A stretch of DNA of 64,000 bases from Octopus bimaculoides (lineage: Eukaryota): contig NC_068983.1 in NCBI RefSeq assembly GCF_001194135.2, positions 155,140,465 through 155,204,464 on the forward strand, read 5' to 3'. The notes below the pieces were generated by a model. That model saw only the letters and a program-made list of their open reading frames with translations, was not told where the DNA came from and did not search any database. A program made the translations under genes and the position numbers. Position 1 is the stretch's first letter. Every line of letters starts with the position of its first letter. Shown in pieces: positions 1 through 64,000 of the stretch.

Positions 1-649
1 ATGCACACGTGTACACATACACATATTTATATACATACGTGCATATGTGTATATATATACACACACACAATACATATATTATTAATATACATGTTTGTGT
101 GTATTGCCAATGGGTTTGCATTTATTTCTATACATGCATGCGAATGTGAGGATGTTTATACACACACACTTGGTTTTGTGTACATGAAACTATAAACACA
201 TTTGCAATATACACGCATGCCTTCATATATGCATTCAGTGGGCATTATATGAATGTGGGTGTACTTGTTAATTGCATAAGTGACATGAGCAATGGAGTTT
301 TAATTTGATATTGGTACCAGGTTGGGAATTTGGTTTCCTGGGAGAGTTTAAGGTGTTTGCCAATGCACATATTACAAAAATACAACAACAATAATAAAAA
401 ATATAAATCATTGCATTAATAATGATGATGATAATGATGATGATTATTTATATTTGCCACCAGGGCAAGGGATGAGAATACATTACAAAAATACATGATA
501 AAAATCAGTGGGATTTGGCACTGAATTGATTATAAAAAGTATGAAATGAGAAGTTCCAGTAGAAGAACACTCATCTGGGCCCAATCAAAGAACTCTTTAG
601 ATTTATGATTGCCTCTCCTAGCTGTGTTCGCTACCCTAACTGTTTATTA

Positions 650-853
650 TTTAAATTGGCCATATCTGGCCAAAATATCTGAGCTGTTTTATGGCCAGAT
701 CTGGCCTCTCGTGTCCACCCTATCCGTCGTTGTAAAAATATACTATGCCATCACTGAAATCTCAATGTTATGATATAATGCATGATTAATTCAAAACAAT
801 GTGAATAAAAAAGCATTACATTTGGCAAAGGAATCTGAATGCTAAAGGGTTAA
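650..853. mobile_element. piggyBac-like MITE family B (left end decayed)
   Basis: Ends ...aatctgaatgctaaaggg|TTAA. Homologous to 16240-16426, 47818-48045 and 50264-50470. Confidence 0.65.
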
Positions 854-1076
854 CCCCTTTGTTACCATATTTATGTTGAGATGCTCTGTGTTTCAATCAA
901 TTTGAAATATAACAAAGAATATAGTAAAATAACTTAGTTATCATTAAGCTTGTGTTAAGAACATAAATTGTGACTAAGGTTTGGTGGAAAATTTTAATTC
1001 AGAACTTTTGAATACAAGACATTTATACTACAAAGCCAGAGGCAGTTTCAGGTAGGTTGGTATCAGAAGGGGTTAA
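850..1076. mobile_element. piggyBac-like MITE family A
   Basis: TTAA|ccccttt...aagggg|TTAA termini (TTAA at 850-853 and 1073-1076). Second copy at 31637-31868. Confidence 0.8.
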
Positions 1077-1329
1077 AAACACATGCTGTGTGTGCCAACT
1101 ACCACAGTTCCCAATGTTTCCAACACATACTGGTGATGATGTATGCTGATGCCAACATACCCTACTCATGTCTTTGTGTAAGTAAAATGTTTCTCTAGAT
1201 TCCACAGCAATAGATAAGAGCAAAAACATACTTGTGCAATGAAGGACATCCTTGAGAGAGTAAATGTACAATTCAAATTCAGAATAGTTATAACAGATGG
1301 ACAGTCGGTTTGACTGCTGCTATATTTAA

Positions 1330-1860
1330 GCAATCCTGCCTCTCAAAATGGGTTTCACAATGGCTAACCTGAGGACTACCACCTAGTAATATTGGTCAAT
1401 ATTATCTAAGGTTTTCAATTGAGCTACATAGATCAGAGCCCCACTAAAGCCAGGTTTATCATTCAATCTCCTGATGATTTATCATATAAAATAGAGTTTG
1501 TTGTGTGTAGAACCGCAGGCAATCGCGCAAATCCACATCCTCCCAGCCATACTTTTGATGTGTCTAAGTGTACCTTGACCAATATTTTAAACCCTGCAAT
1601 CACCACACTCTGGCCATCACCACTGTGAATGTTTCCAATTTGTTACAATCTGTGGTAGACATACATCAAATGAGGGTAATATGAGTCTAGTGTATTTTCA
1701 TAAAGTTTGTTGGGCTGATCATACAAGCCCGACAATTTGCCATTTGCACAACAGCTCATCACAACACCACCCTAGCTGCTATTATTGGTTTGCTGTAACA
1801 TTTCACCTTTTCTGCTGAGGAAGCTATGGCAGGCTTTTGAAATAGGCATTAAAGTCTGCT
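1330..1860 (-). pseudogene. Heavily decayed RTE-type LINE reverse-transcriptase N-terminal region
   Basis: Across frameshifts the minus strand gives VVIAGFKILVKVHL, CGFA and YVAQLKTLDNI, in the order of the SIAGKILARIL, QCGFR and YVxFIDLxKAFD motifs. Confidence 0.45.
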
Positions 1861-1923
1861 GTCACTGAACCATCACTTCCTACAAGCAACTGGGCGAAGT
1901 ATTGCTGGAAAGCTACACATATA

Positions 1924-1973
<50 letters not shown>

Positions 1974-2784
1974 ATAAGGGCATTACTATATAGTAATGCC
2001 TCACGCTTAGAGGGACTAAATAAGTCAAAACTACCAAAAAATAAGCACATATTTACCGAAAGCAAGGAAATGCAACTTTCAAAAATTAACCTCCTAAAAA
2101 CATTTAACTTAACGGCAAACCACTGGTTTCATAATTAATGCAGCAATGTAGTAAGCTGCATCTTTTATTCATCAGTGCACGTATGGTTGAGACACATAAA
2201 AAATAAACAAAAATCAACATAAAAAACGATGGGGNNNNNNNNNNNNNNNNNNNNNNNNNNNNNNNNNNNNNNNNNNNNNNNNNNNNNNNNNNNNNNNNNN
2301 NNNNNNATATATATATATATATATAAATACATACATAGGTTCAAAAAAGGAAGACGACAAAGAAACAACAACAAAAAACAACAACGTGAGGACGTGATAC
2401 AGATTGTGTTACTAGACGCTTGGGAAAGGAAAGAAAGAGAATTTAATGTTTCAAGCGGAGCTCTTCGTCGGAAACAAGTCCAAAGAAGGGAAAAACGGAG
2501 GAAGAAAAAATCGCCACCGATATCCACGAGGTTACATTGTGGAATGACCGGAAGGGAATATACATACCTGGAATTGAGTGGCACACACACATCATGAACA
2601 GTGAACGTCCTAACTGTGATTTTGTTTTTGTTGCATCTCTGCTTTCTGACTCTATCAAATGGCTTTCATGCCCCCTTATATATTTGGCCATGTTTCTTAG
2701 ATCTGACCACATAACTTCCATGTTTCACATCAAAGAAATGGTTGACTGTTATTTTCTCTGTTGACACACATTTGCAGTTTAGAT

Positions 2785-2971
2785 CAGTGCTCCACAACCA
2801 GTATGTCATGGCACACTGGTGTGCCATGGGGCGATGCTAGGTGTGCCACAGTGTAACATGAATATAATTTTTTTCCCTATGCTTTTAGCTATATTTTTAG
2901 TTCAGGTGTGCTTCTAAATTTTGAAAAGAATATAAATGTACCACAAGTGAAAAAAAGGTTGTGGAGCACGG
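2785..2971. mobile_element. hAT-type MITE
   Basis: TIRs cagtgctccacaacc / ggttgtggagcacgg; 8-bp TSD gtttagat / gtctagat. Confidence 0.8.
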
Positions 2972-3315
2972 GTCTAGATTGCTACCATTTCTGACAACTT
3001 GTAATAATTGGAGGAACCTTCAATGCAGTCTGTTGATCTGTTAGAAATAGCAACCAAATCTCCTACGCATCACAACTTTCAACCTTTAAAAGTAAATTCA
3101 TTTGGTGAAAAACACAAACTTCACCACTTGTGGGATTAAAAGTTATAAGTATAGAAGGTGAAAGTGGTAGTTGGGGACAAAAGGTTGTGGGGACAAAATT
3201 TTGTGCACTAGAAGCTATTGTTCTTGCTATAATTCTCTGCAGAGCCCTGACTGAGCAGACTTATAATCAAAGATATTTCATCTATGACCTCTTTGTTTTT
3301 TTCACAGATATATCT

Positions 3316-3483
3316 AGGCGCAGGAGTGGCTGTGTGGTAAGTAGCTTGCTTACCAACACCACATGGTTCTGGGTTCAGTCCCACTGCATGGCACCTTGGG
3401 CAAGTGTCTTCTACTATAGCCTCGGGCCGACCAAAGCCTTGTGAGTGGATTTGGTAGACAGAAACTGAAAGAAGCCCGTCATA

Positions 3484-3552
<69 letters not shown>

Positions 3553-3756
3553 ATGTATGTGTTTGTACCCCCACCATCGCTTGACAACCGATGCTGGTGT
3601 GTTTACGTCCCCGTAACTTAGCGGTTCGGCGAAAGAGACTGATAGAATAAGTACTAGGCTTACAAAGAATAAGTCCTGGGGTCGGTTTGTTCGACTAAAG
3701 GCGGTGCTCCAGCATGGCCACAGTCAAATGACTGAAACAAGTAAAAGAGTAAAGAG
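3316..3756 (+). mobile_element. tRNA-derived SINE family T1 (internal AT/GT microsatellite)
   Basis: A box tggctgtgtgg 3327-3337, B box gggttcagtccc 3371-3382, ccttgggcaagtgtctt core, internal (AT)n, and 3' end tgactgaaacaagtaaaagag. Many copies in the window. Confidence 0.88.
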
Positions 3757-4974
3757 ACTGTATTGTTGAATGTATGTCCCTTACCATTTTGAAGAGATTT
3801 ATTTGACTGCTATTTCTTGCAATTTAAGTGAGCACATTCAAGTTCATATCTTGGCTCAAATAGTTAACTAGTTTGACGATGATCATGATGACCACAAACA
3901 AGACTAAGGCAAGAGTAACTGGTGGTGTTGTGGGCGAGGATAAAGAAGATAATGATTAATAAAAATTAGTGGTTTCAGTGTTTTATTGTAATCTTATTCA
4001 CATTTGGGTCAAATTATAGGAATATTAAATTAACCCTAGTAGTTGATTTGGTACTTGCACCTTGTTGGCTCCGGAAGGATGAAAGGCAAAGTTGACCTCG
4101 GCAGGATTTGAACTCAGAACGTTAAAAAGCTGTAACTAAATATCACAGGAATTTTGTTCTGAGGGAGAGAGGAATAAGAGCAGGAGGAGGAGGAGGAGGA
4201 GGATGAGGATCATTCTGTTAATGATTCTGCCAATTCACAGTGGTGAGGGTGGTGGTGTTGATGGTGGTGATGCGGAAAAAAAAAAAATCTGTGTTGTAAC
4301 TGGTGAATAAGATCAATCAACACTACATTGTTGTGTTTAAAAAGAAGAAGAAGAAGAACAACAACAAGAACAGGTGCATTCTCTATGTCATATTTCTATG
4401 ACAAATGGTTATGATATGATGATTGCCTGTTGAAAGCTAGTGCGTGTGGTGTTTATGTGTGCATGTGCATGTGTGTGTGGGTGTGCTTGTATGTGCTCTG
4501 AGGGGGAAGAAAGAAAGAAAGACAGGAAGCACCTCCATGAACAACGACATCATCACCAAAACACTGGCAACAGATAACCTAAATTACACTTTTGAGAAGA
4601 GGAGAATGAAAAATACCAAAGGTTGTGGAACATCAATGGAAAATATAGAAAAATGTCAACACATTATTATCATTATCATCCTCGTTATTATTATTATTAT
4701 TATTATTATCGTTATTCATTGTCGTTGTTCTTATCATTTCTTGGCATTGTTGTTGTTATTAGTATTGTTGTTTTATTAATATTTTTGAATATCCATTGTA
4801 GTTTGTTATTTACAGGAATTTCAATGACTTTAGTTTCTTCTTGTTGTTCTTGTTGTTACCATCCTTGTTGTCTAATTCCAATATTCATTAAATGCCCCCC
4901 TCCCCCATTTATCTGTTGCCCTTGTGGTAAATAAAGAAGTTATTACTAAATCATTATCATTATTATTATTATAA

Positions 4975-5197
4975 AAGCAGCGAGCTGGCTGAATCGTTAG
5001 CACATTGGGCGAAATGCTTCACAGTATTTTGTCTGCTGTTACGTTCTGAGTTCAAATTCCACCGAGGTCGACTTTGCCTTTCATCCTTTCGGGATTGATT
5101 AAATAAGTAAAGTTATACACTAGGATCGATGTAATTGACTTAATCCCTTCCCCCAATTTTGAGGCCTTGTGCTTCCAGAAAGAATTGTTATTATTAT
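4975..5197 (+). mobile_element. tRNA-derived SINE family T2
   Basis: B box gttcaaattcc followed by a conserved gtcgactttgcctttcatcctttc...aagtaccag domain and a (TTA)n tail. The central domain resembles conserved metazoan SINE superfamily domains (not verified). Partial tandem copy at 5198-5340; other copies near 3990, 9520, 16930, 35110 and 55120-56150. Confidence 0.8.
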
Positions 5198-5322
5198 AAA
5201 AGTTGACTTTGCCTTTCATCCATTTGGGGTTGATTAATTAATTACCAGTTAAGCATTGGTGTCAATGTAATCAACTAGCTGACTTCCACAAAATTTTAGG
5301 CCTTGTGCCTATAGCTGGAAGG

Positions 5323-5372
<50 letters not shown>

Positions 5373-6275
5373 CATTATTATTACTATTACTATTNNNNNN
5401 NNNNNNNNNNNNNNNNNNNNNNNNNNNNNNNNNNNNNNNNNNNNNNNNNNNNNNNNNNNNNNNNNNNNNNNNNNNNNNNNNNNNNNNNNNNNNNNNNNNN
5501 NNNNNNNNNNNNNNNNNNNNNNNNNNNNNNNNNNNNNNNNNNNNNNNNNNNNNNNNNNNNNNNNNNNNNNTCCCCGCCAAATTTAGGCTTTGTGCTTCTT
5601 ATAGAAAAGATTATTATTAGTATTGTTATTAAATGAAATGCTTGATATGTGGTGTGATTTGGCCAGATCACCAAGATTAATGATAGCAAATGGACTGGGA
5701 TTAAGTTCAGCATGGTCACTCTCAGTTTGAGAAGAGCTGAGAATGGTATAGCTGATTAAGTGGGCAGAGGTGGAAAATATACATGTATTGCTTGTTATTT
5801 ATCGCTGCCTTATTTTGCCACAGTTTTCATCTGACTAAGTTGGAACATCTGTTCTTTTACATTAGTGATAAGGTCTGCTTGTGGCTAGCACCACCAACTG
5901 CAGAGGACCTGGAATGTTGTCATGGTTGGTCATGCATAGATTTACAGGTATAGATGTAACTGTGTGGATGAGAATGTTGCTTCCTAATCACATTGTTTGG
6001 TGTTCAGTCTCACCACAGAGAATCTTGGACCAATGTCTTCTACTATAGCAATGTGTTTAGCAAAGCTTTGTGAGTGGATTGTTTATTTGTGTGTGTGTGT
6101 GTGTGCATGTATGTTCATGTGTGTGTTTGTATAAATGTGTGTGTATGTTTGCATCTCCTTTACATTGTGAGGGCAACAGGATGACATATAGCCATCACTG
6201 TCCCTCTTCCATTACTCCCTCCTCCTTCATTTTTCTTGCCCATTGCTATCCTCTCAACTATCCTCTCTCGTCCTA

Positions 6276-6324
<49 letters not shown>

Positions 6325-6747
6325 TTCTCTCTCTCTCTCTTCAATCTCTTAGAGAAGTTGCTTTAAATGACCAAACAGCATAGAATAGAGCAAACTTTTT
6401 AGTTTTCCATTGGACACAGCAGCTTTTCTAGTGCTGGTGCCATGATAAAATATACCCAGTACACTCCTGTAAACTGGTTTGGCATTAAGAAGGTCGTCTA
6501 CCTTTAGAAACCATAAATCATATGAATGAAGCATAGTCTTTGACCAGTGTAGGAGGGTTGTACTCCAAATAAGAATTGCTTCTGATCTTTCCAGCTGGGA
6601 ATGCAGATGTTCAATGATGATGATTCCTCTATCCTAGCAATAATACTCTATTATTGGCCAGCATCAATGGACAGAAGAAAACTTATGTTTATTTTTTCCC
6701 CTTTTCTCTTTGGGCTTAAAGAGAACTTTGTGTGTGTGTACATATGT

Positions 6748-7050
6748 AAAGGGTAAAGACCCCTTTTGGTCATGCATGACCATGGGATTGCACCTAGAAG
6801 TTCCCCTCTGAGGCACACGTCCAGGCATGGTTATTTAGGGAAGACTAGCAATCGCCCATGCATACCAGCCTTCTCTCTCCATGCCACTGATGTTATCCAA
6901 GGGAAAGGCAAAGGCTGGTACAGCTTGGCAACATGAACTGGAGCGACATGGAATAAAGTGTCTTGTTCAAGAACACAACACACAGCCCAGTTTGAGAATT
7001 GAACTCACTACTTCATAATAGTGAGTCTAATGCTCTAACCACTGAGCCAT
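6748..7050 (-). mobile_element. tRNA-derived SINE family T4
   Basis: Minus strand begins atggctcagtggttagagc...gagttcaattc and continues tgtgttcttgaacaagacacttt. Related heads lie in tandem at 45650-45940 (+). Confidence 0.7.
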
Positions 7051-7350
7051 CTTTGTATATACATTTATATATCTTGTTCTTTTTTGTCTTGCAACTTACT
7101 TGGTAACTTCACTACTACCAGTGGCACAAAATAAGTACTTAGAACACACTGTAAAGTGATCAGCATTAGGAATGGCTTCCAGCCCTAGAAAGTCTGCCAT
7201 AGCTGACACTTGAACTCAGCACAACCCTGTGGCTTGCTGGATCCTTAAACTACCCAACCTATGCCAGCATGGAAGACAGATGTTAAAAGATGCTAACTGC
7301 ACTGATGCTGTGTATTCACACTTTCATACACACATTCATATATATGTGTG

Positions 7351-7770
7351 TCATCATCATCATCATTTAACATCTGTTGTCCATGCTGGCATGGGCTGGA
7401 CAATATGACTAGGGCTGGCAAGTGGAGGGGCTACACTGGACTCCAGTTTGAATTGGCATGGTTTCTATGGTTGGATGCCCTTCCTAATGCCAATCACTCA
7501 AAGAGTGTAATGGATGCTTTTGGGTGCTACTGGGACGGGTGCTATTTGCATGACTCCGATATCTGCCATGACCACGACATAATGCCAGAGGTCTTGGTCA
7601 TTTGTCACTGCCTCTATAAGGCCCAACGCTCAAAAGGTGCTTTTTACATACCACCAACATTGGCCACATTGCTTCTGTGAAGCCCAATGCGCAAAAGATG
7701 TTAGTTATGTGACACCTGCATCAGCCATAACTACGATTTCACTTAGCTTGATGGGTCTTTTATTTATGCA
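7351..7770 (-). mobile_element. 5'-truncated RTE LINE 3' end, (GAT)n tail
   Basis: Carries the tail module ccatgccagcatgg...ttaaatgatgatg plus 3'UTR up to the ORF2 end (aagacccatcaagctaagtga). Confidence 0.7.
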
Positions 7771-8272
7771 TGTATGTAAGCATAAGGCCCACAGAGTCGA
7801 GGTGAGCAGGTTAAATGATTATTTTATCTAACCTAGAAAGATAAAAAGCAAAGCAGGCCTGGATGAGATTTGAACTCATATGTGAAGAGACTGAACAAAT
7901 AAATACTGCAAAGCATTTTGTCAGGTGCTGCTGCTACCAATTTTGTGAATCCACCGCTGCACACTTGCACACATTTTGTACTTGTTGGTTTGTAGTTATA
8001 TTTTATCTTTTTGTGTCTATGTATGTGTATATTATAATTATCATCATCATCATCATTTCGTGATATGAATGTGTGTATGAATGTATATATACACACACAT
8101 ACACATATATATTAGATGTTTCTGTGTGCTTATGTATATATATTGCAATGTATGTATACGTGATATCATATTTGCCAGTGATAAAGATATGCATCTCCCT
8201 ATACGGAATCCTGCGTGCCATAAGTCTGTCACGTTTTCAATTATATAGCATGTTTAAACACTGCCTTTCTGC

Positions 8273-8306
<34 letters not shown>

Positions 8307-9046
8307 AAACACATGCACACTAACTCCATTCCAGATTAGATTGAAAATCAGACACTCAGATACAGCGACTCACACTATTACACACCTCCAAGAATTTAGA
8401 AAATTGCGTGTTCACACATTTACTCCCCACACATATTCACACACACTGTGACAGACATCTTGGTTAGTTTAATGTGAAGTTCTTTTTTATCATTTTTTTT
8501 TGCATCTGGTGACATACTTTATAAGATATATACATTGGCAACAGCACCTCTTTGCACATATACACACTCTTACACATGGGTGAATATTTTTTTTCTTTAT
8601 ATACCACTTTTCAATATGCCTGTTTTATATTCTAATTCCGTTCTAATATATTCTTCTACCTACCACCATCGTCATCAATTTCTTTTACTGTGCTGGCACA
8701 GATAGGATAGGTTAGCAATATAGCATCTTTCCTCTCCGTCAGACTCTATCTTCCAGCATCTCATCTGTGATGTAAATCAACTGAGATCCAACAAAACTGC
8801 TGCTTCTCAAGTAATTATACCTTGAAGGTGGTAGAGAGAGAAAATAGTGAAAATAATAAAAAAAAATTTGAATCCTATGTAACTAGTCACAGTCTATGAT
8901 GGTGAAAACGTTGATAAAAATACCTAACCAGTGATGGTACTTTTATGTAGTTGCTAGATATAGCAGCTAAAATCCCTTTCAAACCATTCTATATCATTTA
9001 AAAAGACAACAAAAGTTTAAAGATTATTCCTTGAAAATATTGTCAT

Positions 9047-9214
9047 AGGCGTAAAAATGGCTGTGTGGTAAGTAGCTTGCTTACGAACCACATGATTCCG
9101 GATTCAGTCCCACTGTGTGGCACCTTGAGCAAGTGTCTTCCACTATAGCCTCGGGCCGATCAAAGCCTTGTGAGTGGATTTGGTAGACGGAAACTGAAAG
9201 AAGCCCGTCGTATG

Positions 9215-9245
<31 letters not shown>

Positions 9246-9475
9246 CTATATAAATATATATATGTATGTGTGTTTGTGTGTCTGTATTTGTCCCCCGACC
9301 ATCGCTTGACAACCGATGCTGGTGTGTTTACGTCCCTGTAACTTAGCGGTTTGGCAAAAAGAGTTTGATAGAATAAGTACTAGGCTTACAAAGAATAAGT
9401 CTTGAGGTCGATTTGCTCGACTAAAGACAGTGCTCCAGCATGGTCGCAGTCAAATGACTGAAACAAGTAAAAGAG
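9047..9475 (+). mobile_element. SINE family T1
   Basis: Full-length copy, highly similar to 3316-3756. Confidence 0.88.
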
Positions 9476-9932
9476 CAATAGTATTAATGGCTTGAGTGCC
9501 TTTTAATTATAAGTCACCTGAAGGTGGTCAGCTGACAGAATCGTCAGCATGCCAAGTAAAACACTTAACAATATTTTATCCATCTTTACATTCTGAGTTC
9601 AAATTCTGTCAAGGTTGACTTTGCCTTTCATCCTTTTGGGTTGATAAAATAAGTACCAGTTGAACACTGAAGTCAATGTAATCAACTAGACCCCTCTTTT
9701 GAAATTGCCGACCCTGTACCAAACTTTGAAACCAATTATAAGTCATATTGAAACTTCATGCCTGCATGTCTGATTTGAGTGACTCTTGAATATGTTGCCG
9801 TTTCATTACATTTAGCATATCTAGACTAACTCATAGAATTCAACATTTCATGTTGGTGTCGGCAATGTTGTGCTCATATAAACAGTGGCATAATCGTTTG
9901 ACGTCTGCTTTCCATGTTGGCATGGGTTGGAC

Positions 9933-10234
9933 CAGTGGTTCCCAGACTTTTCAGGCTGCCGCCCCCTTGACACCCAGACCACATTCCCAACTAACCATCT
10001 CAAACATAGACGTTTTTTCTGAAGCAAATTCAAAGCAACTGTATTTCACAAATAAAACTTAACCTAATAAACCTATTATTTTGTTGTTTATACATGAATC
10101 GCCACCCCATTATCACCCCAATATTTATATGAATCCCTCCCTCATTATCACCCCTTTTTCTTCAACACACTCTTGGTACTTTCCATTACCCCCAGGGGTG
10201 GGAGGTGCAATATCACCCACTTTGGGAACCACTG
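9933..10234. mobile_element. hAT-type MITE nested in an RTE 3' end (host about 9885-10500, minus)
   Basis: TIRs cagtggttccca / tgggaaccactg; perfect 8-bp TSD ggttggac at 9925-9932 and 10235-10242. Confidence 0.85.
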
Positions 10235-10809
10235 GGTTGGACAGTTTGACATGGAACTTGGCTAGCAGGGAGCTGTCCATACACCAGCTGTCTGTTGAGG
10301 CATGGTTTCTATGGCTGGATGCCCTTCCTAACCTCAACCACCCCACAGAGTGTGCTGGGTTCTTTTTATGTGCTACTGGAATGGGTGCATTTACACAGCA
10401 CCAGCATGGGTACTTTTTAGATGGCACTGGCACCTTAAAGAACAAGTCTGTATGTGTGAAACATAGTGATTTTACTCATATATCTGAAGTGATTGACCTG
10501 TGATTTGTGCCTGTTCATTTGGCCAACAACCTGCATACCTTATGTCTGTTTGAACCCAGCTAACCTGGATCTATGCAACATCATCAGCAATAACAACCAC
10601 CCCGCCTCATCTCATCTCATTCCTATTGACCAATAATTTATGAAATATGATATTTTATTGCATTTGTTTGTGCCATCACATCTTGCCTTGTCTCTCAGTA
10701 TCTTTTACTTGTTCCAGTTATTAGACTGCTGCCATGCCAGGCCATTCTGTTGAAGAATTTTTAGTCATATGAATCAGCCCCAGTACTTAATTTTAACAAG
10801 CCTGGTATA

Positions 10810-11130
10810 TCATCATCATCATCATCATCATCGTCATTTAATGTCCGCTTTCCATGCTAGCATGGGTTGGACGGTTTGACTGGGGACTGGTGAACCAGAT
10901 GGCTACACCAGACTCCAATCTGATCTGGCAGAGTTTCTACAGCTGGATGCCTTTCCTAATGCCAACCACTCCAAGAGTGTAGTGGGTGCTTTTTACATGC
11001 CACCAGCATGAGGGCCAGTCCAGCGGTACTGGCAACGGCCATGCTCAAATGGTGTTTTTTACGTACCACCTGCACAGGAGTCAGTTCAATGTTTTGTTCA
11101 CATGCCACCGGCACAAGTGCCAGTAAGGTG
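10810..11130 (-). mobile_element. RTE 3' end with about 2 VNTR units
   Basis: (CAT)n plus the conserved tail module, then ~62-bp units at 10985-11130. Abuts a minus-strand T1 head at 11192-11342. Confidence 0.8.
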
Positions 11131-11133
11131 ATA

Positions 11134-11171
<38 letters not shown>

Positions 11172-14100
11172 TATATATATGTACACACACAGCAGGCTTC
11201 TTTCAGTTTCCACCTACCAAATCCACGCTTTTGTCAGCCCAAGGCTATAGGAGAAGACACTTGCCCAAGGTGCCATGCAGTGTGACTGAACCAAGAGCTA
11301 TGTGGTTAGGCAGCAAGCTTCTTACCACATAGCCACACCTGCAATGAATTTTTTAATACAAATTTTACCAACTATTGCTTACCTATAAATACCATATAAT
11401 TTGTTTGTATTTTCTTTTCTCTGTCTTACATGGTCTGATACTGTCTACTTTAATCATCCGCCATCACAACCTGAATTGCCAGACAGTTTGACCGAGACAG
11501 TCGCATAAACCTTCCCCAGTCTGGTACACCAGTGACACTGCACAATTGCTCTAATGCAAACATTTTAAAACATAAGAAAAAAGAAATACAATTAGCCTTT
11601 TATCTTTGAGAAAAATATAATTAGTTGGGGTTTCTCTCAAAGTGTGTCCATGTTCTTACGTTAGCATGTTTGCAAATGTGTGCATCTGTTTAAATATCAC
11701 AGTAACTCTAGTCTTAAGTGGACAATTAGCATTTCCACATATATACTTCTTTTGATTACCAGTAGCTTCAAACTTACTCCCTCATTAAAGCAAAATTTTA
11801 AAAAAGGAAACATTGCTTTAGTGTGTGTAAGAGGATATGTGTGTATATATGCATGTGTGAATAGTGTTTATAATAAATACACTTATATATTTATGGTTGT
11901 TTGTGTGCATATGGAGAAAGAAGCTGGATAGTTTTCCTTGATAGTGATTTGTTGTCTGTAAAGGCTTTGCTGTAGTTGTGTGTCCCATGCTTCTACTTGA
12001 GATAAGTTTGCCTCTGAAGAGTTTGTGACTGAAGTGTTTCATAGAGGAAATGGAAATGGGACTACTTGATAGTTGGCAATAGAACTAATTAACACACACT
12101 TGCATATAGATATGTGTATGTATATATAATAGTCCAAATCTTCAGCTTATATGTATATGTTTACATATTAAAAGTTGAAGATTTTGAATTATTTTACATT
12201 ACAGTTAAGAAGGACAGTAGCGTGACAGTATGTCGGCAAAAATATTCATAAAGAGTAAAAAGAGTAAAGATATATAAACACATCAGACAATGATGTGTGA
12301 CTGGGACTTGATTAGTTCCCTTCAAACCATTGGCACATTCCTTACCCAGTTATTGGTTTTCACTTACAAAAATGTATGAAAGCAAGGCAAGTAACTAGGG
12401 TTAATGAGATTTTAATTATAACGAAAAATTAAATGCATTTTCTTTTTTCTTTTATTTTCGTATTTATTTAAACTAAACCCTCCTGCAAAATTTCAGGCGC
12501 TATGACTATAGTGTAAAGAATTACATTATGATATACTCTAAAAATACTAAATTGCTGTTATTAGGAAATTATGATACTATCGTAAGGCTAAATTCTATTG
12601 AAGTTTTCTTTCAGTTATTTCATGGGGTGAGTGGAGGGGCATTGGATTTTTTTAAAAATAAAACAACCAATAAATAAACTGTGCTGCTCTGCCTTACAGT
12701 AATGTTGGACTAATCACAAAAATAGACTTTATTTATTATTCATCCTCATATAGCTTTAATATGGTTGACTGACTTTTCTGAGGTGGGTGGCTAGAACTTG
12801 TAAATGAAGTCAATTTAAAACACATTCCATTATTTTTAATTTCTTTCAGCTTTTGAGTTTAGCCTTGCTTAGGTTGACTTAAGCATTAATTCATCAAAGT
12901 CAATAAAATAACTACAGTTTCTGTGCTTGATGTAAGTTCAGTCCTGTATTTCTCTCCGAGCTCATGTGTCATCTACATTGCCAGTATAAGACCCCATTAT
13001 TTCATGCTGTTCTTCTTGGTATTTTCAAATCCTACTGAGATTAACTTCTCTTTCCATTGTTGGAAGAAATATATCACTAACCTCTTGTTGGGTTGTCCAA
13101 TAACTGGGTAGGCCTGACACATCATTGCTACCGTCACCATCACTATCACCACCAAAACCTATTCATTTGGCTCTCTTGAACAGTCTCCATTCTTGTTACT
13201 AGCATTCAGACCAGATCGCATCTACATTAACCCTTGTGTTCAGTATTGATCACATCAATCACTCAGACTGGAAAAAAAAAAAAAAGAAAAAAAATTGCGA
13301 AGGTTGTGGGCACTGCCTTTCGTCTTATGAATAACAGAAAAAAAAGAGAAACCCTTTCACTTCATCCATCAGAAAAGGTGACACTGAGAGAGAAGACAAG
13401 AGAAAGACAGAAAGGGAGAGAGAGAGAGAGAGAGAAGGCAGTGAGTGAGAGACAACATGGAGGACAAAAGAAATACATGTGTGGATGGATGGATGGATGG
13501 GTGGATGGATGGGTGGATGGATGGATGGGTGGGTGGATGGACTTTGTATTGATGTAAAAAATTTATGCATTAATGAAAGGGTGGATAAATATTAATCACT
13601 GCACACTTTCATCACCTTCAACTGGGATTCATCATNNNNNNNNNNNNNNNNNNNNNNNNNNNNNNNNNNNNNNNNNNNNNNNNNNNNNNNNNNNNNNNNN
13701 NNNNNNNNNNNATATATATATATATATATATATATATAATCGAGTTAGAAAACAGAGAAATCTATCCATTAGATCTGTTTTCTAACTCGATAATAATGTT
13801 TGATATTTTGCAATATTTTATTTAATATATTAAACCAGTGTATCTTGGATAAATATAACTATAAGAGGTTTAAATATTCCTCATTGTGACTATATATGTG
13901 TGTGTGTGTCTGTCTGTGTATGTATGTATATGTAACTGTGTATAGATAGATATATAATTATATATATAAAATACCTCCTTTCTTTATTTCTGTCTGCTTG
14001 GTTCTGCCTTTAATTACAGGTGCTTCACCCAAGAATGCACTGACCTGTTTCTCACCTGCAATCAATGTGAGGTGACTCAAAATCTGTATAAAAATATTCT

Positions 14101-14454
14101 AAAGGCAGCACATGATCTCTTACCTTTGTGGTGGTGGCAGCAGTAGTAATTGTGCTTGTTGTTGTTACTGTCCTTGTGTGTTTGTGGCAGGGTTTTACTG
14201 AACAGCACATGGTTAATTAAACCTGCTACAGTCTGTTATAAGGAAATGGCAGCAGTAAAATGTATATGTGTTAGACATGGCGACTGTGATGCTAAGTTGC
14301 ATGACTACTGACTACCAGGTCAACAGTTTACGCATGCATGTGTACGCTTGCCACACACACACATACATGCACTTGGTACTAAGATAATACACAGCTGTAT
14401 AGGGTCCATTATAATTAAACTTAGTGAGGTTTTTTTTTTTTTTTTCACTAAAGG

Positions 14455-14868
14455 GTGCAGGCGTGACTGTGGTAAGAAGCTTGCTTCCCAAACACAAGAT
14501 TCCATGTTCAGTTCCACTTCATGGCACCTCAGGCAAGTGTCTTCTACTCTAGCCTCAGGCCAACCAAAGCCCTTGTCGGTGGATATGGAAGACAGAAACT
14601 GGAAGAAGCCCATTATATATATATATATATATATATATAGGTATATATTTGTGTGTGTTTGTCACCCCCTCCTCCACCATTACTTGACAACTGATGTTGG
14701 TGTGTTTACATCCCAGTAACTTAGCAGTTTTGCAAAAGAGACCAATAAAATAAGTATTAGGCTTACAAAGAATAAGTCCTGAAGTTGATTTCTTCAACTA
14801 AAACACTTTAAGGCTGTGAACCAACATGGCAGCAGTCAAATGACTGAAACATGTAAAAGAGTAAAAGA
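14455..14868 (+). mobile_element. SINE family T1 (older copy)
   Basis: Colinear with 3316-3756 including the internal (AT)n. Confidence 0.82.
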
Positions 14869-15399
14869 AAACTGCCCACAGAATATGTAAATATTGAATT
14901 ATTTGGGACTGCAACATAAACCTCAAGAATAAAAGAGAGAGGGATGGAGAGAGAGGGAGAGAGAGAGAGAGAGAGAGATGATGGTGGTGGTCGTGGTGGG
15001 CATGGTTGTTGACTGATACACCCTGAAAGTAAATTCATAAGTGCTGTGTGATAGGACTGAACCCAAAACTATATGGATGAGAAGCTACCTTTGTACCACA
15101 CAGCTGTGTTTATATGTATTATGTATGTGCATAACTGCCACTCATGCTGGTAGCACGGATAAAGCACTCGTTACACTCTTGGAGTGGTTGGCATTAGGAA
15201 GGGCATCCAGCCATAGAAGCCATGCCAAATTAGATTGGAACCTGGTGCAGCTCCCCTGCTTACCAGTTTTCATTCAAACTGTCCAACCTGTGCCAGCTTG
15301 GAAAACGGGTGTTAAATGATGACGACAACGATGCACAGTCAAACATATTTCTTATTCATTATTTATTACCATAAAAAAAAAAATTAGCTCGCTTAAGTA

Positions 15400-16230
15400 T
15401 TAATATTCCATTTCATACCCTCATTTCTAAGTTTACACATCCTCTCTTTTATCAATATTCTCCAAGCTTAAATGCCTCTCTTACACTATTGTATTTTCCT
15501 ACTTCATCTTTTAATATCCTCTGGTTTAATGAATACTATTATTTAGTCTTTTCCCTTAATTTTTTTTGTTCTTCTGACCAAACTATGGTAAGCAAACAGA
15601 TTTAATATTCTTTCAAACATCTAAAGGGCTTTCTTTCAATCACAGTTTAGTAAATGCTGTTACACAATCACTTTTTCTAACTTTTCCTACCCAAACTCAT
15701 TTAACTGTATTCTTCCGACATTGAAGAACTTCTCCTTTCTATAAAATTCTTCTTTACTTAAGCTACATTTTAATACCCTTAGTTTAACAAATGGTATAAT
15801 ATTACCAGTTAACCTAATTTGACTTTTTCTGAGCTCATATCATGATAAGCTAAACTAATTTAATAACCTTCTTCCCATATCTAAAGTCTTCTTTCTCATT
15901 TCTTGGTAAATTTACACTCTTTCATAGTCACTTTTTTTCCTAATCTGTTTTCCTACCGCTTAATCCACTCTAGAATACAATAGTTTTATAATAACCTTAT
16001 AATAATATCGAAAGTGTTCTAAACTCACTTCTTCTAACTTCACAACTTTTCATTAACTTAAGTTTTATGATCTGCAGCTACATTTAAACCTGTGCCGTCC
16101 CATACTTCAAGTTTTATACTTGGTCTTAACCATAAGCTTTGGGGATTTATTCGCACATACATAACCCTAGAAATATCTTGCAGTTGAACTGTTTTATACA
16201 TTAACTTTGTAAGTATTTACATCAGCCATA
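15400..16230 (-). pseudogene. Possible very old LINE ORF2 remnant
   Basis: Strongly purine/A-rich minus strand without microsatellites. EVWDGTGLNVAADHK resembles the APE endonuclease SDH motif. Many stops. Confidence 0.3.
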
Positions 16231-16239
16231 CCTAGCTAA

Positions 16240-16426
16240 TTATTTCACCTGTTTTATGTTTAATTCAGTAAGATCTGCCTTCTCACACTCACCCTGCAAT
16301 GTCATTCTAAAAATAAATAGTCACATCACTGAAATCTCGAAGCTGAGATAATGTATGATTAATTCAAAACAATGTGAATTAATAAGTAATGCATTTGATA
16401 GAATAATCTGAATGTTAAAGGGTTAA
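16240..16426. mobile_element. piggyBac-like MITE family B (half)
   Basis: Ends aataatctgaatgttaaaggg|TTAA and matches 720-853. Confidence 0.65.
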
Positions 16427-17270
16427 ATCTCTTATCTTTCAACCAAATTGCTGTTTTTGTTCTACTTAAATTCAGTTATATAATCAACTTAGTTACCATT
16501 AGATTTATAATAATATAGAATGTAATGGTCTGCATTTCAAACCTTGCTCCACCCACTCTCAAAAGCCTACTCCCCTCATTGTCTCTGTCTCTTGTTTTCT
16601 TATTTTTCTTGTTAACACACATATAAGCATATATACATCTTTCTCTAAACCACTGAAGATTTCAAACTATAGATGAAACACATTTGTAAGATGTTAATGC
16701 TAAAAGAATTTTGTAAACTTTCAAGAGAACATGAAATAAGTCTCTTTTTGGAACATTGGCTCTTCAAGTACACTACATAAAGCTATAAGCAATAGCACAT
16801 AAATATACTGGGTTGAAAAGCCCCTTTTGGATTAAAAAAAAAGTCGAAGGCTGCCCTGTCTTATGTACAAGAGATGCTGGTTCAACTTTTTGTACTCAAA
16901 AGGGTTTCTCAATCCAACATTTTTAGGCTAGTTTTGTCTGTCTATATTCCAAGTTCAAATTCCACCAAAGTTGACTTTGCCTTTCACTCTTTTGAGATTG
17001 ACAAAATAAGTACCAGACATTTAGTGGGATTAGTGTTATCAGCTTACCCATCTCCTAAAAAAAAAAATAATCAAAAGAGAAACTGCTGGCCCTGTGCCAA
17101 AAGATGAAACCATTCTTCATGGCTATACATTTGTAAGATTTTTTTAGACATAAAGATCGAATACTGTTCTTCCCTGATACAAAGTTCTTTCTTTGTTTCC
17201 TTGTTATTATGAATAAAGCATATCTAAAGATATATGTGTGTGTGTACATATACATATATAATGTGTGTGA

Positions 17271-17304
<34 letters not shown>

Positions 17305-18735
17305 NNNNNNNNNNATATATATATATATATATATATACATATACAAACACACACACACACACACATGTATACATACATGCATGGATACTGTCCAATGTGT
17401 GTCAATATCTTTGTGGGTCAAGTATTCATGTATTCCTTTGTGCGTATGTGTGCATACATCTGGGTATGCTTGTGTTTTATACTGCATAAGGAAATGATAC
17501 CGTATGCTGGTATTCTAATACACTTTCAGAGAGGCCTTATATCTATGCATTCTATGTGTGTGTGTGTGTGTGTGTGCATCAACATGTTTTATGCATGTAT
17601 CTATGTTCTTATATGTAGCACATAACCACATACATTCGTGCATTTTCCTAGCACATACATATGTACACAGACACACACACACACACGTATACAGATGTAC
17701 ACACATCTGCGTGCATGTCTGTTAATGTGTTCTACGCATGCATGTACGTCTTTATTCAACACATGAACACATACATTCTCCACACGCACTTGCATGCATG
17801 CACACGCACTGATGTATGCACGCATACAGAAATGCCTGCAATCTATTTTCATTTCCACCTTCTTCTGTGCTTGCCTCCAGCAATGTCATGCAATAAAGAT
17901 GTAGGTAACAACGAATAAGACATGCACAACACACACACACACACACACACACATACGCACACACGCATCAACCAATCAACCACCATAATAATCTTTGACA
18001 ATATATTTTGTCATTTCTCATTTGTATTTTAATTTTCTTTGTTTTCTTTCGCTTTCTGTTTCCTTTTTTGTTTTTTCTTTCTTTGCTATCTTTTCTCATA
18101 TATATGTGGAATATTTGTTATTCATCAGTTAAGTTTACGCTGTCATATTGTTCTTGTAAGTATTGTTGCTGTGGCTGTGGCTGTTGTTGTTGTTGTTGAT
18201 GTGATTGTTGTCGATGTTAACTTTTACTTGTTTTTTTGTTGATATTGTGCTCCATTTTTGTTACTTTGCTATTTTTTATTTATTTATTTGTTTCTTTGCT
18301 TTTCTTGAATGATTCACCAATTGCTGCATGACTTATCTCTTGGTTTTACGTGCATGTATGTGTAAATGTGTTTATATATATATATATATATATATATACA
18401 TACTTTACATGTGAATGTATAGACCTATGTCTATCTATATACTCGATGTGTGCGAGTATGTATATGTGTTTTTGTATATGCATGTATATATATATATATA
18501 TATATGTGTGTGTCTCTTTATATGTATGCATATCACATGTATGTATATACATATGTATGTGGTTCTGTATGTGTATGCATATACATATATATATATATAT
18601 ATATANNNNNNNNNNNNNNNNNNNNNNNNNNNNNNNNNNNNNNNNNNNNNNNNNNNNNNNNNNNNNNNNNNNNNNNNNNNNNNNNNNNNNNNNNNNNNNN
18701 NNNNNNNNNNNNNNNNNNNNNNNNNNNNNNNNNNN

Positions 18736-18777
<42 letters not shown>

Positions 18778-19434
18778 TATGTATGTGCTTGTATATACAT
18801 ATGTATGCATTTATATGTGTACATGTATGCATATGTGGAGAATGTGAATGATAATAATAAAGAACTAGATATGTGCATCAAAATCTCTGTGTGTGTGTGT
18901 GTGTGTATGAAACTCGTATCACGCACGTATTTTATATATATATGTATATATATATATATATGAATCACATCTATTACTGCTGACAGTGCTGTGCAATATG
19001 TTGAGCCAAGCTAGAAATAAACTTCTGAACATCATCAATGCTAGCCTGCAGTTATTATCTGCATCTTCGGAAATTTGCATGATGCTGCCATAACTTCCGT
19101 TCCTTAAGCCTCCGTTGCTAAATGAGTGTCAACTTGAGCAGTTTCTGAAGACTTTCTCTTTTATTAGGGAATTTGGAATTGGTTTGTCTTCCTTTACATT
19201 AAGATCATTTATCAATGTATGTAGGCACCTAGCTGGTTCCCTGTCTCCAAACTTTCACACACATACACACACATTTGTGTATGTAAATACGTGTTTGTGA
19301 ATATATGTATGTATATACATATGTTTGTATGTGTATATATGTGTCTGTGTGTGTGTGTCCCCATCCCAATCATCATTTAACATCTGCTGACAATGGCGTG
19401 TGTGAGTGTGTGTATATATATATATATGTTGTAG

Positions 19435-20317
19435 GATTTTCGAGCGAGATCGTTGCTGGTTCCCCTGGACTGGCTCATGTGCGGGTGACACATGAAATCT
19501 TTCTAGCGAGATCGTTGCTGGTGCCCCTAGACTGGCTCATGTGCGGGCAACACATGAAATCTTTCGAGTGAGATCGTTGCCAGTGCCCCTGGACTGGCTC
19601 TTGTGTGGGTGACACAAGAAATTTTTCGAGCGAGACCGTTGCCAGTTCCACTGGACTGGCTCTTGTGCGGAGCCNNNNNNNNNNNNNNNNNNNNNNNNNN
19701 NNNNNNNNNNNNNNNNNNNNNNNNNNNNNNNNNNNNNNNNNNNNNNNNNNNNNNNNNNNNNNNNNNNNNNNNNNNNNNNNNNNNNNNNNNNNNNNNNNNN
19801 NNNNNNNNNNNNNNNNNNNNNNNNNNNNNNNNNNNNNNNNNNNNNNNNNNNNNNNNNNNNNNNNNNNNNNNNNNNNNNNNNNNNNNNNNNNNNNNNNNNN
19901 NNNNNNNNNNNNNNNNNNNNNNNNNNNNNNNNNNNNNNNNNNNNNNNNNNNNNNNNNNNNNNNNNNNNNNNNNNNNNNNNNNNNNNNNNNNNNNNNNNNN
20001 NNNNNNNNNNNNNNNNNNNNNNNNNNNNNNNNNNNNNNNNNNNNNNNNNNNNNNNNNNNNNNNNTTGTGCGGGTGGCACATGAAATGCACCATTTTGAGC
20101 GTGGCTGTTGTCAGTACCACCTGACTGGCCTTCGTGCGGGTGACACGTAAAAGCACCCACTACACTCTCTGAGTGGTTGGCGTTAGGAAGGGCATCCAGC
20201 TGTAGAAACTCTGCCAAATCAGATTGGAGCCTGGTGTAGCCATCTGGTTTCGCCAGTCCTCAGTCAAATCGTCCAACCCATGCTAGCATGGAAAGCGGAT
20301 GTTAAACAACGACGACG
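19435..20317 (+). mobile_element. RTE 3' end with expanded 62-bp VNTR
   Basis: Units start at 19441, 19503, 19565 and 19627 (period 62). A 410-N gap and further units follow, then the conserved tail ...catggaaagcggatgttaaacaacgacgac. Confidence 0.82.
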
Positions 20318-20581
20318 TATATGTATGTATGTATGTATCTATATGTTTAGTCTATGCCTATACATACACATACCTGTTTTGCTATTGTGGCAGTATGTAT
20401 GTATTTATCTAACTACCATTGTGTATGTGTTTGTACATAAATGCATGTACATATGTGTGTGTGTGTTTGTGTATGTTCCATTTGTAGGCCTATATCTATA
20501 TTTAATCCCCCCCCTCTCTCATTCTGCTTTTCATATTTTTTTGCACATATTCTTTATTTGTAATTCCAACCCAGTATTTGT

Positions 20582-20630
<49 letters not shown>

Positions 20631-22605
20631 CATGCATATGTAGATAATCAGAAAGACATTTATGAAGAGTATTACCTGTCTGTTTGTCACTTGGAACCCG
20701 CATATTTTGTATCCACAATCACAGACCACATTCTTCAAATAATCCTCATACAATCACATTCATAGTACATATGATACTCTCCTTCTCACTCCCCCCCCCA
20801 TCATCCCTTCTCATTCTAATACTTCTAAAGAATTTGCCAATTATATTCTTAAAACAAAAGAATGCATTCATTAAGGCAACAACCCTCCTCTGCTACAAAA
20901 AAATAATAAAGACGAAAATAACACATACAAAAATCAATATCAAAACCATGATACAAATTATAAAATAGTATCAAAATAACCCAAAACCTAATTGCTTTTA
21001 ACCTAAATATTTCAATATGGCTGTTAAAAGATGGCAGTATCTTTGAAAGTTGACAAAAGATGGACCAATTTTTGTACAAAATGTGTTGGGAGATTGACAA
21101 ATAATTTGAATAATTGAACAAATTCTTTTATTCATTTTCTTGAATTACGAAAAAAATGTTTGTTATGGTTTGGATTTGTTGAGGTAATGATTTTTCTTTT
21201 CTTTGTATGCATTTGTGTGTGTAAGAGAGAGAGATACATAGTGAGGTGAGTGGGAAACAGAGCACAATGGCAAGCGTATGCCAAGAGAGAGTTTGCTTAC
21301 TCTTTTGTTCTTGTTTTTAATTGAACAATTGGTGTAATTTTCTGTTTTAGTAAAATTATTGCTTTGCTTTTGTTTTCTTTATTCTACCCACTCATCTTTC
21401 CCAATCCTCTGGACCACTTCCGTTATATTCATCTTTCTGTAACTTAAGGGCATGCCCTGACATATCTTCGCTATTTTCTCTTGTTTCCAACTGAGGTAGC
21501 AATGTATCTCTTCTCATCACATAAAGCCACCTCTCTCAATACCCCAAATACCTCAAAAGGGGTCTTGTTTCGCAATTACTTGACCTCGCTGGTGCTGGTT
21601 CCATGTAAAAAAAAACACATGGGTACACTCTGTAAAGTGGTTGGTGTTAGAAAGGGAATGCAGCTGTAGAAACCATGCCGACTTGATGTAGCCCACTGGC
21701 TCACCAGCTCCTTTCAAACCCACCGACCCATGTCACTAGAGAAAATGGATGTTAAATGGTGATGTTTATGCAGCTACATATGTTTATGTATGTCATCATC
21801 TGTCATCATTTTATATCTGGTCTTCTGTGTTGGGTCAGTTGCCTAGATTGCCACTGTCTGTGTCAATTCTTATATAGAGTTACCAAACAAAAGCACGCAC
21901 ACAAACGCACAAATGACGGGCTTCTTTCACAGGGTTATGGTCAACTTGAGGTTATGGTTGGCATTAGGAGGGACATCCAACCATAGAAACCATGCCATAT
22001 CAGATTGGAACCTAGTGCAGCTCCCTGGCTTACCAGTTCTCAGTCAAACCATACAATCTATGCTAGCATGGAAAACAGACATTAAATGATGATGATGATG
22101 GCTTGTTCAAGGTGCCACACAGTCGGGCTAAACTCAGAGCCATGTGGTTCGGAAGTAAACTTCTTAACCACACAACCACTCTTTCTCATAGTTTCCATCT
22201 CCGAAATTTACTATGTATCGGTCAACCTGACTTTCAGTAAGAGGACACTTGCTCATGATATGATGCTGTGTGATGCAGACCTAACTTCTCAACCACAAAG
22301 ACATGCTTATTTATGTTATTCTATTAGTTATGAAAATAATCAAAGATGTGGAAGGTTTTACAGACATCGTCTGACATTCAACAGATTCTGTGTGTGTGTG
22401 TGTGTGTGTGTGCTTGAGTATTTGAGTGTGTGTGTTCTTTTGGTCTTTATCTATCTAGGCCTTCAGATTCTGTTTATAATAGATTCTTGAAGGTCAAATA
22501 ATCAGGGAGTTAGGACTGGCATGTGTGCGCAGACAGGCATGCAGATATACAAAACTCTGTGTGCGTGTACACACACATGCATGCATGCATACATACATAC
22601 ACCCA

Positions 22606-22658
<53 letters not shown>

Positions 22659-22735
22659 TACATAACTATATGCATACACACATATGAAGACATATATGAA
22701 TGTGAGTGTAACTAGATATGCTTAAGAATGCAAGC

Positions 22736-22790
<55 letters not shown>

Positions 22791-22792
<2 letters not shown>

Positions 22793-22957
22793 GCGCAGGA
22801 GTGGCTGTGTGGTAAGTAGCTTGGTTACAAACCACATGGTTCCAGGTTCAGTTCCACTGCGTGGCACCTTGGGCAAGTGTCTTGTACTATAGGCTAGGGC
22901 CGACCAAAGCCTTGTGAGTGGATTTGGTAGACGGAAACTGAAAGAAGCCCATCGTAT
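22791..22957 (+). mobile_element. SINE T1 5' half inserted after (AT)n
   Basis: Near-identical to the head of 3316. Followed by an inverted T1 tail (22992-23040) and an older T1 body (23041-23295). Confidence 0.8.
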
Positions 22958-24298
22958 ATACATATATGTATATGTGATTTTGTTATATATATACTCTTTT
23001 ACTTGTTTCAGTCATTTGACTGTGGCCATGCTGGAGCACTATTATCTCGGTCCAAGCAATGTCTTGTGACTGAATTTGATTGACAGAAACTTTGTGGAAG
23101 TCCATTGAATGTATATAGATATATGTGTATGTGTGTGTCTTTGTGTTTATTTACATCCTGGTAACTTAGTGGTTGAGTAAAGAAGTCAATGAAATAAGTA
23201 CCAGGGTTTTAAAAAAAAAGAAGTTTCGGGGTTGATATGCTTGACTCAACACTTCAACATGATGCCCCAGCATGGCTGCAGTTCAATGACTGAAATCATT
23301 GTTGTCATCCTTTAACATCTGCTTTCCATGCTGGCATGTGTTGGATAGTTTGTCAAGAGCTGGTGAGCCAAAGGACTGCATCAAACTCTATTATCTGCTT
23401 TAGGCATGGCCTCTATAGCTTGATGCCCTTCTTAATGTTAACCTCTTTGCAACATGAACTGGGTGTTTTTTTTACACGGTACCATCACCAATGAGGTAGT
23501 CAAATAACTTGCAAGATGTGAGACCTTTCATTTGAGTAGGGGGTAGTATTGAGGGAAGTGGTTTCGTATAGGGCAATAAGTTGACAAGCGGGACATAAAC
23601 AGGTGTTTTTAAGTAGCATGGCTACCTGAACTGGAAAAGGGGAGAGAGAGAGAGAGAGAGGTAGTGAAGATGATGTGCCAAGGTATAACGTTAAGTTACA
23701 GGGAGGTGAATTTAAGTGAAGAGGTAAGGAAGATTGGGCTAGGATAAGTGGGAAGGTGTACTGTATATAATGTAGTTTAAAGATTATATTCAAGACTCAA
23801 TATCTATAATGTTAGAGTGAATAAACATTGTTATAAATAATTTAATTGTACAACTGTAGGATATATTGATACATGTATATATATATATATATCATCACCA
23901 TCATCATATGTCTGCTTTCCATGCTGGCATGGGTTGGACGGTTTGACTGAGGTCTGGCAAGCCAGGAGGCTGCACCAAGCTCCAATCTGGTCTGGCAAGG
24001 TTTCTACAGCTGGATGCCCTTCCTAACACCTATTTTATATATATTTCGCTTAAGCATTGCAATACTAACAACCTCATTTAGAACTCAATATACATAAGCT
24101 TCAGAATGAAGCGTTAATCAAACACATGTTGGTAATATGGAAAATGAGATGACGAAGAAATAAACAATTATCGTGTGAGGTTCATTAGCTGCATGTTGTA
24201 GCAGAAACAGCTGTAAGCTAATGAAGTTCCTAAGATAATTGTTTGCTTGTGCATATGTATGTAGAAATGAGTTTATATATGTAATATGTATATATATA

Positions 24299-24550
24299 CT
24301 GAGTCGGTGCATAATTATTGCAGCTTTTTCTTAACAAATTTTATTCAACTAAAATAATAACAATATTTAACAAAACCATCCTTAAATGACAGTCTGACCA
24401 TCTGCCAAGCAAATGGGAAGCAGTAATTGAAGTAGATGGTGAATATGCTCCGGAATAATCATTTAAAGATGTTTTTGTTATATGTTGTTATTGTTTTTGT
24501 TGAATAAAATTTGTTGCAAAAAAAGCCGCAATAATTATGCACCAACCCAA
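24299..24550. mobile_element. mariner-type MITE
   Basis: TIRs ctgagtcggtgcataattattgcagcttttt / aaaaagccgcaataattatgcaccaacccaa resemble the Hsmar1/MADE1 TIR. Inverted arms about 80 bp; TA on the left, CA on the right. Confidence 0.8.
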
Positions 24551-24728
24551 CATATATAAGTATATATATCTCGGAGTGGTTGGCATTAGGAAGGGCATCC
24601 AGCTGTAGAAACTTTGCCAGATCAGATTGGAACCTGGTGCAGCCTTCTGGCTTGCCAGTCCTCAGTCAAACCGTCTAACCCATGCCAGCATGGAAAGCAG
24701 ATGTTAAACGATGATAGTGATGATAAAA

Positions 24729-24885
24729 TTATAATAAGGGCAACCACATTGTAGTGCCACATGCTAGAAGATAATATCAACTGACTCTAATTCAACCAGA
24801 CACTCTGTAATAAATAAAGTAGTTTTAGAGTCATTTGACATCTTCTTCTAGCATGTGCACTACAATGTAGTTGCCCTTATTATAA
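24729..24885. repeat. Foldback element (about 62-bp inverted arms, 34-nt spacer)
   Basis: ttataataagggcaaccacattgtagtgccacatgctagaaga vs tcttctagcatgtgcactacaatgtagttgcccttattataa. Confidence 0.85.
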
Positions 24886-25379
24886 TCATATAAAATTATT
24901 ATCATAAAAAATTATATACTTTGTATTANNNNNNNNNNNNNNNNNNNNNNNNNNNNNNNNNNNNNNNNNNNNNNNNNNNNNNNNNNNNNNNNNNNNNNNN
25001 NNNNNNNNNNNNNNNNNNNNNNNNNNNNNNNNNNNNNNNNNNNNNNNNNNNNNNNNNNNNNNNNNNNNNNNNNNNNNNNNNNNNNNNNNNNNNNNNNNNN
25101 NNNNNNNNNNNNNNNNNNNNNNNNNNNNNNNNNNNNNNNNNNNNNNNNNNNNNNNNNNNNNNNNNNNNNNNNNNNNNNNNNNNNNNNNNNNNNNNNNNNN
25201 NNNNNNNNNNNNNNNNNNNNNNNNNNNNNNNNNNNNNNNNNNNNNNNNNNNNNNNNNNNNNNNNNNNNNNNNNNNNNNNNNNNNNNNNNNNNNNNNNNNN
25301 NNNNNNNNNNNGGGGTCTATGTACATATGTATTTCCACTATCTGTGCTGTGTGAATGCTTCTATATCTATCTCTGTTTC

Positions 25380-25419
<40 letters not shown>

Positions 25420-28069
25420 CCCTGGGGGTGGTTTATCTTTGATATACTTTTGATGGCCAGGTTTATCATTGGGTTTGCACAGGTGTGTCTCTGTATGTGT
25501 GTGGGTGTGCATGTGTGTGTGTGTGTGTGTGTGTGTATGGGTGTATGTGAAACCAGGTTTTGTGTTTTGATATGATATAATTCTGAGGAGCAGGATGATA
25601 GAGGAAGAAATCTATTAAGATTAGAGATATGGTGTATGTGTATACACATCTGTTCATTTGTGAGTGTACTTTGTGTGTATCTGTGTGTGTAATGTGTGTG
25701 AAAGCAAGAGAATTTATCTTTGCTACATGGGCTACATGTGAAGGAATTTTCTTCACACTAAGCATACATAGTTTGTGTGTGTGTAGCTCTAGTGTATCTG
25801 TGAATCAAGATTGATATATTAAATAGGATATGTGTTTGAACAGATCTTCATACTAAACACAGATAGTTATATGCAATGTGTCTGTGTGCATACAGAGATT
25901 TGTGTCTGTGTGCGTAGTTTTGTGTGTTTAAATTCAAAACCTTCAGCTAAAGTTCAAATCTTACTTTGCTGTCTTCCACTTTGATGAAACAAGTAATAGT
26001 ATCTTTCTTTTGGGAGAAGCGGTGGTGGCAGTGGGGTTATTTAATCAATTATAATGCTTCCCACCTGTCTGTTTATCTCTGCTCATTTAAATCCGTTTTA
26101 TCATGCTACTTTATATGTGTGAAATAGATGTTGTTCTGCTGAGGCAACTGTTTGAATATCTGAACACTCTTTCCATTGCTCAGCATTTAACTGAGACCTA
26201 TATGCGATCACTTCAGTAGATAGAAAAAGTAGGCAGATTTCTATTAATCACTTCCTATAGTATTATGACAGTGAGAAAGCCATATCATATAGTGTAGTCC
26301 TATATACACTATGTCACTAAAAAGGAAGGGCCAGAAAGCCTTTGTACTTGTGCATGTTTGATCAGGCGGATAATATGCTATAACAGCTGTAAAGCTAGAG
26401 TTAGGCCTGAATTATTTGTCAATCAGGCAAATTATATGATATATTATGCAGTTGTGTCTTTGTCTCATCTACAGATTTATATTAATAACTGTTATAAAAT
26501 CTGATGTTATGACAATGCAGTTAGTCTGTACAGCACTTTGTTTGTCAGTCTCTCTTTCTATGTATCTGTTTGTCTGTCTATCTACCTGTCTCCTCTTCAT
26601 GTCCATTGACCAGCTTGGCTCTAGAGCTCATCCCCAGTTACCTTTTCTTGATAGAATATCATCCAACTTCTAAAAGATTTGGTTACGCAGCTCTTTTCAG
26701 AATAAACCCTTTATGACATAACATGTGAATGTTGCAAGACCTTTCAGAAAATCATAATAGATGAACATAACTACAGGCGTACTTGATACAGCACTTTAAT
26801 AAGTGAATATAACAAAGTACCAGTTGAGCACTGGGGTTAATGCAGTTGACTTTACTACTCTCAGGTATGACTATAAAATTCTGCAACCCTCTGCCAAGCC
26901 AGGTCAAGCCAGTGTGAAGAGTAGGTTCATCAAACCAGTATAATCTTATGGTCTCCATACCAGACTGTGTCAGGTGGAGGGAACATGCTGAGTCCTTCAT
27001 CCTACAGTGGACTGAACATAGGCAATCCAATCCAGTCCTGTAACAATCCTCTAGAACCTAACATCAGATGAATATAACAGCCTTTTATGACAAATATACC
27101 AATTTAGAACATGAAAACAGGTAAACATGGACACACCTGTTTAGAACGTAATACCACTGTTCAGAGCATAACCACAGGTAAACATAACACCATCTTTTAG
27201 ACATAATTAGCAAGTAATATTGTCAGAACTATTTAGAGCAACATAACAGGTGCACAAGATACAAATTAGAGGAACATAATAGATTAATCGGTATGGTTAC
27301 AAAACTGACCTGCTTTAATTAGCAGCCAAATTCCCATCAAATCATTCCTTATTTTAAACACATTAGGTAATGTGTATATTTAGAATAATGATCTCATGGA
27401 TATATTATTTATATCTTTAACAAAGATTGGATAATTGCAGCTTGAAGGCCTTTAATCTGCAGTCTGCTTTGCCAGGACTGAGAGGAGGTTGATCAAATTA
27501 TAAAGAAGTGATAAAAAATAAACCCAAAATGTCTTTATGAATTTCTTAACTCATAATTATAAAGTTTCGCTGTAGTTCTGTAACAGTGTCTGCTTAAAGA
27601 ACCTTTTTCAATGAAAAATAATTACCAATGTCTCTTTGACACAGAATTGAATCATGCACCTCTTGTTTACCAAGCTTACGTGCTGATTATTGCATGCGAC
27701 ATAGGGATGTTGCATAATGTAAATGCACATGTGAGTGTTATTTGGCTTTATCCAAGATATGATTCCAGTGCCTCTCTGCATGTAGATGTAAAAGAAGTAT
27801 GAGATGTGATGAGGTTCAAACTTTTCTTTGGGTGTTGGGGGTTAGCAGTAACCAAAATGTTAAGCTAACACCACCGTCGCTGCCACCACCATTCAAGAAT
27901 TGAAACTGATTACCATTTGATCGGACTTCCTTGAAAACTGAACGGGTTGTTTGTATCAATCAAAAAACCATTTAATTTCTTTTAGTTCTTTGTTTCATTA
28001 TTCTTTGCAAAATTGTCCTTCCTGATCCCACCCGCTGTTTTTACACATCCTTTAGCTTCAAATACTTTT

Positions 28070-28310
28070 ACACAACACACACACACACACACACACACAC
28101 AACACACGCACAACACACACACACACACAACACACACACACTACACACACACACACATGCACACACACACATGCACACACGCAACACACACAACACACAC
28201 ACAACACACACACACATACAACACACACACAACACACCCACCCATACTCACACAACACACACACACACACACACACACACAACACACACACACACACACA
28301 CAACACACAC
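28070..28310. repeat. Compound (CA)n/(ACA) microsatellite
   Basis: Directly visible. It produces the spurious TH/CV ORFs at 28013-28660. Confidence 0.95.
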
Positions 28311-28724
28311 CAATTCCAAATAGTTTGTTGATTGTTTCAGATCTCTTTGTTGCTGTTATCATTTTCAGATTAGCCCCTTCTAAACATGTAGGCATTCACA
28401 CAAACATATATACACACATATACACACCCCATAGCTTGTTGATGTTTGCATGTTTATTTGACATTTTTTCTTCCATTGTTCTTGCTGTTGGTGTTGTTGT
28501 GTTTGTTTGTCACATCCGGCTGGTCCATTCTATTACACATGCTCACCAACATGTTTTTGCATGTACACATACGCTCATACCCCCACCTCACCCCTACCAC
28601 CAATCCCAGTTTATTGTTGGCCCCTATTTAGGTAATTTCCTGCTGCTATTACTTGTGTGACATATGTGCACATGCATTCTTGCCCCTTTCTCTCTCTCTT
28701 TCTCGCTTTGTCTGCCCATCTGTC

Positions 28725-28757
<33 letters not shown>

Positions 28758-29127
28758 TCCGTCTCCCTCTCTCTCATTCACACACACCTTTCTGTATGTC
28801 TGTCTCTATATCAAATGCACCCCTCTCTCTCTCTCTCTCTCACCCTCTCTCTCTCTCTCTCTCACCCTCTCTCTCNNNNNNNNNNNNNNNNNNNNNNNNN
28901 NNNNNNNNNNNNNNNNNNNNNNNNNNNNNNNNNNNNNNNNNNNNNNNNNNNNNNNNNNNNNNNNNNNNNNNNNNNNNNNNNNNNNNNNNNNNNNNNNNNN
29001 NNNNNNNNNNNNNNNNNNNNNNNNNNNNNNNNNNNNNNNNNNNNNNNNNNNNNNNNNNNNNNNNNNNNNNNNNNNNNNNNNNNNNNNNNNNNNNNNNNNN
29101 TTCTTTTCACCCCCACCCCCAGTCTCT

Positions 29128-29163
<36 letters not shown>

Positions 29164-29213
29164 GCACAAACATCCTTCTTTTCACCCCCACCCCCAGTCT
29201 CTTAACACACACA

Positions 29214-29249
<36 letters not shown>

Positions 29250-29919
29250 TGCATGCATGTCATATGAATGAAAAATGCCCAAGGCAGTCAGATGGGGTGT
29301 TTTTCTGTGAGAAGGGTATTGTAGTGGTGGATGTGAAGTGTTTCCTCCTAACCCTTTAAAAAGTACTCCTGACCTTTTCTATTCGACCTGACTTTTGGCC
29401 TCTAGTCTTCCCTATTCATCTCCCCACACCCCCAACTCTGCATGCCACTTTCTTTCATTACAGACTCTATCAAATGTGAGAGAGAATGCGTTTGTGTGCT
29501 GTTCATAAGAAAGGCATGAACATAACAGCAAGCTTTATATCCTTGTCAGCTTCCACTGAAGGAAGAATTAGCAACAGACACAAAATGATTAATAATTTTA
29601 AATGAGGGCTATAATTATCATCAGGGTATAGCTAATGTCACTACTTCAGTATATACTGATCAGTATTTAGTCTTGCTGAGTAATATTTGCATTGCTGAAG
29701 AGGTGTGATAAGACTGAAACATGTATGTTACTTTCACCAGTCACCTTTAAAGAAGAGTCAATTGTTTATATTTTACTAAAGCTTCAATCAACGGATTTTA
29801 TCAAAATTACCTCCCTTGCTTGATTTTATATTTTAAGTATCCATAGTGGTTTCTACTTTTTGATTACTTGGATTAGCTCAATAGATCAAAGTTCTTCAAT
29901 CCCTTGTATGATAGCTGTG

Positions 29920-30298
29920 AAGAAGTACACTTCTTAAGCCTGTGGTCTCTGGTTCAGTTACACTGCATGGCACTTTAGGCGCCAGGCTGGTGAAAGCCTT
30001 GAGTAGATTTAAGTAGACAGAAATTGAAAGAAACCCATTGTAAATGTATACGTGTATTGGCTGTCTTGACATCTGCATGATAGTTGTAAGCAAGTGTCAC
30101 CATCATGCAAGTGGTACTTTTCATTTCCAATCTTCCATGAAAACCTGTGTGGTCCTGAGGAAATATTACCTTACTTGAAAATTAATTAGTGTTGGCATGA
30201 GGAAGGGCATCTGGTTCTAGAAAATCTGCTTCAACATATTCTGTCTGACCCATGCAAGTATCGAAAAGTGGAAGTTAAAACAATGGTGGTGATGATGA
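29920..30298 (+). mobile_element. Old tRNA-headed SINE ending in the RTE-type (GAT)n tail
   Basis: Degenerate T1-like head (ggttcagttacactgcatggcac), a different body, then ...gacccatgcaagtatcgaaaagtggaagttaaaacaatggtggtgatgatg. Confidence 0.55.
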
Positions 30299-30330
30299 TT
30301 AAACCTAAAAGTATAAAAGACTGGAGTCAG

Positions 30331-30615
30331 CTGAATGGTATTTCAACATGGATCACAAATCATTTATGCCTTTATGGAAACCTGCCGAAAGTTAGCAAGA
30401 AGATCAGGCAAAGACGGCTGCGACTATCTGGTCACTGTGTGCACCACCCTGAATTGGAAGCATCCGAACTAGTCTAGTGGAACCCACTTCATGGTGATAA
30501 TGTAAGAAGAGGAAAACATCATCACACTTATATCGACAACTTGATTTCAGACACTGCCCTGGGATGTATCCAGGACCTTGAGGCAGTGATGTTGGACCAA
30601 AAAGTGTGGTGGGTG
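30331..30615 (+). pseudogene. RTE-type LINE ORF2 C-terminal fragment
   Basis: In one frame LNGISTWITNHLCLYGNLPKVSKKIRQRRLRLSGHCVHHPELEASELV*WNPLHG..RRGKHHHTYIDNLISDT...DQKVW, the typical post-RT RRLRxxGH...WxPxHG..RG...YID motif string. Confidence 0.85.
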
Positions 30616-31636
30616 GGCTTTGTTGCTGCAGCTGGGTTGGAACCCAGCCATAACAAAATAATAAATTTATGACTATTACTTCTGCTTTGTTCATTGCCCC
30701 TGAATAATGAAATGTTGATGAGCATTACATCTTGAATAAGTTGTCATACCGCATATCCCGCCTCCCCCACACACCCACATGCCTTGTCCATTTCTTTGAA
30801 ATTTAACTTGTTTTAATTTACTCCGCATATGTAATATATAATGTGTGTGTGAGTGGGTTGGAGGTGTTCACACAAACATTCACATTCGCACACACATATA
30901 GGCATGTATGTGTGTGTGTGTGCGCATGCGCACATACATCTACATTCACACATGCGAACATGTGTATGTACATGTGTGTGTGTGTGTGTATGTCTATATA
31001 CTTTTGTGTGTGTGTAAGTATATATACTCGTGTGTGTGTGTGTATATGTATATATACTTGTGTGTGTGTGCGTGTATGTATATATACTTGTGTATGTGTG
31101 TGCATTAGTGTATCTACATGTCATGGACACACACACATTCCACATGCATACATATCAATACTAGATGTAAAAAGGAAGAAATACATTTGCATTGAAATCC
31201 ATTGAACATGCCACAGTTGTCTGGCGAAAAGACCTTCAAAAGCCAATTACATGATTAATTAATTAATTAGTTAGTTAATTACAAAAAGTAAATAACAACC
31301 TACGCATGTGTTTTAATTGGCAGAATGACCCTTCTAAATACAATACACACAAAAAAAAGCAAGGTTGTCCCGTGGAACCATGGGTAATCTTAAGTGGGTT
31401 AAGATCATGAATCTGCTTGATGAGGGCTCATTAATGTGGACCAAACTACAACGGTGTTAATGTAGAGTGGAGACTGCACTCAAGGTTTCACTTTGTGCTG
31501 CTGAGTTTAAAGTTAAGTTTGCTTGGTGGAGTATTCTTCCAAGCTGTTGACTGCAATTACAGAAGCTGCTTGAGTAAATGAATAAGATATTGGACTCCCT
31601 GCTTATAAATGCTAAACTCAAGTCCACTGAATTTGT

Positions 31637-31868
31637 TTAACCCTTTTATTACTGTATTTATTTTGAGATGCCCTGTGCTTCTTTGAATTAATTTTGAATA
31701 TAACAAAGAATTTAGTAAAATAACTTAGTTATCATTAAGCTGGTGTTAGGAACATAAATTGTGACTAAGGTTTGGTGGAAGATTTTAATGCAGAACCTTT
31801 GAAAAGAAGAAACATTTGTACTACAGAACCGCAGGCGGTTTCAGCTGGGTTTGTATTGAAGGGGTTAA
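31637..31868. mobile_element. piggyBac-like MITE family A
   Basis: TTAA|cccttt...aagggg|TTAA; colinear with 850-1076. Confidence 0.8.
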
Positions 31869-32067
31869 ATATCTTTTGTTGTTGTTAGGTAATGGTGATA
31901 CAGTGACACTACATGTTAAAGAGACAGTTTTGTTGTTGGTTTTTAAGAGATATTACAACTGTAACTAAAGGGACTTGTCAGTCTGCCTCATGGTCCTGGT
32001 AGACAAAATAGAAAAGGCGTTGCCCCAGATGATGGCAAAGGAGATGCGCTGAAACAGCCATATCTAA

Positions 32068-32454
32068 GTTAAGTTGGCACTCCATCGCTTACGACGTCGA
32101 GGGTTCCAGTTGATCCGATCAACGGAACAGCCTGCTCGTGAAATTAACGTGCAAGTGGCTGAGCACTCCACAGACACGTGTACCCTTAACGTAGTTCTCG
32201 GGGATATTCAGCGTGACACAGTGTGACAAGGCTGACCCTTTGAATTACGGGCACAACAGAAACAGGAAGTAAGAGTGAGAGAAAGTTGTGGTGAAAGAGT
32301 ACAGCAGGGTTCGCCACAATCCCCTGTCGGAGCCTCGTGGAGCTTTAGGTGTTTTCACTCAATAAACACTCACAACGCCCGGTCTGGGAATCGAAACTGC
32401 GATCTTATGACCGCGAGTCCTTTGCCCTAACCACTGGGCCATTGCGCCTCCACT
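32068..32454 (-). mobile_element. tRNA-derived SINE family T3, full length
   Basis: Head ggaggcgcaatggcccagtggttaggg...gtttcgattccc, (AAC) tail, 13-bp TSD cagccat(a/c)tctaa at 32055-32067 and 32455-32467. CpG-rich and probably young; may be one of the described Octopus tRNA-SINEs (not verified). Confidence 0.9.
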
Positions 32455-32766
32455 CAGCCATCTCTAACCCAATAGCTATGAGCAGAGATGAAGTCCAGGG
32501 CCAAGAAATCAGTTTGTGGTGGTAAAAAGTTGGGCTCTTTGATAGTCTGAGATTCATTATTGTCTGAAAAATAGAAAGGACGATATAGTTACACTTGTTT
32601 GGTCAGTTCTCCTGATGTTGCAATGGTGTTCATGTATGCGCGCATTCTTGCAGACACACACACACTGTAAATTAGAGAAGGATTAGATCATGACTCACTC
32701 CTCATACGCTAATGGTGTAAACAAAATTTTCAGTATGCTTTTATTACTCTGTGTAATAAGGGAGTA

Positions 32767-32801
<35 letters not shown>

Positions 32802-33759
32802 AGACTTGTACAAAATTGCTGTAAAATTCAGAAAAATAAGAAAAGTTTTTATCAAGTGTAAATACACACACACACACATTCTCTCTCTTCCCCTCTCTCT
32901 TTGTGTGTTCTGTTTTTCTTATTCTCTCTGTCTCCCTCTCATCCTCACATGAACATGCACATATGCTCACACACACACACACACACACAAGCAAGCATAT
33001 TCTTTGTATGCTCTCATACACAATCTGAATGCGGGTTCTGTGTCCTCTCTGCTGTAGAGTATTGATAAGATGCACAACCGTTGAACATACGCACAGGTAC
33101 ACACACACACATCTACACAGGCTACCATGTGTATAAAGCAATATCAGTAATCATTCATACATACATACATATAATGCCTTTATTTAACACTGACTTGCCA
33201 CTGTCTTATCACACATAAACAAGAATACAGTTTCTAAATCAATTAAAACTGTTATTGATTCAACAAAAATTAGTGTTGGAGAATGCTTTCAGTAATGGTA
33301 GTGTCTCCTCTATTTCTACTGTTTTTGTGGCTATAACGAAAAAACAAAATTGAACATACTGAAGAGTAACCCCTTAAGTCTTCATTGACTTCAAGTTCTG
33401 CTTGGCAAGGAGTGTGCTGACCCCTAGCACATTTGTTGAAAGGTGAGTGAGAGTAGCAAAACAGTCTACAAGAACGGGTCTACTTTTAGTATCATCCTGA
33501 CAACCTGAGAATACAGCCATGATACATCACATCTCATCAGGGTAATTCTAGATTTTTGAGATTCCTCTCCTTTGAACTGTGTATTGGACAACAGGACGCT
33601 TTCATGTCCACACTATCACAGTAAAAGTAATGGCATCGCTGACAGGCTTGTTTTATTTTCATAGTCAATTCTGCATAAATCGTCACTATTTTATTTTTAT
33701 TTGTCTTTGTACTCTCCCTTCATCTATTGCCCTTGAGACTAATAGAAGAAATAATAATA

Positions 33760-33808
33760 ATGATAATATTTATTATCATTTTTATTATTATTATTATTAT
33801 TATCATCA

Positions 33809-33848
<40 letters not shown>
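33760..33848. repeat. (ATT)n/(ATC)n microsatellite
   Basis: Directly visible; source of the poly-I and poly-Y ORFs. Confidence 0.95.
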
Positions 33849-33914
33849 GTTTTTTTTCTTCTTCTTTCTTCAAATTTTTTCCCATTTCTCGCCGAGTGTT
33901 TTCCGTACACCTAG

Positions 33915-33963
33915 GGCAGAGAAACGTTGTATGCATTCCCAATTTACACACGCAAATTCATAG
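33915..33963 (+). CDS. Candidate upstream semaphorin exon (49 nt)
   Basis: Pyrimidine-rich acceptor ...ttttccgtacacctAG and donor G|gtaaaa. Reads GRETLYAFPIYTRKFI+G and ends in phase 1, giving GGA(Gly) with exon 48892. Weak homology only. Confidence 0.35.
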
Positions 33964-34086
33964 GTAAAACATGTATTTAAAAAAAAAAAATTTTTTAAAT
34001 AAAAAAATTTTTTTAAATAAAAAAATTATTATTATCATCATTATTATTATTATTATTGTTATTATTATTATTATTANNNNNNNNNN

Positions 34087-34625
34087 ACACTGGAGATATA
34101 CTATGGTGCCAGCTGTTCACTACCAGTGAACTAAGCGAACTTCCCTTAGTTTTCGAGCACCATCTGGAGTATTTGAGTGGTTCCAAGCAGTGCTGTTTTC
34201 TGCAAGTGCTCCACCCTTATTGCAGCCTCTTTTTATTCCATATACTTCTCAAGATTTTTTACTCACTGTTCCCAGGGCTCCAACAGTTATTGGCACTACT
34301 ACCACCTTTTTCATTGGCCACCTCCCAAGCTAACCTGTCATATCAACTTTTCTTTCTTCCCCATCGCATACCTTGTTGTCAGCTGGGCATGCTATATCTA
34401 TGATCCAACATCATTTGCTTTCTTTCTCAATTAACACTATGTCTGGTTTACTATTTTCTATCTCATGGTTGCACTGGATCATAAAATCCCATAGGATCAA
34501 TATCATTTTCGATGATGCCTTCAGGTTTATGTTAGTACCAACTTTTTACTCTGTCAAAATGTCCAATGGATAATCCTTGCTCTGTTGTCATGACATCTCT
34601 TATATTTCTTTCTGGGTTAGTGGCA
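34087..34625 (-). pseudogene. Dong/R4-clade (restriction-like endonuclease) non-LTR retrotransposon 3' fragment
   Basis: Across frameshifts: YKRCHDNRARIIHW ... ILWDFMIQCNHEIENSKPDIVLIEKESK*CWIIDIACP ... VVVVPITVGALGTV ... HLQKTALLGTTQILQMVLEN* (stop 34146-34148). (TAA)n on both sides. Confidence 0.88.
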
Positions 34626-35829
34626 TAATTGTGGTAATTATTATTATTATTATTATTATTATTGTTGTTGTCTTGCTAATTACTTGATGACCACACTAGT
34701 GCTGGTGCTATGGAAAAAATACTCAGTACACTCTGTATAGCAGTTGGTTGTTGAGACCATGCAAAAGTAGACATTGGAGCTTCATGCATTCTTCTTGCTC
34801 ATCAGATCCTATCAAACCATGCAACTTATGCCAGCATAGAAAGCAGCCATTGGATTATTGCTATTATTATTATTACTATTATTATCATTTTGATGATAAT
34901 GATGATGTCGATATCGGTCTTCTATTGTGAATTATAGAATAGTGATTTCCTGAGTGAAACCTTTTGCATTAGACTTTGGTGAAAAATGGCTTTTACTATT
35001 ATAGCATATTGAAACATTCATTGCTGTAATTTCTCAATTCCTGCATGTATTTATGTGTAAGTGTATGTGTATTAATGTCTAACATTAGTATAAAGTCACA
35101 AATTTGAAGGGAGTGTAGTCAATTATAATCAGCCAGTACTTGACTAGCATTTTATTTTATCGAACCCAAGATGAAAAGCGAAGTTGATTTTGTCAGAATT
35201 CAAAATCAAAATGTAATGGGTTTATAACTAAATACCACAGGTCATATTGTCCAATGCTCCAATAATACTAACTATCCACCACCTTAAATGTGTGTGTGTG
35301 TTAGAGATGAATGCAAAATTTCATGTGAAATGTCAAAAAGTTTGGGTACATTTTATTTCTGTAATTCAGTCATTGATACAATTCCACTACATCACTGAGC
35401 TACAAGCTTTGATACTTCATAACAATTGATACTATTTAGAAATAAAAATGAAAATGAATATAATAGTTTGTGCGCTTTTGAATAACTAAACTGAGTATTT
35501 ATTTTCCTTTTTATCCTGTATAATGCAATACTTTTAATCTTCCTGGAAGTTTTGTTCTTCTAAAGCTTGATACAAAAGGTTTCATGTCAGTCTACTCTAT
35601 TACATACATGTGTTCTATCACATGCTTTTACTGTATAAGTGAATGCAGTTTTGTGTAGGCTGGGTATATACTGTGTTTTGTTGAGTATTTTTGTTTTTCT
35701 CTTGTATAGAAAGTACTCTATGCAATGTGTACAGTGCTTTGTAATGCTATTTTCTGTATGTTATGCATGCAAGTCATAAGGTTTTACATATGTATTTATT
35801 TGTCTGCATATTCTTTGTTGTTGTTTTTT

Positions 35830-36170
35830 TATATCCACCTCAAGGTGCTTTTCTTGTGGAAGAGACACATTTTACTGGTTGGTGGACCATCTACTGCCAA
35901 ACCTTTCTCCACGAAGGACTTAGCATATCAAAGCATATGATACCTAGACATCCACTGAGGCTGTGGAACCTACAGAGATATCAGGATGGTGAACAGGTGT
36001 AGTTGTTGTTTTTGAGACATGTTTTCCCATAGCTTGTCTCATTGACAAAGCTGCAGTCTTCAGAGAAGCAAAGACCTGTGACTCCTAGAAGGTGCCTGTT
36101 GCTGAACCTGGCACACACAAAACTGTTAGTCAGTAATTCAGCCATTGAAATTTCCACTTTCTATAGAAGA
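35830..36170 (+). pseudogene. Decayed APE-type LINE endonuclease fragment
   Basis: KHMIPRHPLRLWN... and AAVFREAKTCDS*KVPVAE resemble the NTxFxHxxxRLWTW and GADCxSDHxLVVA motifs. Confidence 0.4.
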
Positions 36171-38622
36171 CTAATAGTAGGAAAGCATCAACAATGTTCT
36201 CAAAGTAACTCTAAGCATTAACAAGAATCAACTGGAAAGTCTGATTTCAAGAGGATTTTCAAACCAATGAACATCTTCAAGAAATTCCATGCACTAAGAT
36301 AAATACTGCATCCATGAAAATTTCGTCAGCTGGCCAGACCAAAAAGCAGGCACAGCAACAACGCCCTTCTACAGACACTCATTTGGTATCCATGCATTGA
36401 TTTATGGAGTTATGTAAGATAGGTTTTAAGTACTAGCTAAATCTATCATGAAAATCATCTTGGTCCTATCTATGGCTGAGAAGAGCATGTAGTTTTTCTA
36501 TAGCCAAAGACAACATTACTGAAAGGAGCCAAAACTGATACTTTCTTTATTTGGCTAAGCCTTCATTAATGCCTTTATTAATTTCTTGAAGTTCCATTCT
36601 GAGGTGAAGGTGAAGATGGAGTGGTGATCATTGCTTGTGTGAATGTAACTATTCTCAGCACACCTTTAAAAACCAGGAATTATAACTGAGGGGGATCTGA
36701 GTAATTCTTGATCTCTAGAATTCATTGGTTTGTAGAAGAAGTAGGCCTCCTCTTGGGATTTTCTTCATATTTGTGTGTACATTCCTTTTTTTTTCATTTC
36801 TTTTTTGTTCTTACATGCTGGTATGGCTGTATGAAGTTTGCTTCTCAATCTCATGGTTCTGGGTTCAGTCCCACTGTTTGGCATCTTGGGCAAGTGTCTT
36901 TTATTATAGCCGCAGGCTGACCAAAGCGGTGTCAGTGAATTTGGTAGACAGAATCTGAAGGAACCTTATCATGTGTGTCTCTGTTTGCTCTCCACCACTG
37001 CTTGACAACCAGTGTTGGTTTGTTTATGTCTCCATTATTTTGCAGTTCAGTAAAAGAAAGAGACTGACGGTTCCCCAACATAGCTGAAGTCCAAAAACTG
37101 AAACAAGTAAAAGATAACAGATTCTATTCAATTCCAATGAAAACCAATTGCATTTCCATTCATGTGTCTTTATAACATTCCCTCGTCTAGCATCTGTGTG
37201 ACTACAATAACGAAAAGGAATATCTTCACTGCTACTACTGCTATAACTAATATAGCATTTACTACTATTGCTACTAAAATATCTACCAACAACATCATCT
37301 CTGGTACCACCACTGCCACCACCACCACTTCCAAATTCCATCAGTGTCAACTAATTATCTTCATTCAACACATTTCATAAACATTCATGTTTACTATAAA
37401 ATGCGTATATACGCACACACATACACATATATTCATTCCATAACTACATATGCCCACACACATACATATCCACAACTACATATGCACCCACACATTCAAA
37501 CATACGTTCCTCTCTATCTCAAACACCCATACATATGCACACATACTCACACATAAATACAAATACCCAAGTACAACTACACACACACACACACACACAC
37601 ACACAACTGTTTACATACATATTACAAGCTTATCTCAACTTTGTGAGACTTATTTGTTACCAGTGTTTTCTGACATCTTATATTCTAATTTCTCAGTAAT
37701 ATATAATAAAGGAACTGTTGCCTTTTGTTTTCTACTTGGCACTGGGTGGGGGGATGAGGGAATGAACCACTTACCCCCGCCCCCTGGCTAACTGGGAGTG
37801 GGCTGTAGGTTACTTACATTTTTTTTTGTTTTTGCTGCTTTTTTTTTTTCAAATTTTGTTTTGAAAAAGTTATTTTTGCCATTTTTGTTGTTGTTTAAGC
37901 CTCATCCCCAAAGCCAAACCTTGCCCTAGCAGAATATTATTTGGCATAGGTGGCTGTGTTCCATTCATGACTTTTCTAAGCCATGGTTTATCTAAGACAG
38001 TGGTTTAGGCACCTTGGTTCATGTGCCTACTCTAACCACTAGGCACATGGCCTAGTGGTTAGAGCAGTGCACTCACAATCAAAGGATCATGGGTTCCATA
38101 TGGTCCCAGACGGTCCTGCTGGGGATGGGGAGCATGCAATAGAATAATAAATTGGGGATCACAATAATATTTTATGAGTCCCTGAAAAATGTTACTTTGG
38201 ATGTATTTATTGGTATAACATTTTACATAGTTCAACCTACACAAGTTAATGTGTGAATAACAAAATAGGGATTTTGAAAGAAATATCTCTAAAACTAGTT
38301 TTTAAACATCGAATGGCTATGCGAGGTTCACCAGAATAAGATAGTAATCAAAGAAGTCTATAAATAAAAAATGGTTGAGGACCCTGATCTAAGACTACAA
38401 TATATAATGTATCTTTCCATTGTCTTTAGTAGATGTTCTGGCTATTATTTCTAGCAATTGTTTTTATTTTTATTAGTAAAAGATACTGTAGTCTGCCAGA
38501 CTTGAAATGCCTATCAGTTCTGTGATTGTGTTAAAATTTTGCTAGTTAACTTTGCTTTTCCTTCCTTGGAGTAGTCAAAGCATTTGTGGTGTAAAACAAA
38601 TACCAAGCATATACACAGATCA

Positions 38623-38815
38623 TGGAGGCACATGGCCTAGTGGTTGGAGCAGTGGACTCACAGTCGAAGGATCGTGGGTTCGAATCTCAGACCGGATGAC
38701 GTGTGGGTTTATGAGCGAAATACCTAAGCTCCACGCGGCTCCAGCAGATGGTAATGGCGAACTTCTGCTGACTCTTTCACCACAACCTTCTCTCATTCTT
38801 TCTTCCTGCATCTAG
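38623..38815 (+). mobile_element. T3-related SINE, 3'-truncated
   Basis: tggaggcacatggcctagtggtt...gggttcgaatctc, colinear with the 5' half of the T3 copies. Confidence 0.75.
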
Positions 38816-39894
38816 TTCTTATCATCTTGTTCTTCTTATCATCCCCACCCCACCATCCTCCACCTCCTTCTCTTCCTTCTCTCTCAGGGCAGTGGATTGG
38901 CAGAATTGTTAGTGTTAAACAAAATATCTTGTATTTACTTTGGCTCTTTAGATTTTGGTTTCAAATCCCGTTGTGATCAATTTGGCCTTTCATCTCTTTG
39001 TGGTCAAATCTTAAAAGGCAAAAACTGTAGGGGCGTGTATGTGTGTGTGTATGTGTAATGTTGCATAAAGCAACATTAAACGGAATGTATTTGTGTAAAG
39101 ACATATTTAACACATTCAAGTGCACTTGGACATTAAAAAAGATGACCTTTTAATGTGGACCTAGGCCGGAGAGAAAATTCTCCTGTTAGAGTATGTAAAC
39201 ATCAGATGGGCTCTCAACGATGTCATCGGATTGTAGGACACATGCATTTCTGTATCATTTCACTTTGTCAGCTCTGAACACCAAATCTGTCTTTCATAAG
39301 CCAATAAGAAGGGAATTATTCTTATTAAAAACATCATACATTCCATATGTTGATAGTTGTAAAGCTTAGTCAAGCTAGAATTAAATAATGTTGTACAAAG
39401 TAGCATTGAACAAAATATATTCGCGTAAAATGATATACAACTTGTTTGAGTGCACTTCTATTTGAGCCAGCATTCTTTATTAAATGATATGAACACATTT
39501 TTCTTGAGTCTTCATATGAACACGTTTTTCTTGAGTGTTTAATAGGTTCCAAAGTGAAATTCTAGGATATCTTTCTGATTGACCAACTATGCAGCCAATC
39601 AAATAGATTGTTTCTATTATGTCAGTATACATTTTGGTACCATTTCTTTCATAGAGTAGATCTTAGCCAATCAGAATATATTTTAGTGGTTTGGGCTATT
39701 CTCCGCTGTGGCTGTAATTTACAATCAACAGAATTATACGCCACAGGTGTTTAAAGGTTGAACAAATTGAATGTAAGTAGTGATTTGTATGTAATCATGC
39801 ATATGTGTGTATGTTTGACTGTGTGTGAAAGTAAGACAAACAAAAGCAAACATAGCCAGTGGTAGCAGATATGCTACATATATGCATGTATGGG

Positions 39895-39958
<64 letters not shown>

Positions 39959-40327
39959 NNNNNNNNNNNNNNNNNNNNNNNNNNNNNNNNNNNNNNNNNN
40001 NNNNNNNNNNNNNNNNNNNNNNNNNNNNNNNNNNNNNNNNNNNNNNNNNNNNNNNNNNNNNNNNNNNNNNNNNNNNNNNNNNNNNNNNNNNNNNNNNNNN
40101 NNNNNNNNNNNNNNNNNNNNNNNNNNNNNNNNNNNNNNNNNNNNNNNNNNNNNNNNNNNNNNNNNNNNNNNNNNNNNNNNNNNNNNNNNNNNNNNNNNNN
40201 NNNNNNNNNNNNNNNNNNNNNNNNNNNNNNNNNNNNNNNNNNNNNNNNNNNNNNNNNNNNNNNNNNNNNNNNNNNNNNNNNNNNNNNNNNNNNNNNNNNN
40301 NNNNNNNNNNNNNNNNNNNNNNNNNNN

Positions 40328-40386
<59 letters not shown>

Positions 40387-40400
40387 GTATATGTATATAT

Positions 40401-40898
40401 CATCATCATCATCATCGTTTAATGTCAGCTTTCCATGCTGGCATGGATTGGACGATTTGAATGAGGACTGGCGAACCAGATGGCTGCACCAGGCTCCAAT
40501 CTGATCTGGCAGAGTTTCTACAGCTGGATGCCCTTCCTAACGCCAACCACTCCAAGAGTGTAGTGGGTGCTTTTGCCTACAACTGGCATGAGGTCCAGTC
40601 AGGCAGTACTGGCAACAGCCACGCTCAAATGGTGTTTTTTACGTGCCACCTGTACAGGAGCCAGTCCAGTGCCACTAGCAACAACCTCGCTCGAATGTCT
40701 TTTTTCATGTACCACCAGCACAAGTGCCAGTAAGGCGACACTGGTAATGATCACGCTCAAATGGTGCTTTTTACGTGCCACCGACATGGAAGCCAGACAG
40801 CTGCTCTGGCAATGATCACGCTTGGACGGTGCTCTTAGCACTCCACTGATTTGATTTCGATTTCACTTGTCTCAACAGGTCTTCACAAGCAGAGTTTA
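40401..40898 (-). mobile_element. RTE 3' end with 4 VNTR units and ORF2 terminus
   Basis: (CAT)n tail, conserved module, four ~62-65-bp units (40570-40830), then ...gtgaagacctgttgagacaagtga. Confidence 0.8.
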
Positions 40899-41364
40899 GT
40901 GTCCAATGAATATATATATATACATATATATATATAAATATATATACACACATACATACATATATAGGTATTTATATATATATATATATAATTTTAATTT
41001 ATTTTGATCATATTTGTCTTTTGCTACTCTGAGTTTCAGTCTAAGATCTTCAGGCATATCAGATTCCATGCACCTACAAGTGAAAATCAGGGTAGCAAAA
41101 GATTGACTCAAACAAAATGAAATATATTATTTAGCTCAATCATGATATTGAGTACTCTTTTTTTTTTTTTTACCATTTGTTAATACTAACAGGATATATA
41201 AGCATGCAATGTATGCATGTATGTAGACATATGTATGTATACGTAAGAGTGAATACTTGATGCGTAAAAGACATTTCCTTCTTTTTACCCATTTCCTGAG
41301 TGTAAAGCGAATAACCTTGTACAGTCTGTAAGATATATATATATATACATACATACATACATAC

Positions 41365-41444
<80 letters not shown>

Positions 41445-42966
41445 ATATAAAATGTAATATAATATAATTAATATAATATAAAAAACGCTTATAATCAGTT
41501 AAACGGAAGAAGGTGTGTATGAGAAATGATATAGATAATTTTAAACTCAAGAGACATCATATTAGTTTCAGGAAAAGAATCAAACAACAAATATCATTGG
41601 TTGCTTTTCAACAATGACCCATCCAATCAGAACAGATATGAATATATGGGAAATTTGACTTTTAATCTTCCTTTTATTTGTAATATATACTAGACTACAC
41701 TACTCGTTACCCGTTGGGTCACTAGGGAGGTCTGAGCTTCCCAGCAATGGAGTTTTGTTTCCTGGGATTTTTCTTATTTCTTTTCCATGTTATTTCGCAT
41801 GCTTTCAACAAATGTGGCATTGAAATCATGTGTAAATAGCTCCTTTCCCCAGAAAAGGAAAGATTTGGCTGCCATTTCTTGCACACCCTTCTACCATGAA
41901 ACAAGTATTTCAGGTCCATTATCGCAAATGGCTGTTATGTGGTAGCAGGGCGTGCTAGAAATAGAAGTCAAATCTTTGGAGGTGAGATATATTGAGTGTA
42001 CTTGAAAAAAAAGCACTAAGTCCACTCTGCTGAGTGGTTGGTGTTAAGAAGGGCATCCAGCTGTAAAACTCCTGCCAAAACAGTCCCAGAAGTCTGGTGC
42101 AAGCTTCGGCCTGGCCAGCTCTTGTGGTACCATCTTCGGCCTGGCCAGCTCTTGTGGTACCATCCCACCCCTGGTAGTATGGAACACGGACGTTAAATGA
42201 TGATGATGATGTATGTATGTTTATTTGTGTGTCTTTGTGTCTGTGTTTGTCGCCTCACCATCACTTGACAACTAATGTTTGGTGTGTTTGTGTCCCTGAT
42301 ACTTAGCGGTTCAGCAAAAGAGACTGATAGAATACTAGGCTTACAAAGAATAAGTCCTGGGATTGATTTCTTCAACTAAGGGCGGTGCTCCAGCATGGCC
42401 ACAATCAAATGACTGAAACGTGTAAAAGAGTGTATGTTTATATATATCACCATCATCATCATCATCGTTTAACATCCGCTTTCCATGCTAGCATGTGTTG
42501 GACAATTTGACTGGGGACTGGCGAACCAGATGGCTACACCAGACTCCAATCTGATCTGGCAGAGTTTCTACAGCTGGATGTCCTTCCTAACGCCAACTAC
42601 TCCGAGAGTGTAGTGGGTGCTTTTTACGTGCCACCGGCACATATATATATGTATATGTGTGTGTGTGTGTGTATGTATGTGTATAGGTGAGTAGCCTAGT
42701 GATTATGGTGTTGGTATTTTGATCATCTTGTGATAGAATCAGCTCTCAGGTAGGACAGGCTGTTGTATCCATGAGTGCATGACTGAGAGATTGAAAGTGT
42801 TTGTGTGTGTGTGTGTATTCTTAGGGGTGATACATAAATAAGGACATAGTCAGGTCATTTAGAATAAATGAGTTATCGCTAGCAATTTGAATGTCAGCAC
42901 GTTTAATCCATAACGAACACATGCGCACACACACACACACACACATATTTGCGGATGCATATATTG

Positions 42967-43042
<76 letters not shown>

Positions 43043-43176
43043 AAAGCAGACATTAAACGATGATGATGATGACGATATATATATATGTATTTCAATTGAA
43101 AATTGAGCTGATAAAATAAAGTATCTCATATCCTCATTACAAAGATTAATTCCCTACTATAATATATACACACATA

Positions 43177-43238
<62 letters not shown>

Positions 43239-44114
43239 CAAATGCACACATATATAATCATTATTATTTGATGTCTGTTTTCCATCTTGGTATATCTGTA
43301 TATGCACACTCATGCATAGAGAAATAGTGTATGAAGTAGAGGAGAGGATTGCTAGGTAGGGCATGCAAATTAAAGAGAGAGAGAGAGAGAAAGATATGAT
43401 TAATGTCATAGCATTAATACATACATCGTAAGCCGTACTTGTTATGTATTAATTACCTTTACTGTTTTAAATTGTTGTACAGAGTTCAAACAGTCATGTC
43501 CTTATAAGGAATCAAGTGGGAGATAATAGAACTGAGGGTCAGAGTATGTTGGACAGAGTGTAAGTCATTTCTGATATTCAGCTGTCAGAATTCTAAAGTT
43601 CTATTTGCTTTAATTTTATGTTGCTATGAGAAGCATATCCTGGTTTATAACTAAGGACTGTATGCAATGGTAGATGTGCAACAATTGACTCAACATTAAA
43701 CACACACACACTCAAATGCACACACACACGTACATGCACAGAGGCCTCTAAGCACGACACAAACACAACTTAAACATCTTTCTTAATTGAAAGTATAAGA
43801 TTTGGAGGACAATAGAATTAGAATAATATGGCCTGATGCTCTTCCAATCACCAACTTTCACCTGTTTTCAAGCAAGCTAATACTTCCTTCCTAGTCTTTT
43901 GTTTACTGTGCTGTTCATGTTTGAAGGATTAGGGAAGTTTAGGGAGACAGGAAGAACATCTGTCCATTGAAAATATTATGCCCTGATGAATTTTGTTTGA
44001 CTCATGAAAGCCTACAAAAATTTACATTAAAATGATGACAAAGTACATGAATCTGTTAGCATCTCCATGCCCCTACAAGGTTTTGAACTTGGAACATTAT
44101 TATCATTAGTAGCA

Positions 44115-44600
44115 GCATCATTTAATTTTGGTTTTCCATGCTGGCATGGGTTGGACGGATTGACAGGAGCTGGCTAGCCAGGGAGTCTGTCCTGACTCTA
44201 ATTGTCTGTTGTGGCATGGTTTCTATGGCTGGAAGCCCTTCCTATCACCAACTACAGTACAGAGTGTGCTGGGTGCATTTATGCAGCACTAGCACAAGTG
44301 TATGTTATGTGGCACTGGCACCTGTAAAAGACAAGCCTGTATGTATGGTTGACAAAGATTTTACTTAACCGGACATGCCTTCCCAAGTACAGCAAATAAC
44401 CACAACTCCCGGTTCCTTGCCATTTCTTCAGTGAGGTCAGATTCCGAAGATCCTTTCTCACCACTTTGTCTCCCATCTCCCTGGCTTTACCCCTTCCACA
44501 TGTTCCCTCCACAATTAGAGCTTGACACCTCTTTATGCAGCTGTCTTCATAAAGGCATATAGCTTAAATCCCACAAGACTGTTTACCAATCCTTCCATTA
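44115..44600 (-). pseudogene. RTE LINE ORF2 C-terminus plus 3'UTR and tail
   Basis: EDSCIKRCQALIVEGTCGRGKAREMGDKVVRKDL../DLTEEMARNRELWLFAVLGKACPVK* followed by about 250 bp of UTR ending in the (GAT)n tail module. Confidence 0.85.
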
Positions 44601-46321
44601 GTTGTGTCGTGCACCAACCACCCTTATAATCATAACAATAGCAACATCAATTTATTTAATTTGAACTTGATTTCATTTGATTTCTTTCTTAATGGCAATT
44701 AATTCAGCAGCAGCAGCAGCAGAAGTAGCAGCAGTTACTTCTTCAACAATTGTAGAAGAAAACTGAAAAACATCTGCAAAAACAATAGAGACACCGACAA
44801 GAGCAAAAACAAGGAGATTTGCATTAATACCAACAAAAGAAGCAGCTGTACTGACAGCTACACTAATAAAGGACAAAGCATAACGGCAACAACCACAACA
44901 ACAATAACAACAGCTTCGGCCATAAAAACAAACAAAAACAGCTGTAGCAACAACGAACAACAATTAACCATAATAATTATAACCACACCAGCCTAACTTC
45001 CTTCCCACATATAACACCATTAATACAAGTCTTTCTTGCTTCAGTTTCTTCATCATTGAGATCGTCTTCCACCACCATCACCACCACTACTATCAACTAC
45101 ACCACCACCACCACCATCACCACATCACCAAACTTAGCCATAACATGCAAAAATCGCAGTAGTGTCTTTAACCTCATTAGCTCTTTTGTTTTATGCACAA
45201 ACACCAGAAATTAGTGCAGAGAACCTGCAGCTGTTGAATATTGGTGCAATCCACTTCCCTTGCTTCTACCATTTCCACCCCACAGGACCTTGGACAGTGA
45301 AGAGGAAAATCAGCATATCCATACAAGCCACTCTGCATCCCCATATGATAAACCAGTTCCCTGCACAGCTGCTTGACCTGCTGGAAGTGGCACCCGAATT
45401 TCTCTCAAATTACACCCTTACCAAGATAAATGTATATTGGATAGTTTGTCTGTAGTAAAGTGTCCGGAAAAGAAGTTACAATCAGAATACTTTTGATCAT
45501 AGTTCTGCTTGATCAAGACTTGCCTGGGGTTAAACAGCAGAAGCAATAACCACTGGGTGAGTGTGCAGTACGGTCCTCAAATAGGATGGCAAAATGGTGT
45601 TTCTGAAGTAATCGATCAGTTGCTCATAGCTGTTTGATCTACATCTTATAGTGGTTAGGGAATGGAGCTCATGATCGTGAGATTGTGGTTTCAATTCCTG
45701 GACCAGGTAATGCATTGTGTTCTTAAGCAAAATACTACCCTTCATGTTGATCCAGTTCACTCAGTTGCAGAAGTGAGTGCCACTAGTGGAGGCAGCTTGC
45801 TTAGTGGTTAGGGTGTTGGATTCACAACTGTAAGATTGTGGTTTTGATTCCTGGACTGCGCGATCTGTTGTGTTCTTGAGCAAAACACTTCATTTCATGT
45901 GTTTCCATCCACTTAGCTGTAGAAATGAGTTTAGCATGGAGAGGAATGGGCTCTGCCAACTTTCTAACCCTAGATATGCTGCATGGCTGCAGCACCCCAG
46001 TGACCCCCAGCAGGACTTGTCAATTGTCAACAGGACCCCAAGGGACTTGTCAGTTGTCAGCTGTTTGATCTACATCTTGTATGCCATAGGTCTGCTGAAT
46101 CAGTGAGGACTTGCTACAACACCAACACAGTTGCTAACAACTATAAATATGTTGAACCAATATTGGCACTACAACTACTGCCTCCCTTACTGTGTTCTTG
46201 CAGTAAATATTGGTGCTGCTTTTACTTGTGAATCTAATTTGTTGCCAATTTCAATCACTGGGTGGCTCTTGGGTGGCAGAAAAGCCTAGTAAGGCTTTCA
46301 AACATATCTTCTATCTTTTAC

Positions 46322-46695
46322 CTTCTACTTATTTCAGTTATTGAACTGCGGCCATGCTGGGGCATCATCTTGAAGGGTTTAGTTAAGCAAATTGACCCCA
46401 GTACTGACTTTTCAAAGTCTGGCACTTATTCTGTCTGTTTCTTTTGCCAAACTGCTAAGTTACAGGGACATCAACAAACCAACACCAGCTGTCAAGCAGT
46501 GGTGGGGAGCAAACACACACACACACAAAATGAGCCTTTTTCACAATCCATCTAACAAATCCACTTACAAGGTTTTGGTTGGCCCAGGCCTGTAGTAGAA
46601 GACACTTGCCCAAAGTGCCAAGTGCCACACAGCAGAGCTGAACCAAGAACCATGTGGTTGGGAAGCAAGATTCTTACCACACTACCACTCCTGCA
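46322..46695 (-). mobile_element. SINE family T1 (older copy)
   Basis: Full colinear reverse-complement match to T1. Confidence 0.8.
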
Positions 46696-47332
46696 CTATA
46701 TATTTGCATCAGAGAGAAAACTCTGCTGAAAGTACCCAGCCAAGGACCAGGTGATGATGTTAAACCTTGGGCATGTGTCCTCTTTTTTGAACTGGTAAAG
46801 TTTATTATGTTTACCAATGAATTCCTTGGTAGCTGGGTTTCTAGGATAGAAAGGTGCTAGGGTCAATGTGGGGTAGATGAAGGACTAGAAGAGAATAAGA
46901 AAATGGGTGAGATAAGGGTGAATAGATTTTTCCTCACCATATCTTTTGCGTAACACTCGTCATTTTTTATATTTCCTAAAGAGATTTTACAGATATGGTT
47001 AAGGGGCCTTGCTTAGTATTTATATAATTTGGTTTGATCCCACTTCTCAGAAGTCCATCTTTTCTGTGTATTTGTGTATATGTATGATTATGCGTGTATG
47101 TGTTGTGTGTGCGTTTCTTCAATGTGCAAATTTCTGAGAAAACTGATAAACAAAAGCTTTTGAACAAAAGTACTTTGTGATAATCACTCTGTCCAAGTTG
47201 GAAAAACACTCCCTTATCACACTTGCCATCAAGAATATGAGTCAGTGATTAATTCACTGATAAACTTTTAAACAATAGTGGTGTTTGTCACAAAATGTAA
47301 AATAAATGTAACTAAATATACTTCATATGTAA

Positions 47333-47401
<69 letters not shown>

Positions 47402-47817
47402 CATACATACACACAAACACATACATATATATTTATGTATACACACACATCTGTTTGTTGCTGCTCTATGGATTTGCAGATGTTAGCATGTGTGCATGTA
47501 GCGTGACCTGCTTATTTAAATGTGTGTGAATGTGACATATATATATACACCCTAATCTGTGTTTCTGTTCATGCATATTCCTATATGTACACTTGTATTT
47601 GTATGTGTGTGGATATATCTTTCGTCATTTTTGCTAGCATGTCTTAAAGAAAAAGAAATTGCTTTCTAGTGATGTGAAGACAATTTTTAGTGACTTAAGT
47701 AAGAATCAAACCAATCACCTTTTGCTGTATTATTGCAATATGAAACTATTCATCCATTCATTGGAAACCATAAATTTCTTTCAGTAGAATTATCTGTGTG
47801 TGTCTCAACTTTCTTTT

Positions 47818-48045
47818 TTAACTCTTTAGCATTCAGATTACACTGACAAATGTAATGTTTATTTATCCATATGGTTTTGAAGTAATCAGGCATTATCTCA
47901 TGCCTTTGAGATTTCCATGATGTAACTGTTTATTTTTTAGGATGACATTGTAGGGTAGGTGTGAGAGTCCTTACCTGGTCAGTTTGAACATAAAACAACA
48001 ATAATATTTTGGCCGGACATGGTCAGTTTAAATGCTAAATAGTTA
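47818..48045. mobile_element. piggyBac-like MITE family B
   Basis: TTAA|ctctttagcattcaga ... tttaaatgctaaa. Confidence 0.7.
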
Positions 48046-48657
48046 CTCTTTATATCTTATGTATCCGTTTATCCAGCCATCCATTCATCTGTCCATTTGT
48101 TCAGCCATCCATCCATCCATGTGTGTGTATGTTTAACTGCCTGCCTCTGACAGTATTGTCCAAACTATCTGGAAGAAATAAATCACTGAAGCTAATATAT
48201 CTATTTATCTTTGTTTTTTGATCATCAAATAGATCAGGAAATAAAGAACAAATGTTTATTCATCTATGTGTATCTAGCCACCTTTTATTCTTATTCTTTG
48301 TCTTCTTTCTCTTTCCCCACATACATATATACATGCATATATACACACACTCATACATATATAAATGTGTGTGTGCATGTATAAACTTATGCATATAGCC
48401 ATTGGTCTCTAATATTGTCCTCTATGTGCATCTCATCTATTTAAGTAGCTAGCAGTGTGTGCATGTGTATGTATCCTTATACATATTTGTTTATCCGTAT
48501 GTATGTATGTATGTATGTATGTATGTATGTATGTTTGTATCTACTGTGTAACCGAGTGCATACATATGCATGTTTAATTCATGATTCATTAAATAGCTAA
48601 AGAGGTTGAATATAATATTAAATGAGAAAAAAAAGTGTAATTTATTAGTCAATAAAC

Positions 48658-48713
<56 letters not shown>

Positions 48714-48891
48714 TTTTCTCTTTCTCTCTCTCTCCCTCTCTCCACACACGTGTCCATATTTTGCTGGTGGTAGTTGATGACAAACAAAACACTGTGAAAC
48801 AAAATGTTGAAAAATCAACGATGTTTATCTTCTTATTTAATCGTTTTAGTCATTTATCTTTTATTCATATATATATTTCTTCATTTTCCAG

Positions 48892-48991
48892 GAGTTGGCA
48901 ATGGAATCGAATGGTTTACGAGGAACGAGACACGGCCGAACCATTATCGCATACTTATGGTTCAAGGCGATAACATGATGGTGGCAGCAAG
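48892..48991 (+). CDS. Sema1a: Semaphorin (class 1/6-like) coding exon, start of sema domain
   Basis: Acceptor tcttcattttccAG, donor AG|gtgaga. Translates (G)VGNGIEWFTRNETRPNHYRILMVQGDNMMVAAR, matching the F..N.T..DHF.LL..DG..LLxxAR start of Sema1a/SEMA6 sema domains. Phase 1 in, phase 2 out. Confidence 0.9.
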
Positions 48992-49310
48992 GTGAGAAAA
49001 TTGCTCAAGCACTTGTATTCTTGTTTCCCTCTTCAATTCATAAAGAAAACTCTTTTTTTTTTATCTATGAATAATCATTGTTGATTTTGTTATTGCTGTA
49101 AGGCTAAGGTAACAATACCCAGGACTATACCTGGCCTGGCATGATACTGGTTTGACTCATCTCTGTGCTAAGCCTTCCTGTGATTCAGAATTCTCCCTTA
49201 TATGAAATGATCCAATCTAATACAGTTCTATATTTAAGAGATGAGGAATTATTTACATTATTTACATTATTTACATTTGACGAATATTTGTCCTCATCTT
49301 GTTTGTTGTT

Positions 49311-49356
49311 AACACAACGTTTCGGCTGATATACCCTCCAGCCTTCGTCAGGTGTC
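49311..49356 (-). ncRNA. Type I minimal hammerhead ribozyme, inverted copy
   Basis: Exact reverse complement of 49699-49744. Confidence 0.82.
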
Positions 49357-49537
49357 TTGGGGAAATTTCGAACCTGGGTTCTCATTCCTAACGATGTTAC
49401 TATTATTATATTATTATTATTATTATTACTATTATTAATCAGGTAGCTGCAGTGAATAATAGATTACTATTATTAATCAGGTTGCTGCCGTGAATAATAG
49501 ATTTATAAGCCTTAAAATTCACCCCATAATTGCCCAC

Positions 49538-49613
49538 GGGCGTATGGCGTAGTGGTTAAAAGCGCTGGTTACTAACCCCAAGGTTCCGAGTTCGATTCAC
49601 TGCAGCGACCTGA
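49538..49613 (+). promoter_or_regulatory. tRNA-derived SINE head with Pol III A and B boxes
   Basis: GGGCGTATGGCGTAGTGGTTAA...GAGTTCGATTC: A box TGGCGTAGTGG 49545-49555, B box GTTCGATTC 49590-49598. The acceptor stem is degenerate, so this is not a functional tRNA. Confidence 0.8.
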
Positions 49614-49698
49614 TTAATAATAGTAATAATAATAATAATAATATAATAATAATAGTAACATCGTTAGGAATGAGAACCCAGGTTCGAAATTTCCCCAA

Positions 49699-49744
49699 GA
49701 CACCTGACGAAGGCTGGAGGGTATATCAGCCGAAACGTTGTGTT
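49699..49744 (+). ncRNA. Type I minimal hammerhead ribozyme (Penelope-like)
   Basis: Stem I GACAC/GTGTT; core CTGACGA plus one extra A; stem II GGCTG-10 nt loop-CAGCC; GAAA; palindromic stem III ACGT; predicted cleavage after GTT at 49739. Confidence 0.82.
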
Positions 49745-50263
49745 AACAACAAACAAGATGAGGACAAATATCCGTCAAATGTAAATAATGTAAAAAAAAT
49801 GATCCACTCTAATTTTCTGGAAATATATACCATATCATGGTGAAAAAAATTGTGTTATTAAACTCCATGTCTGTTCTGATCTAGCAAGCTTATTATGAAA
49901 GCTGACAGTCTTATCATTTAGGCATTGCATATCTTAAACTATATTATCCAGTGTACTTTCAAAAGTGATAGAGTTTAATTCCCCAACATTTGATTACTAT
50001 TTACGATAGAGGAAACTACTATCTTTATTGGCTCATTACAGTTGATGTTGTGTAACCCAAGGTAAACACTGCTCAAGTAAACCTGTGATCATAGTTATTC
50101 TTGCTGCAACCATCCCATTGTTTCTAGTCATACTGTATCTTGGACTAAAGGGTATAGCATCTAATGTATTCTGCCATTTTTAAGTGTGATTTGAGAGATT
50201 TTGGTTGCTGCTTCTAGCAGGCCTAAGGACAATGCAGAGGCTCTCATTTTGGCATGTTATTAT

Positions 50264-50470
50264 TTAACCCTTTAGCATTCAGATTACTCTGTCAAATGTA
50301 TTACAGTATTTTGATTTAACCATCAATAACTTGTAGCCTCAAGATTTTGATGTACTAATTACTTATCTTTTGGAATGCTTTTTACAGTGGGAGTGTGAAG
50401 CCAGATTAGGTCAGTTTGAACATAAGGCAAGAAGAATATTGGAGCTGGATATGGCCAGTTTAAATGCTAA
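50264..50470. mobile_element. piggyBac-like MITE family B
   Basis: TTAA|ccctttagcattcaga ... ggccagtttaaatgctaa. Confidence 0.7.
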
Positions 50471-50715
50471 TAACCTCTGTATCGTTCTTTTGTAAAATAG
50501 TAGTAAGATGTGATTCAAAGGAGATTTAGTTACTATTTCTTACAAGTCAAATGGTGACAGGGGAGTCTCCCATTTTAGCTTAGCATATTTTTGTTTTATT
50601 TGGAAAGTTGCTTATGATAGCACTTGATAGGTAGCTGAGTTGTCTTGAAATTTTCCAAAATCAATAGAATTTCATTACTCACTATTCACATGATATCAGT
50701 ACTGGTTGTGTCATC

Positions 50716-50749
<34 letters not shown>

Positions 50750-51726
50750 CCTCCGCTCTTTGTTGTTGCAGCAGCAAAATATCAAATACCCAAAGACAAT
50801 CAAAGTGCAATGTTTTATATGTATATGTATTCCTTTAGATGAGAATGATTAACAGACATAAATATTTAAATTAGAATTCCAATAATTCATGATCTGAGAA
50901 ATGTTATAATATGTAATTAATTCTTCAAATCATTCATTTAGTTGTCCATCATTCTCTTAACTTCAAGAATCTTATGAAAAATCTTATTGAACCAAGAATT
51001 TTATTGATTTCTATGGTTATGTAGTTAAGAAGATTGCTTCATAATCATAACTTTCTCAATTTGATTTCATCACGTAACACCTCAGTCAAGTGTCTTCTTC
51101 CATAACATTCAGTTAATATAAACCTTTTGAGTAAAATTAAATGTACAGAAACTCTGTGGGCACCCATCAGATGGATTGTATTTCAAATGCAAGGGGCTGC
51201 TCATGTTACCCATATACTGAGTTCTGTTGTTGTTTGCTTGAGGACTTTGCTAAGGGTACAAATATCAATAGCATGAATCTTCAGTCACTTGGAATTCATA
51301 GCTTTGATTGTTCTGTTAATCAAAGATCTGGAATACTCAGTTAGTGAAGCCAATATGTGATCTGTTCAATATGTGATCTATTGATCCAATAAGAACATAT
51401 TGTAGTGTTAGCTACCTTTTCATTTTGTGTCTCAAAGGTCCTTCTTCTTTGTTATTTCTATCAGCCATGGAGATGAAGTAGCTGTAGAGGTTTTTCAAGG
51501 TGTTGGTATTACGTAACCCTGAGTCTGCTCTGATCAGGCAGACTCGAAACTAAAGGCTTTCTATCCATGACCATCCCCCTTTTGTTTCAGGCATAGTCCA
51601 CACTGGACTATATTAATCAGTTTGTCTGTTTAGACAGTAGAGTGTGGTCGAGAAGGATTTAGCTGCAACTAGAGAATCTGTCGTTGGCTCACTGATGGTG
51701 GCAGCAGCTGCTGCTATGATATTACG

Positions 51727-52010
51727 TCATCATCATAATCATCGTTTAACGTCCGCTTTCCATGCTAGCATGGGTTGGACGATTTGACTGAGGACTGGTG
51801 AACCAGATGGCTACACCAGGCTCCAATCTGATTTGGCAGAGTTTCTACAACTAGATGCCCTTCCTAATACCAACCACTCCGAGAGTGTAGTGGGTGCTTT
51901 TACGTGACACCGGCACGAGGGCCAGTCAGGCGGAACTGGCAACAGCCACGCTCGAAATGGTGTGTTTTACATGCCACCTTCACAGGAGCCAGTCCATCGG
52001 CACTGGCAAG
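51727..52010 (-). mobile_element. RTE 3' end with about 2 VNTR units
   Basis: Near-identical tail module to 40401 and 63767. Confidence 0.82.
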
Positions 52011-53289
52011 CTGACTATAAATAGGTAATTACAGTTATCTCGAAACTGTCTTCTGAATTGGTGTGACACCTTTTTGCATAAAATCAAGGATTTCTGTTTT
52101 TTACTGGGTATATGTAAAATCAACAGTTTGGTAGGCTGAGTAGATAAGGTGCCAGGCAATTAGCCACAAGATTGATTATTTGATCCTTTTGATCATTAGC
52201 AATGTGTGTCTTGTCTGTATCATAGTGAAAACAGTTCATCTAAATTGTCCAGCCTGTCTACCTAGGTTGGTTGGTCCAACTGGATGAGAGTTGTTTATTT
52301 CTTGGTCAGCTTTGATTGATCAAAACCATTTCACTAATAGCCATCCTCTCTTATCTATCTTGGACTCGATTGACCAATGTGTCCTTCCATTTTTAAAGAT
52401 GGTAGAATTTAATTTGGGAGAATTTGTCTGTTATTTCTAGCAAGTTGAAAGATTGTGTAAAGGCTTTCCTGTTAAGAAATAGAAATCATGTGCAAATTCG
52501 GGGAGTTTGAATATAAAACGAGTTGAATATTTTGGCCAGATGTGGCCAGTTTAGATGCTAAAGAATTAAAGTGTACCACACTGTGTTACAAGAGAATTTT
52601 TATGCCAGTCATGGGCAAACTGCAGCCTGCAAAACTTGCTAAATGACAAGCCTAAAGAAAAATTCCTTAAATTTCTTTGGCCATGCAGTCCACTTGATGA
52701 TAAGCCATGTCTTTATGGTTGCCTCATTAGTTTATCAAATAGAGCATCCTCTACATATTTCACCATTGTAGGAACCAAGTTTGAACTCTTGGCTCTGTAG
52801 TGTACAAGTTCAGCAGCTTAACCTCACAGCTAATGCTGCTTTTTAAACACAGTTCTAAAGATACATTAATTCTCTAAAAATTTTAATGTGATTTTGATTC
52901 TTAACTCTCTAGAGTAACAATAGCAATGAGTAATCAACTTCTTTTAAACATCCATTTATATTTGTACTCAACTTTTATTCTCAGGGGGGATTCTAAAATC
53001 TTTCTTCTCTCCAATTTTGTCTGTATTGTTTACCCATTTCAATTTTAAGATAGAAAGTTCTTTGGCAATTCTGATTTCCACTATCGAAAATGAGAGCACT
53101 GAATTGACCTCAATGCAGACAAATATATGTAGGTGTGCGTTTATGAGAGTGACAATGCTTACGTAGGTTATGTGTGTGCATATGTGCATTTGCTTGTATC
53201 TACATGCATGTTTGCATTGTATATATCATAACATTATATTATATATGTATATGTAGTATATATATATATATATATATATTGTATTATAC

Positions 53290-53364
<75 letters not shown>

Positions 53365-53760
53365 AAAACACATATATATATATATATACATACACACATA
53401 CATGGAGAGAAAGAGAAAGACTATAACAGAGAGAGAGAGAGAGAGACAGAGAGAGATTTTTAGATGTCTCCATTTATTTCTTCAGAGATAGACACTGTGA
53501 GACCAATGATAAACGAAATGAATAAATTGTTTGGGGAATTGTGTTAAATGCTCATGTATTTTTAAAATATGTACCATCTCTATTGTATATGCATTTTTAT
53601 ACGATTTTTAGTTATCATTTATTGATTCATTTATCTGATTTTTTTCTTTTATTTTTCTAAATTTAAATCTGTTTATACGTTTTTTTTTAGTATGTGTGTG
53701 CGTATTTGAATTTTTTTTTTGTTTTTCTGATTTTTTTCTGTTTTATTTTTCCAATTTCAG

Positions 53761-53806
53761 AAATCACTTTTACAACATCAGTATGATATCTTTACAAGAA
53801 AACATG
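53761..53806 (+). CDS. Sema1a: Semaphorin coding exon (46 nt)
   Basis: Long poly-T tract plus ttcAG, donor ATG|gtaaat. Completes the Arg codon in phase 2 and reads NHFYNISMISLQENM (cf. ARNxVYNISL of Sema1a). Confidence 0.9.
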
Positions 53807-54077
53807 GTAAATAAAAATAACACTTATCTTCCCCACCCCCCACCATCACTATAATGTGCTTCTTTTTTTGTTGTAGTTGTTGTTGTTCTTTTGATTGGTT
53901 TTGATTTCTGACAGAAATACACACACACACACACACACACACATACACACACACACACACACACATACACACACACACACACAAAACCTTGGGAGATATG
54001 GACAGGCATACATAAAAGTTTTGATATATACACACTGAGCAACATATGTGTGTGTGTGTGTGTGTGTGGATATACAC

Positions 54078-54131
<54 letters not shown>

Positions 54132-54787
54132 TCACATTAAAATAAAGATGTGCTCACAGGTATTGATAGATTTTGATATAAATACTTGAAAATACACACA
54201 CACACACACACATATATGTATGTATGTATATGTGTGTGTGTATGCACACATTGAGATAGTGGTACATGTACAGATATTAAAATACAAGTATAAATGTATT
54301 GGTTTATATATATATATATATACACACACATGCACACACATACATACATATATGTATAAATATATTGACATACATACAGAAAGATATTAATATTCAGGGA
54401 TAGAGAAATATTGGCATCCACACAGGCATTTTAATATACATCAGCCATGGGCAAAATACTGCCCATGGGGTATTCTGGATGGCATACTTAATGAAAAATC
54501 ACTTTGGATTTTTTTAGTAGTGCAGCCCACTTGCTTGAAATAACATTGACATTATGTGTTGACATTTTGACCCACAAACATAGACAGGGTGAGAAACTGA
54601 CTTACACATGTACGCACTTGCACTCACAAACACATATGCATACATAGGAAGATCATCATGGACAGTTAGTGATATCAACATAAGTATATACAGATATCAA
54701 CGTGAACATAGAGAAACATCGATGTGTGTGAAGGAGACATTGGTATACACAGAGATAACACACATATATAGGCATATTGCCATAGGT

Positions 54788-55125
54788 CAGCATTTCTGAA
54801 CCAGGGTTCCCTGGAGCCCTAGGGTTCCGCAAAAGGTTCCTAGGAGTTCCACGACAAAGAATGAGACAAGCTGATGCTAATTTCATGATCATAATATTAT
54901 TATACATGCACAGCATATTATTGGTTATTATGATATAGACATCATCCTATGTAACTTATTATGTTAGCAAAAAATATAACAACCATATATATATGATATT
55001 TATCACGTAAGCTACAATGGAAAATATGAGAAAGATATAGTATATAATTTTTTTGTGAAGGGATTCCTTGAGACATGTAATTTATTTCAAGGGTTACATA
55101 ATGGTAAAATGGTTGAGAAACCCTG
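54788..55125. mobile_element. hAT-type MITE
   Basis: TIRs cagcatttctgaacc / ggttgagaaaccctg; perfect 8-bp TSD ccataggt at 54780-54787 and 55126-55133. Confidence 0.85.
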
Positions 55126-55393
55126 CCATAGGTGGTAGACAGCAGAATCGGTTGAGCATCTGACAAAATACTTTGTGACATTTGGTTACATCTCTTTACA
55201 TTCTCAATTCAAAACTTGCTTCTCAGTCAGCACACATTTTATCGTTCTGAGGTCGATAAGTACCGGTCTAGACATTCTGGTCTTGATATAATGAACTGCA
55301 GTATTTAATGTCGAGTATGAGTTCCACAATGGTTACTGTTATGTATAATGAGTGAAACCGTTAACTAAATGAATAAAAAAGAATTCACTTAAA

Positions 55394-55597
55394 CACTCTT
55401 TTCTACTCTAGGCACAAGGCCAGAAATTTTTCGGGAGAGGCCAGTCGATTAGATTGAACTCAGTACGCAGCTGGTACTTAATTTATCGACCCTGCAAAGA
55501 TGAAAGTCAGAGTCAACCTCAGCGGGATTTGAACTCAGAATGTAAAGACAGACTAAATACCGCTAAGCATTTCACCCAGCGTGCTAATGTTTCTGCC
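55394..55597 (-). mobile_element. SINE family T2 with TSD
   Basis: 14-bp direct repeat agaattcacttaaa at 55380-55393 and 55598-55611. Confidence 0.82.
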
Positions 55598-55715
55598 AGA
55601 ATTCACTTAAATTTTTGAGTGACTCTAACATTCGCATGTAGACATATTGATATAAACACATACTGCGACATAGTTATACAAATACAGCTGATTTCAAAAG
55701 CAGCCATTTTTAGTG

Positions 55716-55775
55716 TAAGGGTTAGGGTTAGGGTTAGGGTTAGGGTTAGGGTTAGGGTTAGGGTTAGGGTTAGGG
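55716..55775 (+). repeat. Interstitial telomeric repeat (TTAGGG)9 plus one degenerate unit
   Basis: Nine perfect TTAGGG units at 55722-55775, preceded by TAAGGG. Confidence 0.95.
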
Positions 55776-55776
55776 A

Positions 55777-55944
55777 TAAGTCGATTATATTGATTCCAGT
55801 GTTTCATTGGTACTTAATTTATCGACCTTGAAAGGATGAATGGTAAAGTCAACCTTGGCAGAATGTGAAATCAGAACGTAAAGGCAGACGAAATGTCATG
55901 AAGTATTTTGCCTGATGTGCTAAGGAGTCTGCCAGCTCATCACC

Positions 55945-55945
<1 letters not shown>
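55777..55945 (-). mobile_element. SINE family T2, tail replaced by the telomeric tract
   Basis: Conserved ggtacttaatttatcgacc..gaaaggatgaa.gg.aaagtcaacct domain, reverse complement of the T2 body. Confidence 0.75.
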
Positions 55946-55981
<36 letters not shown>

Positions 55982-56504
55982 TAATTTCAATTAGCTATAA
56001 CCACAAACTCAGAAGAGAGGGGACATCTTCTAATTAATCATGTCTGTATTTGACTGGCATTTTATTTTATCATCTCTGGAAGGATGAAAAACAGTCAATC
56101 TTAGCAGGATTAGAGCTCAAAAATCAAAAGAAGTACATTACCAAATGCCACATGACAATTCTCTCTCTCGCTCTCCCTCTCTCTCTCTCTATCTCCTCTC
56201 TCTTTCTCTCTCTCTCTCTCTTTCCCTCTGTCTCCCCCTCTCATTCTCTATCTGTTTTTGCCACTTACAGTACCAGCTGCAACAAATGAAATAATGGCTA
56301 CAAATAAATGCATTTTAAATTTTATCAAAGCCAATTGGCAATTCCCTTATTTATTTGCAGTAAAATTGTCGCCGTGTAATTTGTTTTCAATCGTCATTGT
56401 TACTGTAGTTCTTGTTTTTTGTCTTCTTTAAAATGTTATTTCTCTCCATTTTTATTTTTTTTTTGTGTTCAAAATCATTTGTTTCTTTTCTTTTTTCTTT
56501 GCAG

Positions 56505-56567
56505 CATTCTGAATGGAATGCATCCTCATCTGCAGTTAACAGTTGCACAATTCGAGATAAACCCGAG
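56505..56567 (+). CDS. Sema1a: Semaphorin coding exon (63 nt)
   Basis: Acceptor ttttttctttgcAG, donor GAG|gtttgt. Phase 0/0, HSEWNASSSAVNSCTIRDKPE, with the conserved W..........C..K pattern of the sema domain. Confidence 0.88.
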
Positions 56568-57200
56568 GTTTGTAGTTTCTCCTTTCATAAACCCTAATCT
56601 CTCTCCATTTGTCTGTTCTATCGCTAAATTTCAAACAGCAATATTCACAAATCCCTTTATTGGCTTACTGAACATCTATTACCATTATTATTCCTCTTAT
56701 TGCACTTATCACCGCTATCTCTACCACCACCACCACCACCACCATTATTATTATCATCATCATCGTCATCACTCTTGAATTCATTTGAGAATTGATGATG
56801 ATAATGATAACAATAAATGCTTTTCTTGTTGTCGTCATTCTTCATTGTGCATCTCTTTCAGTAGTTCAGAAGAATGAACGAACATTACAGAGAAGTACAA
56901 AGATTTAATAAAAGCTGAAAAAAAAAAAAAAAAAAAAAAACCTAACCAAATTCTTGAAAGAGAATTAATTCACTGCAATAATCTTCCTTAATTGGAAATA
57001 GTGGTTTAGGTGAATAAGATTCTAAATAGCTTTTTTTTTTTTTTTTTCATTCAGGTATACTAGCAATGCTATATCAACACCTGCTGCAGAGTGCAAAACC
57101 TTTTCTGTGAAATAAGAGTAAAAACTATCTCAGATCTTTCTATTAGTCATTTCTCCACATAGCTCAAAGACTTTCCCAATTCTGTTTGAGAGGATGAGAT

Positions 57201-57578
57201 TCATCATCATCATCATCATCATCATTTAATGTCTTCCTTCCATGCTGGCACAGGTGAGATGGTTTGACAGGAGCTGGCCAGTGGGGGAGCCTGCGCCTTG
57301 CTGCTGTCTGTTTTGGAAGGGTTTTTTTATGGCTGGATGCCCTACTTAACACCAACCATGCCGTAGAGTCGGCTGAGTGCTTTTTATGTGGCACTCGCAC
57401 AAGCGAGGTCAGTTTTGGCGTGGATGTTAAATAATAATGATGAGCTGTAGAAGCTCTGCCAAATCAGATTGGAGCCTGGTGTCGCCTCCTGGTCCACCAG
57501 TCCTCAGTCAAATCGTCCAACCCATGCTAGCATGGAAAGCGGACATTAAACGACGACGATGATGATGATGATGATGAT
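57201..57578. mobile_element. Head-to-head pair of RTE-tail repeats (57201-57420 minus, 57443-57578 plus)
   Basis: (CAT)n tail on the left, (GAT)n tail on the right. Confidence 0.78.
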
Positions 57579-58558
57579 ATATAATACACACACACAAATT
57601 ACAGAAGCATATTGAATATTGTCTAAAAGTAAAATTGAGATGATTTGAGAAAGTTATTTGTAAAGAATTAGGAGTGATGAGAATAATTTTGAGACTGTTA
57701 ATGTTTGTGGGTTTCATTTTTTTTATCATTATTATTATTCGGTTGGGTTGAGTGGGTAAAGTACTCATTTTAAAATAGCCTGATTATAATTTTGATCATT
57801 GATAACCCTGACCATGGTTGCCTTTTTTAATGAACAAGTGTTTGGGTAAAGATTGAACTTACAAACCTTCATTTCATGTTCTAGTGGTATTATCAGCAAA
57901 ACCAGAAATTTGAAATAACTGTTGTTCAATCATAGAAAAGTAGACATTAAAATAATAATAAAGATTGCTGCTACTACTACTACTACTACAACTACTACTT
58001 TTCATTATCAGACTTTGTGTTTTTTTTTTTGTTTTTTTTTTATTCTAAATGGCCAGACATTGCTACTCAGCTAACAACAGACAGTAGTTATTCATTCCAT
58101 GTTTTGACAATTCTAACCACTTTGCCAGACTCTCAAAATCACCAGCACAAGACTTATTAGATACCACTAATATGACTTCAGAATATGTAAAGAATCGGCT
58201 TCACTTTATATATGGGTAAACAGGAATGGAACAGGAAAGAAAATCTTGAAATTTTATCGTATTTATTTATAGAAAACAGTTCTTGAACCTTTGGTTCCTA
58301 TACTCTCATAGGGTACAGATACATACTCTGCTCTCCATGATAAAAGCTGCATTTTTGTAGATCATATTTAAAAAAAAAAAAAAATTGCAGCAGTGTAAAA
58401 TTCCATGGTGTTTTTTTTTTTTGCCTTTCTAAAAAGCTTCTTTGTTGAAGATAATAAAGAATGCTTTCACATCGACATTTAAACATATATATATATATAT
58501 ANNNNNNNNNNNNNNNNNNNNNNNNNNNNNNNNNNNNNNNNNATATATACTCATTATC

Positions 58559-58690
58559 ATCCAGCTGTAGAAACTCTGCCAAATTAGATTGGAGCCTGGT
58601 GTTGCCATCCGGTTTCACCAGTCCTCAGTCAAATCGTCCAACCCATGCTAGCATGGAAAGCGGACGTTAAACGACGATGATGATGATGAT
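58559..58690 (+). mobile_element. RTE-tail repeat
   Basis: ccagctgtagaaactctgcc...catggaaagcggacgttaaacgacgatgatg. Confidence 0.8.
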
Positions 58691-59241
58691 TGTTTTGACA
58701 TTCATTTTTCTATGCCCCTTATGGGTCAGACAAAATTTGTTGAAGCAGATTTCTGTTGGTCAACATACATATATATATACATAATTTATTATGTACATAT
58801 GTGTGTGTATATATATAATATTATCATTGGAAAAAAATTTAAAGTTTTACAGTTGTTTCTGGGATATCCCCAAGTATAGGATATTCTGTCATAGGAGACA
58901 AATAGGGAAAAATAGGGAAAATGAGAAAGGTATATATGGGATGACGACATAGAGGAAAAGAGTAAAACATAAGGAGTTGGAGAGAAAGAAGAACAATGAA
59001 GCATAAAAGTTCAGCGTTCAGCTTTCCAATGTTGTAGAAACAAAAGCATAGGTGCAATAATAATAATAATGTATACAACTTGAGTTGTTTGCCTTGACTT
59101 AATGTTTGGTGTCCTCTTTAATTATTATATATCCGGTGCATTGGAAATCTGCAATGGCTCCATAACTACCATCTCGGCTATAACCTTGGAAGCTAGCATA
59201 CCTAATCGTTTAGATCACCTGTGAACTAAACCTCTATACTT

Positions 59242-59357
<116 letters not shown>

Positions 59358-60575
59358 NNNNNNNNNNNNNNNNNNNNNNNNNNNNNNNNNNNNNNNNNNN
59401 NNNNNNNNNNNNNNNNNNNNNNNNNNNNNNNNNNNNNNNNNNNNNNNNNNNNNNNNNNNNNNNNNNNNNNNNNNNNNNNNNNNNNNNNNNNNNNNNNNNN
59501 NNNNNNNNNNNNNNNNNNNNNNNNNNNNNNNNNNNNNNNNNNNNNNNNNNNNNNNNNNNNNNNNNNNNNNNNNNNNNNNNNNNNNNNNNNNNNNNNNNNN
59601 NNNNNNNNNNNNNNNNNNNNNNNNNNNNNNNNNNNNNNNNNNNNNNNNNNNNNNNNNNNNNNNNNNNNNNNNNNNNNNNNNNNNNNNNNNNNNNNNNNNN
59701 NNNNNNNNNNNNNNNNNNNNNNNNNNNNNNNNNNNNNNNNNNNNNNNNNNNNNNNNNNNNNNNNNNNNNNNNNNNNNNNNNNNNNNNNNNNNNNNNNNNN
59801 NNNNNNNNNNNTATATATATATATATATATATATATGAATTTGTATGTTGTTGATGGTTGATGTTTAACCTCAAATCAACTCTGATTGAGCAGATTTATG
59901 ATTGAAAGCCCTCCAGCCAGCACAACGTTATCCAATGCTGGAGAGTGATATAAGGGAGATTTCCATCTGATCAAATGACAACAGAGAGACCTTGGATGTC
60001 TCAGGTATGTGTGTGTGTGTGTGTGTGTGTGCACGTGCGTGCATGTACGCACACCTGTGTGTCTCTACACTCACATGCTTGTTCCGAACAGGTGATTCAT
60101 TCTGTGATCATGCAGAACTTCCTCCTATATGTAAATCATTCTGATGACAAATTGACTCTCTAGTTTCAAACAAATAAATAAAACACGTTCTCTCTTTTGT
60201 ACATTCAAGTATGTGTGTATCTATCTATCTATCTATATATATATATATATCTATATATATATATATATATATATATNNNNNNNNNNNNNNNNNNNNNNNN
60301 NNNNNNNNNNNNNNNNNNNNNNNNNNNNNNNNNNNNNNNNNNNNNNNNNNNNNNNNNNNNNNNNNNNNNNNNNNNNNNNNNNNNNNNNNNNNNNNNNNNN
60401 NNNNNNNNNNNNNNNNNNNNNNNNNNNNNNNNNNNNNNNNNNNNNNNNNNNNNNNNNNNNNNNNNNNNNNNNNNNNNNNNNNNNNNNNNNNNNNNNNNNN
60501 NNNNNNNNNNNNNNNNNNNNNNNNNNNNNNNNNNNNNNNNNNNNNNNNNNNNNNNNNNNNNNNNNNNATACATAT

Positions 60576-61065
60576 ACTCTGCCAAATTAGATTGGAGCCT
60601 GGTGTAGCCATCCGGTTGCACCAGTCCTCAGTCAAATCGTCCAACCCATGCTAGCATGGAAAGCGGACGATAAACAATGATGATGATGATACATATATTT
60701 TATTATATGTATTTATTTTCTCCTAATTAATAAATAACTCGGACAAAATAAATTGGTTAATAGATACCAGGGTAGCAAAGATCACAAAATGTCTGTGGTG
60801 TAACTCCTGTTTATGAGGTAGAAACTCCTAGATATGTTGGGTACTTGAGTAAATATAAATTTAATGAATGGAGTAAAACGCATATGGAAATAAAAGTATG
60901 CAGTTAACATATGCGTTTTACTCCATTCATAAAATTTATATATATACATATATATACATACATATATGTACATATATATATATATACACATATATATATA
61001 CATACATATATATACATATAAATATATATATACATACATATATACGTGTATATATATACATATAC

Positions 61066-61146
<81 letters not shown>

Positions 61147-61411
61147 CATATATGTACATATATATATATATACACATATATATACATACATATATACGTA
61201 TATATATATACATATATATACATACATACATCATCATCATCATCATCGTTTAGCGTCCGCTTTCCATGCTAGCATGGGTTGGACGATTTGACTGAGGACT
61301 GGTGAAACCAGATGGCTACATGAGGCTCCAATCTGATTTAGCAGTTTCTACAGCTGGATGCCCTTCCTAATGCCAACCACTCTGAGAGCGTAGTGGGTGT
61401 TTTTACGTGCC
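60576..61411. mobile_element. Tail-to-tail pair of RTE-tail repeats (60576-60690 plus, 61229-61411 minus) around an AT/AC cryptic satellite
   Basis: Near-identical reverse-complementary modules about 540 bp apart. Confidence 0.8.
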
Positions 61412-61671
61412 ATGGTATGCATTTCAAATTTGCCGCAGGACTTGATACCGCTGATGCTCCTTTCTTTAAGTGACAATTGCAGAAGTTTTTAATTAAGGGG
61501 CAAGTCACTGAGCTGTAGAAAGCCTTTTAACTGAGTGCAATACTCTGTAGTCTGACTGTTGTTAAGAGAACTTGGAATAGCTGAATGGCTTGTGAAACAT
61601 GTACAGAGATACTGTCAGTTAGGTGAGAGCAATGTATTTAGTGATGAATTTAGTGTGCATATCTTATCATA

Positions 61672-62034
61672 GAGGAGGTGCAATGGCCCAGTGGTTAGGG
61701 CAGCGGACTCGCGGTCATAAGATCGCGGTTTTGATTCCCAGACCGGGCGTTGTGAGTGTTTATTGAGCGAAAACACCTAAAGCTCCACGAGGCTCCGGCA
61801 GGGGATGGTGGCGAACCCTGCTGTACTCTTTCACCACAACTTCTGTTGTACCTGTATTTCAAAGGGCCAGCCTTGTCACACTGTGTCACGCTGAATATCC
61901 CCGAGAACTACGTTAAGGGTACATGTGTCTGTGGAGTGCTCAGCCACTTGCACGTTAATTTCATGAGCAGGCTGTTCCGTTGATCGGATCAACAGGAACC
62001 CTTGACGTTGTAAGCGATGGAGTGCCAACAACAA
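61672..62034 (+). mobile_element. SINE family T3, full length
   Basis: Colinear with 32068-32454 apart from a ~25-bp internal deletion. 9-bp TSD cttatcata at 61663-61671 and 62035-62043. Confidence 0.9.
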
Positions 62035-62125
62035 CTTATCATACAGCTGTTGTTCTCAGCCCCTTCCTGGTTATTGTATTTTTCCCGAGCGTAATGTGGA
62101 ATTACAGGTGTAAAAGGACATCATA

Positions 62126-62745
62126 TGCAATAGATGCACAGAAGTAGTTTGTGCTGAGAGTGCCTATGGAATAAATTTTCAAATTCTTAAGGGTTCCCTA
62201 GAAGTAATTGTTAAAGACTTTTTTCCGAGGTTACTACATTAACAGTTGATAGTTCTAGGAGCATAAGAGCCAGGAACTATCATTGCTTCTACTAGCAATG
62301 AAAGGATTCCTTTTCCAAATGAAGGAAGGATATAATTTTATGATGCATGTATACAGTTTGTGTTGTTACATCATAGTGAACATTGCCATTGAATATAGAG
62401 GCTGTTAATAAAAGCTGGAAAGATATAAAGTAAACATGTTATAATGTATAATGTTAGTGTGCCTGAATGTTCAAATACAAATGAGCTGAATCAAAAGTTG
62501 GATGGGAAAGGTATTAGATGCAGTGTGCAAGAGAGAAGACTGTGCTGGTACAAATGCATGATGCATTTCGAGGATGATATTTGGTTACAGAAGTGCCTAG
62601 CAATCGAAGTAGAAGAGAGTTGCAGAAGAGAAATGACAAAAGACCACAACAAATAGTGAGATGTTGTGCTGGAGAAGACCCATCCAACCCATGAAAGCAA
62701 GGAAAAACAGATATTGAATAATAATGATGGTTGTGGTTGGTGGTA
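62126..62745 (+). pseudogene. RTE LINE ORF2 C-terminal remnant with tail
   Basis: QELSLLLLAMKGF.. / YDACIQFVLLHHSE / MYNVSV...GIRCSVQERRLCWY..MMHFEDD...KC..IEVEESCRR, then ..LEKTHPTH running directly into the tail module. Confidence 0.82.
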
Positions 62746-62829
62746 ATGATAACAATGTGCATATAATAATAATAATGTTAATAATAATAATAATTATGTA
62801 AATATTACCTTCTATTATGTCATTAACAG

Positions 62830-62931
62830 AATTGTCAGAACTACATACGTGTTATTGCCCTTAATGAGACGAATTTGTTTGTTTGTGGCACCAATGCATT
62901 TAAGCCTATTTGTCGGTCCTATGATATTGAG
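62830..62931 (+). CDS. Sema1a: Semaphorin coding exon (102 nt)
   Basis: Acceptor ttaacAG, donor GAG|gtaagt. Reads NCQNYIRVIALNETNLFVCGTNAFKPICRSYDIE, containing the hallmark sema motifs CQNYIRV and CGTNAFKPxCR. The gene continues past the window. Confidence 0.96.
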
Positions 62932-63551
62932 GTAAGTTGTGGTTTCTTGTTTTTATTTACTTATTTATTTTTTTATTGTGTGGCATATCTCAGCCTATGA
63001 TAGATATCTTGAATCACAGTTTGTCATTTTAAACAAATCCATTTGCCCTATATTAACATTTCACTGATCCAGACTGCTTTAATTAGATCCACTACAAGCA
63101 GACACTGTGTACTTTTGCAGCCTTTTGCTTAGGTCAGTTGAAGCACTGTGTAATTCTATGTTTAATTAGCTTCTGATATTTAACTGAAAATCTTTCACAT
63201 GAGGCATCAACTGTTTAGCCCCAGGTCAGCTGGAATTGAGTAAACTTGTGATGGAAAGAAATCCAGCTATTCCTAACCTGTTTTAATTCAGATTTTAGTG
63301 TATCTAGGACTACTACATTATCTAACGTGTCTTTCTTTTTTAAAATGGTAACATCTATGAGAGAATGGTCTTGCTGCTCTTTGTATCAGATTGAGCAGCC
63401 TTGTTGTGGCTCTGGTGGTAGTTTCCACCAGAGTGTCTTGCTTCAGTATTTCATGCCAACAAATTCTTTGAACAGAGGTTCCTAACAAAAGCTGGAGATG
63501 CACCTCACATTACATTGATATAGGAAGAATTTTGCTTCAGTAAATTGTTAT

Positions 63552-64000
63552 CTTTTACTTGTTTCAATCACTTCCCTGCAGCCATGCTGGAGCACTGCCT
63601 TGATTTTCTTTTTTTTTTTTTTTGTTGACTGTAGGACATATTTTTTCAAGACTAGTACTTATTCTATTGGTCTCTTTTGCTGAACTGCTATGTTTTGGAG
63701 ATGTAAACACACCAACACCAGTTATCAAATAGTGATGGGGGACAAACATGGACAGAAAGATACATACATCATCATCATCATCATCATCGTTTAACGTCCG
63801 CTTTCCATGCTAGCATGGGTTGGACGATTTGACTGAGGACTGGTGAAACCGGATGGCAACACCAGGCTCCAGTCTGATTTGGCAGAGTTTCTACAGCTGG
63901 ATGCCCTTCCTAACGCCAACCACTCAGAGAGTGTAGTGGGTGCTTTTACGTGTCACCCGCACGAAAACGGCCACGCTCGAAATGGTGTCTTTTATGTGCC
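63552..64000 (-). mobile_element. T1 SINE 3' half (63552-63766) joined at its microsatellite to an RTE-tail repeat (63767-64000)
   Basis: T1 tail and body in reverse complement, then atacatacatcatcatc followed by the RTE module and the first VNTR unit. Confidence 0.8.

What the first reader, a model, noticed from the sequence alone, without database searches (positions are those of the whole stretch)
49538..49794. tRNA-headed (Pol III) SINE carrying a Penelope-type hammerhead ribozyme
Seen in sequence: a tRNA-like head (A box 49545-49555, B box 49590-49598), a (TAA)n linker, then a complete minimal type I hammerhead at 49699-49744 (GACAC-CTGACGA-A-GGCTG..CAGCC-GAAA-CGT-T|GTGTT). There is no run of 4 or more T from the head to the end, so a Pol III transcript would include the ribozyme. 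Established: minimal hammerheads with a palindromic stem III that act as dimers are typical of Penelope-like element (PLE) pseudo-LTRs, and the Schistosoma Sm-alpha repeat is a precedent for a SINE-like hammerhead repeat. Inference: this is a non-autonomous tRNA-SINE/retrozyme hybrid mobilised by a PLE RT and GIY-YIG machinery rather than by a LINE. I do not know of such a partnership described in cephalopods.
Basis: partly seen in the sequence, partly recalled or inferred. Interest (0 to 1): 0.92.

Follow-up and report, generated by a model that had tools for sequence, protein, structure and literature searches.

The report
Octopus SINE with Penelope-type hammerhead tail
A short non-coding mobile element in an octopus genome joins a tRNA-like promoter head to the hammerhead-ribozyme tail of Penelope-like retrotransposons, and the scars of its insertion show it was copied in by Penelope-type machinery rather than by a LINE.

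Summary

**What is there**
All are far above chance.
It is inverted and 5'-truncated, lies at 49222-49500, and is 99% identical to the first.
- One 17-bp target-site duplication (49205-49221 / 49797-49813) flanks both copies.
- Only the inverted copy carries an extra 39-nt 3' "tail".

**Why it points to Penelope-like elements (PLEs)**
- This compound structure is the published PLE insertion signature.
- I found the same layout in a real RT-encoding PLE from a weevil (L005).
- A covariance model built only from hammerheads next to PLE ORFs finds both octopus copies at 23.3 bits. The next window hit scores 11.9 bits.

**Other support**
- The head resembles the head of the window's abundant octopus tRNA-SINE.
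- Two further copies of the 3' part exist in Octopus bimaculoides. One of them includes the tail.

**Not shown**
- Genome copy number.
- Whether head and tail co-occur in other copies.
- The autonomous PLE partner.
- Pol III transcription or ribozyme cleavage.
- Nothing supports a retrozyme (tandem or circular) life style.

**Verdict:** a PLE-mobilised tRNA-SINE, and a new variant of known kinds (Schistosoma Sm-alpha, PLE-dependent non-autonomous elements).

The parts
49205..49221 (.). Left copy of the target-site duplication, AAATGATCCAATCTAAT
   Evidence: It forms a direct repeat with 49797-49813, matching at 16 of 17 positions (family D2). The pair flanks the whole two-copy insertion.
49222..49260 (-). 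39-nt 3' 'tail' carried only by the inverted copy. On its own strand it reads TAATGTAAATAATTCCTCATCTCTTAAATATAGAACTGT.
   Evidence: It is absent from the forward copy, which ends ...AATGTAAA(AA). The same tail is encoded in an independent O. bimaculoides copy, P0001, as '...NSSSLKYRTI'. It is therefore element sequence, not flank. It matches the optional 30-40 bp PLE tail (PMC8557442, PMC11167929).
49261..49457 (-). Inverted, 5'-truncated copy. It holds the last ~17 nt of the head, the linker and the 3' module with the hammerhead.
   Evidence: It shows 2 mismatches and one 3-nt indel against 49595-49794 over 200 aligned columns.
49311..49356 (-). Minimal hammerhead of the inverted copy, identical to the forward one
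   Evidence: Descriptor hit. Covariance model R1 scores it at 23.3 bits, E about 3e-5.
49425..49500 (-). 38-nt unit in tandem twice (95% identical) at the inner, 5'-truncated end of the inverted copy
   Evidence: (family D1). A comparable 11-nt tandem duplication sits at the same junction in the weevil PLE L005.
49501..49537 (.). 37-nt junction or filler between the two copies; origin unknown
   Evidence: It has no match elsewhere in the window. It does not align with the sequence upstream of the related SINE heads.
49538..49611 (+). tRNA-like head of the forward, full-length copy. A box at 49545-49555, B box at 49588-49598.
   Evidence: A shared motif, TGGTTACNAACCNCANGGTTCC, links it to the heads of the window's major SINE family. 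That motif gives 4 matches against 0.02 expected. Alignment places the 5' boundary at about 49536-49540.
49612..49655 (+). (TAA)n-rich linker
   Evidence: It is present in both copies, with a 3-nt length difference.
49656..49796 (+). PLE-like 3' module: 43 nt upstream of the hammerhead, the hammerhead, an AC-rich stretch and (TGTAAATAA)n. The short-form 3' end is at 49794-49796.
   Evidence: The 3' end lies 55-57 nt after the hammerhead cut site, against 56 nt in the weevil PLE L005.
49699..49744 (+). Minimal type I hammerhead: helix I 5 bp, CUGACGA, an extra A, helix II 6 bp with an 8-nt loop, GAAA, palindromic ACGU, U17. Predicted cut at 49739|49740.
49797..49813 (.). Right copy of the target-site duplication, AAATGATCCACTCTAAT
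   Evidence: family D2.
49813..49816 (+). First TTTT downstream of the head; the likely Pol III stop for this copy

Best explanation
The locus is one insertion event of a non-autonomous retroposon built from two modules.

**Module 1.** A tRNA-derived head of about 74 nt with intact A and B boxes. It is related to the head of the abundant octopus tRNA-SINEs.

**Module 2.** After a (TAA)n linker, a 3' module of about 140-180 nt of the kind found at the unit junction (pseudo-LTR) of Penelope-like elements. It contains a minimal hammerhead, followed 55 and 94 nt later by two alternative 3' ends.

**Proposed mechanism**
1. Pol III starts at the head. It reads through the hammerhead, because there is no T4 run inside, and stops in flanking DNA. 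This step is inferred.
2. A PLE RT/GIY-YIG protein made by an autonomous element binds the 3' module. This step is inferred.
3. The protein nicks both strands of an AT-rich target about 14-17 bp apart.
4. It primes reverse transcription from both nicks, starting inside the RNA at either of two sites.
5. This leaves two head-to-head copies with their 3' ends outward. One is full length and short-ended. The other is 5'-truncated and carries the 39-nt tail. A single target-site duplication encloses both. The structure produced by steps 3-5 is directly visible in the sequence.

**Role of the hammerhead.** It most likely came along as part of the RT-recognition module. Cutting at 49739|49740 would separate the head from the priming region. 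So cleavage, which is expected only in trans dimers and at a low rate, is probably dispensable or even limiting for this element.
For: - **Compound structure.** A 17-bp target-site duplication flanks two inverted copies that differ by 2 mismatches and a 3-nt indel over 200 columns. Both have their 3' ends outward.
- **One-sided tail.** A 39-nt tail is present on one copy only. It recurs in an independent O. bimaculoides copy, P0001.
- **Published signature.** These features are the PLE insertion signature: inverted 5'-truncated copy, 30-40 bp tail at one end, and cleavage and extension of both strands (PMC8557442 section 6 and Fig. 2; PMC11167929).
- **Direct comparator.** The weevil PLE L005 carries an RT ORF of 761 aa. 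It shows a 13-bp duplication AATATTTTGTGTT, a 30-nt tail on the inverted copy only, an inverted 5'-truncated copy, a tandem duplication at the junction, and a hammerhead cut site 56 nt before the short 3' end. The octopus value is 55-57 nt.
- **Hammerhead chance test.** 0 hits in 300 shuffles.
- **Hammerhead architecture.** The same as the hammerheads next to PLE ORFs in L004, L005, L006 and Poseidon_Ac.
- **Covariance model.** Model R1, trained on those hammerheads only, scores both octopus copies at 23.3 bits (E about 3e-5). The next window hit scores 11.9 bits. The held-out PLE L006 scores 28.2 bits.
- **Head.** The A+B composite is found in 0 of 100 shuffles. The head is related to the major SINE heads. 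The forward copy's 5' end coincides with tRNA position +1.
- **Co-transcription.** The truncated copy also carries the head-linker junction. Head and tail were therefore on the same RNA template.
- **Non-coding.** No T4 run inside the element. No PLE coding remnant in the window.
Against: - Only this one locus shows the head and the hammerhead together. The two other known copies (P0001, P0002) are seen only as short protein footprints of the 3' part.
- No octopus PLE could be retrieved, so a shared 3' end with an autonomous partner is not shown.
- The 37 nt between the copies (49501-49537) is unexplained. If it belongs to the forward copy, that copy does not start at the Pol III start site.
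- The head has lost its tRNA structure, and its similarity to the major SINE head is modest: 54-62% over 68 columns.
- The 3' end carries (TGTAAATAA)n repeats, a feature also seen in LINE-partnered SINEs.
- Transcription and cleavage are untested.
Confidence: 0.7

Rival explanations
1. There is no SINE. Both arms are 5'-truncated copies of a longer PLE, autonomous or a long non-autonomous derivative. Its 3' UTR happens to contain an old tRNA-SINE fragment. The 'head' is then a passenger and Pol III plays no part.
For: - Most genomic PLE copies are 5'-truncated, and most min-HHRs occur as solo motifs (PMC4209133).
- The 37-nt stretch 49501-49537 could be further element sequence upstream of the head.
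- The only other copies known cover just the 3' part.
- The head is degenerate as a tRNA.
Against: - The forward copy's homology to other SINE heads begins at 49536-49540, that is at tRNA position +1, and the upstream 37 nt does not align with anything.
- The A and B boxes are intact and correctly spaced, and no T4 run occurs before the element's end. Neither is expected for a decaying passenger.
- No PLE coding remnant lies nearby.
Confidence: 0.17
2. It is an ordinary LINE-mobilised tRNA-SINE with a stringent type 3' tail of (TGTAAATAA)n repeats. The hammerhead-like motif is fortuitous or a relic. The inverted twin arose by twin priming or a later DNA rearrangement.
For: - Short tandem repeats at the 3' end, whose number varies between copies, are typical of L2/CR1-partnered SINEs (established knowledge).
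- RTE-like LINE fragments are present in the window at 30412-30564 and 62510-62614.
Against: - Twin priming inverts the upstream part of one RNA. It does not give two copies that both carry the 3' end pointing outward.
- Two independent copies continue 27-39 nt past the repeats with the same sequence. So there are two alternative 3' ends, as in PLEs.
- The hammerhead has every invariant core base and matches a PLE-only model.
- An inverted DNA duplication would invert the flank as well, whereas the flanking repeat is direct.
Confidence: 0.06
3. It is a retrozyme-like element. It would propagate through self-cleaved circular RNA made from tandem copies, with the hammerhead as the key processing activity.
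For: - Metazoan non-LTR retrozymes carry type I hammerheads and are thought to depend on PLEs (PMC7229834; bioRxiv 10.64898/2026.07.22.740005).
- The hammerhead core here is intact.
Against: - No head-to-tail tandem copy exists at the locus or elsewhere in the window.
- The hammerhead is the minimal, loop-less PLE type, not the canonical retrozyme type.
- A single cut would separate the promoter head from the 3' end.
- In Poseidon_Ac, hammerhead mutations did not reduce insertion in vitro (PMC11167929).
Confidence: 0.05

Closest known systems
Sm-alpha / Sj-alpha SINE-like elements of Schistosoma
   Same: - Short non-coding retroposon with a tRNA-derived Pol III head followed by a hammerhead. 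Sm-alpha copies are called as tRNA-Gln pseudogenes (PMC2770079).
- Reported as Pol III transcribed, with cleavage in cis or trans (PMC6765202).
   Different: - Sm-alpha carries a canonical type I hammerhead with helix III and loops, which homology searches with the Rfam hammerhead motif detect. The octopus motif is the loop-less PLE min-HHR and gets no Rfam hit.
- Sm-alpha is often tandem. The octopus element is dispersed, and its insertion shows explicit PLE scars.
- Sequence relatedness was not tested.
Minimal hammerheads in the pseudo-LTRs of Penelope-like elements (Cervera & de la Pena 2014), including solo and oppositely oriented pairs
   Same: - Identical architecture: CUGANGA, one extra nucleotide, G10.1-C11.1, helix II of 6 bp, GAAA, palindromic ACGU, helix I of 3-5 bp.
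- Pairs 100-700 bp apart on opposite strands were noted in Schistosoma. Here the pair is about 385 bp apart.
- The same architecture is seen here in L004, L005, L006 and Poseidon_Ac.
   Different: - In Poseidon-type PLEs the extra nucleotide is U and forms the ORF's ATG (CUGANGA-U-G...). This holds for L004 and PAc.
- Here the extra nucleotide is A, and no ORF follows.
- The sequence upstream is a tRNA-like head, not PLE coding sequence.
Compound PLE insertion (inverted 5'-truncated copy, forward copy, one-sided tail), e.g. Sitophilus oryzae PPTJ02000576.1 (L005)
   Same: - The order is duplication, tail, inverted truncated copy, junction with a small tandem duplication, forward copy, duplication.
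- Tail 30 vs 39 nt; duplication 13 vs 17 bp.
- Hammerhead cut site to short 3' end, 56 vs 55-57 nt (vs 4, 7, 51).
   Different: - L005 encodes RT (761 aa), and its forward copy begins at the hammerhead cut site.
- The octopus unit is about 260-300 nt, non-coding, and begins at a tRNA-like head.
Metazoan non-LTR retrozymes
   Same: Small non-autonomous elements with type I hammerheads, proposed to use PLE machinery (PMC7229834; PMC8969392).
   Different: Retrozymes are tandem repeats with canonical hammerheads and circular RNA intermediates, and they have no Pol III head. None of this is seen here.
Abundant octopus tRNA-derived SINE family (copies in this window at about 22791, 9045 and 46680 reverse strand)
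   Same: Related head: a shared 22-nt anticodon-arm and variable-region motif, and similar 5' ends.
   Different: The sequence after the B box is unrelated. The major family continues GGCACCTTGGGCAAGTGTCTT... and has no hammerhead.

Membership tests
PLE-type minimal hammerhead (min-HHR) | Catalytic core C3-U4-G5-A6-N7-G8-A9 ... G12-A13-A14, A15.1-U16.1, and position 17 not G | tested here: met
   CUGACGA ... GAAA-CG-U-U| in both copies.
PLE-type minimal hammerhead (min-HHR) | One unpaired nucleotide between A9 and G10.1, with G10.1-C11.1 closing a long helix II | tested here: met
   An extra A at 49711. Helix II GGCUGG/UCAGCC is 6 bp with an 8-nt loop. PLE-adjacent hammerheads show the same with an extra U.
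PLE-type minimal hammerhead (min-HHR) | No helix III loop; palindromic 15.2-16.2, so that helix III forms only between two copies | tested here: met
   ACGU at 49735-49738. A monomer cannot close helix III. The cofold dimer is 4 kcal/mol better than two monomers, which is only weakly informative.
PLE-type minimal hammerhead (min-HHR) | Recognised by a profile built only from hammerheads that adjoin PLE RT ORFs | tested here: met
   Model R1 is built from L004 (two copies), L005 and Poseidon_Ac. It scores both octopus copies at 23.3 bits, E about 3e-5. The next window hit scores 11.9 bits. The held-out L006 scores 28.2 bits.
PLE-type minimal hammerhead (min-HHR) | Self-cleavage, as a dimer | not testable with these tools
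   Needs in vitro transcription of monomer and dimer constructs.
Canonical hammerhead families of Rfam (Hammerhead_1, _3, HH9, HH10, II) | A match to the covariance model | tested here: not met
   No hit at gathering score nor at E<=10 in 49200-49900. This is expected for a motif without helix III.
tRNA-derived SINE | Internal Pol III A and B boxes with tRNA spacing at the 5' end | tested here: met
   A box 11 of 11, B box 9 of 11, 43 nt apart. The composite is found in 0 of 100 shuffles.
tRNA-derived SINE | Recognisable tRNA sequence or cloverleaf | tested here: not met
   ARAGORN finds none. No Rfam tRNA hit at E<=10. Fold z-score +1.27. The head does resemble other octopus SINE heads.
tRNA-derived SINE | Short, non-coding, and without an internal Pol III terminator | tested here: met
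   About 260 nt (about 296 with the tail). No TTTT until 49813. No PLE coding similarity.
tRNA-derived SINE | A dispersed multi-copy family whose copies start at the head | tested here: inconclusive
   Two copies lie at this locus. Two more 3'-part copies exist in O. bimaculoides (P0001, P0002), but neither covers the head. No cephalopod genome could be searched.
tRNA-derived SINE | A 3' part shared with the autonomous partner | not testable with these tools
   The PAc-seeded search returned 4594 PLE proteins, but the 120 listed include none from Octopus. There is no PLE fragment in the window.
PLE-type integration signature | An inverted 5'-truncated copy next to the forward copy, with both 3' ends outward, inside one target-site duplication | tested here: met
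   The same is seen in the weevil PLE L005.
PLE-type integration signature | An optional 30-40 bp tail at only one end | tested here: met
   A 39-nt tail on the inverted copy only. It recurs in P0001. L005 has a 30-nt tail.
PLE-type integration signature | AT-rich target with ATT at the nick sites (PAc in vitro, PMC11167929) | tested here: inconclusive
   The duplication boundaries read CTAAT^TTTC on the top strand and CATTT^CAT on the bottom strand. This is compatible, but ATT is common in 35% GC DNA.
Autonomous Penelope-like element | An ORF with RT and GIY-YIG endonuclease | tested here: not met
   tblastn with PAc and the PLE proteins fetched finds nothing in the window at E<0.01.
Metazoan non-LTR retrozyme | Head-to-tail tandem units, each with a canonical type I hammerhead | tested here: not met
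   No direct tandem copy. The hammerhead is of the minimal type.
Sm-alpha / Sj-alpha | Sequence homology to the schistosome family | not tested
The similarity is architectural only.

The most novel reading that the evidence does not exclude
Octopus genomes hold a family of Pol III-driven tRNA-SINEs that have swapped the usual LINE-derived tail for a Penelope pseudo-LTR module, made of a hammerhead plus two RT start sites. They are copied by PLE RT/GIY-YIG machinery. This would be the first SINE-PLE partnership documented by insertion scars. The hammerhead would act only between two SINE RNAs, as a dose-dependent brake that cuts the promoter head off the priming tail when transcripts are abundant.
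Probability: 0.45. Interest if true: 0.68.

Novelty: new variant of a known kind. Interest (0 to 1): 0.55.

Why it matters
- SINEs are defined by their dependence on LINEs, and SINE catalogues have no PLE-partnered class. A tRNA-headed element that carries a PLE recognition module and shows PLE insertion scars would show that PLEs can also be parasitised through a Pol III route.
- It would link the schistosome Sm-alpha precedent to PLEs by mechanism rather than by analogy.
- It would add one more source to the large SINE expansion of octopus genomes.
- It offers a compact natural substrate of about 180 nt for defining what a PLE reverse transcriptase recognises. It also lets one test whether the conserved hammerhead is needed, neutral or inhibitory for mobilisation.
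- One copy of the family has been exonised into a dystrobrevin beta isoform. Members can therefore affect host transcripts.

Tried and rejected
- **Rfam.** The gathering search of the whole window and the E<=10 search of 49200-49900 gave no hammerhead or tRNA hit. This is uninformative for loop-less hammerheads.
- **ARAGORN.** No tRNA found.
- **First pattern search.** My fixed-spacing pattern used the wrong spacing and found nothing. A variable gap corrected it.
- **Window BLAST.** No further copy of the head, the 3' module or the tail.
- **Collection scans.**
  - The hammerhead pattern found nothing in viral contigs.
  - The metagenome scan gave three unrelated loci, L001-L003, with a similar core and stem II but no PLE ORF. 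L001 and L002 have G at position 17 and score poorly.
  - A SINE-specific 19-mer found nothing in GTDB genomes or viral contigs.
- **Protein-database fishing.**
  - The sense-frame ORF across the SINE gave two O. bimaculoides copies, but no DNA could be fetched. One gene range is too long and the other is not on record.
  - The five other frames gave nothing.
- **Search for an octopus PLE.**
  - The Poseidon_Ac protein from the supplement of PMC11167929 returned 4594 PLE proteins, but no Octopus entry among the 120 listed.
  - tblastn of those proteins against the window was negative.
  - The supplement of PMC8557442 is not held.
- **Literature.** I found no paper on tRNA-SINE/PLE or hammerhead SINEs in cephalopods. 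Lunse et al. 2017 is not held.
- **Rejected ideas.**
  - Twin priming: both arms carry the 3' end.
  - Inverted DNA duplication: the flanking repeat is direct.
  - Two independent insertions: there is only one target-site duplication.
Full report
**1. The observation**

The window is eukaryotic. It has about 35% GC, many microsatellites and 13 assembly gaps. The only database relatives of the element come from Octopus bimaculoides.

- A box TGGCGTAGTGG at 49545-49555, a perfect match to the consensus.
- B box AGTTCGATTCA at 49588-49598, 9 of 11, starting 43 nt after the A box.
- A (TAA)n-rich linker at 49612-49655.
- A minimal type I hammerhead at 49699-49744, GACAC-CUGACGA-A-GGCUGG...UCAGCC-GAAA-CG-UU|GUGUU, with the cut site at 49739|49740.

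None of this is chance.
- The A+B composite occurs twice in the window, here and in an unrelated tRNA-SINE at 38633. It occurs in 0 of 100 shuffles.
- A structural min-HHR descriptor I wrote returns exactly two hits, 49699-49744 (+) and 49311-49356 (-). It returns none in 300 dinucleotide shuffles.
- There is no TTTT from the head to the end of the element. The first one is at 49813-49816.

The head is only promoter-like.
- ARAGORN and Rfam find no tRNA.
- The head folds no better than shuffled sequence.
- Rfam also finds no hammerhead, even at E<=10. That is expected for a motif without helix III.

**2.

The region is a near-perfect inverted repeat (I1/I2). The layout is as follows.

| Coordinates | Feature |
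|---|---|
| 49205-49221 | Target-site duplication, left copy (AAATGATCCAATCTAAT) |
| 49222-49260 | 39-nt tail, on the inverted copy only |
| 49261-49457 | Inverted, 5'-truncated copy (minus strand) |
| 49425-49500 | 38-nt unit repeated in tandem at that copy's inner end |
| 49501-49537 | 37 nt of unknown origin |
| 49538-49796 | Forward, full-length copy |
| 49797-49813 | Target-site duplication, right copy (AAATGATCCACTCTAAT) |

- The inverted copy carries the last ~17 nt of the head, the linker and the whole 3' part with the hammerhead.
- It differs from the forward copy by 2 substitutions and one 3-nt indel over 200 columns.
- The two copies of the direct repeat match at 16 of 17 positions and flank the whole structure. 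It was therefore one insertion event, with both 3' ends pointing outward.
- The inverted copy runs 39 nt further at its 3' end (TAATGTAAATAATTCCTCATCTCTTAAATATAGAACTGT). The forward copy ends ...AATGTAAA(AA).
- The 38-nt unit at the inner end of the truncated copy is 95% identical between its two repeats.
- The 37 nt at 49501-49537 matches nothing else in the window.

**3. Other copies**

The window has no further copy. No cephalopod genome is searchable here, so I used the stop-free frame that runs across the element as a protein query. It found two O. bimaculoides proteins.
- P0001 (UniRef A0A0L8FV75, 51 aa) covers the hammerhead region, the 3' repeats and the tail ('...NVNNVHNSSSLKYRTI'). 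It then diverges where the element ends. The tail is therefore element sequence, and the family has two alternative 3' ends.
- P0002 is a dystrobrevin beta isoform X1. Its first 30-odd residues derive from the hammerhead region, so this is an exonised copy.
- Both copies carry substitutions at hammerhead positions, inferred from the amino-acid changes. Examples are R to S or C at the CGU of helix III. Decay of old copies would explain this.
- Neither copy covers the head, and DNA could not be fetched for either.
- The other five frames gave nothing.

**4. The head**

- A 22-nt anticodon-arm and variable-region motif, TGGTTACNAACCNCANGGTTCC, is shared with three copies of the window's abundant SINE family. 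It gives 4 matches against 0.02 expected.
- The alignment runs from about 49536-49540 to just past the B box, at 54-62% identity. The sequences become unrelated after that.
- The 5' limit of homology therefore coincides with tRNA position +1, the expected Pol III start region. The 37 nt upstream is not part of the shared head.
- The truncated copy also contains the head-linker junction. Head and tail were therefore on the same RNA template when the insertion was made.

**5. The hammerhead is of the PLE type**

Cervera and de la Pena (PMC4209133) list features of PLE min-HHRs that were not built into their descriptor:
- a G10.1-C11.1 pair;
- palindromic 15.2-16.2;
- a long helix II with a short helix I.

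All are present here.

For a direct test I took the Poseidon_Ac protein from the supplement of PMC11167929 and used it to find PLE proteins. I then fetched three loci: L004, L005 (Sitophilus oryzae) and L006.
- Each has the same motif right beside the RT ORF. An example is CCU-CUGAAGA-U-GCUAGC...GCUAGC-GAAA-CG-UU|AGG.
- A covariance model built from L004 (two copies), L005 and Poseidon_Ac only scores both octopus copies at 23.3 bits, E about 3e-5 with rough calibration. The next window hit scores 11.9 bits. The held-out L006 scores 28.2 bits.
- One difference stands out. In L004 and Poseidon_Ac the extra nucleotide is U and forms the ORF's ATG. In the octopus element it is A, and no ORF follows.

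**6. The insertion scars are of the PLE type**

- Craig et al. (PMC8557442) describe inverted 5'-truncated copies next to the forward copy, and a 30-40 bp tail at one end only.
- Frangieh et al. (PMC11167929) show that Poseidon_Ac cleaves and extends both DNA strands, prefers AT-rich ATT sites, and starts reverse transcription at two internal sites. The spacing between those sites is the tail.

I checked this on L005 and compared it with the octopus locus.

| Feature | Weevil PLE L005 | Octopus locus |
|---|---|---|
| Target-site duplication | 13 bp (AATATTTTGTGTT) | 17 bp |
| Tail, on the inverted copy only | 30 nt | 39 nt |
| Tandem duplication at the junction | 11 nt | 38 nt |
| Hammerhead cut site to short 3' end | 56 nt | 55-57 nt |
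| Hammerhead cut site to tailed 3' end | 86 nt | 94 nt |
| Coding capacity | RT ORF, 761 aa | none |

- Twin priming by a LINE cannot give two copies that both carry the 3' end.
- An inverted DNA duplication would invert the flank too.
- Two separate insertions would leave two duplications.

**7. Mechanism**

*Shown by the sequence:* a single event made two outward-facing cDNA copies of an RNA that carried head, linker, hammerhead and tail. Those copies have two different 3' start points, inside one staggered cut of about 14-17 bp in AT-rich DNA.

*Inferred:*
- Pol III makes the RNA from the A and B boxes and stops at a downstream T run.
- A PLE RT/GIY-YIG protein from an autonomous element recognises the 3' module.
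- The hammerhead most likely came along as part of that module. A cut at 49739|49740 would detach the head from the priming region.
- The motif can only work between two RNAs.
- Hammerhead mutations did not reduce insertion by Poseidon_Ac in vitro.

**8. What remains open**

- Genome copy number.
- Whether other copies carry the head.
- The autonomous partner. The 120 PLE proteins listed contained none from Octopus, and there is no PLE remnant in the window.
- The origin of the 37-nt junction.
- Transcription and cleavage.

The main rival is that both arms are truncated copies of a longer PLE whose 3' UTR contains a SINE fragment. I give it about 0.17.

**9. Comparison and novelty**

- The closest precedent is Sm-alpha/Sj-alpha of Schistosoma: a tRNA-Gln-derived head, Pol III transcription and a canonical hammerhead.
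- PLE-dependent non-autonomous hammerhead elements (retrozymes) are also known. They are tandem, use canonical hammerheads and have no Pol III head.
- I found no report of a tRNA-headed element with a PLE tail, or of any hammerhead SINE, in cephalopods.
- I rate it a new variant of known kinds, of moderate interest. The case rests on one very informative locus plus two partial copies.

Noticed in passing
window 62827-62922 (+): An open frame encoding NYIRVIALNETNLFVCGTNAFKPICRSY matches the Sema domain of semaphorin-1A/6A in the PDB (E 2e-7). Pfam gave no hit for this short piece. The SINE insertion therefore probably lies in or beside a class 1/6-type semaphorin gene, about 13 kb upstream of this exon.
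   Followed up: partly
protein P0002 (O. bimaculoides dystrobrevin beta isoform X1; GCA_001194135.2): The first ~32 residues of this annotated isoform (MPMGIWHSGEGWRVYQPKCCVNNKQDEDKYPS...) derive from the hammerhead region of another copy of the element. The copy has been exonised as an alternative first coding exon. DNA could not be fetched.
   Followed up: partly
L002 616-663 (-) and 293-331 (-) (JGI24703J35330_11674934, metagenome contig): A tRNA-like head (GGCACAGTGGTTAAGGCGCT...GGGTTCGATTCCC) shares the TACTAA anticodon-loop sequence with the octopus head. It lies about 290 nt upstream, on the same strand, of a hammerhead-like motif with the same core and stem II (CUGACGA-A-GGCUG..CAGCC-GAAA-CGU). 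That motif has G at position 17 and scores only 17.2 bits, and a T5 run lies between the two. It may be a second tRNA-head/PLE-hammerhead combination in another animal, or a coincidence.
   Followed up: partly
window 38626-38800 (+); a similar reading frame at 61698-61907 (-): Another tRNA-derived SINE family, with perfect A and B boxes (TGGCCTAGTGG ... GGTTCGAATC), unrelated in its body to the hammerhead element.
   Followed up: no
window about 22791-22960 (+), about 9045 (+), about 46680 (-): Copies of the abundant octopus SINE (…GGCACCTTGGGCAAGTGTCTT…GACCAAAGCCTTGTGAGTGGATTTGG…). Its head is related to the head of the hammerhead element. The 22791 copy sits directly after an (AT)n microsatellite.
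   Followed up: partly
window 30412-30564 (+) and 62510-62614 (+): Stop-free frames with the C-terminal motif pattern I recall from RTE-type LINE proteins (…RRLRLSGHCVHH…, …WNPLHGDNVRRGKHHHTYIDNL…, …RRLCWYKCMMHFEDD…). Pfam found nothing at E<=0.01, so the assignment rests on memory only.
   Followed up: partly
window 55710-55775: Eleven copies of TTAGGG, an interstitial telomere-like repeat.
   Followed up: no
L004 2375-2417 and 4937-4979; Poseidon_Ac unit junction: In these PLEs the extra nucleotide between hammerhead positions 9 and 10.1 is U, and together with A9 and G10.1 it forms the ATG of the RT ORF (CUGANGA-U-G). The ribozyme core and the start codon overlap. In the weevil PLE L005 the forward copy begins within 2 nt of the hammerhead cut site.
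   Followed up: partly
window 49258-49797: A read-through transcript of this locus would fold into a near-perfect hairpin of about 200 bp. Inverted SINE pairs of this kind are typical substrates for ADAR editing or small-RNA production. This was not examined.
   Followed up: no
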